A DNA stretch of 62,386 nucleotides, taken from assembly GCA_002811645.1 (NCBI GenBank), contig PDIP01000078.1, positions 68,559 to 130,944 of the forward strand. The letters run 5' to 3'. Both the position numbers and the translations under genes were made by a program. Shown here one piece after another: positions 1 to 62,386 of the stretch. Numbering within the stretch: position 1 is the stretch's first letter; every line of letters starts with the position of its first letter. The DNA is from Corallochytrium limacisporum Hawaii. Lineage: Eukaryota; Protista; Pluriformea. The notes beneath the pieces were generated by a model. The model made no database searches, had not been told where the DNA came from, and saw only the letters and a program-made list of their open reading frames with translations.

Positions 1-1878
1 TTTGTACGACTACGATGTGTTCAATGTCAAGCCAAAGTCAAAATAGTCCTTTTTTGAGAGTAGCAGGGACTCTTCGTTTGAATCAGCTATTGAAATATTT
101 GTGCATGATTGTTAAAAAGAGCAAAATATAATGAAATAGAATACAATCAATATAAATTATTATACAATCAAGATTGAAAAAGATCCTCGGGAGTCAAGTT
201 TTTCGGAGTTTTGACCCTGACATACCAGACAGAGGGTGGTACCTAAAACCGAAACGGTCCCCAGCGGTCACAGGGATTTAGAAAGAAATGGTCCCGCCCG
301 AAAAAGTATACCAGCGCAAGAAGTCTTTGAGTATTACCCACCGGTTGCGTCAAAGTAGCGGCCAAGTTATGTTGGTATTGCATATTAGATGCTTGTACTC
401 AAGCGACCCCGTATGCTCCGCGATATGGGCAAGGGCTGTTCAGACCGGGACAGCATATCAGGTCCACTCGCTTCGCAAACTGAACTAAGTTCACCTCTGC
501 TTTTTGTGCCGTCGCAAAGGGAACACAGCATAACAGGACGAGAGGACAGAGTTTAGAGATTTCGAGGCCGTCCGTCGTCGCGAGATCGCAGGGCTTGCAT
601 GTCCACAAACCTCGTAGTTGCTGTGACCCTCGGAGTAAACACCAGTGCCCGGGGCCGAGTACTTTTTGAAACAAGAGTGAACAGCTTCCGCGGTAAAGGA
701 AGACCAAACGATGACCAAGAATTCAGGTTTCTCCGCCGTTCAGCAGAGGAGCGATAAGGCGCTCTTTTATCTTTAACTGAATTGGGCTAGTACGGGTATT
801 GCATGACTGATGACGATACCATTGCCACGACACCCGAAGGAGTATGCGGACTCAAAACGGATAGAAGAGGTAGCTCTGCAGCTGCGAACACAATTATTCA
901 TCTCTCCCCAACCCCTGGTGTCGGCGCTTGTGGTGCCGAGAATTTCGTTGGGTTGCTCGCGCCTGGCTGGGCCGCAGTTTCCACACACAGCCCACGACCA
1001 GGACGGTCTTATTTGTCTCGCATTATCCTCGTATTTGTTGGTCCGGCTCGTGGGTCGGTTTCCATTGGAATGTCGTTTGCCCACTGATTGTCATAGCACT
1101 CCGCATCGGTTTTCTCGTCCGCCACCTCAGTCCTTCATATCCCCAACACACCACCAGAAGCGGCCGCCTCCTACACTGATGGTGATACCATTCGGTTAAA
1201 CAAAGGTCAAGTCCCCTTACACTGAGCGGACGATCGCTGGGGCAAGACGAATGGCCGGTTGTGCTCACAGAGAAAAGGGTTTGCTTTGTATTCCACATCA
1301 GCCGGGTCTTTGGGGGTGATTTGTGCTCTGTATCCATCGCCTCTCTGCACATTATGCCAGCCAGCTAAACATGATAGCCAATTCACTTTCTTATAAGATC
1401 TAAGAAGTGTATAAGGACGTCCAGCCATTGGTTGGGCCAACCTCGCTAGCATAAAATAACATGGCATTTTTGTGGATAAACCTGTCTTCTGGCTCACAGA
1501 GCAACCTATATTGTCCAAAAATACCATGCATTACTTTTGCTTCTGTGCCTTCACCAGAGCTGAACCAAAAGCGTCGTCGTCCATGGGCTTTGGGCATAGC
1601 ACATCTTGTACCGCATTCTGCCCAGAGCACATGTCGGATGCTGATTACAATCAGAGGTCATCTGAGCATGGTAGGAAGCATGATTGGGCCCATCAACGGG
1701 GCCACTTCTCTATAGAGATCATTATGTAATAACATGTGCTAATTTAGATGATGCTGTTGATCTAACCTTTCTATTGTGGACGGTTTATGGATGGTATGAT
1801 GCAGGGACAAGTCACTGACAAAGGAACGAATAGAGAATCAATTTGACTTATGAAGATAAATTATACAGCATTCAATGC

Positions 1879-2250
1879 TTAAGAGAAGAATTTGCTATCT
1901 GAACCACATAGATATGTTGATGAAGATGTGGTCAATTGGTTTCTAGCAGTGCGATGCTCAAATATCTTGGACTCTAGACCGGGCAGGCCGATCTGATCGC
2001 TACTTCGCCTTGAAAGAGTTAGCGAGGAGCTTCGTGACGACGAGTTAAAAGACTGACTCATACTTCGGCGCATACTATTTACAGAGAAACTTGACCCACT
2101 AGAGGAATTTGAGCCCCCTGGATGCTCAGATTCCTCGGCAATTATGTACATTTTACTCTCAGACAGACTCATTGAGGACGTGGTCAGCTTTTCCTGTGGT
2201 CGCAAAGTACAAAACTTTACAGTCACATAATTCCTCGTCTCAAATACCAT
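1879..2250 (-). CDS. Hypothetical small Ser-rich protein (123 aa)
   Basis: ATG-initiated ORF with a Ser-rich middle, a purine-rich leader upstream and an AT-rich 3' flank. No recognisable domain. Confidence 0.3.
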   Translation of the reverse strand: MVFETRNYVTVKFCTLRPQEKLTTSSMSLSESKMYIIAEESEHPGGSNSSSGSSFSVNSMRRSMSQSFNSSSRSSSLTLSRRSSDQIGLPGLESKIFEHRTARNQLTTSSSTYLCGSDSKFFS

Positions 2251-3632
2251 GCCTGCGATCTACTGAAGACAAGAAGCTTGGCTCTTGTGTTTGCTGTCCA
2301 ATTGTCCGTCAGTGCTGCCGTCATATCAGGGAGAGCCCTGCCGTGCTCACCATGCGCCAATTGCCTCGTCCGTACGCGGTTCCAGTTCTCCCTCCCCCTT
2401 CCCCACCCACTCACACCCCTGCCTGCTGCCTCAGCTCTTCCCCCCAATTTTCGTTTCCCCACCTCTTTGTCTCCACCGTTGTTTTTAGGTCTTCCCCTCT
2501 CTGGAGTTTCCTCGTCCTCGTTCATTTGTTTCATCTGTGTGCCACTCCCCTTTCCAGTGTGTGCATTGGTACACACATTTCCAGTCGTACTTCGGCTTAT
2601 CTTTTTGCTCTCCCCTCCCGCTCCCCTTTTCGACCCTTTCCCTCACGCGGGTCAGCCCTGCAGCTACCCAGAGCAACAGGCGAAATCTACCTGGTGGATG
2701 GACACTCTATTCCGTAACATCTGCAGAATCAGCAACAAGGGTTTTTGATTGGCCTGGGGGGGGGGCGGTAAGATGTTCTGAGTGTGGGGCGCTGAAAACG
2801 TGCCTCGTAATAATATGAGGCACCAAGCGGTCAAGAACATCCTACCGATAGCCAGTGATAATCTGTCTTAACCGTGCCACCGAGAACCTTATGCATCGTG
2901 AATCAGACTTTCGCCTCCTCCTGATTGTCTTGCAATGTATTACTCTACCGTTGCCCTATCATACCCCTCCACGGGCCGCCATTCCTTCATGCATTCATCC
3001 CACATTGGTACTGGGATGACATCAAGCGGTCAACATCAAAGCAAGAGATGACGGTTGGCGCCATGGTACACGACAGCATGTCATTTCCTACTAGGAGATA
3101 GTGAATATATTTGCAGTGTACACAGTGATTGTGACAGCCAAACGAGAGGTTGCTGCATAGACCAGGACATTTGGCCGCAGTGTTACGAACCTGGGCAAGA
3201 GCTACATCAACGACATAGAACAAACGGCACAAACTTTCTGATCCCAAAATCTCGAAAGAGATCTCAACCAGAGCAACTTACCGCCGGTTATTGGAATTGC
3301 ACGACCGTATAGCTGAATCTCTCGTTTCTTACGGTTGCTGTGTTCCTTCCCCCTTCCCTTGTTGCCTGACAGCTGCAAAAACCATTGACGCACAACTAAC
3401 AAATAGGCCCCCGTTTATTTGGATAGGGGCCTATTTTATGTGTCTCCCATGGTTGCCTTTTTCGGTGCCGTGACCGGCGATCCGTCCAACCGTGCGTAGA
3501 GAACAAAGGAACGAAACTCAATGAGTGGGTGCAGAAGGGGGGAGTGTGGGGGGGAGCCGCACTGGTGGTTTGGCAGCGCAGCTGCGCCCGCAAGCGCAAA
3601 CCCACCGGGCAGCAGCAGTAGCAGTGGGGGGG

Positions 3633-3861
3633 NNNNNNNNNNNNNNNNNNNNNNNNNNNNNNNNNNNNNNNNNNNNNNNNNNNNNNNNNNNNNNNNNNNN
3701 NNNNNNNNNNNNNNNNNNNNNNNNNNNNNNNNNNNNNNNNNNNNNNNNNNNNNNNNNNNNNNNNNNNNNNNNNNNNNNNNNNNNNNNNNNNNNNNNNNNN
3801 NNNNNNNNNNNNNNNNNNNNNNNNNNNNNNNNNNNNNNNNNNNNNNNNNNNNNNNNNNNNN
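3633..3861. other. Assembly gap (N run) flanked by G tracts on both sides
   Basis: Seen directly in the sequence. Confidence 0.99.
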
Positions 3862-4740
3862 NGGGGGGGACACACACACACTCTCTCCGCCCCGGTGATA
3901 TCGAGTCCTCCTCGGTGTAAAAGGCTCCGGACTGTGTACCGTGCCAAGGAGGACGACAAAGCAGCGGTCAAAGAAGACAGATAGGGGAGGTGCCTCTGAC
4001 CTATTTTTCTTTCTTTCTTGTCCCGCCCCCCGGGGGGGGGGCTTCGCCTCGACCCGCCTCCTCCGAGTCGGAGGAGTCAGTCAGGGTGCGGCGGGTCTTC
4101 GTCCGCACAGATGGCCCGGATTCCATCAGCCGGGGTTCACAGCCGTCCCGCGCTCATGAAACAAAGGAAAAATGAAGGAGGAGGAGGACGGGTGAAGAAC
4201 TTCCCTTATGCCTTAAAAATGGCTGGCCCCCCTGGTAGGGGGCCCTGCCGGGGAATGAAGAAGGGACCTGCGGCAATTAACTGGTGCTGACCGGATAGCG
4301 TGTCTGCTTGTATCACCACGTCCATACCCTACGACAGGGAAGGGAGCGATAATATGGTAGGATACTAAGTGTTCATCACACCCTGCGTCGGTGGGAGGGG
4401 GGCTATCGGTGGAAATTTGAGGACCGCATTGGGCTGGGTTGATAGACACTCTCACTTCATATGTCCTGTCAGTTGCAAGCGACTGGTACGAAAGGTGGTG
4501 ATATTGGTGCAATGGTATATGTAAGATGTGGTTTAATGTACTTTGTTTTCAAATGGATCAAAAAAGTTGGAATGGTGAAGTGCAACAAAAGGCATTCTTT
4601 CAGCTACGTGGGTCAAGACAGTGTCCTTTCGTCAGTCAGAAGCACAAATCGGTTGTAAGGTAACAGCATGTCATGATATTGTAATCGGAGGAACAAACAT
4701 AAAATTGCATAATGTAGAAAAGCTCAAGGAATCTTTTCAC

Positions 4741-6123
4741 ATGGTAGAGACGGAAGCCATGTCCAGCAAGGCGTATGTAGTCGCCAATGGCGATATCTCG
4801 ACACTATCAACGCAAGAAGAAGCAGAGAGCGGCGAGGCAGTATGTGGCGCGAAGGATATCAAATCTGAATTACAAGTCCCTGCAAAGCCAATGAAAGGGA
4901 TACTGAAGCGACGGGAACCGACCAATGAGGGCAGCGGTCTTAAGAATGTTATTCAACGCATCGGTGACAAGCTCACCGGCGACCCGGACCATGATGTCCT
5001 CAGCTGTGCGGAGTGTAGTGCTGGCACAGGGAGCTGTCAGAAGGCAGATGGACTGCTGTCCAAATTCTCCCGTGCGTTGGAGCGCACGAACGACGAACGG
5101 GCAATTCCCCCGGATATTATCCTCCCAGGCAAAATACCACTGAACATGCCACCGGCCAAGAGCAACCCAGATCGTTTCGATTATGAGCGACAGGAGCGAA
5201 TCAAGCGTCTTAACCGGTCGAAGACGTCGTGGTGGTCCAAGAATATTTGGGATGACATGCTGCAGAAGAGTTCACAGAAACATTCTCGTCAGAGAGGAGA
5301 GATCCTTACTACAACGCCGGCGTCCTTTGATGACACCCTCCTCGATAACGAGAATGTTAATCATCGTGATGGTCTATTTCCTCCACCTGTTAACTCCCAC
5401 AAGGGCCCAGATAGCAGGGGAAACACCACTAGGAGGCATGGCCATCGCAGAGCAGTGAGCGACTCGACTGCGATTCAGATTCAATCTGATCTCAAAGTCA
5501 TGGATGAAATGAACAAGGAGCAACAGCAGCTGGACCAGAACGAGGAATCATCGGAAGATGTGAACAGGGGCAGTAACCAGACAATCGCAACTATGGAGGA
5601 CAATGACAGCGTGGTGAACCGGACGAGCGGCGCAAGCCAGGGTTCCCTGAATGCCACCGCTGCAGCTGACAGTGGCAATGAAAGTGCATGTGACGGCACG
5701 GACAGCAGCACCTTCAAGCCCACTCTGCATGACCACAACAGCAATCCATTCCGACGACCACTCAGTCGCAGTCGACGACCAGTAACGATCCATGCCACGG
5801 TCCGGCGGCACAGAAAGCCGGATGATTCTTTGCCTTCTGTGCGGAGACGTAAGACGAAGAGGACTCCGACAAAAACTGTACACTTCACGGAAGATGAACC
5901 CGAAGAGCATGCGGTCTGGACCAAGGAAGAGTACGAGCGAGGTTTCTCAGACTTTGAAGACCTTTCGTCTCCACTTGAGGACGTGCATATTGCCACCACT
6001 TCAGATTTAGACGAGGAGTTTTTCTTGAGGTGGAAGACTCGCAAGGACTTGCTGCGTTTCAAGGTCTACGAGATGCAAGTACATCCAGACTCCCGACAGT
6101 ACATTGACTGGTCTGACATGTAA
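4741..6123 (+). CDS. Phactr/Bni4-like PP1 phosphatase-targeting protein
   Basis: C-terminus KTVHF...WTKEEYERG...RKDLLRFKVYEMQVHPDSRQY resembles the Phactr/Bni4 PP1-binding tail (RVxF, YD/ER, RKELNEFK..EMEVH..SR). SILK-type KGILK near the N-terminus; the rest is low-complexity. First in-frame ATG is 4741 (alternative 4759); the ORF track start at 4621 is GTG. Confidence 0.75.
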   Translation: MVETEAMSSKAYVVANGDISTLSTQEEAESGEAVCGAKDIKSELQVPAKPMKGILKRREPTNEGSGLKNVIQRIGDKLTGDPDHDVLSCAECSAGTGSCQKADGLLSKFSRALERTNDERAIPPDIILPGKIPLNMPPAKSNPDRFDYERQERIKRLNRSKTSWWSKNIWDDMLQKSSQKHSRQRGEILTTTPASFDDTLLDNENVNHRDGLFPPPVNSHKGPDSRGNTTRRHGHRRAVSDSTAIQIQSDLKVMDEMNKEQQQLDQNEESSEDVNRGSNQTIATMEDNDSVVNRTSGASQGSLNATAAADSGNESACDGTDSSTFKPTLHDHNSNPFRRPLSRSRRPVTIHATVRRHRKPDDSLPSVRRRKTKRTPTKTVHFTEDEPEEHAVWTKEEYERGFSDFEDLSSPLEDVHIATTSDLDEEFFLRWKTRKDLLRFKVYEMQVHPDSRQYIDWSDM

Positions 6124-6214
6124 CCAAACACATACGGAACAATTAACGAAATGCAAGTAAGAAAGTAAACCTGTATTGGTATCGTAAAATCATGGCAGCG
6201 CTTTTCCCACCCGA

Positions 6215-7504
6215 TCACAGCAGAGTCACGGCAAAGTTCTGGTCCAATTTAATCACTCCAAGCTGGCGCAGAACTTTGAGCTTAGCTTGTCCCGTAACCC
6301 CAGTGACCTTCAGCCCTTCACTGCTCAGGTCCTTCAAGGAAATCTTTACTGCTGGAGCCGCAAGCGCCACGTTCCGGAGACTGCGGCGGTTGCTGCCAGT
6401 TCGCATCCCTACCCTTCCCTGTGGAAGAGACAGTTCCCAAATTTTGCGATAAACGGCGTTGACCTCGGCAATGTGCAGACGACTACGGAGCACCTGGCTC
6501 ACGCCCTCAAATTCATCGTCGGTAATGGGTACGAAGCCATCGTTGGGGGCAGCTGTAGTAGCACTTTGCGGAGTCCGAGACACGCTGCGCGGTCGATCAC
6601 GGGAGGTTGATCGTTTGGAAGCCGACCGGCCCGGTGTGACCGCGGTGCTCGATGGGGTAAATGACCTCTTCGTCGACTTGGGTGCCTGATGATATGCAGG
6701 AGCCTCTTGCATATCATCAGGCACAGACAAGGAGGGAACAGAAATCGTGTTGAGATCGAACGGTTTCAAAGCGCCGGCCTCGTGGCGACGGCTACGGGTC
6801 TTGGCATTTGCCGGGTAGGCGGTCCACGCGACCCGCGCGTCGGACACCGACGGAGTGGCCTGTAGGTTTTCAGTGCTGAGGCCAGAGCGGGAGATAGGTG
6901 AAGTGAGGTAATCAGCGGCGTTGGCCCGGGCTTGCGGAGTAAGGGGCTGCGCCTCATGTAAACGGCGAGAGCTGGCGGGGGGCTTCCGCTCGGATCGGAA
7001 AATACGGGGGACTGACTTGCTCGTCAGCACGGGAGTGCCGTTGGTTCCCTGTTGAGACTGCGGTTGCTTGCTCTGAGGCAACATCATCGCCTCCGAGTCG
7101 GCAACACTGGTGTCCAGAGCAGACGGGTCGGAGCTGCGGATCGGAAAGCCCCAGAGCTGGACCATCTTCTTCAAGTTTGTAGGGTGATCTTCCCGTTCGG
7201 TGGTTGATGCCCTAGTGGTCTTGCTTGAAGCTGCCTCAATTCCGTAGACACCTAGTGCTTTGTTCACGCCACCATTAATCTGAAGAAGTTTGACTGCAAC
7301 TGTACGCAGGACCTGCTCTCGGGATCTTTCGAGGGCACTGTAGCGTTCCTTTAGATCCCGAATTCTCTGCGCAGCTGAGTCTAGGCGCTGCACCAAGTCA
7401 AAAGGATCCGGCACCGTGGTCTTCCGTGAAGACACGGCAAATCTCTGCTCAATGATTTTTCCTGCCTTTTCGAGGTCGGTTAGGATCTCGTTCAGAGCCA
7501 CCAT
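6215..7504 (-). CDS. Spindle and kinetochore-associated (SKA) complex subunit, SKA2-like
   Basis: N-terminal helical region (DLEKAGKIIEQRF...DPFDLVQRL) resembles SKA2. C-terminal FVPITDDEFEGVSQVLRSRLHIAEVNAVY...LKVLRQLG resembles the SKA1-type winged-helix domain (PFITCDEFNGVPSYMKSRL). First ATG is at 7504. Confidence 0.7.
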   Translation of the reverse strand: MVALNEILTDLEKAGKIIEQRFAVSSRKTTVPDPFDLVQRLDSAAQRIRDLKERYSALERSREQVLRTVAVKLLQINGGVNKALGVYGIEAASSKTTRASTTEREDHPTNLKKMVQLWGFPIRSSDPSALDTSVADSEAMMLPQSKQPQSQQGTNGTPVLTSKSVPRIFRSERKPPASSRRLHEAQPLTPQARANAADYLTSPISRSGLSTENLQATPSVSDARVAWTAYPANAKTRSRRHEAGALKPFDLNTISVPSLSVPDDMQEAPAYHQAPKSTKRSFTPSSTAVTPGRSASKRSTSRDRPRSVSRTPQSATTAAPNDGFVPITDDEFEGVSQVLRSRLHIAEVNAVYRKIWELSLPQGRVGMRTGSNRRSLRNVALAAPAVKISLKDLSSEGLKVTGVTGQAKLKVLRQLGVIKLDQNFAVTLL

Positions 7505-7825
7505 TTTGTCTTTTATATATCCCGTATAGGATGAGGACCCTTGAATTTCAGCGACCGTCCAAGTCCGTATCGTAATTCTGATCACTAGAACTGTGACGGT
7601 TGCTCGTTCATTGGTGGGAACTTCTGTTCTGTTCTCAACATGTCAACCTTCTTCAACCATTTCAACAAGCCTAAGAAAACCCGTAAACCAACCGGGGTAA
7701 GAGCGCAGCACTCGCGCACACGACCCCCGGCAGTCTCTCACCGCCGTGAGGGCCGTAGTGAATTCCTGCAGACCAGAAGTCCATGGTTCCAGTAGCAAAC
7801 GACAGCGAAGAATATTTTTCCAAAC

Positions 7826-7835
7826 TTTTGGCGCG
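7826..7835 (+). promoter_or_regulatory. E2F-type binding site TTTTGGCGCG in the divergent SKA2-like/RAD51D promoter
   Basis: Matches the TTTSSCGC consensus; the same 10-mer lies upstream of EXO1. Confidence 0.55.
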
Positions 7836-8081
7836 CAACCGAGGGGAGGGGGGCAGCCTGGGTTGGAAAGGGGGGCGGGTGAGTCTCGCACTGGCTCCCC
7901 CGCGTATTCCACCTCCGGTCGCCGTTGGAATTCCAGGAAGCATTGCGTCGTGGACATACTGGATCAGAACTTGACAACTGTGGCTATTTCAAGGGACTGC
8001 TATGCTCTTGTTCGAGTCTTCGTTTGTAGTAGAGCTAGCGGTGGAAAAATTTGTATCTGTGATAGTGACCATGGCCACAAT

Positions 8082-9227
8082 ATGAGAGTCGGCACTCTTC
8101 TCGGTACTGATGACCCCCGTCTGGTTGAGAATCTTGTTCTCAGCAATGCCGCTGAAGAGTGCCGTGAGGACATTGAGGGGATGGCGATGGCCACTGCTTC
8201 CTCTGATCTTGCCCATTTTGCAACACAGATTGGGTCAACAATTACTGGTTCTGATCTGATCAATGAAATCGAGCAGCAAGGGTGTGTAAGTACAGGATGT
8301 TCCGATCTGGACGACATTCTCGGAGGCGGTGGACTATGCACAGGCGAAATATACGAAATCTACGGTTTGCCAAATGTTGGAAAGACTCAGATTGCTTTGT
8401 CAGCGATGGCAAACTTGCTCCTAGACGAAGCCAGCAAAGACAGGGACATTGTCGTCATTGAGGGTATCCCGTCGTCTTTCCCAACAGGCCGGCTGGCGCA
8501 CCTTCTGCAGACACATACCAAGGCCAGAAAGACAGAGTCTAGCCTCAGCCGTCTACTTGACAGGGTCAAGATATACACTCCGTTCAATATCTATGAGCTC
8601 CTGCACCTGCTCTGGGACCTGCGGCATTTGAAACAGCAGAGTCAGAAAGGACCCTCCATGCCAGTGTCGATCGGCCTCGTTATCGTCGACGGCATCTTTT
8701 CGTTGCTGTCCCCTTTGCTCGGAGCAGAGCCATTTGGTCACTGTGTCATGGGTGAGGTCTGTGTCAGTCTCAGGGACCTCAGTCTGAGCCGCTCCGTGCC
8801 GGTTCTCTTACTGAATGCCGCAGTCACCGGCCGTACGACGGACGCCGACGACCTTCAGCCACCACGGACGTCGGCTATGGGAGGACCTCTGTGGCAGACG
8901 GTACCGGATCACCGTTTGGTCGTCGATAGTCCCAGGCACCCTGTGACAGTGTCTGAACAGTACGGCGGCAATTCGTCCTACTGTGAAATCTGGCTCGAAT
9001 CGACACGCTATCTGCGCTCCCCGGGTCATGTTCTCCCTATGATAATCTCCGATAAGGGTCTGCATGGACCATCGGATATTGATGGCGGTGGCGGTGATCG
9101 TGGCATGTCCCAACCACCGACACGGCCACAGTCGCAGCAGCCGCATCAGCAAAGTGGAGCAGGTCGGAGCCTGACACAGGAACTAATGGCTGCACAGATG
9201 TTGAGCAGTCAACTGTCAGACAGCTGA
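8082..9227 (+). CDS. RAD51D: DNA repair protein RAD51 paralogue D
   Basis: ITGSDLINE..STGCSDLDDILGGG.LCTGEIYEIYGLPNVGKTQ (Walker A), LVIVDGIFSLLSPLLG (Walker B plus the RAD51D-like SPLLG), G..WQTVPDHRL. First in-frame ATG is 8082. Confidence 0.85.
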   Translation: MRVGTLLGTDDPRLVENLVLSNAAEECREDIEGMAMATASSDLAHFATQIGSTITGSDLINEIEQQGCVSTGCSDLDDILGGGGLCTGEIYEIYGLPNVGKTQIALSAMANLLLDEASKDRDIVVIEGIPSSFPTGRLAHLLQTHTKARKTESSLSRLLDRVKIYTPFNIYELLHLLWDLRHLKQQSQKGPSMPVSIGLVIVDGIFSLLSPLLGAEPFGHCVMGEVCVSLRDLSLSRSVPVLLLNAAVTGRTTDADDLQPPRTSAMGGPLWQTVPDHRLVVDSPRHPVTVSEQYGGNSSYCEIWLESTRYLRSPGHVLPMIISDKGLHGPSDIDGGGGDRGMSQPPTRPQSQQPHQQSGAGRSLTQELMAAQMLSSQLSDS

Positions 9228-9393
9228 GAAGCCCTTTTAATGTTTCCAATGTATTACTTCTCCGAATAGTTAAAGAAAAGATTTCTACACGTTTCAAAAC
9301 CGAGAAGGAGTTCGAATTAGTACTAGTCTACTTGGATTCTTGTGTGTGATGCCACTTTCTTTGCGATGACAAATGATAACACATTTGATTTCT

Positions 9394-12258
9394 TTACCGC
9401 AGAGATGCCTCTGTCTCTTTCAATCGCTCGACGAGCTTCACGAGCTCCGTATGCTCCGTGAGGCCCTCCATGACTTGCGCCGATCGCTTGACAATGGAAT
9501 TCAGCGAGAGGACAGTTGAATGAATCACGCGTGGATCGTTCAGATCTAGTGCGCTAGTGGCCAGCCCGGTACCCACATGCGCGACTGCGCGGAAGGACTC
9601 GACATCTGTCTCCCAGGAGGTCTCGTTGCCGCTGTGCTGCAACTGCACAGCCTTCATTGCCTTCAGCAGACAGTCGTGAGCCCGAGCCGGATCGCCACCC
9701 ACCGGCACTGACAGTTCGTTCGGATTAGTCACCACGCGCTTCGGCTCGTCTGCGCCGCTGACCGGAGGTCCAGCTCGAAGCATTTCAGCGAGCATGATCC
9801 AGAGCTGCGGTTCGTTGCTGATGCGGCCCGTGAGTTTTGTTAGGAGAGCAACAATGCGCGCGTAGCGGCGAGCACCACCCTTCTTGCCACGGTAATCCGG
9901 CAGATCGTCTAAGGTGCTCTCTACGAGGATCTGGATCATGCGCAAGTCGCAGTAGCCGGATTTGGTAACGCCTTTGAGGTACTGCTGGCTACCAACGCGG
10001 GTGTCCTGTGGTCCCTGACCGTGACCGGAACCACCGCGACGTTCAACCATTTCAACCAGCGTCTCGTGGGCGCGTAGCACACCATCGTAGCTTCCAACGC
10101 GGGCGGCGACGACCATGTAGTTCTCCCAGATCTTCCAGTTATCGTGGGCGTGCTTGAGGGATTCGGTAAGCGCGTGAAACGCGCTTTGGACGTCACCTTC
10201 CTTTAGGTAGAGCGACGCAAGATTGTTCCAGCTCTCAGGGTCCTCATCAGCTCCCAGAGCAACGGTGCGCTTAAAGGCAGCAATGGCAGTCTTTGAGTCC
10301 TCGAGCTGTATCGCTGCGCATCCAAGCGTGAACCACGCGCCGGAGTTGGCCGGATTCAAGGCCACAGCCTTTTGCAAAGAGGCCAGGGATTCAGCGAAAT
10401 TTCTGCGATGAAACATGGCCAGACCGTGGCTACGCATGGCACGGGCATGCTTGTGCCCGCTGACTTCGAAGGCTTTGATGTAGTTCTCCGGATCTCCAGT
10501 GATATCACCCAGAGCGCACCAGAGTTCTGGCGTGTCCTCAACAGCTAAACGTTCGCGTGCGAGAGCCTCTGCTTCCTCCTTCTTATCCATAATCATCAAA
10601 CAGGCCACAGCTTCATCCCAGCGCTCCATTTCCTTGAACATCTCCATGGCGGTGGCAGCAACACCGATAGAAATATACTTCTCTGCAAGTTCCTTACGCA
10701 GATTCCAGAGCGGTGGGAAGGCCACGAAGGAAGCAAAACGAAGCCGTTTGGCAGGCGCCACCTCCGTGTCGTTGAATTGGTCAACAAGCGCCTGCATCTG
10801 AAGCACACCACGTTCGACGGTGCGGGACTTGTTCGCCTCCAATCGACTGCGCAGCAGCAATGCCATGGTGTAGACCATCCAATCTGCACTATTCTCTAGA
10901 ACACGCTGTACGTAGCCCTGCATCTCTTCAGTTGTAAGTCCATGGCGTGGATTGTTGTTCTGCACATTCATGCAAAGACCGAGGACGATGGCCTGGTCCT
11001 TGGCACCGAGATGGGATTTGATTTCCGCTATGGCCTTTTGTTGGTCCTCTTTCTCCTCTTCACCTGTACCATGCACGTGAGTGTAGGCAATCTCGTCGAG
11101 CAGGACGTCGTCGTTAAGAGATACATTCCTTGGTGCATGGGTGTCACCTGGGACTGAAGAACCCGTCTGGCCATTACTACTTTCGCTTACTTCCGCTGTC
11201 GGCACCGCCCGCAGTGCCAGTTGTGCGGTGTCAAAGGTCTGGAACTGCGTTCTGCGACCCAGTACACCAGTCATGGTCAGTTTGAGCCCGGATACCACTT
11301 GAGCATTGAGCATGGCTGCGCGGGACTTAATGCCATCTCCCGCGATGTGGTAAACCATGCCCAAATCAAGCTGCAAGAAAACGTGCGCCTCACGCAGTGC
11401 CCGTTCGTCCAAGATGCCCAGCCCGTACTGAACATTCCCGTTCTCATCTTTGCGGGTCAGCAGGGGTTCCATGCAGGCTACAATCCTCTCCATTGTTGTG
11501 ATGGCCCGCATCGTGACACTGTCCGTTCTTTCATCGATCAGCTCGTGCTGAGCGCGGAGACTGCGGACCAGCAAAAGGTGGCGCAGCAGCGTCAATGGAG
11601 ACGCTTTGGCAGCCGTCGCCGTCGTCGCCGCCACAACATCTGCAATGGTTAACGCTGTGAAAAGCAGCAGCGTGTGCGGTGCTAACCGGTAGCATCGCTC
11701 ACCATCGACATCCATAGCAGCGGCAACGCTTTCATTGCATTGCTTGGTCAAAGCGTCCGTCCATTGGTTGCCTGCGGATGTGTCATCGATGGCCTTGTCG
11801 TTGGCCCTGCTCAGAACATTGGGTAGTGTGGCCTCTATACTCAGTTCCGGACCGGTGATATTGTGCTGTGTGTAGCACTGTAGCAGGAACAGACCCACAA
11901 GAGTGGAGCGGATGGAGTTTGACAGCGCGTGGGTACGGTCTCGCACTGCAGACCGGAGTTCCCGCAGGGCGGCGTCTGCTCTGGCTTTCTCCGCAAAACT
12001 ATCCGCAACAAACACTGCTTCCTCGCGTCCATCGAGGCGCAAGTGCTCTAGTAGAGCCCGGACCGCCAGATTCTTAGGTTCTTTCTCTGTGGCCGCTAAC
12101 CTCAGCAGCTCACCGCAGCGTCCTTCGCAGAGGGCCTCCGCCAGGGCCAAGTCCGTGTCATCGTTGCCATCTTTAACTTGGTCCAGTAGCCTACTGTCGC
12201 CCAGGTAGACCACGAGCTGGAGAGCGACCTTTGGATCGTACGTCTCCTCTCTACTCAT
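9394..12258 (-). CDS. TTC27: TPR-repeat protein TTC27/Emw1
   Basis: LQCYTQHNITGP, GVLGRRTQFQTFDTAQL, LNDDVLLDEI, WMVYTMALLLRSRLE..SRTVERGVLQMQALVD and C-terminal TPRs (ESWNNLAS, NWKIWENY). First ATG is 12258. Confidence 0.9.
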   Translation of the reverse strand: MSREETYDPKVALQLVVYLGDSRLLDQVKDGNDDTDLALAEALCEGRCGELLRLAATEKEPKNLAVRALLEHLRLDGREEAVFVADSFAEKARADAALRELRSAVRDRTHALSNSIRSTLVGLFLLQCYTQHNITGPELSIEATLPNVLSRANDKAIDDTSAGNQWTDALTKQCNESVAAAMDVDGERCYRLAPHTLLLFTALTIADVVAATTATAAKASPLTLLRHLLLVRSLRAQHELIDERTDSVTMRAITTMERIVACMEPLLTRKDENGNVQYGLGILDERALREAHVFLQLDLGMVYHIAGDGIKSRAAMLNAQVVSGLKLTMTGVLGRRTQFQTFDTAQLALRAVPTAEVSESSNGQTGSSVPGDTHAPRNVSLNDDVLLDEIAYTHVHGTGEEEKEDQQKAIAEIKSHLGAKDQAIVLGLCMNVQNNNPRHGLTTEEMQGYVQRVLENSADWMVYTMALLLRSRLEANKSRTVERGVLQMQALVDQFNDTEVAPAKRLRFASFVAFPPLWNLRKELAEKYISIGVAATAMEMFKEMERWDEAVACLMIMDKKEEAEALARERLAVEDTPELWCALGDITGDPENYIKAFEVSGHKHARAMRSHGLAMFHRRNFAESLASLQKAVALNPANSGAWFTLGCAAIQLEDSKTAIAAFKRTVALGADEDPESWNNLASLYLKEGDVQSAFHALTESLKHAHDNWKIWENYMVVAARVGSYDGVLRAHETLVEMVERRGGSGHGQGPQDTRVGSQQYLKGVTKSGYCDLRMIQILVESTLDDLPDYRGKKGGARRYARIVALLTKLTGRISNEPQLWIMLAEMLRAGPPVSGADEPKRVVTNPNELSVPVGGDPARAHDCLLKAMKAVQLQHSGNETSWETDVESFRAVAHVGTGLATSALDLNDPRVIHSTVLSLNSIVKRSAQVMEGLTEHTELVKLVERLKETEASLR

Positions 12259-12935
12259 GACTCCGCATGTATTGGTCCCCGACACTGTTCTTGATAGATT
12301 GTCATGGTTTCGTGTGGTTCTTGTTCCGTCTGTCTTCCAACCTTGACTTACCAAGTACCTACGCTCAAGAGCTGTGAGTGTACGTATATGCGAATCCACG
12401 TATGAACACACAGACGTTCAAAGCAAAGAGAACAGTCGCGATCATACGGCCGACTTTCCGTCTGGAGTTGCCATGTGAGACCCGCTCCCAATATATTTTT
12501 GTGGGCAGAGCCACACTAACTCCGCCCCCCGCCCTCCCTTTTACCCTGAGGGTCAGCCCATCTGATTCCATTAGTAAAATCCACAAAATATTTTAAACAA
12601 GTGAATCAAACACAATCCCTTTGTCACTCCAGGGGTTTGTTTTCTTCGGGGCCCGCCCAGGGCTCGCGGATGCGCGCGGTACCTTGAGTACGAGTCGACG
12701 ATTGGGCTCTGTCCAGTGCGCATAGGCGGGACCGCTTTGCCACCTGCACAGTTTGCGTCTTGGCCTACTCAGATGCTGTTTCTACACAGTGCCGTTTAGT
12801 TTTCCTCTCTCCGTTTTATTTTTTATATTTAGATTTGACTGTGGCCTTAATTAGTGATCATCGGCTGGGTATTTCTTAATTTACAAATTGTGTAGCTCTA
12901 CGTGAAGAAATCCACAGATAACATGGGCTCGTTAG

Positions 12936-14504
12936 ATGCAGGGATTTGAGTCGGTCACTAGCCCTGTACCAAAACCACAAAAGACCAAAATGGTACACAG
13001 AAAAAACGACCCGGACTGTTGGCCAGTGCGCCGGGCCATTGCTCCGTCTGAGGGCAGATCGTTCCTTTCACCTTCGCTGTCATGGATGTACTTGACAGGG
13101 ACTGCTGTGCCTGCGACGGGGATGCATGTGGGAGCTGTACAAGGGTCTGATTCGGACGATGATGACGACGGTGCGGACGCACGGGCCCAATTGGCACTCC
13201 ATCCGTTGATGGAAAAAGTCGAACTTACCCAGTTGAGCGCGCTGGAGGCCGCAATCACAGAAATTATCCTCGAACATCAGTCAAACGGAGAGCACTGTTC
13301 ATTTGATGACATTCTCGAGCATGTGAGCCACCGTTGGCACAAACTCAGGCGCAAGGACGGTATTCCGTACCATACGAAGATCCGCACTGCGGTTGAACGT
13401 GTTCTACACGGTAGTGGCAGTAAATTCCAGCTCTTCCATTATGACGCGGAGCACGGCTACGTACTCAGTAGTGATACCCCGCGCAAGGCTGGAGAGAAGG
13501 AGAAGGAGAAAGATGAGGACGGAAATGATGTCGAAGATGGCGATGAGGACAAAGATGAGGAGAATGAAGGACTGGAAGAGAAGAGCAGGAAGATCCGCGA
13601 AGAACTGGGCGTTAGCGAGCTGCAGGCGACCGTTGTGGACGCGATCTATACCAACGGTGGCACCAAGCTGGACATTGACTCCATTATTGAGCACGTCTCT
13701 AAGTTTTGGAGCTCTCTGCGTAAGAAGGACGGCACGCCGTACTCCGGTGATATTCGCAAGGCTGTGTTGAGCTCGTTATCCGGTAGCAGTCAGGCGTCCT
13801 CTCGATTCTTCTTCCGGGACTCGGAGGATTCCAATTTGTGGCATATCAGCAAGCACGCGCTGTCCTTTGTAAAGCAAGGTGGTCTGGGGCGGGCGGTGGA
13901 TGTCGAGGTGGATGAGCCGGACGCCGATGCACCGAAGCTGGATGATGACGAGGAGGCCGCCGGAGAAGGTGCTGGAGATGCAGGCGAAGGCGGCGATGAC
14001 GAAGAGGAGGACCTTGACAAGATTACTGACTTCCAGGTGCTGATTATGAAGTGCATCTTTGACTACAAAGACAGCACACGCGTGGGCTATTGCCCCATGA
14101 GCGTGATCGAGACAAAGATTTCCGAACACTGGGACGTGCTCAAGGACAGCACCGACTGTCCAGAGGTCAAGGCGCATCCGGATGATGTTTCCGCTGCAGT
14201 CCTGCAGGCCCTTGAGAAGGGCCAGAAGCAAGGTGTCTTTGCCAAGGTTAACGCCCAGAATAACACTTGGAATGTGGAGCGGGGCCAGCGCCAAGCTCAG
14301 GGCCCGCGCTTGGCAAACATTAGCACGCTGATTCAGCACAAGGCCGGACGTAAGAGCTCTGCAGACGACGCTGCGGAGGCAGCCAAGGAGGCTGAGGCTG
14401 AGGGTGAAGAGGAAGAAGAGGACGAAGAAGCCAACGGCAACAATGAGGAAGAACCCGAAACCGGAAAGGAGGAGAACGAGCGAAAGCGCAGACGTCGGGC
14501 CTGA
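12936..14504 (+). CDS. Putative nuclear protein with three tandem winged-helix-like repeats and acidic linkers
   Basis: 522 aa ORF with three ~80 aa units (e.g. ILEHVSHRWHKLRRKDGIPY / IIEHVSKFWSSLRKKDGTPY / IETKISEHWDVLK), D/E-rich spacers and a terminal RKRRRR NLS-like motif. Confidence 0.8.
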   Translation: MQGFESVTSPVPKPQKTKMVHRKNDPDCWPVRRAIAPSEGRSFLSPSLSWMYLTGTAVPATGMHVGAVQGSDSDDDDDGADARAQLALHPLMEKVELTQLSALEAAITEIILEHQSNGEHCSFDDILEHVSHRWHKLRRKDGIPYHTKIRTAVERVLHGSGSKFQLFHYDAEHGYVLSSDTPRKAGEKEKEKDEDGNDVEDGDEDKDEENEGLEEKSRKIREELGVSELQATVVDAIYTNGGTKLDIDSIIEHVSKFWSSLRKKDGTPYSGDIRKAVLSSLSGSSQASSRFFFRDSEDSNLWHISKHALSFVKQGGLGRAVDVEVDEPDADAPKLDDDEEAAGEGAGDAGEGGDDEEEDLDKITDFQVLIMKCIFDYKDSTRVGYCPMSVIETKISEHWDVLKDSTDCPEVKAHPDDVSAAVLQALEKGQKQGVFAKVNAQNNTWNVERGQRQAQGPRLANISTLIQHKAGRKSSADDAAEAAKEAEAEGEEEEEDEEANGNNEEEPETGKEENERKRRRRA

Positions 14505-14718
14505 ACTTGCAAACCCGTTTAATCGAATAAAAAGAGAGCTACAGGACCATAGAGACTTGTTCCAATTTGTAACCAGCCGTGGAATCAACTATGTAATTTA
14601 ATCAGATAGATGACAGTGCATCAACTGGCACTTCGTTCACCAGCTCTGCCACGTGTGCTCTCTAGAATCAAATGCAAGATGCAGCCTTGAAATATTGCTC
14701 ATCCAAAAATCTACCGTT

Positions 14719-15726
14719 TCAAATGGCATTGAAAGACTTGAGCCACCCTGTGTACAGCTTCATAGACTGCTCCGGGTCTTCCCACTGGGGATAGTGACCA
14801 ACATCGTTCTCCATGAGATGCACGGGGGCCTTCTTAGCGTCGAGCTTCCGTCCCCACTCTTCCGCGGCTTGCCTTCCACTAACCGGATCAGCCGGACCAT
14901 TCATCATGACCGCTGGGACATCCACATTCAGCAGAGTCTTCACCCACCGATCTCCGTACACATTGCGTTCATTGAGGTAGGTGATGAGCTTGTCGTAGAC
15001 AAGCGTGCCTTCTTTGTAGGTGATCACGGCCCAGATTTCCTGAATCTCCTCGTCAGTGGGCTTGGTGTTGGGTCCGAAGACCTCACTGAAACTGCGCTGG
15101 AACATGAAGCGGTTCATTATGCGTGTAAAGAAGGGACCGAGGTAAGGGTTCAGGAGCGCTTTCTGCTGCCACATGGTGTTGTGAAGGTACGGGAAGATGC
15201 CACCGTTGAAGAAGCCAATGTCCGTCTGCCGCACCTTGGCTTCGCCTTGCTGCTGACGGTACATGAGTTCCTGCATTACTGTAGTGCCGTAGTCATGGGC
15301 CATGTAGGCAGCTTCTTTGATTCCCAGGTGCTCTGCCAATGCTTCTGCAATATCTGCCTGCTCAAGGACAGAGTATTTGTGGTCGTACGGCTTGTCGCTG
15401 AAACCAAAGCCGATAAAGTCGAAGGAAACAATCTTCTTGTAGATCTTTTTAAGGTCGGGCATGATTTTCATATAGTCGTAAGCAGAAGTTGGAAAGCCGT
15501 GAAGGAGAATCAGAGTGTCCCTCGGACCAGTTCCTTCGTCGATCCAGTACTTGATCTTGTGTACACCATCAGATGCCTTAAACATGAAATCCTTTCCACG
15601 ACTCTTGTACGCCTTCAATTCTGGGCTGAAGTTCACTGTCTGGCTCGGTCCCACACTCGCATACAGCAACACAATGCTCACAACAGCCACGAAGGCGGCA
15701 GTGACGACACTAGTTCTCCATTCCAT
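14719..15726 (-). CDS. MEST: MEST-like alpha/beta hydrolase with N-terminal signal anchor
   Basis: LLHGFPTSAYDY oxyanion motif, DFIGFGFSDKP, AHDYG nucleophile elbow, NGPADPVSG, GHYPQWEDP; hydrophobic N-terminal helix. Confidence 0.88.
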   Translation of the reverse strand: MEWRTSVVTAAFVAVVSIVLLYASVGPSQTVNFSPELKAYKSRGKDFMFKASDGVHKIKYWIDEGTGPRDTLILLHGFPTSAYDYMKIMPDLKKIYKKIVSFDFIGFGFSDKPYDHKYSVLEQADIAEALAEHLGIKEAAYMAHDYGTTVMQELMYRQQQGEAKVRQTDIGFFNGGIFPYLHNTMWQQKALLNPYLGPFFTRIMNRFMFQRSFSEVFGPNTKPTDEEIQEIWAVITYKEGTLVYDKLITYLNERNVYGDRWVKTLLNVDVPAVMMNGPADPVSGRQAAEEWGRKLDAKKAPVHLMENDVGHYPQWEDPEQSMKLYTGWLKSFNAI

Positions 15727-16367
15727 TGTTGTGCTTTCTTCTAGTGCTTTCGATTCAAATAAGGATAAAGACTAGAGCGGGCCTAGAAGCTTAATCCTGT
15801 TGATCCACGGCGGTTTTAAGTACCATATTCTGTCGTGTTTCGCTTCGCAACCACAGTAGATAGTCGGAAGGCCAACATGAAACGGAATATCACGCCAAAC
15901 AGTGGACACGGAACGGAGTTTATGCGAGATTATGCGTGGACAGTTGCGCAGTGTGTACTCACTCACTATGGGCGCAGTCCCACCACGTCACCGCCGCACC
16001 ACTGTCGAATAACCCTACTTCAACGCCAACCCACACAGGCTTTTCTTAAAATGAGTTGTCAGTACATTCACTGAGGACCACGATCAGCAGGGAGGAGAAT
16101 TTTTGGAACCGGCCAGCCTAAGCAATCGTAACATTCAGTAGTGACTCTACTGACATGACAAATGGATGGGGTCAATTTCTTCTCAGTATAGGTTCATCGA
16201 TACGTCTGTCGGCAGGCGTGGTGAATGTATTGGAATGCTGTTGAGACGATGTTTATTTAGCAGAAAAAGGTCTCTGGCAAATGACGGGTGTGTAGAAAAT
16301 CGAACGAAAGGGGACGATCACAATGTCTCCGGATGAGGATGGCGGTGATGCAGTTGTCGAACATTGA

Positions 16368-16967
16368 CTATGGCTCAGCCCCGACGCTAGCCTTTGAATA
16401 AATGCGTACAGTTGGCATGCCTTGCGCGACCGAGATTTCTCGGCGCGGCTCCCAGTCTTGAGGATGGTACGTGTACGTTATGATCCGTCGCCGATCAGAG
16501 CTAGCAAGAAATGCTCTCAAACTCTTTTGAACCTGAGCATGGTTGATGAAACGGTCAACCATGAACATGTAGATGCACACTACCGATCCATCGAAGGTCA
16601 TTGGTTTGAAGGCATCGCAGTGTTTGAAGATTACATTCTTTCCGGCAAAGCGCTTCTCGGCTGCTGTGAGGAGAGAACGCTGGTTGTCCATCCCTTGCAA
16701 TTGGCACAGCATCTTCTGTTCCTTACTACTCGGATCATTCATTTGATTCAACACGTGCTCGAGGAAGTCTCCAGTTCCGCAACCAAGGTCGAGAAAAATT
16801 TCATTCCGTCCCAAGTCAGGAATTTCATCACAGAGTGCTGCGTATGCAATCTTTGCCGCCGATTTAGGTGTGCCAACATCCGGTGCTTGTTTGTGCAATG
16901 ATCCGTATGGCATCACCTCACCGTCTTCAAGGCTGCCACCCGGAAGGTCGGCGAAGAACTCTGCCAT
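16368..16967 (-). CDS. Class I SAM-dependent methyltransferase (FAM173/protein-lysine MTase-like)
   Basis: Motif I FLDLGCGTG, post-I LQGMD, CIYMF and RIITYTY...WEP. First ATG is 16967. Confidence 0.75.
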   Translation of the reverse strand: MAEFFADLPGGSLEDGEVMPYGSLHKQAPDVGTPKSAAKIAYAALCDEIPDLGRNEIFLDLGCGTGDFLEHVLNQMNDPSSKEQKMLCQLQGMDNQRSLLTAAEKRFAGKNVIFKHCDAFKPMTFDGSVVCIYMFMVDRFINHAQVQKSLRAFLASSDRRRIITYTYHPQDWEPRREISVAQGMPTVRIYSKASVGAEP

Positions 16968-19521
16968 TAGTATATCATAGTATGTACCCTTATATGGTGG
17001 ACGCCAGATCAACCCTCCAATGATCCACACACACGTACTGACCAAGGCCTATTGCATGCAAAGATTGAACTACATAGCTTTCCTTCTGATATCATTACTC
17101 ACTCGGAGTCCAGTATTTTGTTCATCGCCCCGCAAAACCCCTAAACTCTGGCGAACCAATAGAAACCTTGCCCCTTGCTCAAAAAGGGAAGGAAATTATT
17201 GAGGCAATATAAAGGCTTGCAGGAAGGGGCCGCTCCCCCCTCCCCACCATTTCCCTTTTTTTCCTCGCTCACGGCCATTTTAAGTCTGTGGGCCGCGTGA
17301 CAAATATCTCCACTGATGGATTAGTGAGTTATCTACCGCTCTCCTCCACCGTTGTATTGGGCCATCAATCGGGCTCCTCTGCTGCCTAAAGCAGGGTTTG
17401 CATAGTGTGACGTCTTCCGTTCTGCGGCGGATGCACCGTGGTTACTTCGTCATTATCCGTGACTGTCCAATAGCTGTGGCCAGTTTTTCTTCATACTCAC
17501 AACGACCGTTCACTGTGGGCCGATGAAATTTTCAGACAGGCAGAGTGTGTGCCGGGAGGGCTGGTGGCGGAGAGAGGGATGGCCGATCGGAGGGGGCCTT
17601 TGTGGGCGGGTGGTGACTATCCCACCCCTCCCCAGCCCAAGGTACTAGGTTCCCCTCAGGCCATGAGAGAACGATTCATACTCTCCACTGCGTGTATAAA
17701 TCGAAGCGTTCTAAACTCCTAAGCAGCCGCCCAACAGCGTCATTCACTCCGTGGAATTGGGCCTTTGAATGATGGACTCTTATCGCGTGGCCATGGCTTG
17801 CGCAGACACTGAGGCTACTGCCATGAACACAAGCTCAAACTGATTGTACTTGGTACCGTAGATTCCGGCCGTGCTCAGATTTTGTGCACGGCACACAACT
17901 CATGAAGACATTGCTATGTGAATCTGCAAGAGAGTCTAGTGTTGTCCGAAGCACTGCGCATAACATGTCCTGACACTTCAAAAAAAGAACAGCCACAAGA
18001 GAGGCGAGGATGCGCACATTGCTCAGCTTCACATGTGTTGTTCAGCTGGTTGAGGATCCTAAGTCGGTGATCTGGCCATTTTGAAGTCATCGCGCATGAC
18101 CCAAATGCATGCTCCTCCGGGCGAGTGTGAGAGCAAGTGAGGTAATCCTAGACAGATCGTAGAGTTGAAGAAAAAACTGTCGGGCCTACCCTGCCACTGT
18201 CTCCGGGGCCAAAGAGACGAAGGTATCCCACTGCCTCCCAGAGTCTGGCGCTGGCAAAGCAGGACAGATCCGGGAGGCTCAGAAACGAGGCATTGGTACC
18301 GGAGACAGCACACGAGGTAAGGAGAGGAGGAGTCCCTGTTTGTCCATTGGTTCCCGCCCGGGGGTAAGGGGGGGGGATCGAGGTAGTGTGAGAGAGAGTT
18401 TCGGGGTAACGGAGACTGGCTAACCGGCTCGGGAAAAATGGCAACAGTCGGCAAGAGAGAGAGAGAGAGCTGGCTCAGGAGCACCGAGAGCAGGGGGACT
18501 GGCGAGAGGGTGGGCGGCCAAGAGCTCTTTGTCAGCACAAACCAGAAGCGCCAAGAGCGCATAGGCCAAAAAACCCATGGAGCTGCACAGACTCGCACAG
18601 TGGGGGGAGGGGAAGCGTGTGTGTGTGTGATGGGGGGGAACCAATTGTTAAGAGGCCAGAGAGGGAGAAGAGCCCAGCCAGAGCGCTCCTGAGCTACCAA
18701 CGATCATCATCGTCCGCCCATGATCGTTTTCCATGCACTCATTAATTGCCCGGAACAGAACGTGAAAAGAGACAAGACTCAGCGAAGAGAAATACACCTG
18801 CTAAGACTGGGACCTTTGTAACCCAAGTCATCGTACCCGGCGACATTCCTCTTTAGCTCCAAGAGCTACCAGCAATAACCACGCTGAGGGCAACGCACTT
18901 TGCTAAACGTGACCGTGTGTCTGGCGCTCCATGCGTATCACATTGACCGCGACCATAAAAGTCACCAGGCCAGTGGCAAGCGATAGAGATAGTACGACAG
19001 GGCCACGAGCAGGAGGCGGACGGAGAGAGAGGAGGGGATGGGTACCACAGAAAGAATTCGTGTACGTGTCCCGGAGAAAGGGCCACGCATTAGAGATGAT
19101 CGAGTGGTTTTGGGCACAGGGCAGTGAAGTATGGGAGGAGTGGAGAGGGGGGGGGGAGGGGTTTGTATGTCTGCGTGCGGGTCGAGGGAGCTCTCAGCAG
19201 GAGAACAGGAGAGTCAGAGACCCGGTCAAAGGGGTTGGTCTCCGCTCCCAATCCTAAGCCAGCCAGTGCCAGTGGCGCGTTGAGAGAAAAATAGGTGGAA
19301 GGGTGAGTACCGGAGTAAAGCTATTTCTGTATTCAACGCCAGTGAGACTGCGTCAGCAAACGAGCAACAACGGGATCGTGTTCGATCTTTTGACTTATAT
19401 ACGGTCTGGTAAAGAAGAACCCGTCCGCCAAGAGGATAGACCTCGTATTGCGCTGGTGAGAGCGATCCAGCCGCAAAGTATTGAGAGGTTGGACGCGGAG
19501 TAAAGAATAATAGTTCTGAAT

Positions 19522-22500
19522 ATGCATGACTGGACTCCTGCTTATCATCAAGCGCACCAGCAATGGCAAGCGCATAGTTTAGGCGTGAATTCTGGTGGCG
19601 CAATGGTACATCTACTCCGGAACCTTGAACCTACATCATTATCAGATGACGACAATGTACCGGTTTCGTTATCTGAGCAACAGTTGGGTCCTATCGCCTT
19701 TTTCGGTGTGGGAGTAGTGTCCTTAGTGGTGGTACTGGGCTGGGGATTTTCACTCATGGTCCGTGTGCTGAGGCAAAAGCGAGCATCGAATCGCAGCACA
19801 GGCGTTGGAATAGGCGAGGACTCAGAGCATGCCCCTCTGCTGCCGCCAAACGGCAACACAATTCACCCTACCTCCATTGGAACACAGGGAAATTCTACAG
19901 ATGGATCGGACAAGACCATCTGGCACAGAAGGCATCGGTTGTACTACACAAGTGCCTACTTACTGACCATTGAGGCCATCGTTTCCATGGCCTGGTACAT
20001 AATGTACTTGTCTGAGGACAAGTCTCCAACGGATCCTCTGGCGTTTACCGCTGTCATTTTCGCGGGATCCACCATTCTCACCATACCTGTTGAGTATATT
20101 GAATGGTTTAAGTATCTTGGACGCGTGCATAGGTCGTCACAGGAGGGTAACGAGGGCCGTACCGTGACCTTTGACAACGTAGTGGCGTCAAGTTTTAGGG
20201 CTATTGGATGTCTTAGCGTAGTTGTGCTGATGCTGGCACGGTGGTACGACTACGGAAACGATGGTGGGGTGTCCTGTTGGTTCTTGATCGCTGTCGGTCT
20301 CTTATGTCTGGTCGAGGCCTTACTTGCCATTCTACGCTACAGTGTGCGCGAATGGGAATACGAGATTGATCCGGATGTGTCACCGGAAAGGTATGCTTCG
20401 GTGATCAGCCTGCTCTATTTCACCTGGGTGAATCCCATGCTTGAAGTTGGACTGCAGAAGTCTCTGGATATAGAAGATGTGCCTGATTTGCGGACCAGAG
20501 ATCAGTCAGAACGCGTGCACGAGGACTATTTGGCCACATACGGCAAGGAACCCCCCAGCGGATGGTTCCAGCTGGCCTGGCGTACTCTGGCTGTGCGGGG
20601 TCGTTTCTTTGCTTTGCAGAACTCCATGTCCCTGATTGCTTCTACAGTGACCTTTGCACAGCCCTTTTTCCTGTACCAAATTGTCCACTTTGTTGAAAAT
20701 TACGACAGCGGAAGCCGGGGACCATTGTGGCTGGCTCTGCTGTTTGTGTTTGGTCTTTTTTTCGGAAAGATCTTCGAGACCTGGGCTGACGGTACCAGCT
20801 ACTTCGCCGGACGGCGGGTAGGCATGGCGGTGCACAGCGTGCTGGTGGCCGAACTGTACCGCAAGGCCTTGAAGGTAGATCTCAACGCAACTCTGCTGAA
20901 GTCTGCTGCTGAGGAGGATGCCCAGCTCATTGCCCAGGCCCGGGCTGAGCGAGAACGACAAATGGAAGAAGCCGACAACCCATGGCTCACTCCCCGTAGC
21001 GGTCGGAGCAGTCGTAGCCATTCCATGAGCAGTGTCGGTGAGGGTGAAGAGATCCCCAATGCCACTGCCCGGCTCCTGCCTGATCAGCAAACTGCTGCCT
21101 CACCCGGTAACACCGAATCCAAGGAAAAGAACGGTGATCAGGCTGGAGCAACTGTAGGTGAGATTGCTAACCTGATGAGTGTAGATGCACGCAAGGTACA
21201 GGAACTATCCTGCTACCTGCCGTACCTATGGACAACTCCTGTGCAGGTTTGTATTTGTATGACTGGTCTGTATAAGGTGCTTGGCTGGCCCGCTTTCGTC
21301 GGTGTGGCTCTGATGGTTGTGCTGAGCCCTCTACAGATGCTGATATCAATGATCTACAGCCATTTCCAGACCCTGTTAATGAAGCGCAAGGACGAGCGCA
21401 TGAGCGTCATGAATGAAATTCTTGAGGGTATCCGCATAATCAAGCTCTTTGCCTGGGAGGAAGACTTCATTGAGAAGATCGAGGAGGTACGTCGCCGCGA
21501 GGTATCCTCTGTGGCCTCTTATATGTACACCTCAGCCTTCTCCGAAGTAATTTGGTTCGGAATTCCTAGCATGGTGTCCCTAGTCACTTTCCTGACCTAT
21601 GCTCTGTGCTCTCAGGAACCCCTGACTGCCACTAAGGCGTTCACTGCACTGACTTTGTTCAACACCCTTGGATTCCCACTCAATGTCCTGCCGGCCATGA
21701 TCAATGAGGTTGTCATGTCTCGTGTTTCCTTGAACCGGATTGTCGCTTTTCTGAATCGTGCCGAGGTCCAAGGCGTGCCCAAGGTGCAAGCCAAGGCCAG
21801 CTCCTGGCCAGATAGCAATGACGGCACCACACCTGGTCGTGTCATAGTCCGCAACGTTGACTTTCATTGGCATGACCAAGACGGCGCCACCACCAACCCC
21901 CCTTCTGCTGTCCCTGCCGGTGATGCCATGCACACAATCCTGCAGCAAGCTCATGCCCCTAGCGCGCCTGCCAGTCCGGCACGTCGCCGTGGTGCCGAAT
22001 CCTTCCGCATCCGGAATGTGACTCTGGACTTTCCCGCTGGGTCGTTCACAACTGTCATCGGGCTCACTGGTTCCGGTAAGAGCTCCCTGCTGCAGGGTAT
22101 CCTTGGCGAGATGCCACGCGACAATGTCAACAGCAACAGCAAGCTCCTGATCTATGGTTCGGTGGCCTATGTGTCTCAGCAGGCGACCATCCTGAACGCC
22201 ACCATTCGTGACAACATTTGCTTTGGCTACCCTTGGGATGAAAAGCGCTACTACCGCGTGTTGGTGGCTGCGTGCCTTGTGAATGACATCGCCAGCTTTG
22301 AGGGCGGAGATCTAACCGAGATTGGTGAAAAGGGTGTCACGCTCTCCGGTGGACAAAAGCAGCGTGTTTCTTTGGCCCGTGCGCTGTACTCTGATGCTGA
22401 TGTATACATCCTAGACGACTGCTTGAGCGCTCTTGACGCCTCGGTTGGTGCCTCCATAATGCGCCGTACCATTCTGGAGTTCTTGGCCAACAAGACTCGC

Positions 22501-25176
22501 ATCGTGGTGACGCACCAGACAGGCCTGGCCGTCCCTGCCTCCGACCGTGTGATTGTTATGGAAGACGGACGCGTTGCCTACCAAGGCCCGACCGGATCCC
22601 TTCCACAAGCATTTAAAGAGAAGCTGGTGCAAGCTCACGGTGGCGACGCTCATAAGAAGTCCAAACACGTCGCTGAAACACCGTCAGAAGAAACGGAGAC
22701 GCCTGTTGATACCGAATCTGAGGTAAGCATTAGCGGCAAGGAAGCCAGGGAGCGCGAGTATTTTGAAGCTCAACTGGTTGTGAACGCATCACAATTCAGC
22801 AGGGCTGTCGGTGAAGAGGAACGTGCCCGCGGCACCATCGCCTACGAAACGTACGCCACATATCTATCGGCTGCTGGTGGGGCGCCCTATTTGCTGGCTC
22901 TGATACCTCTTTTCGTGCTGGCACAGGGCGCCCAGGCCCTCCAATCCATGTGGCTACGCTACTGGATCGATGCAATGAGTAGGGAGAAGAACGCCGACGA
23001 CGACGGTCTGCACATTGGGAGCAAGGACTGGTACCTGACCATGTACATTATCATCAGCGTTATGGCCATGCTACTCCTGCTCGGTCGGTCGCTCATCACC
23101 GCTGTGGGCAGTGTGAACGCCTCAGTTAGCATGCACACGGCCCTACTTCGCCGTATCATGTCAGCCCCCATCTCTTTCTTTGATTCCACTCCACTTGGCC
23201 GCCTCATTAATCGTTTCGGTAATGACATCGCTGAGATTGATCAAATGGTTTTCCCTGCCATCACTACGTTTTTCCAGTGCTGTTTGCAGCTCATTACGGT
23301 CGTGGGCATTGTGGCCATGGGCGTACCGCTCTTCTTGGTTGCCTTCATCTTCATTGCCATCTGGCTTGTGGACATTGGGCGTACTTATCTGCGCTCGTCC
23401 CGAGAACTGAAGCGCTTGGATGCAATCTCCAAGAGTCCGACATATGCGCTGTTTACGGAGACGCTACAAGGCGGACCTACTGTGCGTTGTTACGACGGTG
23501 CTGCCGAGCGCTTCAACAGTGAAAACTACCGGCGCCTGGACGTCAACCACAAGGCCTTCCATTTCCTGTGGGCATCTAACCGATGGCTTGCGTGCCGCCT
23601 GCAACACGTCGGTGCCACCGTATCTCTAACCGCCGGTCTCCTGGCTGTCTACTCAGTTGGATCCTTGAGCCCTGCTTTGGTTGGTCTCTCTCTGAGCTAC
23701 GCATTGCAGTTCACTGATGCCGTGCTGTGGATTATTCGATTCCAGGCCATGGTCGAGATGGAGATGAACTCAGTCGAGCGTGTCGTCGAGTACTCCACAG
23801 TTGATGTTGAGAATGCGGAGCCGAGCAAGGTCGCCCTGCCCCCAAAGTGGCCCCAGGCAGGTGCCATTGAGATCCGTGATTTGTGGATCGGCTACAAACC
23901 AGTCTCCGATAGCCGCAGCTCCAATGGAGATGATAAAAAGCAGCGAGTGCCCAAGGACGCGGAGCAGCGTCTGAGGGAAGGTGGCACCGTGCCTGGCGGC
24001 AACAGTGGTCCATCTACGACCGCGGCCTATGCCCTCAAGGGCATTACCCTGACCATTCCGGCCGCGTGCAAGGTCGGGGTGGTAGGTCGCACCGGAGCTG
24101 GCAAATCGACGATGGCCATGTCCCTCTTTCGTTTGGTAGAGCCAGCCCGCGGGACATTCCTGATTGACGGCATTGACTGCCTAGAAGTAAGCCTGAAGGA
24201 CCTGCGTCGTGGCATTGCCATCATTCCCCAAGATCCTACTCTCTTTTCCGGTACGGTCCGGTCCAACCTGGACCCCTTTGGTGAGCACGACGACACGTCT
24301 CTGTGGCAGGCTCTTCGAAAAGTGCATATGGGTGACGTCATTGCCCAGTACTCGCAGGCACTCAATGCTGATGTTGCGTCCGGTGGTTCCAACTTCAGTC
24401 TCGGCCAGCGGCAATTGCTGTGTATGGCCCGTGCTCTGCTGCACCGTTCACGCATTCTGATTATGGACGAAGCCACCGCCTCCGTCGATTCTCACACCGA
24501 CGGTCTTATCCAACACTCCATCCGCCGAGAGTTCAAGCACTGCACCATCATTTGCATTGCCCATCGTCTGCGTACCGTGGCCGATTACGATCGCATTCTT
24601 GTCCTGGAAAAGGGCGAGGTCTCCGAATACGGCCACCCAAGCGTGCTGCTCGAGGCCGGTGAGCGCGTCATCGAGGGCATTGACATAGAGACACAACAGC
24701 GCCGTAAACGCGAGAACAGTGAGCATCAGCCATACCTCACGGTCGGGGAAGGCGATGAAGAGCCTTCCGTTTCCACCGAGACATTCCGCACCGCTCGCGG
24801 CCCGCAATCGGCTTCGTCAGGTCCGCAATCTTCGCAAACCACTTCTGTGAACCCGGCTGCTGCCGTCGCAACAAGCGACATCCGGAGCTCCCACTCTCTG
24901 CCTGACGTCACCGTCGTGGACGATAGTCAGTACACAGGCGCGTACTATCGTCTATGCCGTGAGACTGGCGAGTACGAGATTTTGGTGAAGATGTCGCAGG
25001 GCATGTCGACGCTGCGGCGCAGCGTGAAGCGTGATATGGTCGACTCCGGCGGCCACCTTGGCTACGCCCCTAGTTTCCACCAGAGCCCCTCCACACCCGC
25101 AATTGAGGAAGCTAGTTACATGGAATTGTCCGAGTACTCTGTGCCGCAGATCACTGGCGACGTATTGTTCAAGTGA
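19522..25176 (+). CDS. ABCC/MRP-family ABC transporter (Ybt1/Bpt1-like)
   Basis: TMD0-like N-terminus; SPERYASVISLLYFTWVNP lasso motif; NBD1 GLTGSGKSS / LSGGQKQR / YILDD; NBD2 GRTGAGKST / FSLGQRQL / LIMDEATASVD / IAHRL. Alternative start at 19603. Confidence 0.96.
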   Translation: MHDWTPAYHQAHQQWQAHSLGVNSGGAMVHLLRNLEPTSLSDDDNVPVSLSEQQLGPIAFFGVGVVSLVVVLGWGFSLMVRVLRQKRASNRSTGVGIGEDSEHAPLLPPNGNTIHPTSIGTQGNSTDGSDKTIWHRRHRLYYTSAYLLTIEAIVSMAWYIMYLSEDKSPTDPLAFTAVIFAGSTILTIPVEYIEWFKYLGRVHRSSQEGNEGRTVTFDNVVASSFRAIGCLSVVVLMLARWYDYGNDGGVSCWFLIAVGLLCLVEALLAILRYSVREWEYEIDPDVSPERYASVISLLYFTWVNPMLEVGLQKSLDIEDVPDLRTRDQSERVHEDYLATYGKEPPSGWFQLAWRTLAVRGRFFALQNSMSLIASTVTFAQPFFLYQIVHFVENYDSGSRGPLWLALLFVFGLFFGKIFETWADGTSYFAGRRVGMAVHSVLVAELYRKALKVDLNATLLKSAAEEDAQLIAQARAERERQMEEADNPWLTPRSGRSSRSHSMSSVGEGEEIPNATARLLPDQQTAASPGNTESKEKNGDQAGATVGEIANLMSVDARKVQELSCYLPYLWTTPVQVCICMTGLYKVLGWPAFVGVALMVVLSPLQMLISMIYSHFQTLLMKRKDERMSVMNEILEGIRIIKLFAWEEDFIEKIEEVRRREVSSVASYMYTSAFSEVIWFGIPSMVSLVTFLTYALCSQEPLTATKAFTALTLFNTLGFPLNVLPAMINEVVMSRVSLNRIVAFLNRAEVQGVPKVQAKASSWPDSNDGTTPGRVIVRNVDFHWHDQDGATTNPPSAVPAGDAMHTILQQAHAPSAPASPARRRGAESFRIRNVTLDFPAGSFTTVIGLTGSGKSSLLQGILGEMPRDNVNSNSKLLIYGSVAYVSQQATILNATIRDNICFGYPWDEKRYYRVLVAACLVNDIASFEGGDLTEIGEKGVTLSGGQKQRVSLARALYSDADVYILDDCLSALDASVGASIMRRTILEFLANKTRIVVTHQTGLAVPASDRVIVMEDGRVAYQGPTGSLPQAFKEKLVQAHGGDAHKKSKHVAETPSEETETPVDTESEVSISGKEAREREYFEAQLVVNASQFSRAVGEEERARGTIAYETYATYLSAAGGAPYLLALIPLFVLAQGAQALQSMWLRYWIDAMSREKNADDDGLHIGSKDWYLTMYIIISVMAMLLLLGRSLITAVGSVNASVSMHTALLRRIMSAPISFFDSTPLGRLINRFGNDIAEIDQMVFPAITTFFQCCLQLITVVGIVAMGVPLFLVAFIFIAIWLVDIGRTYLRSSRELKRLDAISKSPTYALFTETLQGGPTVRCYDGAAERFNSENYRRLDVNHKAFHFLWASNRWLACRLQHVGATVSLTAGLLAVYSVGSLSPALVGLSLSYALQFTDAVLWIIRFQAMVEMEMNSVERVVEYSTVDVENAEPSKVALPPKWPQAGAIEIRDLWIGYKPVSDSRSSNGDDKKQRVPKDAEQRLREGGTVPGGNSGPSTTAAYALKGITLTIPAACKVGVVGRTGAGKSTMAMSLFRLVEPARGTFLIDGIDCLEVSLKDLRRGIAIIPQDPTLFSGTVRSNLDPFGEHDDTSLWQALRKVHMGDVIAQYSQALNADVASGGSNFSLGQRQLLCMARALLHRSRILIMDEATASVDSHTDGLIQHSIRREFKHCTIICIAHRLRTVADYDRILVLEKGEVSEYGHPSVLLEAGERVIEGIDIETQQRRKRENSEHQPYLTVGEGDEEPSVSTETFRTARGPQSASSGPQSSQTTSVNPAAAVATSDIRSSHSLPDVTVVDDSQYTGAYYRLCRETGEYEILVKMSQGMSTLRRSVKRDMVDSGGHLGYAPSFHQSPSTPAIEEASYMELSEYSVPQITGDVLFK

Positions 25177-25504
25177 ATGAAACCCAACACAGAGCAACAA
25201 ATCTGTGATGACATAATAAATATTAAAAAGACATACCATCGGTTGTGAGGGTCCTATGGGGCCCGTCACCCACTCACCAGCTTGTGTTGACAATTGCCGC
25301 GTTGTTTCCACCTTATGTACAGTGGGACTCAAAACTTAGAGCACTGAAGGTGATCTCATATAGATTGTGTATGGATATATTGTATGAGCTTTGTGTTCGT
25401 GATGTGTAATGTGTGCTTATGAAAAAAGGGTATGATGAGTTTGATCATGCTACATTGTTGCATATGATCATGGTGATGGGGCCAAACGTAAGGGCCCTTC
25501 AACT

Positions 25505-28500
25505 TTAGCGGGTACCATGGCGAGCATAGCGAATACCACAGTAGGTGATGGTGCCAAAGATGAAGATCCAGGCAAACAGGGTGACCAAGTTGGGCCACAA
25601 CAGGTCCTCACGAATACCGTTGTCATCCAGATACTGCTCACCGTCCACATACTCGCAGTAGCTGCAGGCTGTGGCATTGAAGGTTTCGTAGTTGGTCAGG
25701 GTGGTATCGGTGCCGTAGACGATGTCGTTGTAGTCCTCGCAGGTGCCAGTCGGAGGCGCCTCAAAGATGACGAGTTCACTTTCGTCACAGGTGAAACTGC
25801 CGTCGCGGAGTACCAGGACAGACAGCGAGCTCAGAGCCATGCGGTACGGGTTCATCCAGTACAGCCAGATAAAGTAGTCAGGGATACGGGGTTGGATAAG
25901 CAGGAAGCCAGCAAACAAGTTGAAGGCGGAAAAGATGGCTGGAGCAAGGTTTTGACCATCCAGCAAAGTTGGGGACCAGGCTGCAACAGACTGACCAAAG
26001 GCGGTGATGGTAATCTGGAAGACCACAAAGAACAGAAGCCACGCAAAGAAGGCACCGGCGCGTCCATCGGAGTCGAGCTGGTCCTGGAAACCGACCAAGA
26101 AGTAAAGAATCGGAGAGAAGACCAGAGCCGCGCCAATGGCAAACGGCAGCTCGGACACAAAGACACCGACAAAGTGTGTGAAGTCATTGTAGTAGCCAGA
26201 CGCCCGTTCACGGTAGAAGACAGCACGTGCAGCAGTGAGCGGGGACATAACCGCCAGAATGGTAACACCACCAACAATGATGATGTAGTAGTTCACGGCC
26301 ACTCGGTTGCGCAGATCGGCCTGATTGGAAGTCAGGTTAAGGAAGGTGAGACCCACGATCAAGGCAATCACAATGGCCTGGAGGAAACGGCTGGTGTTGT
26401 ACGCAGGGGAGCGAACGTGACGATTCAGTTGGCGTCCGACCTCGGTACGGACCTGGACAGACTGAGACACGGCGAAACGGTTCTCGAAGGATACAGGGGT
26501 TGCTTCCTGCGGCGGATATGCTGCCACTGCGTCAGTCTTTCCGTCGATGGCATCGCCACCAGCCTTCTCAGGGTCATTAGAGTCTGAGTATTGGTGCTTA
26601 ACGCGCGTCTGGTGGGAGCGCCCACGCAAGCGGGTGCGCAGTGCACTGTTGTCTTCAGAGTCAAGCCAAGTGTGGTGCCAGTTTTGTTCCATGCGGGAAC
26701 CGACACCAGCTCCAATGACCTTCAGCATGTAATCGGCAGGGTTTTCGTCGCTGGCGGGAGCCTCGGCACCATTTCCTTCCAGATATTTGATGAGGAGAGT
26801 AGATTCATTTCCCAGGGGACCAAAGTATACCATCTGTCCACCGCGCTGCATGAGCAGCAAATTGTCAAACATTTCAAAGATTTCAGTGGACGGCTGATGG
26901 ATGGTGGCAATGCAGGCACGACCAGAGTCGGCGATACGGCGAATGGTACGCATGACGATGAGAGCAGCCTTGGTATCCAGACCGGAGGTCGGTTCGTCCA
27001 GGAAAACAATGGACGGCTTAGCAACCAGCTCAACACCCATAGTTACACGCTTGCGGGTGGCCAGCGGGAGACCGATGCCAATGTCAGCGCCACCGATGAT
27101 AGCATCTTCGACGTCCAACAATTCAAGCGTGACCATGGTGTCATAGATGATCTCCTCGCGCTCCTCGTCAGTTACAGAAGCGGGCAAACGGAGACGGGCG
27201 GCGTAGCTGAGGGCTTCACGGACAGAGAAGCGCGGCAGATGAATATCCTGCTGCTCGACGTAGCCAATAAGACGGTGGAAATTGTCGTCCTGGGGCATAC
27301 CGTTGACCATGATATCGCCCGAGATGTGGCCGCCAGTCTTGCGTTTGGCCAGGACATCGAGGAGAGTAGACTTACCAGCACCGGAAGAACCCATCAGAGC
27401 GGTGACCGTGCCAGGTTCTACATAACCCCACACGTTGTCCAGCAGGCGCTTCTTGTTGTTGTAGTCGGAGGGGGCGTCCTTGGGTACGGGAATATCAACT
27501 TCATAGACGAGGTTACGCCAGTAGAAGTAGACCGGAGGAAGCTTAAGGTCGCCGACCTGGTTAGTCTTGAGCACTGTGGTCGTGTTGTCGGACACCTCGT
27601 CAGACTCTGGGCCGGTCAAGTTCACCTTGCCCGGTTGCTTGGGGGCGCCGTCATCGGAATACTCGCCGCTATTGGAGTGCTCGTTGTCCTCGATGGCAGC
27701 CGCAGCGGCGGCCTTGGCCTTGCTAGAGTTGCCCTCCGACACGTAAGCGGCGCCCGCGTGCCTGCGCTTGAAGACCACAAGGGATTCGTAGGCATTGCCG
27801 AATCGCAGCTTGCCGAGAAGGACAGTGCTGATCAGAGCAAAGATCGTGGCATAGGCGAGCAGGACGAAGAGGTACAGCCAGCGCAGGCCAGCTTCCTCTA
27901 CAACATCAAAACGTTCGCGAATAAATTCAAGACCGTCGCCGTTGCCAGGGATGGGACAGGCCTGCAGGGCCGGGTCGGTGTTCACGTTCCCACCCAGGTC
28001 GGCCACAGCGGAAGCTGGAGGAACCAGCTCCGACTCGTCACATCCCAGACCGAGACCGGAGAATTCGTTGAGCAGCAAGCCAGTGAAGCTGTAGCGCAGG
28101 GGTGACGACCAGTAGAGCCAGATGAGCCAGTCCGGGATCGAGAGGCGGGGAATCAGGAAGCCGGCAAACAGGGCAAAGAGCAGAATAGTGGAACCGGCAC
28201 CGAGCTGCGCGTACGGAGTGTAGCCGACACCCACAGCCCACATGCGAATGTACCCACTCAATGCCACGTCGGTGGCCCAGAAAGCGAGCCAGAAGTAGAA
28301 GAAGGCAGCGGCATTGGTGCGGAACCCGACCAAGAAGTACACAATGAATGCAAAGAGACCCGTTTCTAGCACAGTCCAGGGAATGTCCTCGATGGTCACA
28401 GCAGCCACGTATGCTCCAGGACCGTAGAATGATGCGTCTGAATGCTTGTAGTAGACGGCACGGCGGTTCATCAGAACGGGAATGAATCCGAAACTGAGCA

Positions 28501-30622
28501 GAGCAACATAAGACAGCGCAAAGAAGAATAGACCAGCACGGCTGAAGGCACCGACAGCATTGTCAGGCACGTTCAGGAAGGACAGGGCCAGCAGGATGGC
28601 CACAATCAGCATACGGAACAGACGGCGGTAGATGGGGCGTGGATCCTTGCGAATCAGTGTGCTCTGACGCCAAATCAACAGCTTCAACTGGTGCCAGAAA
28701 GTTACTGCATACTGGCTCTCGAAGCCCTTCTTGGCGTCGAAGCACTGGCATTCGGGCAATTCGGCCACCAGCTGGCTGCGATCATCCAGCACTTTACGCA
28801 CACGCTTGTGCAGGTCAGACTTCATGTATGCCTTGCGCAGGGTGTCCGCATTAGCGACCATACCGTTACGGAGCTGCATGACGGCGCCCTTGTCGACATC
28901 AAAGTTTTCGTTCATCTCACTGAAGCTCATGACACTGCCCTGAGAATGCAGACTGGGGCGGCGGCGGCCACCGTTGATGTCGCCCGTCTCAATGTCTCCG
29001 TTGGCCCCCAGGCCAATACCCGGACTGCCCGGTGTGTTCGGTTGGCTCATGGTGACCATAGTGCGGTAGTGAGCCTTCTGATAGTCCTTGGCACTGCGGT
29101 CCCGGATAGCCGTAATGTCAAGACCGATGGTGGACAGGAAGTCGGGCACGGTGCGGCGTGCGGGTACCTTCAGACCGAGCGTACCAAAGTACGGCACTGC
29201 CGCCTTGGGCGGCCCGAAGAATACCTGCTTACCCTCTTTCAGCACCAGCACGTTGTCGAACTCTTCGTAGATTTCCTTCCGGGCTTGGTACTGAGTTAAA
29301 ATGACAGTCAAACCCGTGATGCGCGCAATCAGTTTCAGTGTGCGCACAATATCCAGGGCGGCAGCACTGTCCAGACCATTGGTATATCCGTCCATTACCA
29401 AAACTTTGGCACCAGTGACCATGGCCTCGCCAATGCTCACGCGGCGCTTCTCACCACCGCTCACACCGCGCAGGAGGTCGTCACCGACCGGTGTATTCCG
29501 CACGTGAGACAGACCCAGCATACGCAGAGCATTGTCAATGGTCAGCTGGATCCGCTGCTGGCGGTTCGGCATATTCAGAGGCGTGCGCATCTCAGCGGCC
29601 AGCCGCAGAGTCTCTTCCACAGTCAGAGCCGGAAGATGCACGTCCTCCTCGGCGACATGAATAATGCGGGGGCGGTACTTGTCAAATTCATTTTTCTCGC
29701 CATTGTAGTAGATGGCACCTTCAATGCGCTTGAAGGCACTGTGCTTGCCAGCCAGGGCCTGCAGCAGAGTAGTGCAGCCACTGCCGGGTGGTCCCAGCAC
29801 CAGCACCATCTGTCCGGCCTTTGCGTAGCCTTCAAGGCCGCTCACCAATGAACGTTCGAGTTGACCCCGGCGGCCCCGGGGCTCCTCGTAGCCCATGCCC
29901 TCCTTGCAGTGGCGATAGGTCTTTTTGATCGAGTGCTTGATATTGTGGAAGGTGTCACCGACCTCGCCCAAGACCTCGCGCTCACGCTCCTCAACGACAA
30001 TGGACAAGTCATCCCAAGCGACTGTCACGTCGGCAGATTCCCACATATCCCGTCGGGACAGGTCCTCCAGGCGTTCGTAGTACTCGCTGGTGTCTACGTT
30101 GCCCTGCTGGTCCCGCAGCAATTCTCCGAGGCGCAATAGTGAGGCCTGCGTCTGTGTGTCGCCCCGAGGAAGCTTACCTCCTTCCTTCTCGCGCCTCGTA
30201 ATCTTCCTGACCTTGTCCAGATATTCACGTATTGACCGGACGGTGGACTGATTCTGGTCTTCATAGTCACTGTCACCCTGACTGGCTCCCTGGGCCAGCG
30301 GGCTCTTTGAACTATTTCCGCGCTTGCCGATGCCGGCGATGAAATCCTTGAAACTACGCAGAGAGAGCTGGTTCTGCTGTTCGTTCTGTTCCTCCTCATT
30401 GGTGTCCAGGGTATTACCGTGGCGCCCTTGGGAGTGGAGATCGACCAGGCTCCTCACATGGTCACGGTTCTCCTCTGTATGCGTTTCCGCGGGCTGTTGG
30501 ACCGACTCGTTGGAGTCTGTTGGGGTGGCATTGTTAGCTGTCTCGTCTTCGGCAACGTCCGCATGACTGGTGACTACGAAACGCGGCGCTTTCCGGACGG
30601 GTTGCTTTTCATTATCGCTCAT
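25505..30622 (-). CDS. Full-size ABCG (PDR-type) ABC transporter
   Basis: NBD-TMD-NBD-TMD order; NBD1 GPPGSGCTT / VSGGEKRRVSIGE; NBD2 GSSGAGKST / FLDEPTSGLD / TIHQPS; Cys-containing extracellular loops. First ATG is 30622. Confidence 0.96.
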   Translation of the reverse strand: MSDNEKQPVRKAPRFVVTSHADVAEDETANNATPTDSNESVQQPAETHTEENRDHVRSLVDLHSQGRHGNTLDTNEEEQNEQQNQLSLRSFKDFIAGIGKRGNSSKSPLAQGASQGDSDYEDQNQSTVRSIREYLDKVRKITRREKEGGKLPRGDTQTQASLLRLGELLRDQQGNVDTSEYYERLEDLSRRDMWESADVTVAWDDLSIVVEEREREVLGEVGDTFHNIKHSIKKTYRHCKEGMGYEEPRGRRGQLERSLVSGLEGYAKAGQMVLVLGPPGSGCTTLLQALAGKHSAFKRIEGAIYYNGEKNEFDKYRPRIIHVAEEDVHLPALTVEETLRLAAEMRTPLNMPNRQQRIQLTIDNALRMLGLSHVRNTPVGDDLLRGVSGGEKRRVSIGEAMVTGAKVLVMDGYTNGLDSAAALDIVRTLKLIARITGLTVILTQYQARKEIYEEFDNVLVLKEGKQVFFGPPKAAVPYFGTLGLKVPARRTVPDFLSTIGLDITAIRDRSAKDYQKAHYRTMVTMSQPNTPGSPGIGLGANGDIETGDINGGRRRPSLHSQGSVMSFSEMNENFDVDKGAVMQLRNGMVANADTLRKAYMKSDLHKRVRKVLDDRSQLVAELPECQCFDAKKGFESQYAVTFWHQLKLLIWRQSTLIRKDPRPIYRRLFRMLIVAILLALSFLNVPDNAVGAFSRAGLFFFALSYVALLSFGFIPVLMNRRAVYYKHSDASFYGPGAYVAAVTIEDIPWTVLETGLFAFIVYFLVGFRTNAAAFFYFWLAFWATDVALSGYIRMWAVGVGYTPYAQLGAGSTILLFALFAGFLIPRLSIPDWLIWLYWSSPLRYSFTGLLLNEFSGLGLGCDESELVPPASAVADLGGNVNTDPALQACPIPGNGDGLEFIRERFDVVEEAGLRWLYLFVLLAYATIFALISTVLLGKLRFGNAYESLVVFKRRHAGAAYVSEGNSSKAKAAAAAAIEDNEHSNSGEYSDDGAPKQPGKVNLTGPESDEVSDNTTTVLKTNQVGDLKLPPVYFYWRNLVYEVDIPVPKDAPSDYNNKKRLLDNVWGYVEPGTVTALMGSSGAGKSTLLDVLAKRKTGGHISGDIMVNGMPQDDNFHRLIGYVEQQDIHLPRFSVREALSYAARLRLPASVTDEEREEIIYDTMVTLELLDVEDAIIGGADIGIGLPLATRKRVTMGVELVAKPSIVFLDEPTSGLDTKAALIVMRTIRRIADSGRACIATIHQPSTEIFEMFDNLLLMQRGGQMVYFGPLGNESTLLIKYLEGNGAEAPASDENPADYMLKVIGAGVGSRMEQNWHHTWLDSEDNSALRTRLRGRSHQTRVKHQYSDSNDPEKAGGDAIDGKTDAVAAYPPQEATPVSFENRFAVSQSVQVRTEVGRQLNRHVRSPAYNTSRFLQAIVIALIVGLTFLNLTSNQADLRNRVAVNYYIIIVGGVTILAVMSPLTAARAVFYRERASGYYNDFTHFVGVFVSELPFAIGAALVFSPILYFLVGFQDQLDSDGRAGAFFAWLLFFVVFQITITAFGQSVAAWSPTLLDGQNLAPAIFSAFNLFAGFLLIQPRIPDYFIWLYWMNPYRMALSSLSVLVLRDGSFTCDESELVIFEAPPTGTCEDYNDIVYGTDTTLTNYETFNATACSYCEYVDGEQYLDDNGIREDLLWPNLVTLFAWIFIFGTITYCGIRYARHGTR

Positions 30623-31825
30623 ATTTGTGTGATCTAGTCTACAAACTTCGCTTTTTCGAGTGTTACCCACTCTTTTCTATAATGGGTTTCATTGGGTGTA
30701 TCTTAATAGGCCAACATGTTTGTTTTTCAAGTACCACGACTGAATTTCCATGCCACTGATCTCCAAACAAACCCGACAGCAGAAAACAAAACCTTGGTGG
30801 CGTCTGAGGCCAAAAACAAAATGGAAGCCAATAACAGGTCTCGCCATTTCCTACTGTGCTCTGTTTTTAACTTTCTTTTCTTTCTTTCTCACATTGGTGC
30901 ACTCCTTTGGCATTTTCGGAAAGAAAAAGGACGTGAACTACACGGCGCACATCATCGCTCGTTTGAGTCGCACACACTGGGACCAACACACACGCACACA
31001 CCAACGGCGCACCGACGACACCACTTGCTTCCGTCGTACTGTGCTGCCGTGCTGCTGCATACGTGCTGTCTCCATATTTTCGCCGTACTTTTAAGCCCAA
31101 TTTTGAGAATTTCGGTAAACACCCCACCACCCCCTTTTTTCCTTGCCCGTTGCCCGTTCGGAAGGAAAGGTCTCCTGCATAAAACGAAACAAAAGAAAGG
31201 ATACCAAGAGATAACGGAAGACACATTCCCCTCTTCCCTCTCCACCCACCTCTCCCCCCCCCTCCCCCCAAAAAAAAAAGGAAAAAAAAGTTTCTGGAAG
31301 CAGGCGAAAGCGAAAGGGTACCGGAGATCTCCAGAATTCACAAGAAAAAGTTTAGCCTCGCCAAACGAAACATTTTTCTTAGGCCAAATCTGTGCGCCCT
31401 GCCTGAGTATTTTTTTTTGCCAGCTTTTCTCCTCTTTGCCGGTCCTTGTTTCCCCCCCCCCCTTTTCTCCCCCGGAACCTCCACCTTCTCTTCCCGTCTT
31501 TTCCTCTCTGTCACTCTCTCCCACTTTTTTTTTTCATTCTCTTTTTCTGATTTAAACCAAACCATTTCTCAAGAGGGTTTCCCCTCCTCCTCCTTGCCCT
31601 CCCTCCCCCCCCCCTCCTAACCCCACTTCTCCCTTTTTTCATCGTTTGTTCCCGTTTTTGATTGACCCATAGCACATTGTTCGTACCAACCACGAGTGGG
31701 CCAATGTCATACTAAAACACGTAGAACGTCTTCCCCTCCCCCCCTTTCCAATCCCACCCCACACCTCGCATCACCTGAGAAACGAGGGTTCAAGGGCACG
31801 AACGGGACCCCCCCCCCGGGGGGCC

Positions 31826-31864
31826 ACACACACACACACACACACTCTCTCTCTCTCTCTCTCT
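31826..31864 (+). repeat. Compound (CA)n(CT)n microsatellite next to a C10G6 tract
   Basis: Seen directly in the sequence. Confidence 0.9.
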
Positions 31865-33643
31865 TCGTTTGTCCCCCCGCGCGCGCGCCTTTCAACAGCC
31901 CACCTTTCATTTCATTTCCCTTCCCGCGGTTCCTCCGACCCCTGCTCCCTTGCTCGGCACTGGCCCTCGGGGTTGTTAAGTTTTATACTTTTTATACCCT
32001 TTCTTCATGGCCTGCTCGGCTTGGACTTGGTAATTTCTTTTTCTTAGTTTCAAAATTACTGAAATTTACGATAAACCCAGGCAGTGGGAGCGACTGGCAC
32101 CGGGAAAAGAGGAGATTCGAAACCCTCTAAAGAAATTGCCATCGACGTCGAGAGAACGTAGAAAGTCTATAGTAGAACGGGTGAAAGCAGATGAGGGGAA
32201 TTCGGTAAATTAAAGAAATCATTAGTAAAAACCCGAAGATATGAATGTATAAGTGGTACGTAATTCGAACTCGTGCAAGTTTTATACTAAACGGCTTAAC
32301 AATTTCATACACTATTTCGTACTGTAGACCACTTAATGTGAACAAGTGCGACTGCCCAAGATGGCGATGAGCGATATCTGTGCAGTGAGAAAAGAAAAGG
32401 GCAATTTTTTTAGGTTTCTTCCTTTCTTACTTTCTTTTTCTTGACAGCAATCGCACCAAACAAGCAAAGCACCCCTTTCTGACTGACACCGATCCTTTCC
32501 TCCCATCATTTCACTCGTCCTTCTCCACCTTTGTCGACTTTGGGCGTTTACTCTACGCCTCACTTCTATCCCACAAAAGCACGCATACCCCCTCCCCCAA
32601 AGCCAATGATAACACCAGCAACTCCAATGTCGTTTTTATCGTCCGATGACTCAATGGTCCTCCCTCTCTCCGTCCCCTTCCCCCCTCTCCTCCGGTGTCG
32701 CATTGATATCATCGCTCTTGCCCCTCACAAAATATTTTTTTTTGTGCGGCCATCTCTCTCTCTCTTTGACATTCTCCTCTCCCTTTTTGCTCGCGGTCTC
32801 CTCCATGTCTCATGAGAGTCCTTTGTTTCCATTTTCTTCAGTTAATCTTCGGAAGAAAGACAAAGGAAAAAATGGAAATAGGGGTCATTTGGGTCTCTTG
32901 GGAGTCTTTGTCGCTCGTCGTTCGCTCTCGCTCGGGTCCAAGAAAATATTTCTTTTTCGGAGAGCTTCGGAAGCATGTTCAAGTTCGCAGAATCGCTAAG
33001 CACTAAGACTTACATTGGGTATACAATTTTGAAAATCTAAATTATGGGACCATCAGCAAGTTTAGGGGATGTTACGTAGGGGTCTCGAGATCCAGTCAGG
33101 GGTGTGATCGACGAGAGTGCCGCAGCCATGGAGACCCTCCCCTCCCGCTTCGCCGCCACCCACTCCTTTTCTCTTTTTCCAAACCGAATTTTAGTTTTGA
33201 GGTAGTCCCCCACACCCCCCATTGTTGTCCGCAGTACTTACCCTTGCAGCCCAAACAACCGAAATCCAAGACAGCGTTTTTCTTCCCCTTCCCCGCAGTC
33301 CTATTTTTTTTTACTCTATAAATTTTCACATTTTAAATGAGTCCTTGTGGCGGGCTCTCCTTTGGTCACTTTCCTTGCGTTCATTACTTACTCCAACTCC
33401 GTCAATTTGGCAACACAAATTGACGTACATTATCTACTAATCACTGGCGATATCACCACAGCTATTGTTCTCTAGGATCCCTCCTTGCGTTATCAAACCA
33501 GGCACACACCTGCACCAACCGCGCGCACGACACGACCCCCACAGCGGCGGGCTGCCCGCGACGCGGGTGAGGGGAAGTGCGCGCGGGGGAAAGAAAAGAG
33601 AAGAAGGGAGGGGGGTTAGTCGCCCAGCAAACCAACCAACCGA

Positions 33644-33671
33644 CCAGCCAGCCAGCCAGCCAGCCAGCCAG
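33644..33671 (+). repeat. (CCAG)7 microsatellite preceded by degenerate CCAA units
   Basis: Seen directly in the sequence. Confidence 0.9.
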
Positions 33672-36600
33672 GTTAGGCGCATTCGGACGACGGACGGGGC
33701 CTGCAGGTAAAAAAAAAGGACGAAGGCTCGGGGTCGAGAAGGGGGGGGACCGAAGCAGTTCCAACGGTTGGTTTTCATTTTTCTATGTTCGTTTCGTGTC
33801 CGTTGTGTGGTGTGTGTGTGTGAGGGATATATTTTTCTTCGTCTCCGATTGTCCGTTGTGTGCGTCTGTGTGTGTGGTGATGCCATAGCGGAGAAAACTC
33901 CGAGGGGCATTTGAGCCCACGGTGATGCAATATTGTTGGGTGATTGAGTACGGGAGAAGGGAATGTAGGTGGGATGTGGATTGGCCCATTCGCGAAAGAG
34001 ATCGCGACTTTGGGAACAGGGGAGCTGCTGCGCTTTCCACCTTCGGTCAACGATGATGCTGCGAGAGGTTAAGAGCCGAGTGGCATCTTTCTTTCATTGT
34101 ATTTATATGGAAACAGGGAGATCTAAGAGAGAACTCGGGAGTGACCGACAAGCCAGGCGTGCGAGTTGCTTGTCGAACTCGGCAAGGGATGTTAGGAAGG
34201 AGACCCGCCCTGCCCCCCGGGTGGGGGGGGGCGGATAGCGCTTGCGCTTCGGTGTGCCGGGTTGGGCACTATAAATGCGTATATTTAATGTGCTGCAAAT
34301 TAGGCTTGGTGGTTGGCCATTTGTGGACAAACAACGAGGGTCTGGTTATCCTTTTTTTTTTGCGACACACGAGGGGAAGGGGCGAGTTCATTGTGTACGA
34401 CGAGGATAAAACACAAAGAAAACTTTCAGAAAAATTGGAAGGGAGAAATTCCCTTGGGTACGTCATTGACGAAAGAGGAGTGTCCTTGGCGCACCTTGCG
34501 GGAGAAGGAAAAGAGAGAGAGAGAGAGAACAGAGAGAGCATCAGCGCGTGGAGCGGCAAAGGCCCCAGGCGCAGAAAAACAAACAAAAGTTTGGGAGCTT
34601 TTTCAAACCCCCGAGAAGTCGGCCCGGAATGCTGCGTTGGTGAGGGAGGGAAAAAATTAGGTAAACGAATCGCTATGAGCTTCCGTCGCCGAATCGTGCT
34701 GCGGAGCATTCATCCACAAACAGACCAACCCCCTCCAAACCCCCCCCCCCCCCCCCAAAGAAAGACGGCAAAAGAACGCCTCTCAACTTTCTGTGACACT
34801 CCGGGTGTTCATACTAAACCAATGGACGAAAAATCTTGACACGTTCGGCTGTGCGGTAAAAGGTTTGACTTTTGTTGCGGTGGATACCCACTCAGAGATC
34901 CGAGAGGTGTGGCAAGCAGGCGATGAAAATGAACTACAAAGATAGTCAATGGCCACTGTGGGTGTGTTGACAGGAGTGGCACAGGGGTGGAGAGCGAGCA
35001 GGCCATACATAGACTGGGGGCTTCTCGCCCAAGAGCCAAATTGGTCCTGAGCCATCCTCGATGGCGTGAGTGGAAGCAGTGTGGTTGTGCAGAGGGGTTG
35101 GTCTTTCAGGGTGTTTGTCATCCACCGCCCTTCTCCCTTTGAGGTATCTTATCACTTTTCATTCGTGTTCCGATTTCATAGTGATACTATGGAGAGTCTG
35201 TGGGCGGGTTTTGCCTTTGTGGAAAAAAGGTTGCCCAACTGTGACAAGATCGGGCCCTCTCCATTTTCGGTGGCTTCTGTATCCTTTGAAATTTCGAGAC
35301 CATTGTTTTTATACCAAGAAATTTCAGTCTTTTACCTGGGTTGTTCTTGCTCTTGCCTTCTTCTCGTCAATGTTCATTGCATTTTTTATCCTTTTCGGTT
35401 GGCACTTTTTCCCCCTTTGATCCGTTTGCTTTTAGCAGTTTCTCCTTTTTTTCTTTTTCTAAAGATTTCTCTTGCGACGTATGAAATTTCCTTTCGTAAG
35501 TGCGTCCGTACTTGGCGGAAGAGCGTGAGAGAAAAATTTCAAATAGCGAGCCTTGTTGATTTGGGCCAGAAGGAACACATTTTCCTTCTCCCTCTTTGGC
35601 CCCCCCCCCCCCAACCTTCCAATCCCCCCTTTTTTCCTTTCACTCAGTGTTACTTCTTTTGCAATCCTTTTACTATTCCAGATGGCGCGCAACCTGACAA
35701 CTTTCGTGCAAAACAGGTGTCAAGGAACAGGAAAATTGGTGTGTTGCAGTGTAAGACATTAATAGACGGTGTCGTGCACCCTTAGTTCCTTCCACCGACA
35801 CCGACACTGTGTTCATCAAATGTCCAGGAAATGAGAATCTAAAATGGCACCCAAAAGAGGAGATATGTAATCGAGAGATGGCGAAACGGAGGAATTTGCA
35901 GGCCCACTCATGCACACCCTGGACGATGTTTCTCCATTGTCACAGCAGAGGTGTGTGTACAGCCTTAGTCTCCCGAGGGGAGATCAGAAACAGAGGTGGA
36001 GAGCAGGTGTGTACTGGTGGGATTTCGGCACCTACATCCAACGGAAAGACAATCAAACATGCCAAACACGCACTGCATGCCGATGCCGCAAGGGTTGGAC
36101 ACCGCAGCATGTATGTATGCATGTGCTTTAGTCGTTCATGTAGTTCGCGTGATCAAATGCGCGATGCACTCTCACATATCTCTGAAAACATTTTGAAGTC
36201 GAAGTGTGTGGTGACGACTGGCAGTCCGTGAAAGGCCCGTGTCATCCTGATCGGTGATGATGACGGTGGAGATTGTGATAGTTGTGTGTACAATACGGAG
36301 TATTTTGCATGCCAGTGCATGCCGCGTTAGCAATGTCCGTGATCCTCGGGTCTGATAAGCATGGCACATATCCGATCTATCACCAGCACCACACAAATGC
36401 GCAGTCTGTTTTCTGTGAGGTCAAGGTACGGTGACGTCTTTTCAGTGACGCTGTGTATTTTTACGCGCGATCTGGTTGAAGATCCAGTTCGGTGTTCCGT
36501 TAACGGTGGTATCGTTTTGTCCCTTGATTTTTGTCATCAACGGGCAAAAACTTTTTGCGGTTATAGTGAGTGATCTAGCAGCCCTTCTGCTTTCGGTGCG

Positions 36601-37291
36601 CCTGCCGCAGCCCTGTTTAGGGAAAGAATGAATTTGTAGAAGGTGCTGCACCAGGCACTGCGCGTATTTCCTGCCCTTCTGGGCCTTTGTGGTATATTCG
36701 GTACCGAACCGAGGCAAGACGTTTCCGTTGGTCACCAGCCCCCTAACGAAAGGCGTAGATTTTGATCATTTCGCGAGTTCAGGGCCGAAGTGGTCGGTCC
36801 CATGGATAAAGGAAGCTGGCGGCCAATATGATCTGCCCTCGCTACTAACGGAGTTGTCATCATTGCAGACTGATTGCAAATGCAACCGTGTAGTGCCATC
36901 CTTGTTAACCATGCTGGAGGGCTACTTGGTGGGATTGCGCCGGACTAGTATGGCCACTGGACCGCTCAGTGTTATGTACTAGGACATGCAGATTTGACAC
37001 CACCAGCCGACCCGTCTGCCGTAGGGCCGGCCATTCTTGGTTTGGTCTTCAGAAAGAAAGCCCCGGGCCTTGGGGATAATTTCGAGTCCATAAAAAATAA
37101 TCAATAAAACCTGCGCTATGGTGGTCCCCTCTGCGATAAAATTAATATACTGGTTAGCTTAAAATCCGACCGCTCACGTGCCGCCTGAACCGTTCGCTCA
37201 CATACGAAAGTGACTCCACGGATGCCAAGCCAACACCGCCCCGCTTCTTCACAGTAGCTTGGTTGGTCTGTGGCTGGCTCCTCGGACAACA

Positions 37292-37357
37292 CCCGTTAGC
37301 TGAGACCAGTGGGGCTCCACAGAGCCCGTTAGCTGAGACCAGGGGGGCTCCACAGAG
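37292..37357 (+). repeat. 33 bp direct tandem duplication (2 copies, 1 mismatch)
   Basis: CCCGTTAGCTGAGACCAG(T/G)GGGGCTCCACAGAG x2, followed by a poly-C tract. Confidence 0.92.
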
Positions 37358-37852
37358 CCGCCCCCCCCCCCAAACTCCTCCGCCACCTGAGGCCCCCGCC
37401 GCAAGGGAGGGGTCCGATTTGTAATTCCAACCTTGCAGGCGGAAAGGAATTGAGCGTTCACTTTTCCCGGCTCCGATATTCGTCCAGGACAAAAATAAGC
37501 GGCAAGCAACACGGCAGTTTTCAAGGGGATCAATCCGCCCAACAAAGCGGCCGATCTGAAACTCCCGGTCATGCTCAACTTGCTTCCAGCCACGTGAATG
37601 AGACAGACAACAATGTCGGATGTCGATAACTAAGACGACGGGACCATATTGCTTTCTGCATGAGACGGAATCTGCAACTGCGATCGCATTTAATGTTAAG
37701 AAGAAGGATGCTCAACATGGCGTTGTATTAGGTGTTTGACAGCTAAACAGCGGAGGTCAGACGAACGTTGGAGAGCTTAGCGGACCTTTCGGGGTTCGTT
37801 GTATATCATTTCCTTAGGGCGCCTTCAAACTCTCTCTCTCTCCCCCTCCACA

Positions 37853-39430
37853 CTATGTCGCGCTCTGTTCCGGCTGATGGCCCACCACATTGCCATCTGA
37901 GTCCGAGGATTGACTGCGCGAACAATTACAGTCTTCAATGTTGATCTCTTTCGTGTGGCTACTGGACGAGTCATGCTCATCGGCCCGATTAGGGGGTTCA
38001 CTAGAGAGAGAGTTTGCATCTTCTCTCCTTATCGTGTTAGCAGGCCCGCCGGGTGAAGCAGAAGGGGCGGATTTCGGACCTGGCGATACCGGATGATTCG
38101 GGTTGAATGGCGTCATCGTTGATGTACCTGCACTGTCGTTGTTCTCCTCTTGCTGGTTTGGGTGTGCAGGGGCATCATGGTTGGCATCGCTTCTCTCTTG
38201 AGAGTCACGGGGGACAATGGCAGGGAACAAAGTCTTCTTGTGCAAACCCCAATTACTGTCCAGATAGTGCTGCAGGGACATGAAGTCCAATTTCGAATCA
38301 ATATCGTGCTTCACGAATCCTGTACCATCCTTTTCCGGGGTCAGGAAGGCGAACTCGCAAAGCTGATCCGCAAACAGTAACTTCTGATGTGTGTAGATAT
38401 AAGCCATGATGGCAATAATCTCAATGCGCTTCGGTTTCCACAGCTCGATTACGTTTTTCTTGTCGTCACTGATGGTCATGGTCATTCTGCCCCATCCGTA
38501 GAGTGTTGATCGCGTTTCCTTGGCCTGCCGTAGTCTCAAGCGGAACAGACATGCATGCAGACGATCTCTGAAGTGTGGGATGTCATCAACGTTCGAGTAG
38601 TATTGCCGACCACGGTACCTGGATGGATCCATGGCTATTGGCATAACGGCGGGTTTGACCAGGTAGCCCGCCGGCACGCTGGGCAGTGACTGTGGTGGAT
38701 CCGCAGGGCGAACTGATGCGATAGGAATTTGCTCAGGCATTTCAGGCATTTCTTGGTGTATTGGCTGTGCTCCATTCGGCAGCACTTGGCCCATTGCAAC
38801 TATTTGCTGCTGCGCGGGATACACCGGGCCACTAACCACCTGCACTGGTACCAACATCATTGTCGTTAGCAGAGCCCCTTGAGGGGGTTGCTTTTGGATT
38901 CCGACCCCGGGAGCAGTTGTTGTTGATTGGCTGTGCAATGCTATCTCCGCGGGCTGATGCGCTGCCACCTCCAGTGGTTGCTGTGGGTTCTGCGGTTGGT
39001 ACGGAGGAGCGGATTGCAACAGTTACTGCGGCTGGTACGGGAAGTATTGCAACAGTTGCTGCGGGTGGTACGGAGGACATTGCAACAGTTGCTGCGGGTG
39101 GTACGGAGAACATTGCAACAGTTGCTGCGGGTGGTACGGAGAACATTGCAACAGTTGCTGCGGCTGGTATGCAGGATTTTGCTGTGGTTCGCCTAGTTGA
39201 GAATGTAAACTGAGGTTCACATTGTGGCCAGTATTGGCCTGCTGGACATTCTGACAGAGTTCCTGTCTGCCCAGCGCGCTGGGTTGAAAATGTTGTTGAG
39301 AGTCTCCCGGTGCTGAAGCATTGGCTGGCGCTTGTTGTTCAGCACGGTGCCAATGGCTCGGAAAAGGGGAGGTTGGGTGAGGAGAGGTTGAATAGGAGGT
39401 TGCAGGAGGGTGTGGACGATACGATTGCAT
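37853..39430 (-). pseudogene. Q/P-rich protein of unknown function interrupted by a single in-frame TAA (pseudogene, null allele or base-call error)
   Basis: ORFs 39023-39430 and 37853-39019 share one frame and are separated only by TAA at 39025-39023, where the sister repeats have CAA. A globular-looking ~130 aa segment lies at about 38230-38620. Confidence 0.65.
39013..39170 (+). repeat. 33 bp coding minisatellite, about 5 copies (encodes HPQQLLQCSPY on the minus strand)
   Basis: Units start at 39013, 39046, 39079, 39112 and 39145. Confidence 0.95.
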
Positions 39431-40847
39431 GACGGCCGTCCGAAAGCAGAGGGTATCGAATTGATCCTACCATAAACATGAATAGCTCGCACGGAGTCTT
39501 CCTAAGAAGCAACGTATGGCGAGTGTTCGCACCTATTGTGCCAGAGGGTTTTTTTTTCGATTCAGATTAACAAGTAAAATGGCGAAAATGGGAGCTGGAT
39601 TCCTGATGTTCTTGTCATTAGTACCATGTTCTGATGACAGCAAAGACCTGTGTAGATCTTAAATTTTTCAATTGCACCTTCTCGACATAAACTGCTGCTG
39701 TCACCCCATATTCCGCACTGACTTCTGGTTCGGAATAAAACACGTCCACACGTCCACTTCGGGTGCCACAGCTCGGTGTGCGGGGAGCCAGGGTATTGAG
39801 CTGCAGCGAGGGTTTATCTTATCCCTACAGTTTAAGGTTAGTACGCAACCTGTCAAAACGAGACTTCCAAAAGAACGCAACCTTGTCAAAAGTGTCACGG
39901 ACAGGGCGAAGCCCCCAAGAAATTCCGGGCGAGATCTCTCCGCGCGCGCCCGAGAAAGGAAGAAAGAAAAAAAGAGGAAAAAAAAAGACAAGGGAACGCA
40001 TTGCGATGGCGTAGTAGAAAACTTTCGGAACGTTCTTCGCAGACGAAACCACTCGCAATACTAAACTAATGGAGACTATGGACCACCCTCTCTCGGCCCT
40101 CCCCCCTGGGGGGGGGGGCTGTGTCCAGCCGGACAAGGTGGGGATGCCTTCCCGTTCGCATGATCTTGTGTTTGATCGAAATGAAGCGAACAAATTGTGA
40201 TGGGCGATATGCAGGTCCCCCCAGGCCTCTTCCGGGGGCCCCATGATCTATGTAGCACTTTTCTCCAGTGACCCACGTACCCACGTAAGTTATTGTGGCT
40301 TTTATCGTGAAGTGGAAAAGTGCAGACCACTGACTCCTTGCGTTGGCCAACACACATTGGAAACATTGAGGGGTCCGGATGGATTGCTGTGAGTGTGCAA
40401 AAATGCCCAGAATCGATTACGACGACCGCTTCCCCGCATCTGTGTGATCATTTACACACAGTCAGATCGACCGCATTCCCGTTACCGCCCTACATGTCCA
40501 CATAGAAGGCGAAGCTGTGTAACTCCGGCTCCCCCCCCCCCTTTTTTTTTCCTTTCTCCTGCAAGATCAAAAGTAAAAAGTTGGTTGAAAACACTCAGAA
40601 CACATAGTTCGAGGCCCAGCGACTGCACGCACCTACCGCAGGGTCGCACTCAGACCGTCGGACGAACCGAACGCTCTGCGGAGCGACGTCCTCAGCGGCG
40701 AAATTATGCGTTAGTGACCGCTCCTACTGAAGCCGCTGGAGAGAATAAACAAAACGAACTTTGACAAGTAAAGGCGGGGAGCCTAACGCCGCCGCCCCCC
40801 GCCCGGGGGGGGGGGGGCGGGAGGGTTGGGTTCTTTGAGGTGACTCT

Positions 40848-41005
40848 NNNNNNNNNNNNNNNNNNNNNNNNNNNNNNNNNNNNNNNNNNNNNNNNNNNNN
40901 NNNNNNNNNNNNNNNNNNNNNNNNNNNNNNNNNNNNNNNNNNNNNNNNNNNNNNNNNNNNNNNNNNNNNNNNNNNNNNNNNNNNNNNNNNNNNNNNNNNN
41001 NNNNN
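40848..41005. other. Assembly gap flanked by the same ~78 bp sequence on both sides
   Basis: 40770-40847 is nearly identical to 41010-41086. Confidence 0.97.
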
Positions 41006-41219
41006 AAGGAAAGGCGGGGAGCCTAACGCCGCCGCCCCCCGCGGGGGGGGGGGGGGCGGGAGGGTTGGGTTATTTGAGGTGACTCTGACGGGAGAATTAC
41101 ATATACTGAGTTTTGAACGGGAAAGGGGAGGGGAAAGTAGGGGACTTGATGAGCTCGAAGCCGTACATCGTCACCTTCCACCGGCCGAACAGACTAGAGC
41201 CCTGAGTCGTCTGGATGAG

Positions 41220-41614
41220 ATGCACAGCCAGCATGCTGACATCTTGAACGATGAAAAGCACATAAAGCAGACTGATGTTGACTTTATGCAGATCAGTGGT
41301 AACTATTCGGCAACTAACAAGAGGTTGACATATTGCTGTAAAACACAGCCAAGGACCGTCTCCCCAATCAGGCTGAAGGCAGTGAGACTCTGCTCGCCGA
41401 GCGGCACCACATCAACTACGTTTTCAGCGTCATTAAGAGCAAAATTCGGGAACTGGATACACTGCATGGCGTGACCGACCTTCCGACAGTGTACAATGTC
41501 CATGAATTGAGCCGCAAGTGGGTCAGTGCTGTCGTTGCCGCTGTAGAGCAAATGGGCAAAGTGAAGGCCCAAGTCACGGCCAGGTCGACATCTACCAAAC
41601 CAGCGATGTCATGA
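41220..41614 (+). CDS. Possible small spliced gene (exons 41220-41298 and 41349-41614, 114 aa) or degraded gene
   Basis: A 50 nt GTAACT...CTAAC...CACAG candidate intron joins two protein-like frames in phase. No homolog recognised with confidence. Confidence 0.3.
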
Positions 41615-42278
41615 TTAGGAACCACTCTGAGATCGATATCGACCCCAAGGCTGGAGACCAGGACCAAAATACGAAGAAGAGAATGTGGATGTGGTTCATC
41701 ATGTTCATCATCCTCATCATCCTTGTTGTAATGATGTACCTTGCTATAGTTTCGAAGAAAATAGAACAGCCAACAAAATCCAGGCTGCAATGGATTGAAG
41801 GCAATAGAACATAACATCGTCAGGGGTCCCGTGTTCGATAGAAGCTCCTCGACCATTTGGAATCGTGTGACTGTCACTTTCTCCGCTGCTTTAACGGTGT
41901 GCCATTCCTTCCTTCCCGTTTCCAAGCCCACCAACACGGGAAAGCCGCTCCCCCCGGGGGGGAGGGGCCACTCGGTCTTTGCGAATCTGAATCCTTCGCG
42001 CCCATTTGCAACTAGAAGGAAAGTGAACCGAAGAAGAAAGGTGGGGGACCGGGGAATTGGGAGGCAACGGGAGCTCTGCGCATGCCTGGGACGCCGACAG
42101 TGCAGTATGCTTGGAAGTTTTGCTTGGGTGTGAAGTGAGATCTGACCGTATTTCAGGCTGGTGACAGATTCAACTCAAAGTAGAAGGTGATCAAAGTGGA
42201 AGGTGAGTTGGTTATGAATAGGTTTCCCGAAAGCTATCTGCCACTGTATGGAGTGAGGAGATAAAGGACGTACCCGTC

Positions 42279-43799
42279 ATGATCGTCTGTTTCGAGGTAG
42301 CAGTATCCAACCTCACAACGAAACAGTATGTGCATGGTTGGAGCCAGCCATTCAGTTCCGAAGTGTACATTGGTGGATATGACAGTAGATACGGTTCGGA
42401 TGCGAGCAAAGAACGACAGCCCTTAACGGACGTCAGCAAGAAAGGGTGCAATGAGTCTGCGGTGAAACGACGGAAGCGAGAGCCTCCGGCTCCGATCCGT
42501 ATCTTCCTTAGGAACCTTAACACAAGAAATGAGAAACAGTACGAGCTAGAGAGAAATATTGCCTCCATTAGATACATGCAAGAACGTAGGAGGTTAGCGA
42601 TAGAATTGCGAAAGCCGCCGACAGTGATCAGCTTTGTTGTGACCTCAGCGCCATCCTGTAGCAGTTCATCCAGCTTAGAGAAACTATACAAAATGATATG
42701 TCTCATTCAGAAGGCACCCCACGTCTTGCCGATGAACAAGCTGTCTGATTTCGGAGCGACGACAAGCCAACAGGCCAAGGACTTGAAGGAAGGCAGTCAA
42801 CATTCCACGGGATCGATGCAGAACAAGGCGATGAGAAAGAGCACAATACAGGTCGGCAACCAGGTGGAGCGGGACGAATTCTGTGAAGACACGGTTAAAA
42901 CCTTTGTGCGCATTGATAAAGGCCTGCAGCGTTTCCCCCTGTACTGTTTGGTCCCGTTACTTGAACATCTAGACCTCTCAGAGAACAATATCAAGGACAT
43001 CCCTCCAGCCATCGGTGACTTGGAACATTTGCGGATTTTGAAATTCCGCAAATGTGGTTTGCAAGATCTACCTGTACAGTTGCACCGTCTTTCATTAGTC
43101 AATTTGGACATCAGCGACAATCAATTCAAGAGATGGCCTAAAGTTTTGTGCGCCATTACCAGCCTCCGACTGCTTCATGTGCAGAAGAACAAAGGCATAA
43201 GCCTTATTGATCCCCGTATCTCCGAGCTCAAGTCCTTGCACACATTCAACATTGCGGAGTGCAGCATCACATTTGTCCCGGAGGAGTTAATGACTTTGAA
43301 GAACCTGAGGAATCTAAAATGCTACGGCAATCCACTCTACTTACCCCGGGACGACCACAAGTTTCAACAGGTACTGCTGGAGCGCAACAGGCGGGTGAAT
43401 CGAAGCCTTACTCCAATGGACTGGGCTGCACGATATACGATTGAAGAACTGTTGGGACAGAAGCCGGTGGCACCTTCACCTAGTACTCTACGCCAGATCG
43501 CTGCAAGACGCTGTTTAAAGATGCTGCAGGGCGTCGTGGACAAAGAACTTCACGCTCAGTTCGTGAATGACCTTCCGGTGGCTCTGAAGAAGTACATCTG
43601 TACCGCACGCCGGTGCGAACTGTGCTTGACGCAAGGCTTTTCTGCCGACGAACTACTACCAGTCGCTGCGTTTACGGCGCTTCCAAGTACTCTGTCAGAA
43701 TTGGAGAACGTCGTGGGTCTTGGCCGCACACTGCCTACTAGTGCGTACCGTCACCCTTGGTGCATCCACCGCAGACGGCGTAACAAGCCGCAGATGTAA
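42279..43799 (+). CDS. Leucine-rich repeat protein with C-terminal SOCS/BC-box-like and Cys/His motif (LRRC58/LRRC69-like architecture)
   Basis: About 6 LxxLxLxxNxL repeats ending in YGNPL, then PSTLRQIAARRC...LPVALKKYI...CELC...HPWC. Start codon uncertain. Confidence 0.85.
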   Translation: MIVCFEVAVSNLTTKQYVHGWSQPFSSEVYIGGYDSRYGSDASKERQPLTDVSKKGCNESAVKRRKREPPAPIRIFLRNLNTRNEKQYELERNIASIRYMQERRRLAIELRKPPTVISFVVTSAPSCSSSSSLEKLYKMICLIQKAPHVLPMNKLSDFGATTSQQAKDLKEGSQHSTGSMQNKAMRKSTIQVGNQVERDEFCEDTVKTFVRIDKGLQRFPLYCLVPLLEHLDLSENNIKDIPPAIGDLEHLRILKFRKCGLQDLPVQLHRLSLVNLDISDNQFKRWPKVLCAITSLRLLHVQKNKGISLIDPRISELKSLHTFNIAECSITFVPEELMTLKNLRNLKCYGNPLYLPRDDHKFQQVLLERNRRVNRSLTPMDWAARYTIEELLGQKPVAPSPSTLRQIAARRCLKMLQGVVDKELHAQFVNDLPVALKKYICTARRCELCLTQGFSADELLPVAAFTALPSTLSELENVVGLGRTLPTSAYRHPWCIHRRRRNKPQM

Positions 43800-43901
43800 T
43801 AATACAGACCCTTTTCCCATTCAGTAGTCCAGTAGAACGTAAGGTATCTTTCTTTAATTGCGAATGAATGTTGAGAAGAAGGGTTCGGCCTTGAAAGACC
43901 T

Positions 43902-44624
43902 TTAGATTTCGTCCTCGTCGTCAAATCCTAGCTCAGGGTAGTCTCCCACTTCCACATTTGCTGGCCGTACGAACGCTCCGTAGTTCTTGCCGCACTTGAA
44001 GTACATTTTACCGTCCTTGCTGCCATCATTCTTGCCCATGGGTTCGTCGTACTCAACACCGACCCAGAAACCGGGCTTGAAGTGGGTCTTGCCGACGAAA
44101 CGGATGGTGCCACGTCTGGCCATCTGTCCGTCCACGCGGACCTCACACCGGTCCCCAAGCTTCATTACCTGTGCTTCCTCAAAACCCTGCAGGTCTTCCT
44201 TTTTCTTTCGCTCTTCAATGGCTTCGGGGCTTTCCGAGTACTTACCAAGTTTGTTCGTGCGCATCCAATTGCGTACGCTGTCACTCTTCTGGTCGTACTC
44301 CTCGTCCGCCATCTCATACTTCTTTACACGACTGACGTCATCATACTCTCCTAGAGTACTAGCTGGATTTTCATCGATCACATGTAAGCGGTAGCCATTC
44401 TCAATGCCCGTGGATCCCAAACTAGCATCATCGTCTGTGAGCGCAGTGACGAGCTTATCGCTGGAGTCGAAGAGCTGGAGCCTCATTTGTCCAGGAGCCA
44501 CACCAGTCATGAGTTCCAAACGAGCTTTCAAGTCAGCAATGGCCATGGCTAGATCAAAGCGCTTTTGCGCCTGCATCTGTGACACATTGGTGGTCACAAA
44601 GATATCTACGTACCCACTCGTCAT
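43902..44624 (-). CDS. TBCB: Tubulin-folding cofactor B
   Basis: N-terminal ubiquitin-like domain, then a CAP-Gly domain with WVGVEYDEPMGKNDGS and an acidic DEI end. Confidence 0.97.
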   Translation of the reverse strand: MTSGYVDIFVTTNVSQMQAQKRFDLAMAIADLKARLELMTGVAPGQMRLQLFDSSDKLVTALTDDDASLGSTGIENGYRLHVIDENPASTLGEYDDVSRVKKYEMADEEYDQKSDSVRNWMRTNKLGKYSESPEAIEERKKKEDLQGFEEAQVMKLGDRCEVRVDGQMARRGTIRFVGKTHFKPGFWVGVEYDEPMGKNDGSKDGKMYFKCGKNYGAFVRPANVEVGDYPELGFDDEDEI

Positions 44625-47046
44625 TTCGGTTCGACGCTTGGATTTCGGTTTCAGTATGCTACAGGACCGTTTGGATAATTAGGTCGGACCACACTCACGA
44701 TCATTACATACCTTTGCTCGCTGTCAGTGTCATATGGAATGTAGCGGACGATAGTACAAGTTGCGACAAACCAATGTTTGCATAGAGAGTTCCAGGTAGT
44801 GCAGTCCTGCGGCGCTGGCGCTCCGAACCGTACGTACCGGCAGCGGCGTCCCCATGCTCGTAATCGCGCGCGACTAGAAGCCCGTCGGCTCCAGCCGTCC
44901 TCAGCAAAACTGGCTTTATTGCTTTTTTAATACTAAACCTTCCCCCCTTTTGAAAAAGTAATACCATTGGTAGTGGAGAAGGGCACGCCCGGTAACTGTC
45001 AAGAAGCCCCAGTAGACCCCACCGAAGCTGAAGCCGGGTGGGTCCCCTTTGGTGCGCTGGGCCAGTGTTTTCTTTCCGTCTCGGATCGGTCGGTTGGGGG
45101 GGGTTTCCGTAGGAATTTCCCCATAGCGAATGAAGCGGGGGTGTGGTGGGACTGAGGGAGAGAGTGGGCGAGATGTGAGCAAACAGCCTCGATCATCTCC
45201 ATGCAAACGGAACGGTATGGTAACATGCTAATGTAGCTGTAACGCATCCAATGGCTCCCTGTCCGTTGAGGGATGATGTCGACCATGACGGCCGGGAGTT
45301 GATGCGGTGTTAGCAAGGGAATCTTCTACATCACAATCGTCCGATGAGATACCAATGATCACATTGTATGCCGTCCATTATCTGATCCATGGACCCACCC
45401 CCCTCCCGCTCCGCAGAAACGGCGATATCCTGTGCCAGTGAAGACTGTGCCTTCCAACGATCCACTTGGGATCGGAGTAGGATCCGAGCATAAAGCATCT
45501 TCATGATAACCATTACCACTACTCACGTATTGCTACTTTACTCGTTTGCATGTACGCTCGATGGTGGCCACTACGAAAGGTTCATCTCCCAATACACCGG
45601 CCTTGGAGCCTGTGTGCCTTCCCTTCGCTGAGGAAGGGAGTTGCCCTTAAAAGACTCATGCGGCTCATTTCTCTATACTTAATCAACGGACGAATGGGCC
45701 ACAGTTGAATTTTAATCGCCGTTCATCTTCCTTTGCCTGTTGTATTTCAGGTTGTTTAGTGATGGGCGAAACTTCCTGGGCTCTTCAATGGGCGCCGTGT
45801 CCACTCTTTCGATTCTTTCTCTTTTTTCCCGTTTGGCTTCTCTCCCTGACCGTCGGCGGGTCTCCCTCTCTCTCTCTCTCTCTCGTCCGGTCGGTCACCC
45901 CTTCCTTCTTCTCGTCCCTGGGTTCCGCAGTTTCCTTCCGACCGACCGCGTGAGGAGCTGACGGCGAGGGGTCGGTGGTGGTGGTGGTGGTTTTGTGTGT
46001 GTGTGTTCTTCCTTGTCAATTTCTCCCTGCGGTGAGAAAAGAGAAAAGAGAAAAGAAAAAAAAACTTTTGGAAGAGACGAAATAAAAGAAAGTAAGGAAA
46101 AACCTAGGGCTCCCCTGGCCTTCAAAATCCCCCATTCACCCACGGTCCCTTTTGCTCGGGACGAGCAGCCAGCAGCGAACACCCAAAATGCCCGGGTTCT
46201 GCGTGTGATCAACCGTCGTTTCCTTGGTTGTTGGGGAGAGGGGGTGAGAGAGAGCGCCCCGGTGGGAGGGGTGGTGGTCGTGCTTGTTCCCCCCCCTTTT
46301 GGTGTCTGTCTCCTTCTCTCTCTCGCTCTTTTGTTGAAAAATAATGGCCACCGGCGCACAATTTGAGCGAAACTTCCCGGTTCGCTCCTGCTCAGTATTG
46401 GGCTCGAAAGTAGGGGGAGGGTGGGGATCGAGTGCTGGCAGTGCCGGGTCGGTTGAAAAGATTTCAGAGCAGCTGTCGATGCACACACACGCACACGCTG
46501 CTTCAGGGGCACACGCACCCCATTACAGCACCAGCGCCAGCGTTTTTCAGCAGAAAGCGCACACACCGGGGAAGAATGGAAACACGAACCCGGGGCTTCG
46601 GTTGTATTTGCTCACGATAGGTTTCGGCCGAATGCATGCATTTTTCCACCAACCGGGGCGCAAGCTAAAGGAGCGGGTGGGTGTCTCGAATGTTTCTGCG
46701 GGTTCTATGGGCCACATATTCCTGGTGGCCATTCTTGAATTGGGCGAGCTTCCCTTTGACTCACATGCGCACATGAACAGGGTCAAGCCTTTGGAAAAAC
46801 ATAGAACATGCGCACCCACCGTAGATTTGCTGTGTTTGGTCTACTGCATGGTATTTCAGGCACTGAGGGTGTTGACTACGTCGTGCTTTAACTACTGGAA
46901 ATACAGAGCATCTCTCGGGTTCGCCTTAAGGTTGGTACAGAGGCATTCCCGAGCAGTATCATACTGGGATCTGTCGTGAAATAGACCAATCCATACAAAT
47001 ACGTAGAAAGCATACATAGTAAGTTCTTTGACGAACCACGGTAAAC

Positions 47047-48915
47047 ATGAAATTTGGAAAAGAGCTGGAAAGGACCAAGGTTGACGGCTGGGAATGGTAC
47101 TACATTGACTATGCCGACCTCAAGCGGTTTCTGAAACACAAGATGGTGGAAGCACCGGGTGGCCAAACCTTCATGTATAAGGAGGCTGAATTTTATGACA
47201 TGCTTGTCCAGAATCTTGATCGTGTGTCATACTTCAGCTTCCTTAAGTACGATGAAATCCTGTCAGCGATCGCCAATATGGAAGAGACCATTGACAACAT
47301 CCTGACTGCAGAGCACGACGTGCGCGCTGCCCTGTTCCGTCGCCTTGAATCTCTAATTCCCGAGCTTGAGGACATCACAGAGGCCGTGAACAAGTTGGAT
47401 CGCTTCAACCGAACCAACTTTACTGGTTTCTATAAGATCCTTAAGAAGCATGACAAGCAGACCGGGGTTAGCCTGAGGTACGCTTTCCAGCAGGAAATGG
47501 ACAAGCGCCCTTTCTTCAAGTTCCGCTTTGATGATATGATCGCAGAAATTAGTAAACTGTACCAAAAGATCAAGGCGGGAGACGACGATGCGACCTGGGT
47601 GCCGGGTACATCCTTTGTGCGCAAGACCACCAAGTACTGGGTCCACGCCGACAACCTGACCAAGGTGAAACTCGCGATTATGAAGCATTTGCCAGTCTTG
47701 CGTTTTCAAGAAGACCCGGACACACCGTTTGAGCCCCACATTACCTCCATTTACTACGACAACGAGGATCTGGACCTCTACCACGGGCGCATGCGCAAAG
47801 ACGAGGGTGCAGAGGCCATCCGTCTACGTTGGTACGGTACCATGGCGAACCAAGTCTTCTTTGAACGCAAGACCCACCACGAGGACTGGACTGGCTACGA
47901 GTCTGTCAAGGAGCGCTTCATGGTTTCGGAGAAGCACGTCGATGAAGTTTGTGACGGAACCTACGGTCCGGATCGCGTGGCAAAGAAAGTGGCTAAGCGG
48001 AAGAAGAGCCAGAAGGAGGTCGATGCAACTTACCAGCTCGCCTACGAGACCCAACAGAGCATCATCAACAAGAAGCTCAAGCCTTGTGTGCGTACCTACT
48101 ACAAGCGGACTGCTTTCCAGTTGCCCACATCCAATACTGTACGTATCTCCCTGGACGAGGACCTGACTATGGTCGATGAGATGAACAAGACCGGTGGACG
48201 CTGGAGACGTGATGAAGTCGGTGTGGAGTGGCCGTTCTCCCACATTAATAGTGAAGACGTGATTCTGTTCCCCTACGCAGTCCTTGAGGTCAAGCTGTCT
48301 CTGCGCCAGGGCGAGGACCCACCCACCTGGATTGCGAACCTAATCGAATCTCCTTATGTCGAGTGCGTTCCCAAATTTTCCAAGTTCATGCACGGTTGCG
48401 CCACCCTGCACGAGTCAAAGTGCCAGATGTACCCCTATTGGCTGCCTCAGATGGACACGGACATTCGCAAGAGCCCCGAAGAGGTGGCAGAGTACGAGGA
48501 ACGGATCCGTGCGGATGCCAGCACGTCATCGCAGTACAGCCCGACGGAGGACGGCAGTATTGGTGAGCAGGAGCGCCTGAAGCCGAAGTTGATCTTCGCA
48601 AACGAGCGTACCTTCATGAAGTGGTTACACATGAGCCTGTTTGTGGCTACTGGCGGTCTTGTACTACTGGATGCCAAGCACGTCAAGTTCCAGAGCAATG
48701 CAAAATTAACTCGCATCACGGGCATTATTATGACCAGCATCGCGTGTATCTTTGTGCTGGCCGCCGGAGCTCTTTACCTACGCCGTCGGAAGCTCATTGC
48801 CCAAAAGTACGTCGGTTCATGGAACGAATACGTCATGACCGTGACCATGGCACTCGTCTTCCTGGCCGCCATGGCCGCTACTTTTGTGGTACGAATTGGT
48901 GAGCTAGTTAACTAG
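47047..48915 (+). CDS. VTC4: Vacuolar transporter chaperone polyphosphate polymerase (SPX-VTC-DUF202)
   Basis: MKFGK..YIDY..LK and FYKILKKHDK (SPX); FVRKTTKYWVH, AIRLRWYG, FERKTHHEDWTG, VPKFSKFMHG (VTC); FANERTFMKW plus three TM helices. Confidence 0.95.
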   Translation: MKFGKELERTKVDGWEWYYIDYADLKRFLKHKMVEAPGGQTFMYKEAEFYDMLVQNLDRVSYFSFLKYDEILSAIANMEETIDNILTAEHDVRAALFRRLESLIPELEDITEAVNKLDRFNRTNFTGFYKILKKHDKQTGVSLRYAFQQEMDKRPFFKFRFDDMIAEISKLYQKIKAGDDDATWVPGTSFVRKTTKYWVHADNLTKVKLAIMKHLPVLRFQEDPDTPFEPHITSIYYDNEDLDLYHGRMRKDEGAEAIRLRWYGTMANQVFFERKTHHEDWTGYESVKERFMVSEKHVDEVCDGTYGPDRVAKKVAKRKKSQKEVDATYQLAYETQQSIINKKLKPCVRTYYKRTAFQLPTSNTVRISLDEDLTMVDEMNKTGGRWRRDEVGVEWPFSHINSEDVILFPYAVLEVKLSLRQGEDPPTWIANLIESPYVECVPKFSKFMHGCATLHESKCQMYPYWLPQMDTDIRKSPEEVAEYEERIRADASTSSQYSPTEDGSIGEQERLKPKLIFANERTFMKWLHMSLFVATGGLVLLDAKHVKFQSNAKLTRITGIIMTSIACIFVLAAGALYLRRRKLIAQKYVGSWNEYVMTVTMALVFLAAMAATFVVRIGELVN

Positions 48916-49445
48916 ATTGTGTGATATCTTGCTTTACCAGCCCCGAAGAAACTTTTCACATCACCTACGGATGTCACGACCCATTCCATCAAATTTAACT
49001 CATACGAAGCGAAGACAAGCCCTACGTTTCCTCCTGTAAGTAATAGAACACATACGATACAAACACAAATACCACCAGTCTCCGGTAGTTCGCATGCCAA
49101 CGGAGTGTCGAATAGCTGTCCCTATACAGTGTGCTATTCCTAAGAGACCCAACCTCACCCAACGCGGTCGAAGGCACAGAAGAACCAAATTTCCCTGTCC
49201 TTGGCGGGTGGGTTGGCTTGGATCCGCATGGAATTAGAGTGAATTGGGGCCGGGGATGAGACCCACACAAGCGAAACGGGTTTCACCCATCGCACATTTG
49301 ACTCCACGGGCGTTGGTCATTGGCAGGTAGATCAATGAGTGTGTCGCAAACGCTGAAAAGGGGCAATTTCAGAGGAAACTGAGCAATTTCGTGAGTATCA
49401 GAATGAAATGTTCGATTCAAGCGATCGGAACAATGACAGCAGATA

Positions 49446-50783
49446 ATGAATCCTATTCGTAAGTGGTGCGTATCACCGCATATGAGAAGTTCGTATCGCA
49501 ATTTTTTTCAACTCCGTAGCATTAATAGATTTGGCAGCGCCACAAGAAATATGGCGGACTTTGTCGACGAATGGGAGGTCCAAACGGACCGTGGTGCTGA
49601 CCTCCGTCAAGTCGTTGCGACACAGCATCGCCTCTCCCCGGCAAAGTGGCACGCACAAGTCCGAAAGCTCGATCCGGAACTACTCGTTTGTTTCGATGTC
49701 CGTTCCCCGATTGAATTTAAGAAGAGTCACTATCCGCCTGCTGTGAATGTGCCACTCTTCACTGACTCGGAGAGAGCGGAGGTGGGAACGATCTTCAAGA
49801 CCCTGGGACGTCAACAGGCATTGCATCAGGGACTTGAGTTCGTCAGACCAAAGATGGAACAGTATCTGCACTGGGCAAAGGAGAATTCAGAGGATGGTAG
49901 GAAGCATATATACATGTACTGTGCTCGTGGTGGCATGCGATCAGGATCATTGGCATGGTACTTTAGCCAATGTGGTCTCAAAGTTACTCTTCTCGACGGT
50001 GGCTACAAAGCATATCGTGAACGTGTAAGGGCAGAGCTGCGGCAGGTATCGTTACCGCCATTCGTCATGCTTTCCGGGCCCACAGGCTGCGGTAAGTCCC
50101 TGGTTTTGCGGCATTTGCAGTTGAAGCGGGGACAACAGATGCTGGATCTTGAAGCGCTGGCAAACCATCGTGGATCGGTCTTTGGGTCCCTGTTCTTGGG
50201 ATCACAGCCGACACAGGCAATGTTTGAGAACGTCCTGCTTGAACAACTGCTCGACCTTGATGTGAACATACCAACGTGGTGTGAAGCTGAAGGTGGACGG
50301 ATTGGTATAATCTCCGTAGACAAGAATGTTCTTGAGCATATGACCACATCCCCCCTAATGTTCCGCCTCGAGATTGATCGCGAGGAACGCAAGAAGATCA
50401 TCATGGAAGAGTATGGACCTCCAAATGACAATCCTATGGATCAGGCATGGCAGGTCAGCATCTTACAATGCATCGATCAGATTAAGAAGCGGCTTGGCGG
50501 CAAGCTGCATAAAGAATTGACTGAGCAGATCAAGGCTGGTGACTGGGAGCAGACAGTCCTCGAGTTGCTAGACTACTACGATCGCACGTATCGGACGCTG
50601 AAGCCTGAGACTCTCGACCGACACGATCATGTCGAGACTCTGAAGTGGGAAGGTCCATTCGACGTCGATGCCATTTCTACAGAGTTTCTGAAACGATTGG
50701 AGCGGTTCCAGAAGGCACATGGATTTGGCAGACTGGATGAGGAGAACGATAACAAGTTTGCTCACGCGAAGGGCTCCTACTAG
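49446..50783 (+). CDS. selU: tRNA 2-selenouridine synthase (SelU/MnmH/YbbB), bacterial-type, with presequence-like N-terminal extension
   Basis: Rhodanese domain DVRSPIEF...NVPLFTDSERAEVGT...YCARGGMRS...GGYKAYR, followed by a P-loop domain GPTGCGKS, LDLEALANHRGSVFG, EAEGGRIG, IKKRLGG, YYDRTY. In-frame ATGs at 49446, 49482 and 49551. Confidence 0.93.
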   Translation: MNPIRKWCVSPHMRSSYRNFFQLRSINRFGSATRNMADFVDEWEVQTDRGADLRQVVATQHRLSPAKWHAQVRKLDPELLVCFDVRSPIEFKKSHYPPAVNVPLFTDSERAEVGTIFKTLGRQQALHQGLEFVRPKMEQYLHWAKENSEDGRKHIYMYCARGGMRSGSLAWYFSQCGLKVTLLDGGYKAYRERVRAELRQVSLPPFVMLSGPTGCGKSLVLRHLQLKRGQQMLDLEALANHRGSVFGSLFLGSQPTQAMFENVLLEQLLDLDVNIPTWCEAEGGRIGIISVDKNVLEHMTTSPLMFRLEIDREERKKIIMEEYGPPNDNPMDQAWQVSILQCIDQIKKRLGGKLHKELTEQIKAGDWEQTVLELLDYYDRTYRTLKPETLDRHDHVETLKWEGPFDVDAISTEFLKRLERFQKAHGFGRLDEENDNKFAHAKGSY

Positions 50784-50973
50784 CTTCAACACAAGTGTTA
50801 AAAGCTATGAAGAACCTAGAGCTAGTTAAATTAAGAACAATCGTATGTAACACTGCGTGTAAGCCTATATAGTAAAAGATTATGGATACAAGAGAATGAT
50901 GGAGATCATGAGCTGGAAGGTTTAGTTCGAGATAGGGTCCAAATATTGGGGAAACCTCGGTGCATGTTTGCAC

Positions 50974-51891
50974 TTAGTCCTCGTCCTCTTCGCTGCTCTC
51001 GTCATCATCTCCGGGCACCTCCTGGTTCGCAAGCTCAAGGTCTTCCATCATACGTTCCAAAGCCTTGTCCTCAGCGGCAGAGATAGCGCGAGGAGGCTCA
51101 TGCACACTCATAAAGCCACCGCTGGCCTCGATATTCTTCTTTACCACATCGATACACTTTTGTAGAGCAGTAATGCCCATATCCTTGTCCATGGACGTGG
51201 TGGACAGTACGTAGATAGGAGGGGCCCACAGGTTGATCTTGATTGGTAGCTCCTCAGTACTAATAGCCTGACCAGCCTTCAAGGCCGCCTTAATGGCATC
51301 GATACCTTCCTCGTTGTAGCAACTGAGCTGGATATCAGCACGAATCTTGGCAGCCTGGGGGGCCAACCGCCGCTGGACATCCTTGAGCAGGAGTTGTTTA
51401 GTGTTGTCGTCAATGTCAAGCTGGGTCATGATCTCATCTGGGTTGGTGATCATCACCTTGAAGGCATCGTAGGCACTAGGGTAGGACTTCTCGAGCTTCC
51501 AAGCGGTCTTCTCATACAGCTCCTCCAAGGATGCTCCGTTTTGTGCAGAAACGTGGCTCAAAATGCTGTGCACAGCCTTGGCCTTTTGGTAGCGGTCCTC
51601 GCACTCCTTGACATCTTCCCGGTTCACACGGCGCTTACTCAGATCAATGTATCCCTTCTCCTTATCCACACGCAAAACCATGACACACTCTGTGCGGCCA
51701 ACACGAATCAACTTGTTGATAGAACGGATGCGACGCCGACTCAGTTCGGACAACAAGATCATACCCTCCATCTTGTTATATTCAAGCAATTGTACGTAGG
51801 CACCCATTTCAGCAATCTTCACCACACTGACCATTACGACATCGTCAATGTCGGGAAATTTCTTGCTGTAAAACCGACACTCGTTGCTCAT
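50974..51891 (-). CDS. EIF2S1: Eukaryotic translation initiation factor 2 subunit alpha
   Basis: CRFY..KFP, MILLSELSRRRIRSINKLIRVGR (regulatory Ser51 loop), KGYIDLSKRRV. Confidence 0.99.
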   Translation of the reverse strand: MSNECRFYSKKFPDIDDVVMVSVVKIAEMGAYVQLLEYNKMEGMILLSELSRRRIRSINKLIRVGRTECVMVLRVDKEKGYIDLSKRRVNREDVKECEDRYQKAKAVHSILSHVSAQNGASLEELYEKTAWKLEKSYPSAYDAFKVMITNPDEIMTQLDIDDNTKQLLLKDVQRRLAPQAAKIRADIQLSCYNEEGIDAIKAALKAGQAISTEELPIKINLWAPPIYVLSTTSMDKDMGITALQKCIDVVKKNIEASGGFMSVHEPPRAISAAEDKALERMMEDLELANQEVPGDDDESSEEDED

Positions 51892-52525
51892 TGTTGTGGT
51901 TTGTGTGTATGACTCTTGTGTTGACTATTTCGGCTATTTTTAATTCTCCTTAAGAATTGCAAATGAACTCTCAGGCTAGCTTCTATTTGAACGTTTACGC
52001 ACCCTAAGTCACTGTGTCAATGTTGTTCACGTCAACTGTACAGATATACACGTATAGTTGTGAAGATCAAATAACTGATTCAGTAGTCTCGGAGCATCCA
52101 AGATAGATTGCAGCATTTAATAACGGCCCACACCGTTACACAACCTGGACAGGGCACACAGCTACGCATTTTATCGTCAATGCAAAGCCCTAGCCTATCA
52201 AAGGTGTAAACGGAGCCCGGCCAGTCTCTGTGTTTGCCCTTGATTTGAATTCCGAGTCACTCCTTTGTTCTTCTCTTTTCAGTGTGCCCTAGTAGTCGCG
52301 AATCTCTGGCATTTCTAATTTTTGGCCCTTTTCCATGTAGCGAGTTCAACACGTGGGGAGAACTGCGTTCCAGAGCGGGAATTGATTCATCCTTCCCACA
52401 GATGCTAAATACACCAAATACCTGAAGAGAGGGCTCTGATTAAAATGACGAGCTACGGCTATATATTATGTACTACATACACAGAAAAAAGAGAAATCAT
52501 AAAATCCAATCACATGCGGGATTCC

Positions 52526-54568
52526 CTACAATTTCCGGGACTGACTGGACCGCTGGCTCTTCCGATACATGAAGTCACGGAAGTTGACAGGAGCAGACAC
52601 CTCCACTGTGGCAGGGGTCACTGTTGTTGCTGTGCTGGCCGTGATGGTGGCATGGTGATGCTGAGATGATAAGTGACGCAGAGGAACATGCATCTCTGGC
52701 ATTCCGTGGAAGCGTTTGACAGGTCCACCACTGTGATTCTCTGGCTTGGTCAAACTCCGCTTGCAGCCGATGACTGCATCGCCTTCGGACTCATCATCAT
52801 CATCATCATTGCTGATGGGTGGCGACAAAGGTCGGCAGGGTTCTCCAGTAAGGTCAGGATCGTACTCATCCATACCTTTTAGGGCTTTCTTTTGCAAATC
52901 CATCACTTTGCTGTGTGCAGTATGGATGTCATATAGCGGTAACGGCGTTGGTGTCGATGCGCCCGACGATTGCGACCCGAGGGATGCCGAACCCAGTTCC
53001 TTATGTGCCACCACCTTGGTTGCCTGTATAGACACCCTTCGGCGCATGATTTGGCCCAAGATACTACTTCGTGGGGTGGAGGACTTGTCTCCATTGTCGC
53101 TTCTATTCTGCAATGAGTCCTGAGTACCAAACTCCGGTGTACTTTGTGGATTCTTTTCCTGTCTGTTCTTTAACAGATTCTTTAACGTCGGTGCTTGAAA
53201 AGGGGCCGATGAGCTCTGATTCTTACTTCCATTGCCTTTCTTTGCAGACACGTGGGCAAAGGCTTTGAACAGCGCAGAATCCATAACTTTCCTTGGCTTC
53301 CACTTGGAATCTTTCAGTTCCGGCAGTTCGGAATCATTCCTCACGTTGGCAAAGGCCGTCGACGTCTCTGGCGGTAAGGCATCTGTGGTATTCCCTTTCG
53401 ATGAACGTCCAAACTGACTGAGCAAATTCCGTGCGGCTGCCATGCGCTGCGCCCTTTCGTCTTCGACTGCAAATCGTGTCGGAGTCCGTCTCTTCCGGCT
53501 ACTTTTGCGCTCGCCGCTGCGCACCAGTTGCTTGCTTGGCGTCAGGATTAATTCCTCGCCAGTCAAGGGATTTACACGTCCCTCGGCCAAAGCGCTGATC
53601 TTTTGCGGTGACATCAGACTGCCTGCGTATGGCATTTCCGCAAGTGCTTTACCTTCCGGCAAGGAATTGAGTGGCACACATTGCTTCAGTTTGGGATCGA
53701 ATACCTGTTGATATAGGAAAGTTTCCACAGCTTCTCTAAAGCGGTCCAGATAGCCCACTGGTGCCTTCTCATTGTGCACACCTTTGAGCCCGAGGTCCTT
53801 GATCACACGTTCTACATTGCCTTGGTATCGCCATAGAAGGTTGAATGCCTTTTTCAGACCCATGCCTTTAACATTATCCAAGTAATCGCAACCGCTGAGA
53901 ATGCACATATGCATAAAGTCCAGTTGGGTCCAACCCCGCAACGACTTACCACTGATTGTCACTTCGCTCCAATCATCTATTGCAATCTCATCGCAATTGC
54001 CCTCACGATCCAATTTAAGCAGAAGATGACGAATTCCAAACACAAGCATATCACTATCTTCGCTAATGACACCGTCGACCAGCTTGTTCTTGTACAAATA
54101 GGCCAGTTGGCTATCTGCTTCGTACGGTGCCACAAGATATTCGATATCCCGCTTGCGCAGAGCCCGAATAAGACTAAGTGCCATCTGTGGTGTGACATCG
54201 CAACACTTCTGGAACATTTCTACTGCTTGCTTCTTTTTGCCTTCTGCTTCCAAGAGCATCGCCTTGCGTTTGATGGCCTGCCGATTCTCGCGGCGTTTGT
54301 CTTCAGTCATCTTCTTCGCAGGCAAGGGTCCACCGTCAAAAACAATAACAGGCTTTACGCCAAAGTGCTTTAACATCATACAACGATCTATGCAGTAATC
54401 AACATATCCTGTTGTATGCTTTCCCAGGACCACCTCTCTTGCACATCGATATACTCCGCGATGCAACCATCCATATGCGTCAACACCGACTTTCTTACCC
54501 TTATATTCTTTCACATGGGCCTTGCGGATGTTGTCCTTGAGTAGGGGAAGCAATCCCGAGATGCCCAT
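52526..54568 (-). CDS. EXO1: Exonuclease 1 (XPG/Rad2 family)
   Basis: MGISGLLPLLK, VDAYGWLHRG, VFDG, VAPYEADSQLAYL, SEDSD, CILSGCDYL, GMGLKKA; disordered tail with LLSQF and FRDFMY motifs resembling Msh2-interaction boxes. Confidence 0.97.
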   Translation of the reverse strand: MGISGLLPLLKDNIRKAHVKEYKGKKVGVDAYGWLHRGVYRCAREVVLGKHTTGYVDYCIDRCMMLKHFGVKPVIVFDGGPLPAKKMTEDKRRENRQAIKRKAMLLEAEGKKKQAVEMFQKCCDVTPQMALSLIRALRKRDIEYLVAPYEADSQLAYLYKNKLVDGVISEDSDMLVFGIRHLLLKLDREGNCDEIAIDDWSEVTISGKSLRGWTQLDFMHMCILSGCDYLDNVKGMGLKKAFNLLWRYQGNVERVIKDLGLKGVHNEKAPVGYLDRFREAVETFLYQQVFDPKLKQCVPLNSLPEGKALAEMPYAGSLMSPQKISALAEGRVNPLTGEELILTPSKQLVRSGERKSSRKRRTPTRFAVEDERAQRMAAARNLLSQFGRSSKGNTTDALPPETSTAFANVRNDSELPELKDSKWKPRKVMDSALFKAFAHVSAKKGNGSKNQSSSAPFQAPTLKNLLKNRQEKNPQSTPEFGTQDSLQNRSDNGDKSSTPRSSILGQIMRRRVSIQATKVVAHKELGSASLGSQSSGASTPTPLPLYDIHTAHSKVMDLQKKALKGMDEYDPDLTGEPCRPLSPPISNDDDDDESEGDAVIGCKRSLTKPENHSGGPVKRFHGMPEMHVPLRHLSSQHHHATITASTATTVTPATVEVSAPVNFRDFMYRKSQRSSQSRKL

Positions 54569-54894
54569 GTTTCTACTTAGTTCCCGCGCTCAAGAGCGGA
54601 TGTCTCGGACTCTAGTGTCTACAACATGTTGTGAGTATAAGTGCCCATGTAAGAATTCCTTACGACGTCGACTAAAGACGTTCACAGTCCCATCCTATTC
54701 TCCTCAGACCTATGCCGAAAAAATTACCATTGTGTCACTTTGATCATGGACTTTAGTAAACGAAACACATGTCAAACACTGCAACCAATTATACATGTTT
54801 AAGTCTACGCATCTTTATACGTGGCTCTGAGCCAAGGGCTGCCACTCTGGCCGGCCCCCCTTCTCTTTCCTCTCGCCCGGCTCTCTGTTTCGTT

Positions 54895-54904
54895 CGCGCC
54901 AAAA
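54895..54904 (-). promoter_or_regulatory. E2F-type binding site TTTTGGCGCG upstream of EXO1
   Basis: Plus strand CGCGCCAAAA, about 330 bp upstream of the EXO1 ATG. Confidence 0.55.
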
Positions 54905-55260
54905 TCGTTCTCCACTGGCCCTCCCCGGGGGGAGGGGGGGGGTTCGGGTAAGTGGGTTCTCCCACCCACCCTCCCGGTGGGGAGCGAGGGGGGGCCACGA
55001 TCGGGGCCTACGATGAGGGTCCCCATTTCATTCATACGCATCAGCCGTCCTTCCGCTGCTGACGGTCTCGTGGCTCCCAAAGACCCCCTCCCAGGAGACA
55101 CCCTCCGAGGTCCACCCGTAAGGACCACTCCGTCAATGTATGACGGTGACACTTTCAGGTATTTGAACCGGGAATTATCAGAACAACGTGCACGTTTTGG
55201 AAGCATCCTGTCATGTGACATTAATAGTCAACGAAGATCGTTAAAGAAAATCCCACCACA

Positions 55261-57135
55261 ATGTTCACCCAGTTCACAAGAAGGATTGGGACAGAACCCT
55301 TGCCGGCTGGGATCCGGTTCTTTGCAACGACACCGCTGCGGGCCGGCGGTCACCATGCACTACGATTGGGCCCCCGTACGGCTCCATGTGGTAAGCTGGG
55401 CCCTTATCTGGACGCTGGAGGGTCACCCTCTGTGACAGTGACAGGTTGGCTTGAGTACCGCCGGAGAAAAGGCTCAATGATGTTTTTCACTCTACGGGAC
55501 ATGACCGGTAGCGTACAGGTTGTCATGCAGGCCAATAACGATGATCCTTTGCGCCCAATGTTTGATGAGCTCAGAAAGGTCCCATTGGAGAGCATTGTTG
55601 CTGTGAGTGGCACACTGCAGCACCGTCCGACCGGTCAGGAGAAGGAGCCTGATCTTGGTGGGCACGACCCTGAGGATGCGGAGGACATCATGGGAAAGAG
55701 CCAGCATGTAGAAGTGACCGGGGTTTCCGATGTACAAATCATCAATACGGCTGTCTTCAAACCATTTGATGTTGAGAAAGGTAATACGTTTGAAGTGCAC
55801 GAATCCTTAGGACTGCAGCATCGCTACCTGCAGCTCCGCAGTCCTAAGCGCCTGCACATTTTACGCCAGCGGAGTCGTTTCAATCAGGCCATGCGGGACC
55901 TTCTGCTCGAAAAGGACTTTCTGGAGGTCGAGACTCCCACACTAGTACGACAAAATGCAGAGGGTGCCCGACAGTACATTGTGCCCTCACGACATGAAGC
56001 AGGAATGTTTTTTGGATTGAGCCAGTCTCCCCAGCAGCATAAGCAATTGCTCATGGCATCGGGTGTTGATCGGTACTTCCAGTTTGCAAGGTGCTACAGA
56101 GATGAAGATCACCGTGCAGACCGCCAGCCGGAGTTCTCGCAATTGGATATGGAGGTGGCCTATGCTGGTACTGAAGAAATGATGAACTTCACGGAAGCTC
56201 TGGTGAGAGCAGCAGTGATTCTAGGTCTGCGACACGAACTTGACGAGGGCCCCTTCCCGAGGATGTCTTGGGACGACGCTAGTCGATTCTACTGCAGTGA
56301 TAAGCCTGACGTTCGTCTGTCACGAATGATCCATTCGGACGTCAGCGAAACTGAAGTCCACAAGCGCTTCACTGTGGACGGATGCCTACATGATGCGGCC
56401 ATGAGTAACGAAACATTTAGGGACCACGTAATGAACGAAGTCACGGAGCAAGCCCGGAAGCATGGAATGGAACTAAAACTCGTCAGTGGCGGGGATGGCG
56501 GCGAGCTGACCTTCGAAGCCACAGGGCCCAAACTGATCACTGAGGAAGAGCTGGGCAAGATTCGCATGCGTATGGTTGAAGCAAGCGAGGAGTTGGGACT
56601 GGCGCAGGGCCCTAGAAAACGACCTGCTGACAAATTCGAATTCCTATGGGTCGAAAACTTCCCTTACTTGGAGATGGTCAACACTCCGGCAGGAGAGCGG
56701 CGCCTTGCTGCAGTGCATCACCCCTTTACTGCTCCCCCGGCCAACGTCTCCGTCGATGAGATGGTGGCCATGGACGAGAAGTCCTTGCTAGCTTTACGTT
56801 CCCAGTCGTACGACCTTGTGCTCAACGGCCAAGAGGTAGGAGGTGGTAGTGTGCGTATACATGATCCGGAGGAGCAGCGTCGGGTGTTTGTGGAAATACT
56901 GGGTCTCGATCCTGACCAATTCCAGCACTTGCTCAATGCGCTTTCCTCTGGCTGTCCGCCGCACGCGGGATTGGCTTTGGGTCTCGATCGGCTGCTGGCA
57001 ACTATGCTCAGTGTGGGAATTAGGGACGTTATTGCTTTTCCGAAAGCTACTTACGGCAAGGACCCCATGCTCGGATGCCCGTCTAAGTTGGACGAATTTC
57101 TCCTGACGGAAAGACATGTGAAGGTGACAAAGTGA
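55261..57135 (+). CDS. DARS2: Mitochondrial aspartyl-tRNA synthetase
   Basis: Presequence-like N-terminus; OB fold (FFTLRD..G.VQVV); RYLQLR, EVETPTL, LSQSPQQHKQLLM, ARCYRDED.RADRQPEFSQLDME, HHPFTAP, GCPPHAGLALGLDR, IRDVIAFPK. Confidence 0.96.
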   Translation: MFTQFTRRIGTEPLPAGIRFFATTPLRAGGHHALRLGPRTAPCGKLGPYLDAGGSPSVTVTGWLEYRRRKGSMMFFTLRDMTGSVQVVMQANNDDPLRPMFDELRKVPLESIVAVSGTLQHRPTGQEKEPDLGGHDPEDAEDIMGKSQHVEVTGVSDVQIINTAVFKPFDVEKGNTFEVHESLGLQHRYLQLRSPKRLHILRQRSRFNQAMRDLLLEKDFLEVETPTLVRQNAEGARQYIVPSRHEAGMFFGLSQSPQQHKQLLMASGVDRYFQFARCYRDEDHRADRQPEFSQLDMEVAYAGTEEMMNFTEALVRAAVILGLRHELDEGPFPRMSWDDASRFYCSDKPDVRLSRMIHSDVSETEVHKRFTVDGCLHDAAMSNETFRDHVMNEVTEQARKHGMELKLVSGGDGGELTFEATGPKLITEEELGKIRMRMVEASEELGLAQGPRKRPADKFEFLWVENFPYLEMVNTPAGERRLAAVHHPFTAPPANVSVDEMVAMDEKSLLALRSQSYDLVLNGQEVGGGSVRIHDPEEQRRVFVEILGLDPDQFQHLLNALSSGCPPHAGLALGLDRLLATMLSVGIRDVIAFPKATYGKDPMLGCPSKLDEFLLTERHVKVTK

Positions 57136-57261
57136 TCTTCGCGAAAAGTAAAACGAGTCATGATGGTACATCTATCTAACAACTTTTCTGAAATAGATAA
57201 TAATGATCTTCTACTATACCTTCAAGACAAGGGCACTGGCTCTTGAACACGGTAGTCTTCC

Positions 57262-58101
57262 TCAGACGGACGCAGGCGTGACCATGGCCACACTGCCGTC
57301 GGCATTTCCAAAGTACGCTCGCTCGGCCATGCGAATGAACAGACCTGTGGTAATCACACCAGGCAGAGGAGCGATCTTGGCTTCCAGAGCAGCAGGGTCC
57401 TTGATCTCTCCAAAATCAACATCCAAGATCATATGTCCGTTGTCGGTAATGACGGGTCCAGCCTTGGCCTTCGCCATGCGAAGCACTGGCTTACCACCCA
57501 TAGCCTCAAACTTGCGGCCCAGCATGACCCGTGCGTTGGCCAGCACCTCAACAGGCACGCCCTTCTTCCATTTCTCACCTAAAATCTGGGACCGCTTAGT
57601 GTAGTCTGCAACCACGACAAACTTCTTGGACGCGAAGCAGCAGAGCTTCTCCTGCGTGTTTGCGCCACCGCCGCCCTTGATACAGTTTAACTCAGCATCA
57701 CACTCGTCCGCACCGTCAATGTATACATCGATCTCTGGGTTACGATTTAGATCGGACAGAGGCAAATCATGCTTCTGGATTAAGTCGATGGCCTGGAAAG
57801 AGGAAGGGACGCAGCACTTAATGTTCAATCCCTCCTTGTGTACACGCTGGGCCAAGCGTTCCACACCGAAAACAATGGTGGAGCCGGAACCAATACCTAC
57901 GATCATTCCGTCAGTCACGTTCTCGTCGACTGCGGCGTAGGCAGCCTTGCGTTTTGCTTCAGCAACATCACCCATGTTGTTGATTTGAGAGAAAAATCTT
58001 TGGTTTCCTACACAAGCACACAGCTTAGCAGTATGTCCCCACGCATGGGTATTTAGTCCTGATCTTTTTAAGCACCTGCTTGCAGACAGTAGACTAATCA
58101 T
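57262..58101 (-). CDS. RPIA: Ribose-5-phosphate isomerase A; catalytic core starts at ATG 57975, upstream ATG 58101 adds 42 aa
   Basis: GIGSGST, DGADE, IKGGGG..TQEK, GVPVEV, KAGPVITDNG. Confidence 0.96.
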   Translation of the reverse strand: MISLLSASRCLKRSGLNTHAWGHTAKLCACVGNQRFFSQINNMGDVAEAKRKAAYAAVDENVTDGMIVGIGSGSTIVFGVERLAQRVHKEGLNIKCCVPSSFQAIDLIQKHDLPLSDLNRNPEIDVYIDGADECDAELNCIKGGGGANTQEKLCCFASKKFVVVADYTKRSQILGEKWKKGVPVEVLANARVMLGRKFEAMGGKPVLRMAKAKAGPVITDNGHMILDVDFGEIKDPAALEAKIAPLPGVITTGLFIRMAERAYFGNADGSVAMVTPASV

Positions 58102-58498
58102 TCCCACAAACTTGAGAAACTGGCTATGCACAAGTCATTCATACACAACACTGCTGAGTACAACAGCGTTGCCCTGGTGAATCTGGTGCCGATGAAGAAC
58201 CAGGAACGAGCAAACTCAGTGTGGTTTAAATTTTGCGCACTCTGAATGCAACGAGTGGACTCGTCCCTCAAGAATCCTTACGACCCCACGCGACCCCACC
58301 CCTCCCCCGGGGAAGGTGGGGGAAGGGGCGGCACAGGATTTCAATCTGCAACGAAGCCGTGAAGAAGGCCAAGGGGAGCGATAGCAGAGAAACTAACAGG
58401 AATCACGCGCCCATTTCGGAACGAAGATCCTTCTGATCATGACACGTTTGTCGGTTCTTTGGTAAATGGATTTGATTTAGTAAAATGTGATTGATATG

Positions 58499-61400
58499 TT
58501 AGCAACCATCAAGCGGACTGTTTTCAGGTGCCTGTGCTGAATCCTCTGTCTTGGCTGCTTCAGCCCCCATTCGAGGCGGAACGGGAGGAGAATCTTTGTG
58601 GGTCTGTTGCTCCCCTTGGACACTGACTGAACTGCTGCCCACCAAGCAATCGAGGGATCCGTCAGCTTTGAGATTATCCCTTATATGTGGGGCATGTTGT
58701 ACAGACCACAGGGATCCCTCTTCTGCATTGAAGGCGACGCCCAAGAATGCAGCAGAGTTCTCTGAGCTGTTGATGATATTAATCTGAGAGGAGCCAAAGG
58801 CAATCGCCATCAATGCGCAAGAGTCAAGCTCATCGGCGCTGGAAATCAGCTCGGGGGTAGGCAAGGGACCCGGTGGTTCCGCCGGAATTTGATCGGCGAG
58901 GCTGATCTCAGAGGCGAAAGCAATTGGCATGAGTCGGGGTGAGTGGCTTTCCTCGTCCTCTGACCCTGATGAGTCGACAGTGGAAACATTAGCTGGTACA
59001 ATGAGCAGACTTTCCATCTGCTCCTTGTACTCCTTGGATTGGTTTACAAGGAAGATCATGGTTTCCTCCAGGATCCCGGCCGAGTTTTCTCCTAGCTGAA
59101 ACCGCTCCAAGTCCAAAACTTCGTCGTACTCTTCAGCATGACACAGAGCAATGAAATTGTTTAGACTCCCGTCTTCGATTAGATCTGCTATATACTCGGT
59201 ATAGTCGGCATCTGCACGTAGTGTTGCAAAGACAGCCCAAGTGGCATCGATGTCTTCATTCGATGCTCTTGTGTGCTTCCAAGCGCCAATGGCATCCTCA
59301 GCCATCACGATACCAATCAGATGTCTGCATGTGGCTGAATGGGTGCACACATACGAGTGATAGTCGAAATCCTGCTCGATGCAGGAGTAATCTTCATCAG
59401 TGTGATCCACCAAAATGTCAGCTTCTACGAACTCATTTTCGAAGAACAGTATCTTCATTTCCAAATCTTCCAGCATGGCAATATCAAGTAAGTATACACA
59501 GTCATCAATCATGCTATCAACGTACTCAGAGTATTCCTGTTCTCGTTTCATGTCTGCGAAGAACATCCAACTGGACGTAACGTCTTCTGGATCCAATGCT
59601 GGAAGCGACTTAGAAGTATGAAGGTCAACAAGGGCCTCAAGAATGAGCATGTCGACCATCGGTTGAGCAATGCTAAGGTACGCATAGAACTCAATCTCTT
59701 CGATTTCATGAGCATCAGCCTGCTTGTACTCTACAACCGACGCTTGGAACTCGAAGCTCTCCAAGAGAGCAATATCAATCAAGGGCAGGCACTCCTGTTC
59801 CAGAAGCTCTAACTCCTCTGCCAGTTGCAGATCGGCGAAAACGTCCCAGGTAGCGTCTATATCTACAGCGTCAACTTCAGCAGACTCGGCTGCTTCGTTG
59901 GCCCATGTCTCGTTGAGAGTAATGGTGGTCAGATTCTGACAAAGCGGGGCCATGGTGAACACATACCAGTTGAATTCAGACTCCGAGGTTTCATTCGCGT
60001 CGTGGGTCGATGAGCTTCTTCTTTCCTCTCCTTTCAGCTCATTGACCATTACCCCAAGGTCAATTTGACTATCATAATGTACGTTGTTGTGCATGCTTTC
60101 CCGCAGAGGGTGGTTCGTGTCAAGTACCTGGTCGTAGTCCAGTACAAGGTATGTGTCTACTTCGTCATCGACATGCGCAGGATACTCTGAGAATGCCTGA
60201 AATGCAGACGGGCTATCCATCGAGGTCGTACGATCAACTATACGAATATTGCGCACATGTTGAGTCGCTTTGACATCACAATCCTGCTCATCTGCATTCT
60301 TTGTGCAAATACTGGAGAGACCGGCAAGGTCAGTCATGCTCGCAATCAAAGACTCAAGGTCGATTGATGAATTCGATCCACAGCGAGTCATTTTCTTGGC
60401 CGTGTGTCCCTGAACTGCCAGCTGAGCCGTTGCCTTGATTGAATTAGGGGTAAGTATGTTCAGATTTTCCATTGAACGCATAATGGACTGATAAAGCTCG
60501 GATGTTTTATCTTCCATTGTCCGGGATCGATCTTGGATAGCATTCCGAGCAACTTCCCCGGCAGTGAACTTGGTTAGGACAATTTTTGAAGCCGCCATCG
60601 CTTCAAGCATGACGTCCTCCTGTGGGGGGTCCATCTCCTCGCCCACATGAGACTGTAACCAAGACTCCACACTATGACGAGTATTTCGTGGCAAACGCTG
60701 ATAATCATCAAGTGCGCTGTGTCCACTGATGGCAGAATCCACCTCACTGTTCGATTCCAGACGGCAAGCCTGGGGTTCAGGGGGATACATTTCGCCACTG
60801 TAGCGAGCATAATGTTCAAAAGCACTATCAATTGCTGGCTCTGTATGAATGATACCAAGATTGGAATCCAAGTGTCTCTGGTCCTGTTGAATCTTCATGC
60901 GATGCTGAAAAAGATCAAGCTTTTCCGTGCCCTGCCGGTAAGCCAGGACCCGGCCGAGATACCGGGCGCAGTCCTGGCAGGGAGCACATCCGCTGGCGCC
61001 ATGAAAGACAAAATATCCATGCCTGGCCATGTTCCTAATACGTGGCTCACAACAAGCTTCCACGACACAGTCCCTAATCGAATTAATTTCAAAGATCAAT
61101 ATCATACTGCTCGCCTGACCTCGAATGCTCGGAATCGTGAAGCGAGTGCCCGCAGTCATCATCTGAGAAATCAGCACCACTGGCTGGCTTCGCTCTGTTG
61201 GCAGCTGTCTTACTGTCACGAACGCTTCAGGTCCGAAACCAGAGAATTCGAGCATGATCCTGCTTCGTCCAGGACCTTGGGGCCCACAGGGCAAACCAGT
61301 CCAGGCGCACAAAGTGGGCTGTAGCGTTGGTGAAGGTATGACTTGTGTCTTGGATTCATAGCTGGTATCATTGCAGCGATGGGGAACTGTTAATTCAGAG

Positions 61401-61546
61401 CTGCTGGTTGTGGCAGTCGCACCGTCGCTGTGTGTTTTCCTGCTGTTTGGCAATCTATGTACGTTTGAATGACTCCGCTTGGGAGGGCCTCGCATAAAAC
61501 TGCGGACCCGCTCACGCTGCTCGGCAATCTGGGTGTGCGCCCACAT
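58499..61546 (-). CDS. Large acidic protein with N-terminal ERICH3/DUF4590-like domain and three internal repeats
   Basis: 1015 aa ORF. The segment ...LIFEINSIRDCVVEACCEPR...GYFVF...APCQDC follows the CCE / GYFxF / PCxxC pattern I recall for DUF4590; the C-terminal half is D/E-rich. Confidence 0.7.
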   Translation of the reverse strand: MWAHTQIAEQRERVRSFMRGPPKRSHSNVHRLPNSRKTHSDGATATTSSSELTVPHRCNDTSYESKTQVIPSPTLQPTLCAWTGLPCGPQGPGRSRIMLEFSGFGPEAFVTVRQLPTERSQPVVLISQMMTAGTRFTIPSIRGQASSMILIFEINSIRDCVVEACCEPRIRNMARHGYFVFHGASGCAPCQDCARYLGRVLAYRQGTEKLDLFQHRMKIQQDQRHLDSNLGIIHTEPAIDSAFEHYARYSGEMYPPEPQACRLESNSEVDSAISGHSALDDYQRLPRNTRHSVESWLQSHVGEEMDPPQEDVMLEAMAASKIVLTKFTAGEVARNAIQDRSRTMEDKTSELYQSIMRSMENLNILTPNSIKATAQLAVQGHTAKKMTRCGSNSSIDLESLIASMTDLAGLSSICTKNADEQDCDVKATQHVRNIRIVDRTTSMDSPSAFQAFSEYPAHVDDEVDTYLVLDYDQVLDTNHPLRESMHNNVHYDSQIDLGVMVNELKGEERRSSSTHDANETSESEFNWYVFTMAPLCQNLTTITLNETWANEAAESAEVDAVDIDATWDVFADLQLAEELELLEQECLPLIDIALLESFEFQASVVEYKQADAHEIEEIEFYAYLSIAQPMVDMLILEALVDLHTSKSLPALDPEDVTSSWMFFADMKREQEYSEYVDSMIDDCVYLLDIAMLEDLEMKILFFENEFVEADILVDHTDEDYSCIEQDFDYHSYVCTHSATCRHLIGIVMAEDAIGAWKHTRASNEDIDATWAVFATLRADADYTEYIADLIEDGSLNNFIALCHAEEYDEVLDLERFQLGENSAGILEETMIFLVNQSKEYKEQMESLLIVPANVSTVDSSGSEDEESHSPRLMPIAFASEISLADQIPAEPPGPLPTPELISSADELDSCALMAIAFGSSQINIINSSENSAAFLGVAFNAEEGSLWSVQHAPHIRDNLKADGSLDCLVGSSSVSVQGEQQTHKDSPPVPPRMGAEAAKTEDSAQAPENSPLDGC

Positions 61547-62386
61547 TTGTCTCAGATTCCTTCTTTATCCAGACTGCAACCGTTAAATTTATGGCAATCA
61601 GGCGGCAAGAGGGCCGCCGTCTGACGTACCAATCTGACGACTCTAATTCAAGCTCAAACCCACTGGGCCGTTGCGCATCTCATCTTTGCGTCTACCATTA
61701 AAACTTTGTACTCATCCAGAGCTACACGCACTGCATTGGACTTTGAGGTTCGCCACAATGTACTAAAGACACCTGTAGATGAACGAAAATAGCTGCCCAG
61801 ATCACTAAAATCTACGTCCACACTTTGCTTCCATTTACTCTGCCACATATCCCCCCCTCCTTCCCTGAATTCCCGCTACCCTCAGTGCCTCCTTGCGCGG
61901 TTGCTACCAGGGGTGCGCACGGGGACTGTGGTGTGCGCAACGACCAAGGTCAGTCTTGCGTTAGGACATGAATCCCGTAGAATAGTGTCAGATTAGCAAA
62001 TTCTTAGGAGAGATCAACAAGGGTGTCCACGATGCTCGCTGCCTGAGATGCAGTCTCCTACTGATGAACGGTTGATTGGGATGATATCGCCCTTCAATCG
62101 AACGTGGCGGGACCCATCCTCCTTCGTCACGGATGCATCCCTGCGTGGCTCACTTGGGTTGGAGGTTCCTTACTATTCCCAAGTGGCCACGAACGTATCC
62201 GCGGGAAATAGGGGCCCATAGCGGTGCTTTCTGTGGCGACTCCTGCTTCTGAGGCAATAAAAAAAAAAAATCTCTAGTCCTGCTTATGCCAACCAAGACG
62301 CTTGTCAGCGAAACCGGCGTGGAGACTGCCGCGCAGCGTTTCAACGGGATCTCCTCGCCCGCCCTCCCCCTCCCCCCCCCCGGGGG

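What the first reader, a model, noticed from the sequence alone, without database searches (positions are those of the whole stretch)
49446..50783. Bacterial-type tRNA 2-selenouridine synthase (SelU) in a eukaryotic chromosome, with a mitochondrial-presequence-like N-terminus
Seen: an intact rhodanese plus P-loop SelU with the catalytic-loop Cys (YCARGGMRS), lying between VTC4 and eIF2-alpha, so it is not a separate bacterial contig. The 35 aa before MADF (MNPIRKWCVSPHMRSSYRNFFQLRSINRFGSATRN) are rich in R/S/F and contain no D/E. Established: bacterial SelU geranylates wobble 5-substituted 2-thiouridine in tRNA Lys/Glu/Gln and converts it to 2-selenouridine using selenophosphate from SelD; mitochondrial tRNAs carry bacterial-type xm5s2U made by MTO1/MSS1/MTU1; animals and model fungi lack SelU. 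Inference: a horizontally acquired or relict enzyme giving this eukaryote a mitochondrial (or, via ATG 49551, also cytosolic) selenouridine/geranyl-thiouridine pathway. SelU-like genes may already be noted in some algae and protists, so novelty needs checking.
Basis: partly seen in the sequence, partly recalled or inferred. Interest (0 to 1): 0.9.

Follow-up and report, generated by a model that had tools for sequence, protein, structure and literature searches.

The report
Selenouridine synthase gene in an animal relative
A single-celled marine relative of animals carries an intact, transcribed, bacterial-type tRNA 2-selenouridine synthase gene alongside a selenophosphate synthetase gene, so it may put selenium into its tRNAs, but the proposed mitochondrial targeting peptide looks like untranslated leader.

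Summary
ORF 49446-50783 (+) is an intact SelU/MnmH. It scores above the curated cut-offs of two NCBIfam equivalog models. It keeps the catalytic Cys, the SelU-specific rhodanese insertion and the Walker A lysine. It lies between VTC4 and eIF2-alpha in a non-photosynthetic holozoan protist.

Transcript-like contigs from two strains cover the gene and link it to eIF2-alpha. The only difference between strains in the 1233-nt core is synonymous. The genome also encodes a Sec-containing SPS2, mitochondrial MnmA/MnmE/MnmG, cytosolic CTU1/CTU2 and polyprenyl synthases.

The mitochondrial presequence is not supported. The 35 upstream codons have UTR-like composition (GC3 0.37 against 0.57-0.68). They carry 4 of 4 non-synonymous strain differences at about 17 times the coding density. 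Three out-of-frame upstream ATGs precede them in the transcript. ATG 49551 has the better context, and MADF aligns with an N-terminal motif conserved in eukaryotic homologues. Translation from 49551, giving a cytosolic enzyme beside SPS2, is most likely.

Eukaryotic SelU genes are already in databases (prasinophyte green algae, a choanoflagellate). I found no paper describing them. Whether this copy shares their origin or came separately from bacteria is unresolved. Verdict: a new member of a known kind, moderately interesting. The scan holds no earlier selenium-related note on this genome.

The parts
49551..50783 (+). Most likely SelU/MnmH coding sequence (410 aa, starts MADF; stop TAG 50781-50783)
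   Evidence: The public database holds the 410-aa model (P0001). ATG 49551 has A at -3 and G at +4. One synonymous SNP in 1233 nt between strains. MADF aligns with the conserved (M/L/I)(D/E)xF motif of 9 eukaryotic SelUs. AlphaFold model: mean pLDDT 82.6, pTM 0.78.
49446..49550 (+). In-frame upstream 35 codons (MNPIRK...ATRN): the proposed presequence, more likely 5' leader
   Evidence: GC 0.40 and GC3 0.37, against coding GC3 of 0.57-0.68. Four SNPs, all non-synonymous (N2D, W7L, R18C, N19I). SNP density 4/105 against 9/4020, Fisher p=2.4e-4; nonsyn:syn 4:0 against 1:8, p=0.007. In-frame TGA at 49434 bounds the frame.
49390..49445 (+). 5' leader present in transcript-like contigs, with out-of-frame upstream ATGs at 49403, 49408 and 49433
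   Evidence: Contig 5' ends lie at 49390 (X2) and 49399 (X1). The uORFs run 49403-49462 (19 codons, running past ATG 49446), 49408-49446 (12 codons, its TAA overlapping ATG 49446 as TAATG) and 49433-49462.
49683..50021 (+). Rhodanese domain with the SelU-specific insertion; catalytic Cys159 codon TGT at 49920-49922 in YCARGGMRS
   Evidence: Pfam PF00581, residues 80-192. Cys159 = E. coli C97, Gly129 = G67, Ala125 = A63, Arg191 = R129. The fold matches 3g5j, the N-terminal domain of a C. difficile SelU-like protein (TM 0.86, 38% identity).
50058..50609 (+). P-loop (AAA_SelU) domain; Walker A GPTGCGKS at 50076-50099 (Lys217 = E. coli K155)
   Evidence: PF26341 is precomputed for P0001. Alignment to E. 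coli SelU. Adenylate-kinase-like fold matches.
50406..50501 (+). 32-residue EEYG...KRLGG segment with a Trp 12 residues before KRLGG; this length and spacing are shared with eukaryotic SelUs
   Evidence: The segment is 24 residues in 133 of 157 rows (bacteria). It is 31-35 residues (40 in P0279) with the Trp at the same spacing in all green-algal and choanoflagellate SelUs. A Bacillota relative has 28 residues with Phe at that position.
50784..50973 (.). 190-nt 3' region shared by the convergent SelU and eIF2-alpha transcripts
   Evidence: Contigs of both strains run through it without a gap (X1 50150-51991, X2 49390-52012). GC is 0.38.
47047..48915 (+). Upstream neighbour VTC4 (SPX + VTC + DUF202)
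   Evidence: Pfam. A transcript-like contig ends at 49066 (X1) or 49049 (X2), and nothing covers the stretch from there to 49389.
50974..51891 (-). Downstream convergent neighbour eIF2-alpha
   Evidence: Pfam S1 + EIF_2_alpha. The best named relatives are holozoan protists (Sphaerothecum destruens 62%, Salpingoeca punica 58%).

Best explanation
This is a functional nuclear gene for a SelU/MnmH-type tRNA 2-selenouridine synthase in a non-photosynthetic marine holozoan protist. Shown: the gene is intact, it carries every sequence hallmark of the bacterial enzyme, it is covered by transcript-like contigs in two strains, and its core shows only a synonymous strain difference. The same genome encodes a selenocysteine-containing selenophosphate synthetase (SPS2) with no N-terminal extension, both 2-thiouridine pathways, and polyprenyl synthases. 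Inferred: translation starts mainly at ATG 49551, giving a 410-residue enzyme without a targeting peptide. This enzyme works in the cytosol beside SPS2. There it geranylates the 2-thio group of wobble xm5s2U34 in tRNA-Lys/Glu/Gln (in eukaryotic cytosol, mcm5s2U) using geranyl-PP bound at the P-loop. It then replaces S-geranyl with selenium from selenophosphate through the rhodanese Cys159, as shown for E. coli and Salmonella SelU. The 35 upstream in-frame codons are part of a uORF-bearing 5' leader, not a conserved presequence.
For: Family: TIGR03167 301 bits (cut-off 219.75) and NF008750 307.6 bits (cut-off 241). Cys159=C97, Gly129=G67, Ala125=A63, Arg191=R129, Lys217=K155; these features are defined in PMC4830565. 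Nuclear and expressed: eukaryotic neighbours. Contigs of two strains cover genes but not intergenic DNA, and span SelU plus eIF2-alpha. GC3 is 0.569, within the window's genes (0.596 +/- 0.047). Constraint: one synonymous SNP in the 1233-nt core. Pathway: SPS2 with TGA at the Sec position (..KLKG*GCKVP..), starting MATQDT. CTU1-like and CTU2. MnmA, MnmG, MnmE. Four polyprenyl synthases. Start at 49551: leader-like GC/GC3, 4 of 4 non-synonymous SNPs at 17 times the coding density (p=2.4e-4; nonsyn:syn p=0.007). uATGs at 49403, 49408 and 49433 lie inside the contigs. Context is A-3/G+4 at 49551, against +4 A at 49446 and C-3 at 49482. Phe4 of MADF is invariant in the alignment of 10 eukaryotic SelUs, and the 9 homologues in it have acidic, non-presequence N-termini.
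Against: No biochemical evidence exists for Se2U or ges2U in this organism. The runs are only guessed to be RNA and are held as contigs, so they give no strand, no true 5' end and no translation start. The upstream frame stays open in both strains and is basic. The mitochondrial MnmA/MnmE/MnmG of the same genome have similar R/S-rich N-termini. The choanoflagellate homologue has an R/S-rich N-terminus. Mitochondrial presequences evolve fast, so weak constraint does not exclude one. Activity of a bacterial-type SelU on mcm5s2U-tRNA has not been shown; E. coli SelU accepts s2U with different or no C5 groups (PMC4830565).
Confidence: 0.55

Rival explanations
1. Translation starts at ATG 49446 (or 49482). 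The 35 (or 23) extra residues act as a mitochondrial presequence. SelU selenates or geranylates bacterial-type xm5s2U in mitochondrial tRNA-Lys/Glu/Gln.
For: The stretch is basic, S/F-rich and free of D/E in the window strain. The transcript-like contigs include ATG 49446. The genome's single MnmA, MnmG and MnmE have comparable N-terminal extensions, so the natural bacterial-type substrate is mitochondrial. The choanoflagellate SelU has an R/S-rich N-terminus.
Against: All 4 strain differences are non-synonymous, one introduces Asp, and their density is 17 times that of coding sequence. GC3 is 0.37. Three out-of-frame uATGs precede 49446, and two of their uORFs run past it. ATG 49551 has the better context. 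The 9 homologues in the eukaryotic alignment lack presequence-like N-termini, and the conserved motif begins at MADF. The only SPS2 has no presequence, so selenophosphate would be made in another compartment. Basic, acid-poor peptides are expected from translating leader DNA.
Confidence: 0.15
2. Dual localisation. Leaky scanning or reinitiation after the uORFs yields a minor long form imported into mitochondria and a major short cytosolic form, so both tRNA pools are modified.
For: Three in-frame ATGs (49446, 49482, 49551) sit in one transcript with uORFs. One uORF stop overlaps ATG 49446 as TAATG. Both cytosolic and mitochondrial s2U pathways exist.
Against: The polymorphism and composition arguments apply here as they do to the mitochondrial model. 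There is no direct evidence that any upstream start is used.
Confidence: 0.15
3. The enzyme is retained for a different activity from selenation: for example only S-geranylation of tRNA, or another sulfur or selenium transfer.
For: SelU has two separable activities, and geranylation does not need Cys97 (PMC4830565). The protein is on a long branch (1.04-1.3 against a median of 0.54-0.69). Related eukaryotic SelUs are fused to GFA or TPR modules, which hints at altered contexts.
Against: The catalytic Cys and its loop, needed only for selenation, are strictly kept. A Sec-type SPS2 co-occurs.
Confidence: 0.1
4. The gene is an assembly artefact or bacterial contamination and not part of the eukaryotic genome.
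For: The closest database relatives (41-44% identity) are bacterial.
Against: The gene lies on the same contig as VTC4 and eIF2-alpha. Independent contigs from two strains bridge SelU and eIF2-alpha. Composition matches the host. No bacterial sequence is more than 44% identical.
Confidence: 0.02

Closest known systems
Bacterial tRNA 2-selenouridine synthase SelU/MnmH/YbbB (E. coli b0503; Salmonella MnmH)
   Same: Same two-domain layout (rhodanese with the SelU-specific insertion, plus a P-loop). The catalytic Cys (C97=C159), G67, A63, R129 and Walker A Lys (K155=K217) are all present. It scores above two equivalog HMM cut-offs and co-occurs with a selenophosphate synthetase.
   Different: 33% identical to E. 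coli SelU and at most 44% to any bacterial protein. It is a nuclear eukaryotic gene with UTRs and uORFs. It has about 30 extra residues between the N-terminal motif and the rhodanese domain, an 8-residue Trp-containing insertion, and GKS instead of GKT. Its probable substrate is eukaryotic mcm5s2U rather than (c)mnm5s2U.
Eukaryotic SelU-like proteins in public databases: Bathycoccus prasinos and other Mamiellales-type picoalgae, Cymbomonas tetramitiformis KAK3266923.1 ('Rhodanese domain-containing protein'), Dinoflagellata sp. TGD, Stephanoeca diplocostata EP00041_P023792
   Same: Nuclear eukaryotic context. Same domains. They share the N-terminal (M/L/I)(D/E)xF motif, the lengthened EEY..KRLGG segment with Trp at the same spacing, and mostly acidic N-termini without targeting peptides.
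   Different: Only 31-38% identical to the window protein. They form a supported clade (99/94 to 100/93) that leaves the window protein out in ML trees, although an AU test does not reject joining them (p 0.53 and 0.47). Some carry GFA or TPR fusions that are absent here.
Archaeal split SelU (Methanococcales; TIGR04568 / TIGR04569)
   Same: Homologous rhodanese and P-loop halves, both needed for selenation (PMC4830565). The window protein gives weak hits to both models (81.6 and 33.1 bits).
   Different: The archaeal enzyme is encoded by two genes. The window protein is a single chain and scores far below the archaeal cut-offs (200 and 180 bits).

Membership tests
SelU/MnmH tRNA 2-selenouridine synthase | Scores above the curated cut-off of an equivalog family model | tested here: met
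   TIGR03167: 301 bits against a cut-off of 219.75. NF008750: 307.6 bits against 241. PF00581 + PF26341 are precomputed for the 410-aa model.
SelU/MnmH tRNA 2-selenouridine synthase | Rhodanese domain with the catalytic Cys (E. coli C97, C-x-x-G loop), required for selenation | tested here: met
   Cys159 in YCARGGMRS aligns with C97 in CCARGGQRS and is invariant in alignments A1 and A2. The feature is defined in PMC4830565.
SelU/MnmH tRNA 2-selenouridine synthase | SelU-specific insertion of about 33-36 residues in the rhodanese domain, with conserved A63, G67 and R129 | tested here: met
   PLFTDSERAEVGTIFKTLGRQQALHQGLEFV aligns without gaps to the E. coli insertion. A125, G129 and R191 are conserved.
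SelU/MnmH tRNA 2-selenouridine synthase | P-loop domain with Walker A G-x4-GK[ST]; Lys (K155) required for geranylation | tested here: met
   GPTGCGKS, Lys217 = K155. The fold is adenylate-kinase-like.
SelU/MnmH tRNA 2-selenouridine synthase | Co-occurrence with selenophosphate synthetase and with a 2-thiouridine-forming pathway | tested here: met
   SPS2 with in-frame TGA at the Sec position. MnmA/MnmG/MnmE. CTU1-like and CTU2.
SelU/MnmH tRNA 2-selenouridine synthase | Enzyme activity: s2U to ges2U to Se2U in tRNA | not testable with these tools
   Needs LC-MS of tRNA nucleosides, 75Se labelling, complementation or an in vitro assay.
Mitochondrial matrix-targeted protein (N-terminal presequence) | The N-terminal extension is translated, meaning the first usable AUG of the mRNA opens it | tested here: not met
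   Three out-of-frame AUGs (49403, 49408, 49433) precede 49446 within the transcript-like contigs. The uORFs from 49403 and 49433 read past it. ATG 49551 has the stronger context. This is indirect: no start-site mapping was possible.
Mitochondrial matrix-targeted protein (N-terminal presequence) | The extension is under coding constraint and has coding composition | tested here: not met
   4 of 4 strain SNPs are non-synonymous (including N2D). SNP density is 17 times the coding density (p=2.4e-4). GC3 is 0.37 against 0.57-0.68.
Mitochondrial matrix-targeted protein (N-terminal presequence) | Basic, hydroxylated, acid-free N-terminus | tested here: inconclusive
   Met in the window strain (7 R/K, 0 D/E). 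However, 5.4 R/K are expected from random local sequence, and the second strain has Asp2. No TargetP or MitoFates was available.
Eukaryotic SelU clade (green algae, choanoflagellate) | Groups with that clade in a phylogeny | tested here: inconclusive
   The ML trees (LG+G4 and C20 mixture) place the protein outside that clade, beside Bacillota and one unidentified short sequence, P0274 (89/91, 91/81; in the C20 tree beside the two Bacillota only, 85/8). The FastTree overview left it in an unresolved 15-row group with the clade (87). AU tests do not reject the clade (p 0.53; p 0.47).
Eukaryotic SelU clade (green algae, choanoflagellate) | Shared sequence signatures: lengthened EEY..KRLGG segment with Trp at -13, and the N-terminal (M/L/I)(D/E)xF motif | tested here: met
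   Caveat: a Bacillota SelU has a shorter version with Phe at the same spacing, so the signature is not exclusive to eukaryotes.

The most novel reading that the evidence does not exclude
The window gene and the green-algal and choanoflagellate SelUs form one eukaryotic family of cytosolic tRNA selenouridine synthases. These enzymes would use selenophosphate from SPS2 to make mcm5Se2U in cytosolic tRNA-Lys/Glu/Gln. If so, selenouridine is not a prokaryote-only trait: it is a patchily retained eukaryotic one that reaches into Holozoa. That would give the first enzyme to explain old reports of selenium-containing tRNAs in eukaryotes.
Probability: 0.35. Interest if true: 0.75.

Novelty: new member of a known kind. 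Interest (0 to 1): 0.55.

Why it matters
Reviews treat tRNA selenouridine as a prokaryotic trait (PMC9312934, PMC4561486). Selenium-containing tRNAs were nevertheless reported decades ago in Chlamydomonas, plants and mammalian cells, with no enzyme or position assigned (PMC7216251).

Here an intact, expressed SelU sits beside a Sec-type SPS2 in a unicellular relative of animals. Homologues occur in prasinophyte algae and a choanoflagellate. This offers a concrete candidate enzyme and a culturable organism in which to test for eukaryotic Se2U or ges2U.

It would also tie selenium supply to decoding of Lys/Glu/Gln codons in marine protists. The practical correction for annotation is that the start is probably ATG 49551 and the protein is probably not mitochondrial.

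Tried and rejected
- **Contamination or chimera:** rejected on neighbours, composition and bridging contigs from two strains.
- **Plastid targeting:** rejected. No LHC gene is found in the genome and the protein has no signal peptide.
- **Close eukaryotic orthologue:** none above 44% identity in 5.8 billion proteins or 1.84 billion representatives. The best hits P0002-P0005 lie on bacterial contigs.
- **Long hits assumed eukaryotic:** P0263 (476 aa) is bacterial. P0372 is ambiguous.
- **Literature:** seven full-text searches and eight papers read gave no description of a eukaryotic ybbB/SelU gene. The microalgal review PMC10215577 lists mnmH mainly for bacteria.
- **Phylogeny:** the 157-row IQ-TREE mixture run did not finish. 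It was replaced by FastTree and by reduced IQ-TREE runs. None resolves the window protein's position.
- **The Trp insertion as a clean synapomorphy:** weakened by a Bacillota sequence with a shorter, Phe-containing version.
- **Solved structures:** only the rhodanese fragment 3g5j matches; no full-length SelU is solved.
- **Earlier scan notes:** none on selenium.
- **Not done:** TargetP or MitoFates (not available), raw-read mapping of 5' ends (only contigs were served), complex prediction (no binding claim is made).
- **Organism name:** run names are coded. Holozoan placement rests on eIF2-alpha relatives. The species guess, Corallochytrium limacisporum, rests on my memory of its roughly 24-Mb genome and is not verified.
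Full report
**Observation.** ORF 49446-50783 on the + strand is open for 445 codons. Pfam finds a Rhodanese domain at residues 80-192. NCBIfam places the protein above the curated cut-offs of two MnmH equivalog models: TIGR03167 at 301 bits against 219.75, and NF008750 at 307.6 bits against 241.

I aligned it with E. coli K-12 SelU (b0503, fetched). The features that PMC4830565 defines for the enzyme are all present:
- Cys159 in YCARGGMRS matches the catalytic C97.
- The SelU-specific rhodanese insertion is complete, with Ala125=A63 and Gly129=G67. Arg191, further along the rhodanese domain, matches R129.
- The Walker A motif GPTGCGKS has Lys217=K155.

An AlphaFold model built on ten eukaryotic homologues is confident (pLDDT 82.6, pTM 0.78). 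Its rhodanese half matches 3g5j, the N-terminal domain of a Clostridioides SelU-like protein (TM 0.86). Its P-loop half matches adenylate-kinase-like folds. No full-length SelU structure exists in the PDB.

**Genomic setting.** The neighbours are a VTC4 (SPX+VTC+DUF202) and a convergent eIF2-alpha. The assembly is 24.1 Mb in 286 contigs, with one SelU copy and no light-harvesting-complex gene. The best named relatives of its eIF2-alpha are holozoan protists: Sphaerothecum destruens at 62%, choanoflagellates at 58%, and animals at 55-59%. A marine metatranscriptome holds an identical piece of the locus. The host is therefore a non-photosynthetic marine unicellular relative of animals. GC and GC3 of SelU (0.516 and 0.569) lie within the window's genes (GC3 0.596 +/- 0.047).

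**Expression and linkage.** Two runs of the same organism, differing by about 0.3% and so representing two strains, are held as contigs. These contigs cover VTC4 up to 49066 (X1) or 49049 (X2), skip the stretch from there to 49389, and resume at 49390 (X2) or 49399 (X1). They then run through SelU and eIF2-alpha to about 52000 and stop. This gene-only coverage is what transcript assemblies give, although the tool marks 'RNA' as a guess. The contigs link SelU to eIF2-alpha independently of the genome assembly. The SelU core shows a single synonymous difference in 1233 nt, and the flanking genes show 7 synonymous and 1 non-synonymous. The gene is intact in both strains, and what little varies in coding sequence is almost all synonymous.

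**The proposed presequence.** Several independent observations argue that they are leader, not coding sequence:
- Four strain differences fall in these 105 nt and all change the residue (N2D, W7L, R18C, N19I). The density is 17 times that of the three coding regions (Fisher p=2.4e-4). The nonsyn:syn ratio is 4:0 against 1:8 (p=0.007).
- GC is 0.40 and GC3 is 0.37, like the 3' UTR (0.38) and unlike coding sequence (GC3 0.57-0.68).
- The contigs start 47-56 nt upstream of ATG 49446 and contain three out-of-frame ATGs (49403, 49408, 49433). The uORFs from 49403 and 49433 read past 49446 and stop at 49460-49462.
- ATG 49551 has A-3/G+4, while 49446 has +4 A and 49482 has C-3. The public database already models the protein as 410 aa.
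- In an alignment of ten eukaryotic SelUs, the motif (M/L/I)(D/E)xF aligns exactly with MADF (Phe invariant). The nine homologues in it have acidic N-termini with no presequence character.
- Translating local non-coding sequence is expected to give 5.4 R/K in 34 codons. It gives no D/E with p about 0.06, given an open frame.

The case for the presequence rests on three points. The frame is open in both strains. The genome's single MnmA, MnmG and MnmE have similar R/S-rich N-termini. The choanoflagellate homologue has an R/S-rich N-terminus. I rate mitochondrial-only targeting at about 0.15 and dual targeting at about 0.15.

**Pathway context.** The genome encodes the following:
- An SPS2-type selenophosphate synthetase with an in-frame TGA at the canonical Sec position (..KLKG*GCKVP..) and an unextended N-terminus, MATQDT.
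- The cytosolic 2-thiolation pair: a CTU1-like protein (PP-loop plus zinc ribbon) and CTU2.
- The mitochondrial-type MnmA, MnmE and MnmG.
- Four polyprenyl synthases as a source of geranyl-PP.

A cytosolic SelU would share a compartment with SPS2 and with mcm5s2U-tRNAs. The mechanism I infer is the one established for bacterial SelU: P-loop-dependent S-geranylation, followed by Cys-dependent replacement with selenium from selenophosphate (PMC4830565; Sierant et al. 2018, as cited in PMC9312934).

**Relatives and origin.** No protein in 5.8 billion, or in 1.84 billion representatives, is more than 44% identical. The best hits are bacterial by gene context.

Eukaryotic SelUs do exist:
- An ESM-Atlas cluster that is 92% Eukaryota.
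- Picoalgal genes flanked by LHC, Rubisco-binding and Rad51 genes.
- Bathycoccus prasinos, Cymbomonas tetramitiformis, a green-plastid dinoflagellate and an MMETSP transcript.
- The choanoflagellate Stephanoeca diplocostata, as a SelU-GFA fusion.

These form a supported clade (99/94 and 100/93; 94/98 under the C20 mixture model). In ML trees under LG+G4 and a C20 mixture model, the window protein sits on a long branch outside that clade. It lies next to two Bacillota sequences and one unidentified short sequence, P0274, with weak support (89/91 and 91/81; under C20 beside the two Bacillota only, 85/8). A FastTree overview of all 157 rows instead left it in an unresolved 15-row group with the clade (support 87). 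AU tests do not reject uniting it with the eukaryotic clade (p=0.53, with the constrained tree 2.6 lnL better; p=0.47).

The window protein shares two signatures with all eukaryotic members: the N-terminal motif, and a lengthened EEY..KRLGG segment (31-35 residues, 40 in P0279, against 24 in 133 of 157 rows) with a Trp 12 residues before KRLGG. A Bacillota sequence has a shorter version with Phe at that spot, so the signature is suggestive, not decisive. Common origin with the other eukaryotic SelUs and separate acquisition from bacteria are about equally likely.

**Novelty.** Full-text searches found no paper describing a eukaryotic SelU/ybbB gene. Reviews present selenouridine as prokaryotic. 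PMC7216251 recalls unexplained reports of Se-containing tRNAs in Chlamydomonas, plants and mammals. The gene family and mechanism are known, and eukaryotic homologues are already deposited (some annotated only as rhodanese proteins). This is therefore a new member of a known kind, in an unusual and experimentally useful host.

Noticed in passing
P0452 (Stephanoeca diplocostata EP00041_P023792), P0272, P0279: SelU is fused at its C-terminus to a GFA (glutathione-dependent formaldehyde-activating, PF04828) domain in a choanoflagellate and in two related transcript-derived proteins. The choanoflagellate protein also has a 178-residue N-terminal extension whose first 30 residues are R/S-rich.
   Followed up: partly
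P0327 (Cymbomonas tetramitiformis KAK3266923.1): This green-algal SelU carries TPR repeats inserted between the rhodanese and P-loop parts (Pfam TPR hits at residues 238-344). Its source annotates it only as a rhodanese-domain protein.
   Followed up: no
G000:C14:29429-30268 (-), locus L001: SPS2/SelD gene with an in-frame TGA at the canonical selenocysteine position (..KLKG*GCKVP..). The organism therefore decodes Sec. SECIS, tRNA-Sec and the other Sec factors were not looked for.
   Followed up: partly
window 49403-49462: Three short upstream ORFs lie in the SelU leader. The stop of one (TAA 49444-49446) overlaps ATG 49446 as TAATG. This could allow translational control or termination-reinitiation.
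   Followed up: partly
G000:C170 (L007), C285 (L008), C230 (L009): There is only one copy each of MnmA, MnmG and MnmE, each with an R/S-rich N-terminal extension of about 35-45 residues typical of mitochondrial import.
   Followed up: partly
window 50784-50973: The convergent SelU and eIF2-alpha genes are 190 nt apart, and contigs from both strains run through the gap. Their 3' UTRs therefore abut or overlap.
   Followed up: no
locus L006 (bacterial contig, Logan ERR14048367): A bacterial SelU sits in an apparent selenium operon: SelU, TusA/DsrE, NifS-like aminotransferase, Se_S_carrier, SelD.
   Followed up: no
whole genome G000: No chlorophyll a/b-binding (LHC) gene was detected in the 24.1-Mb assembly, which fits a heterotroph.
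   Followed up: partly
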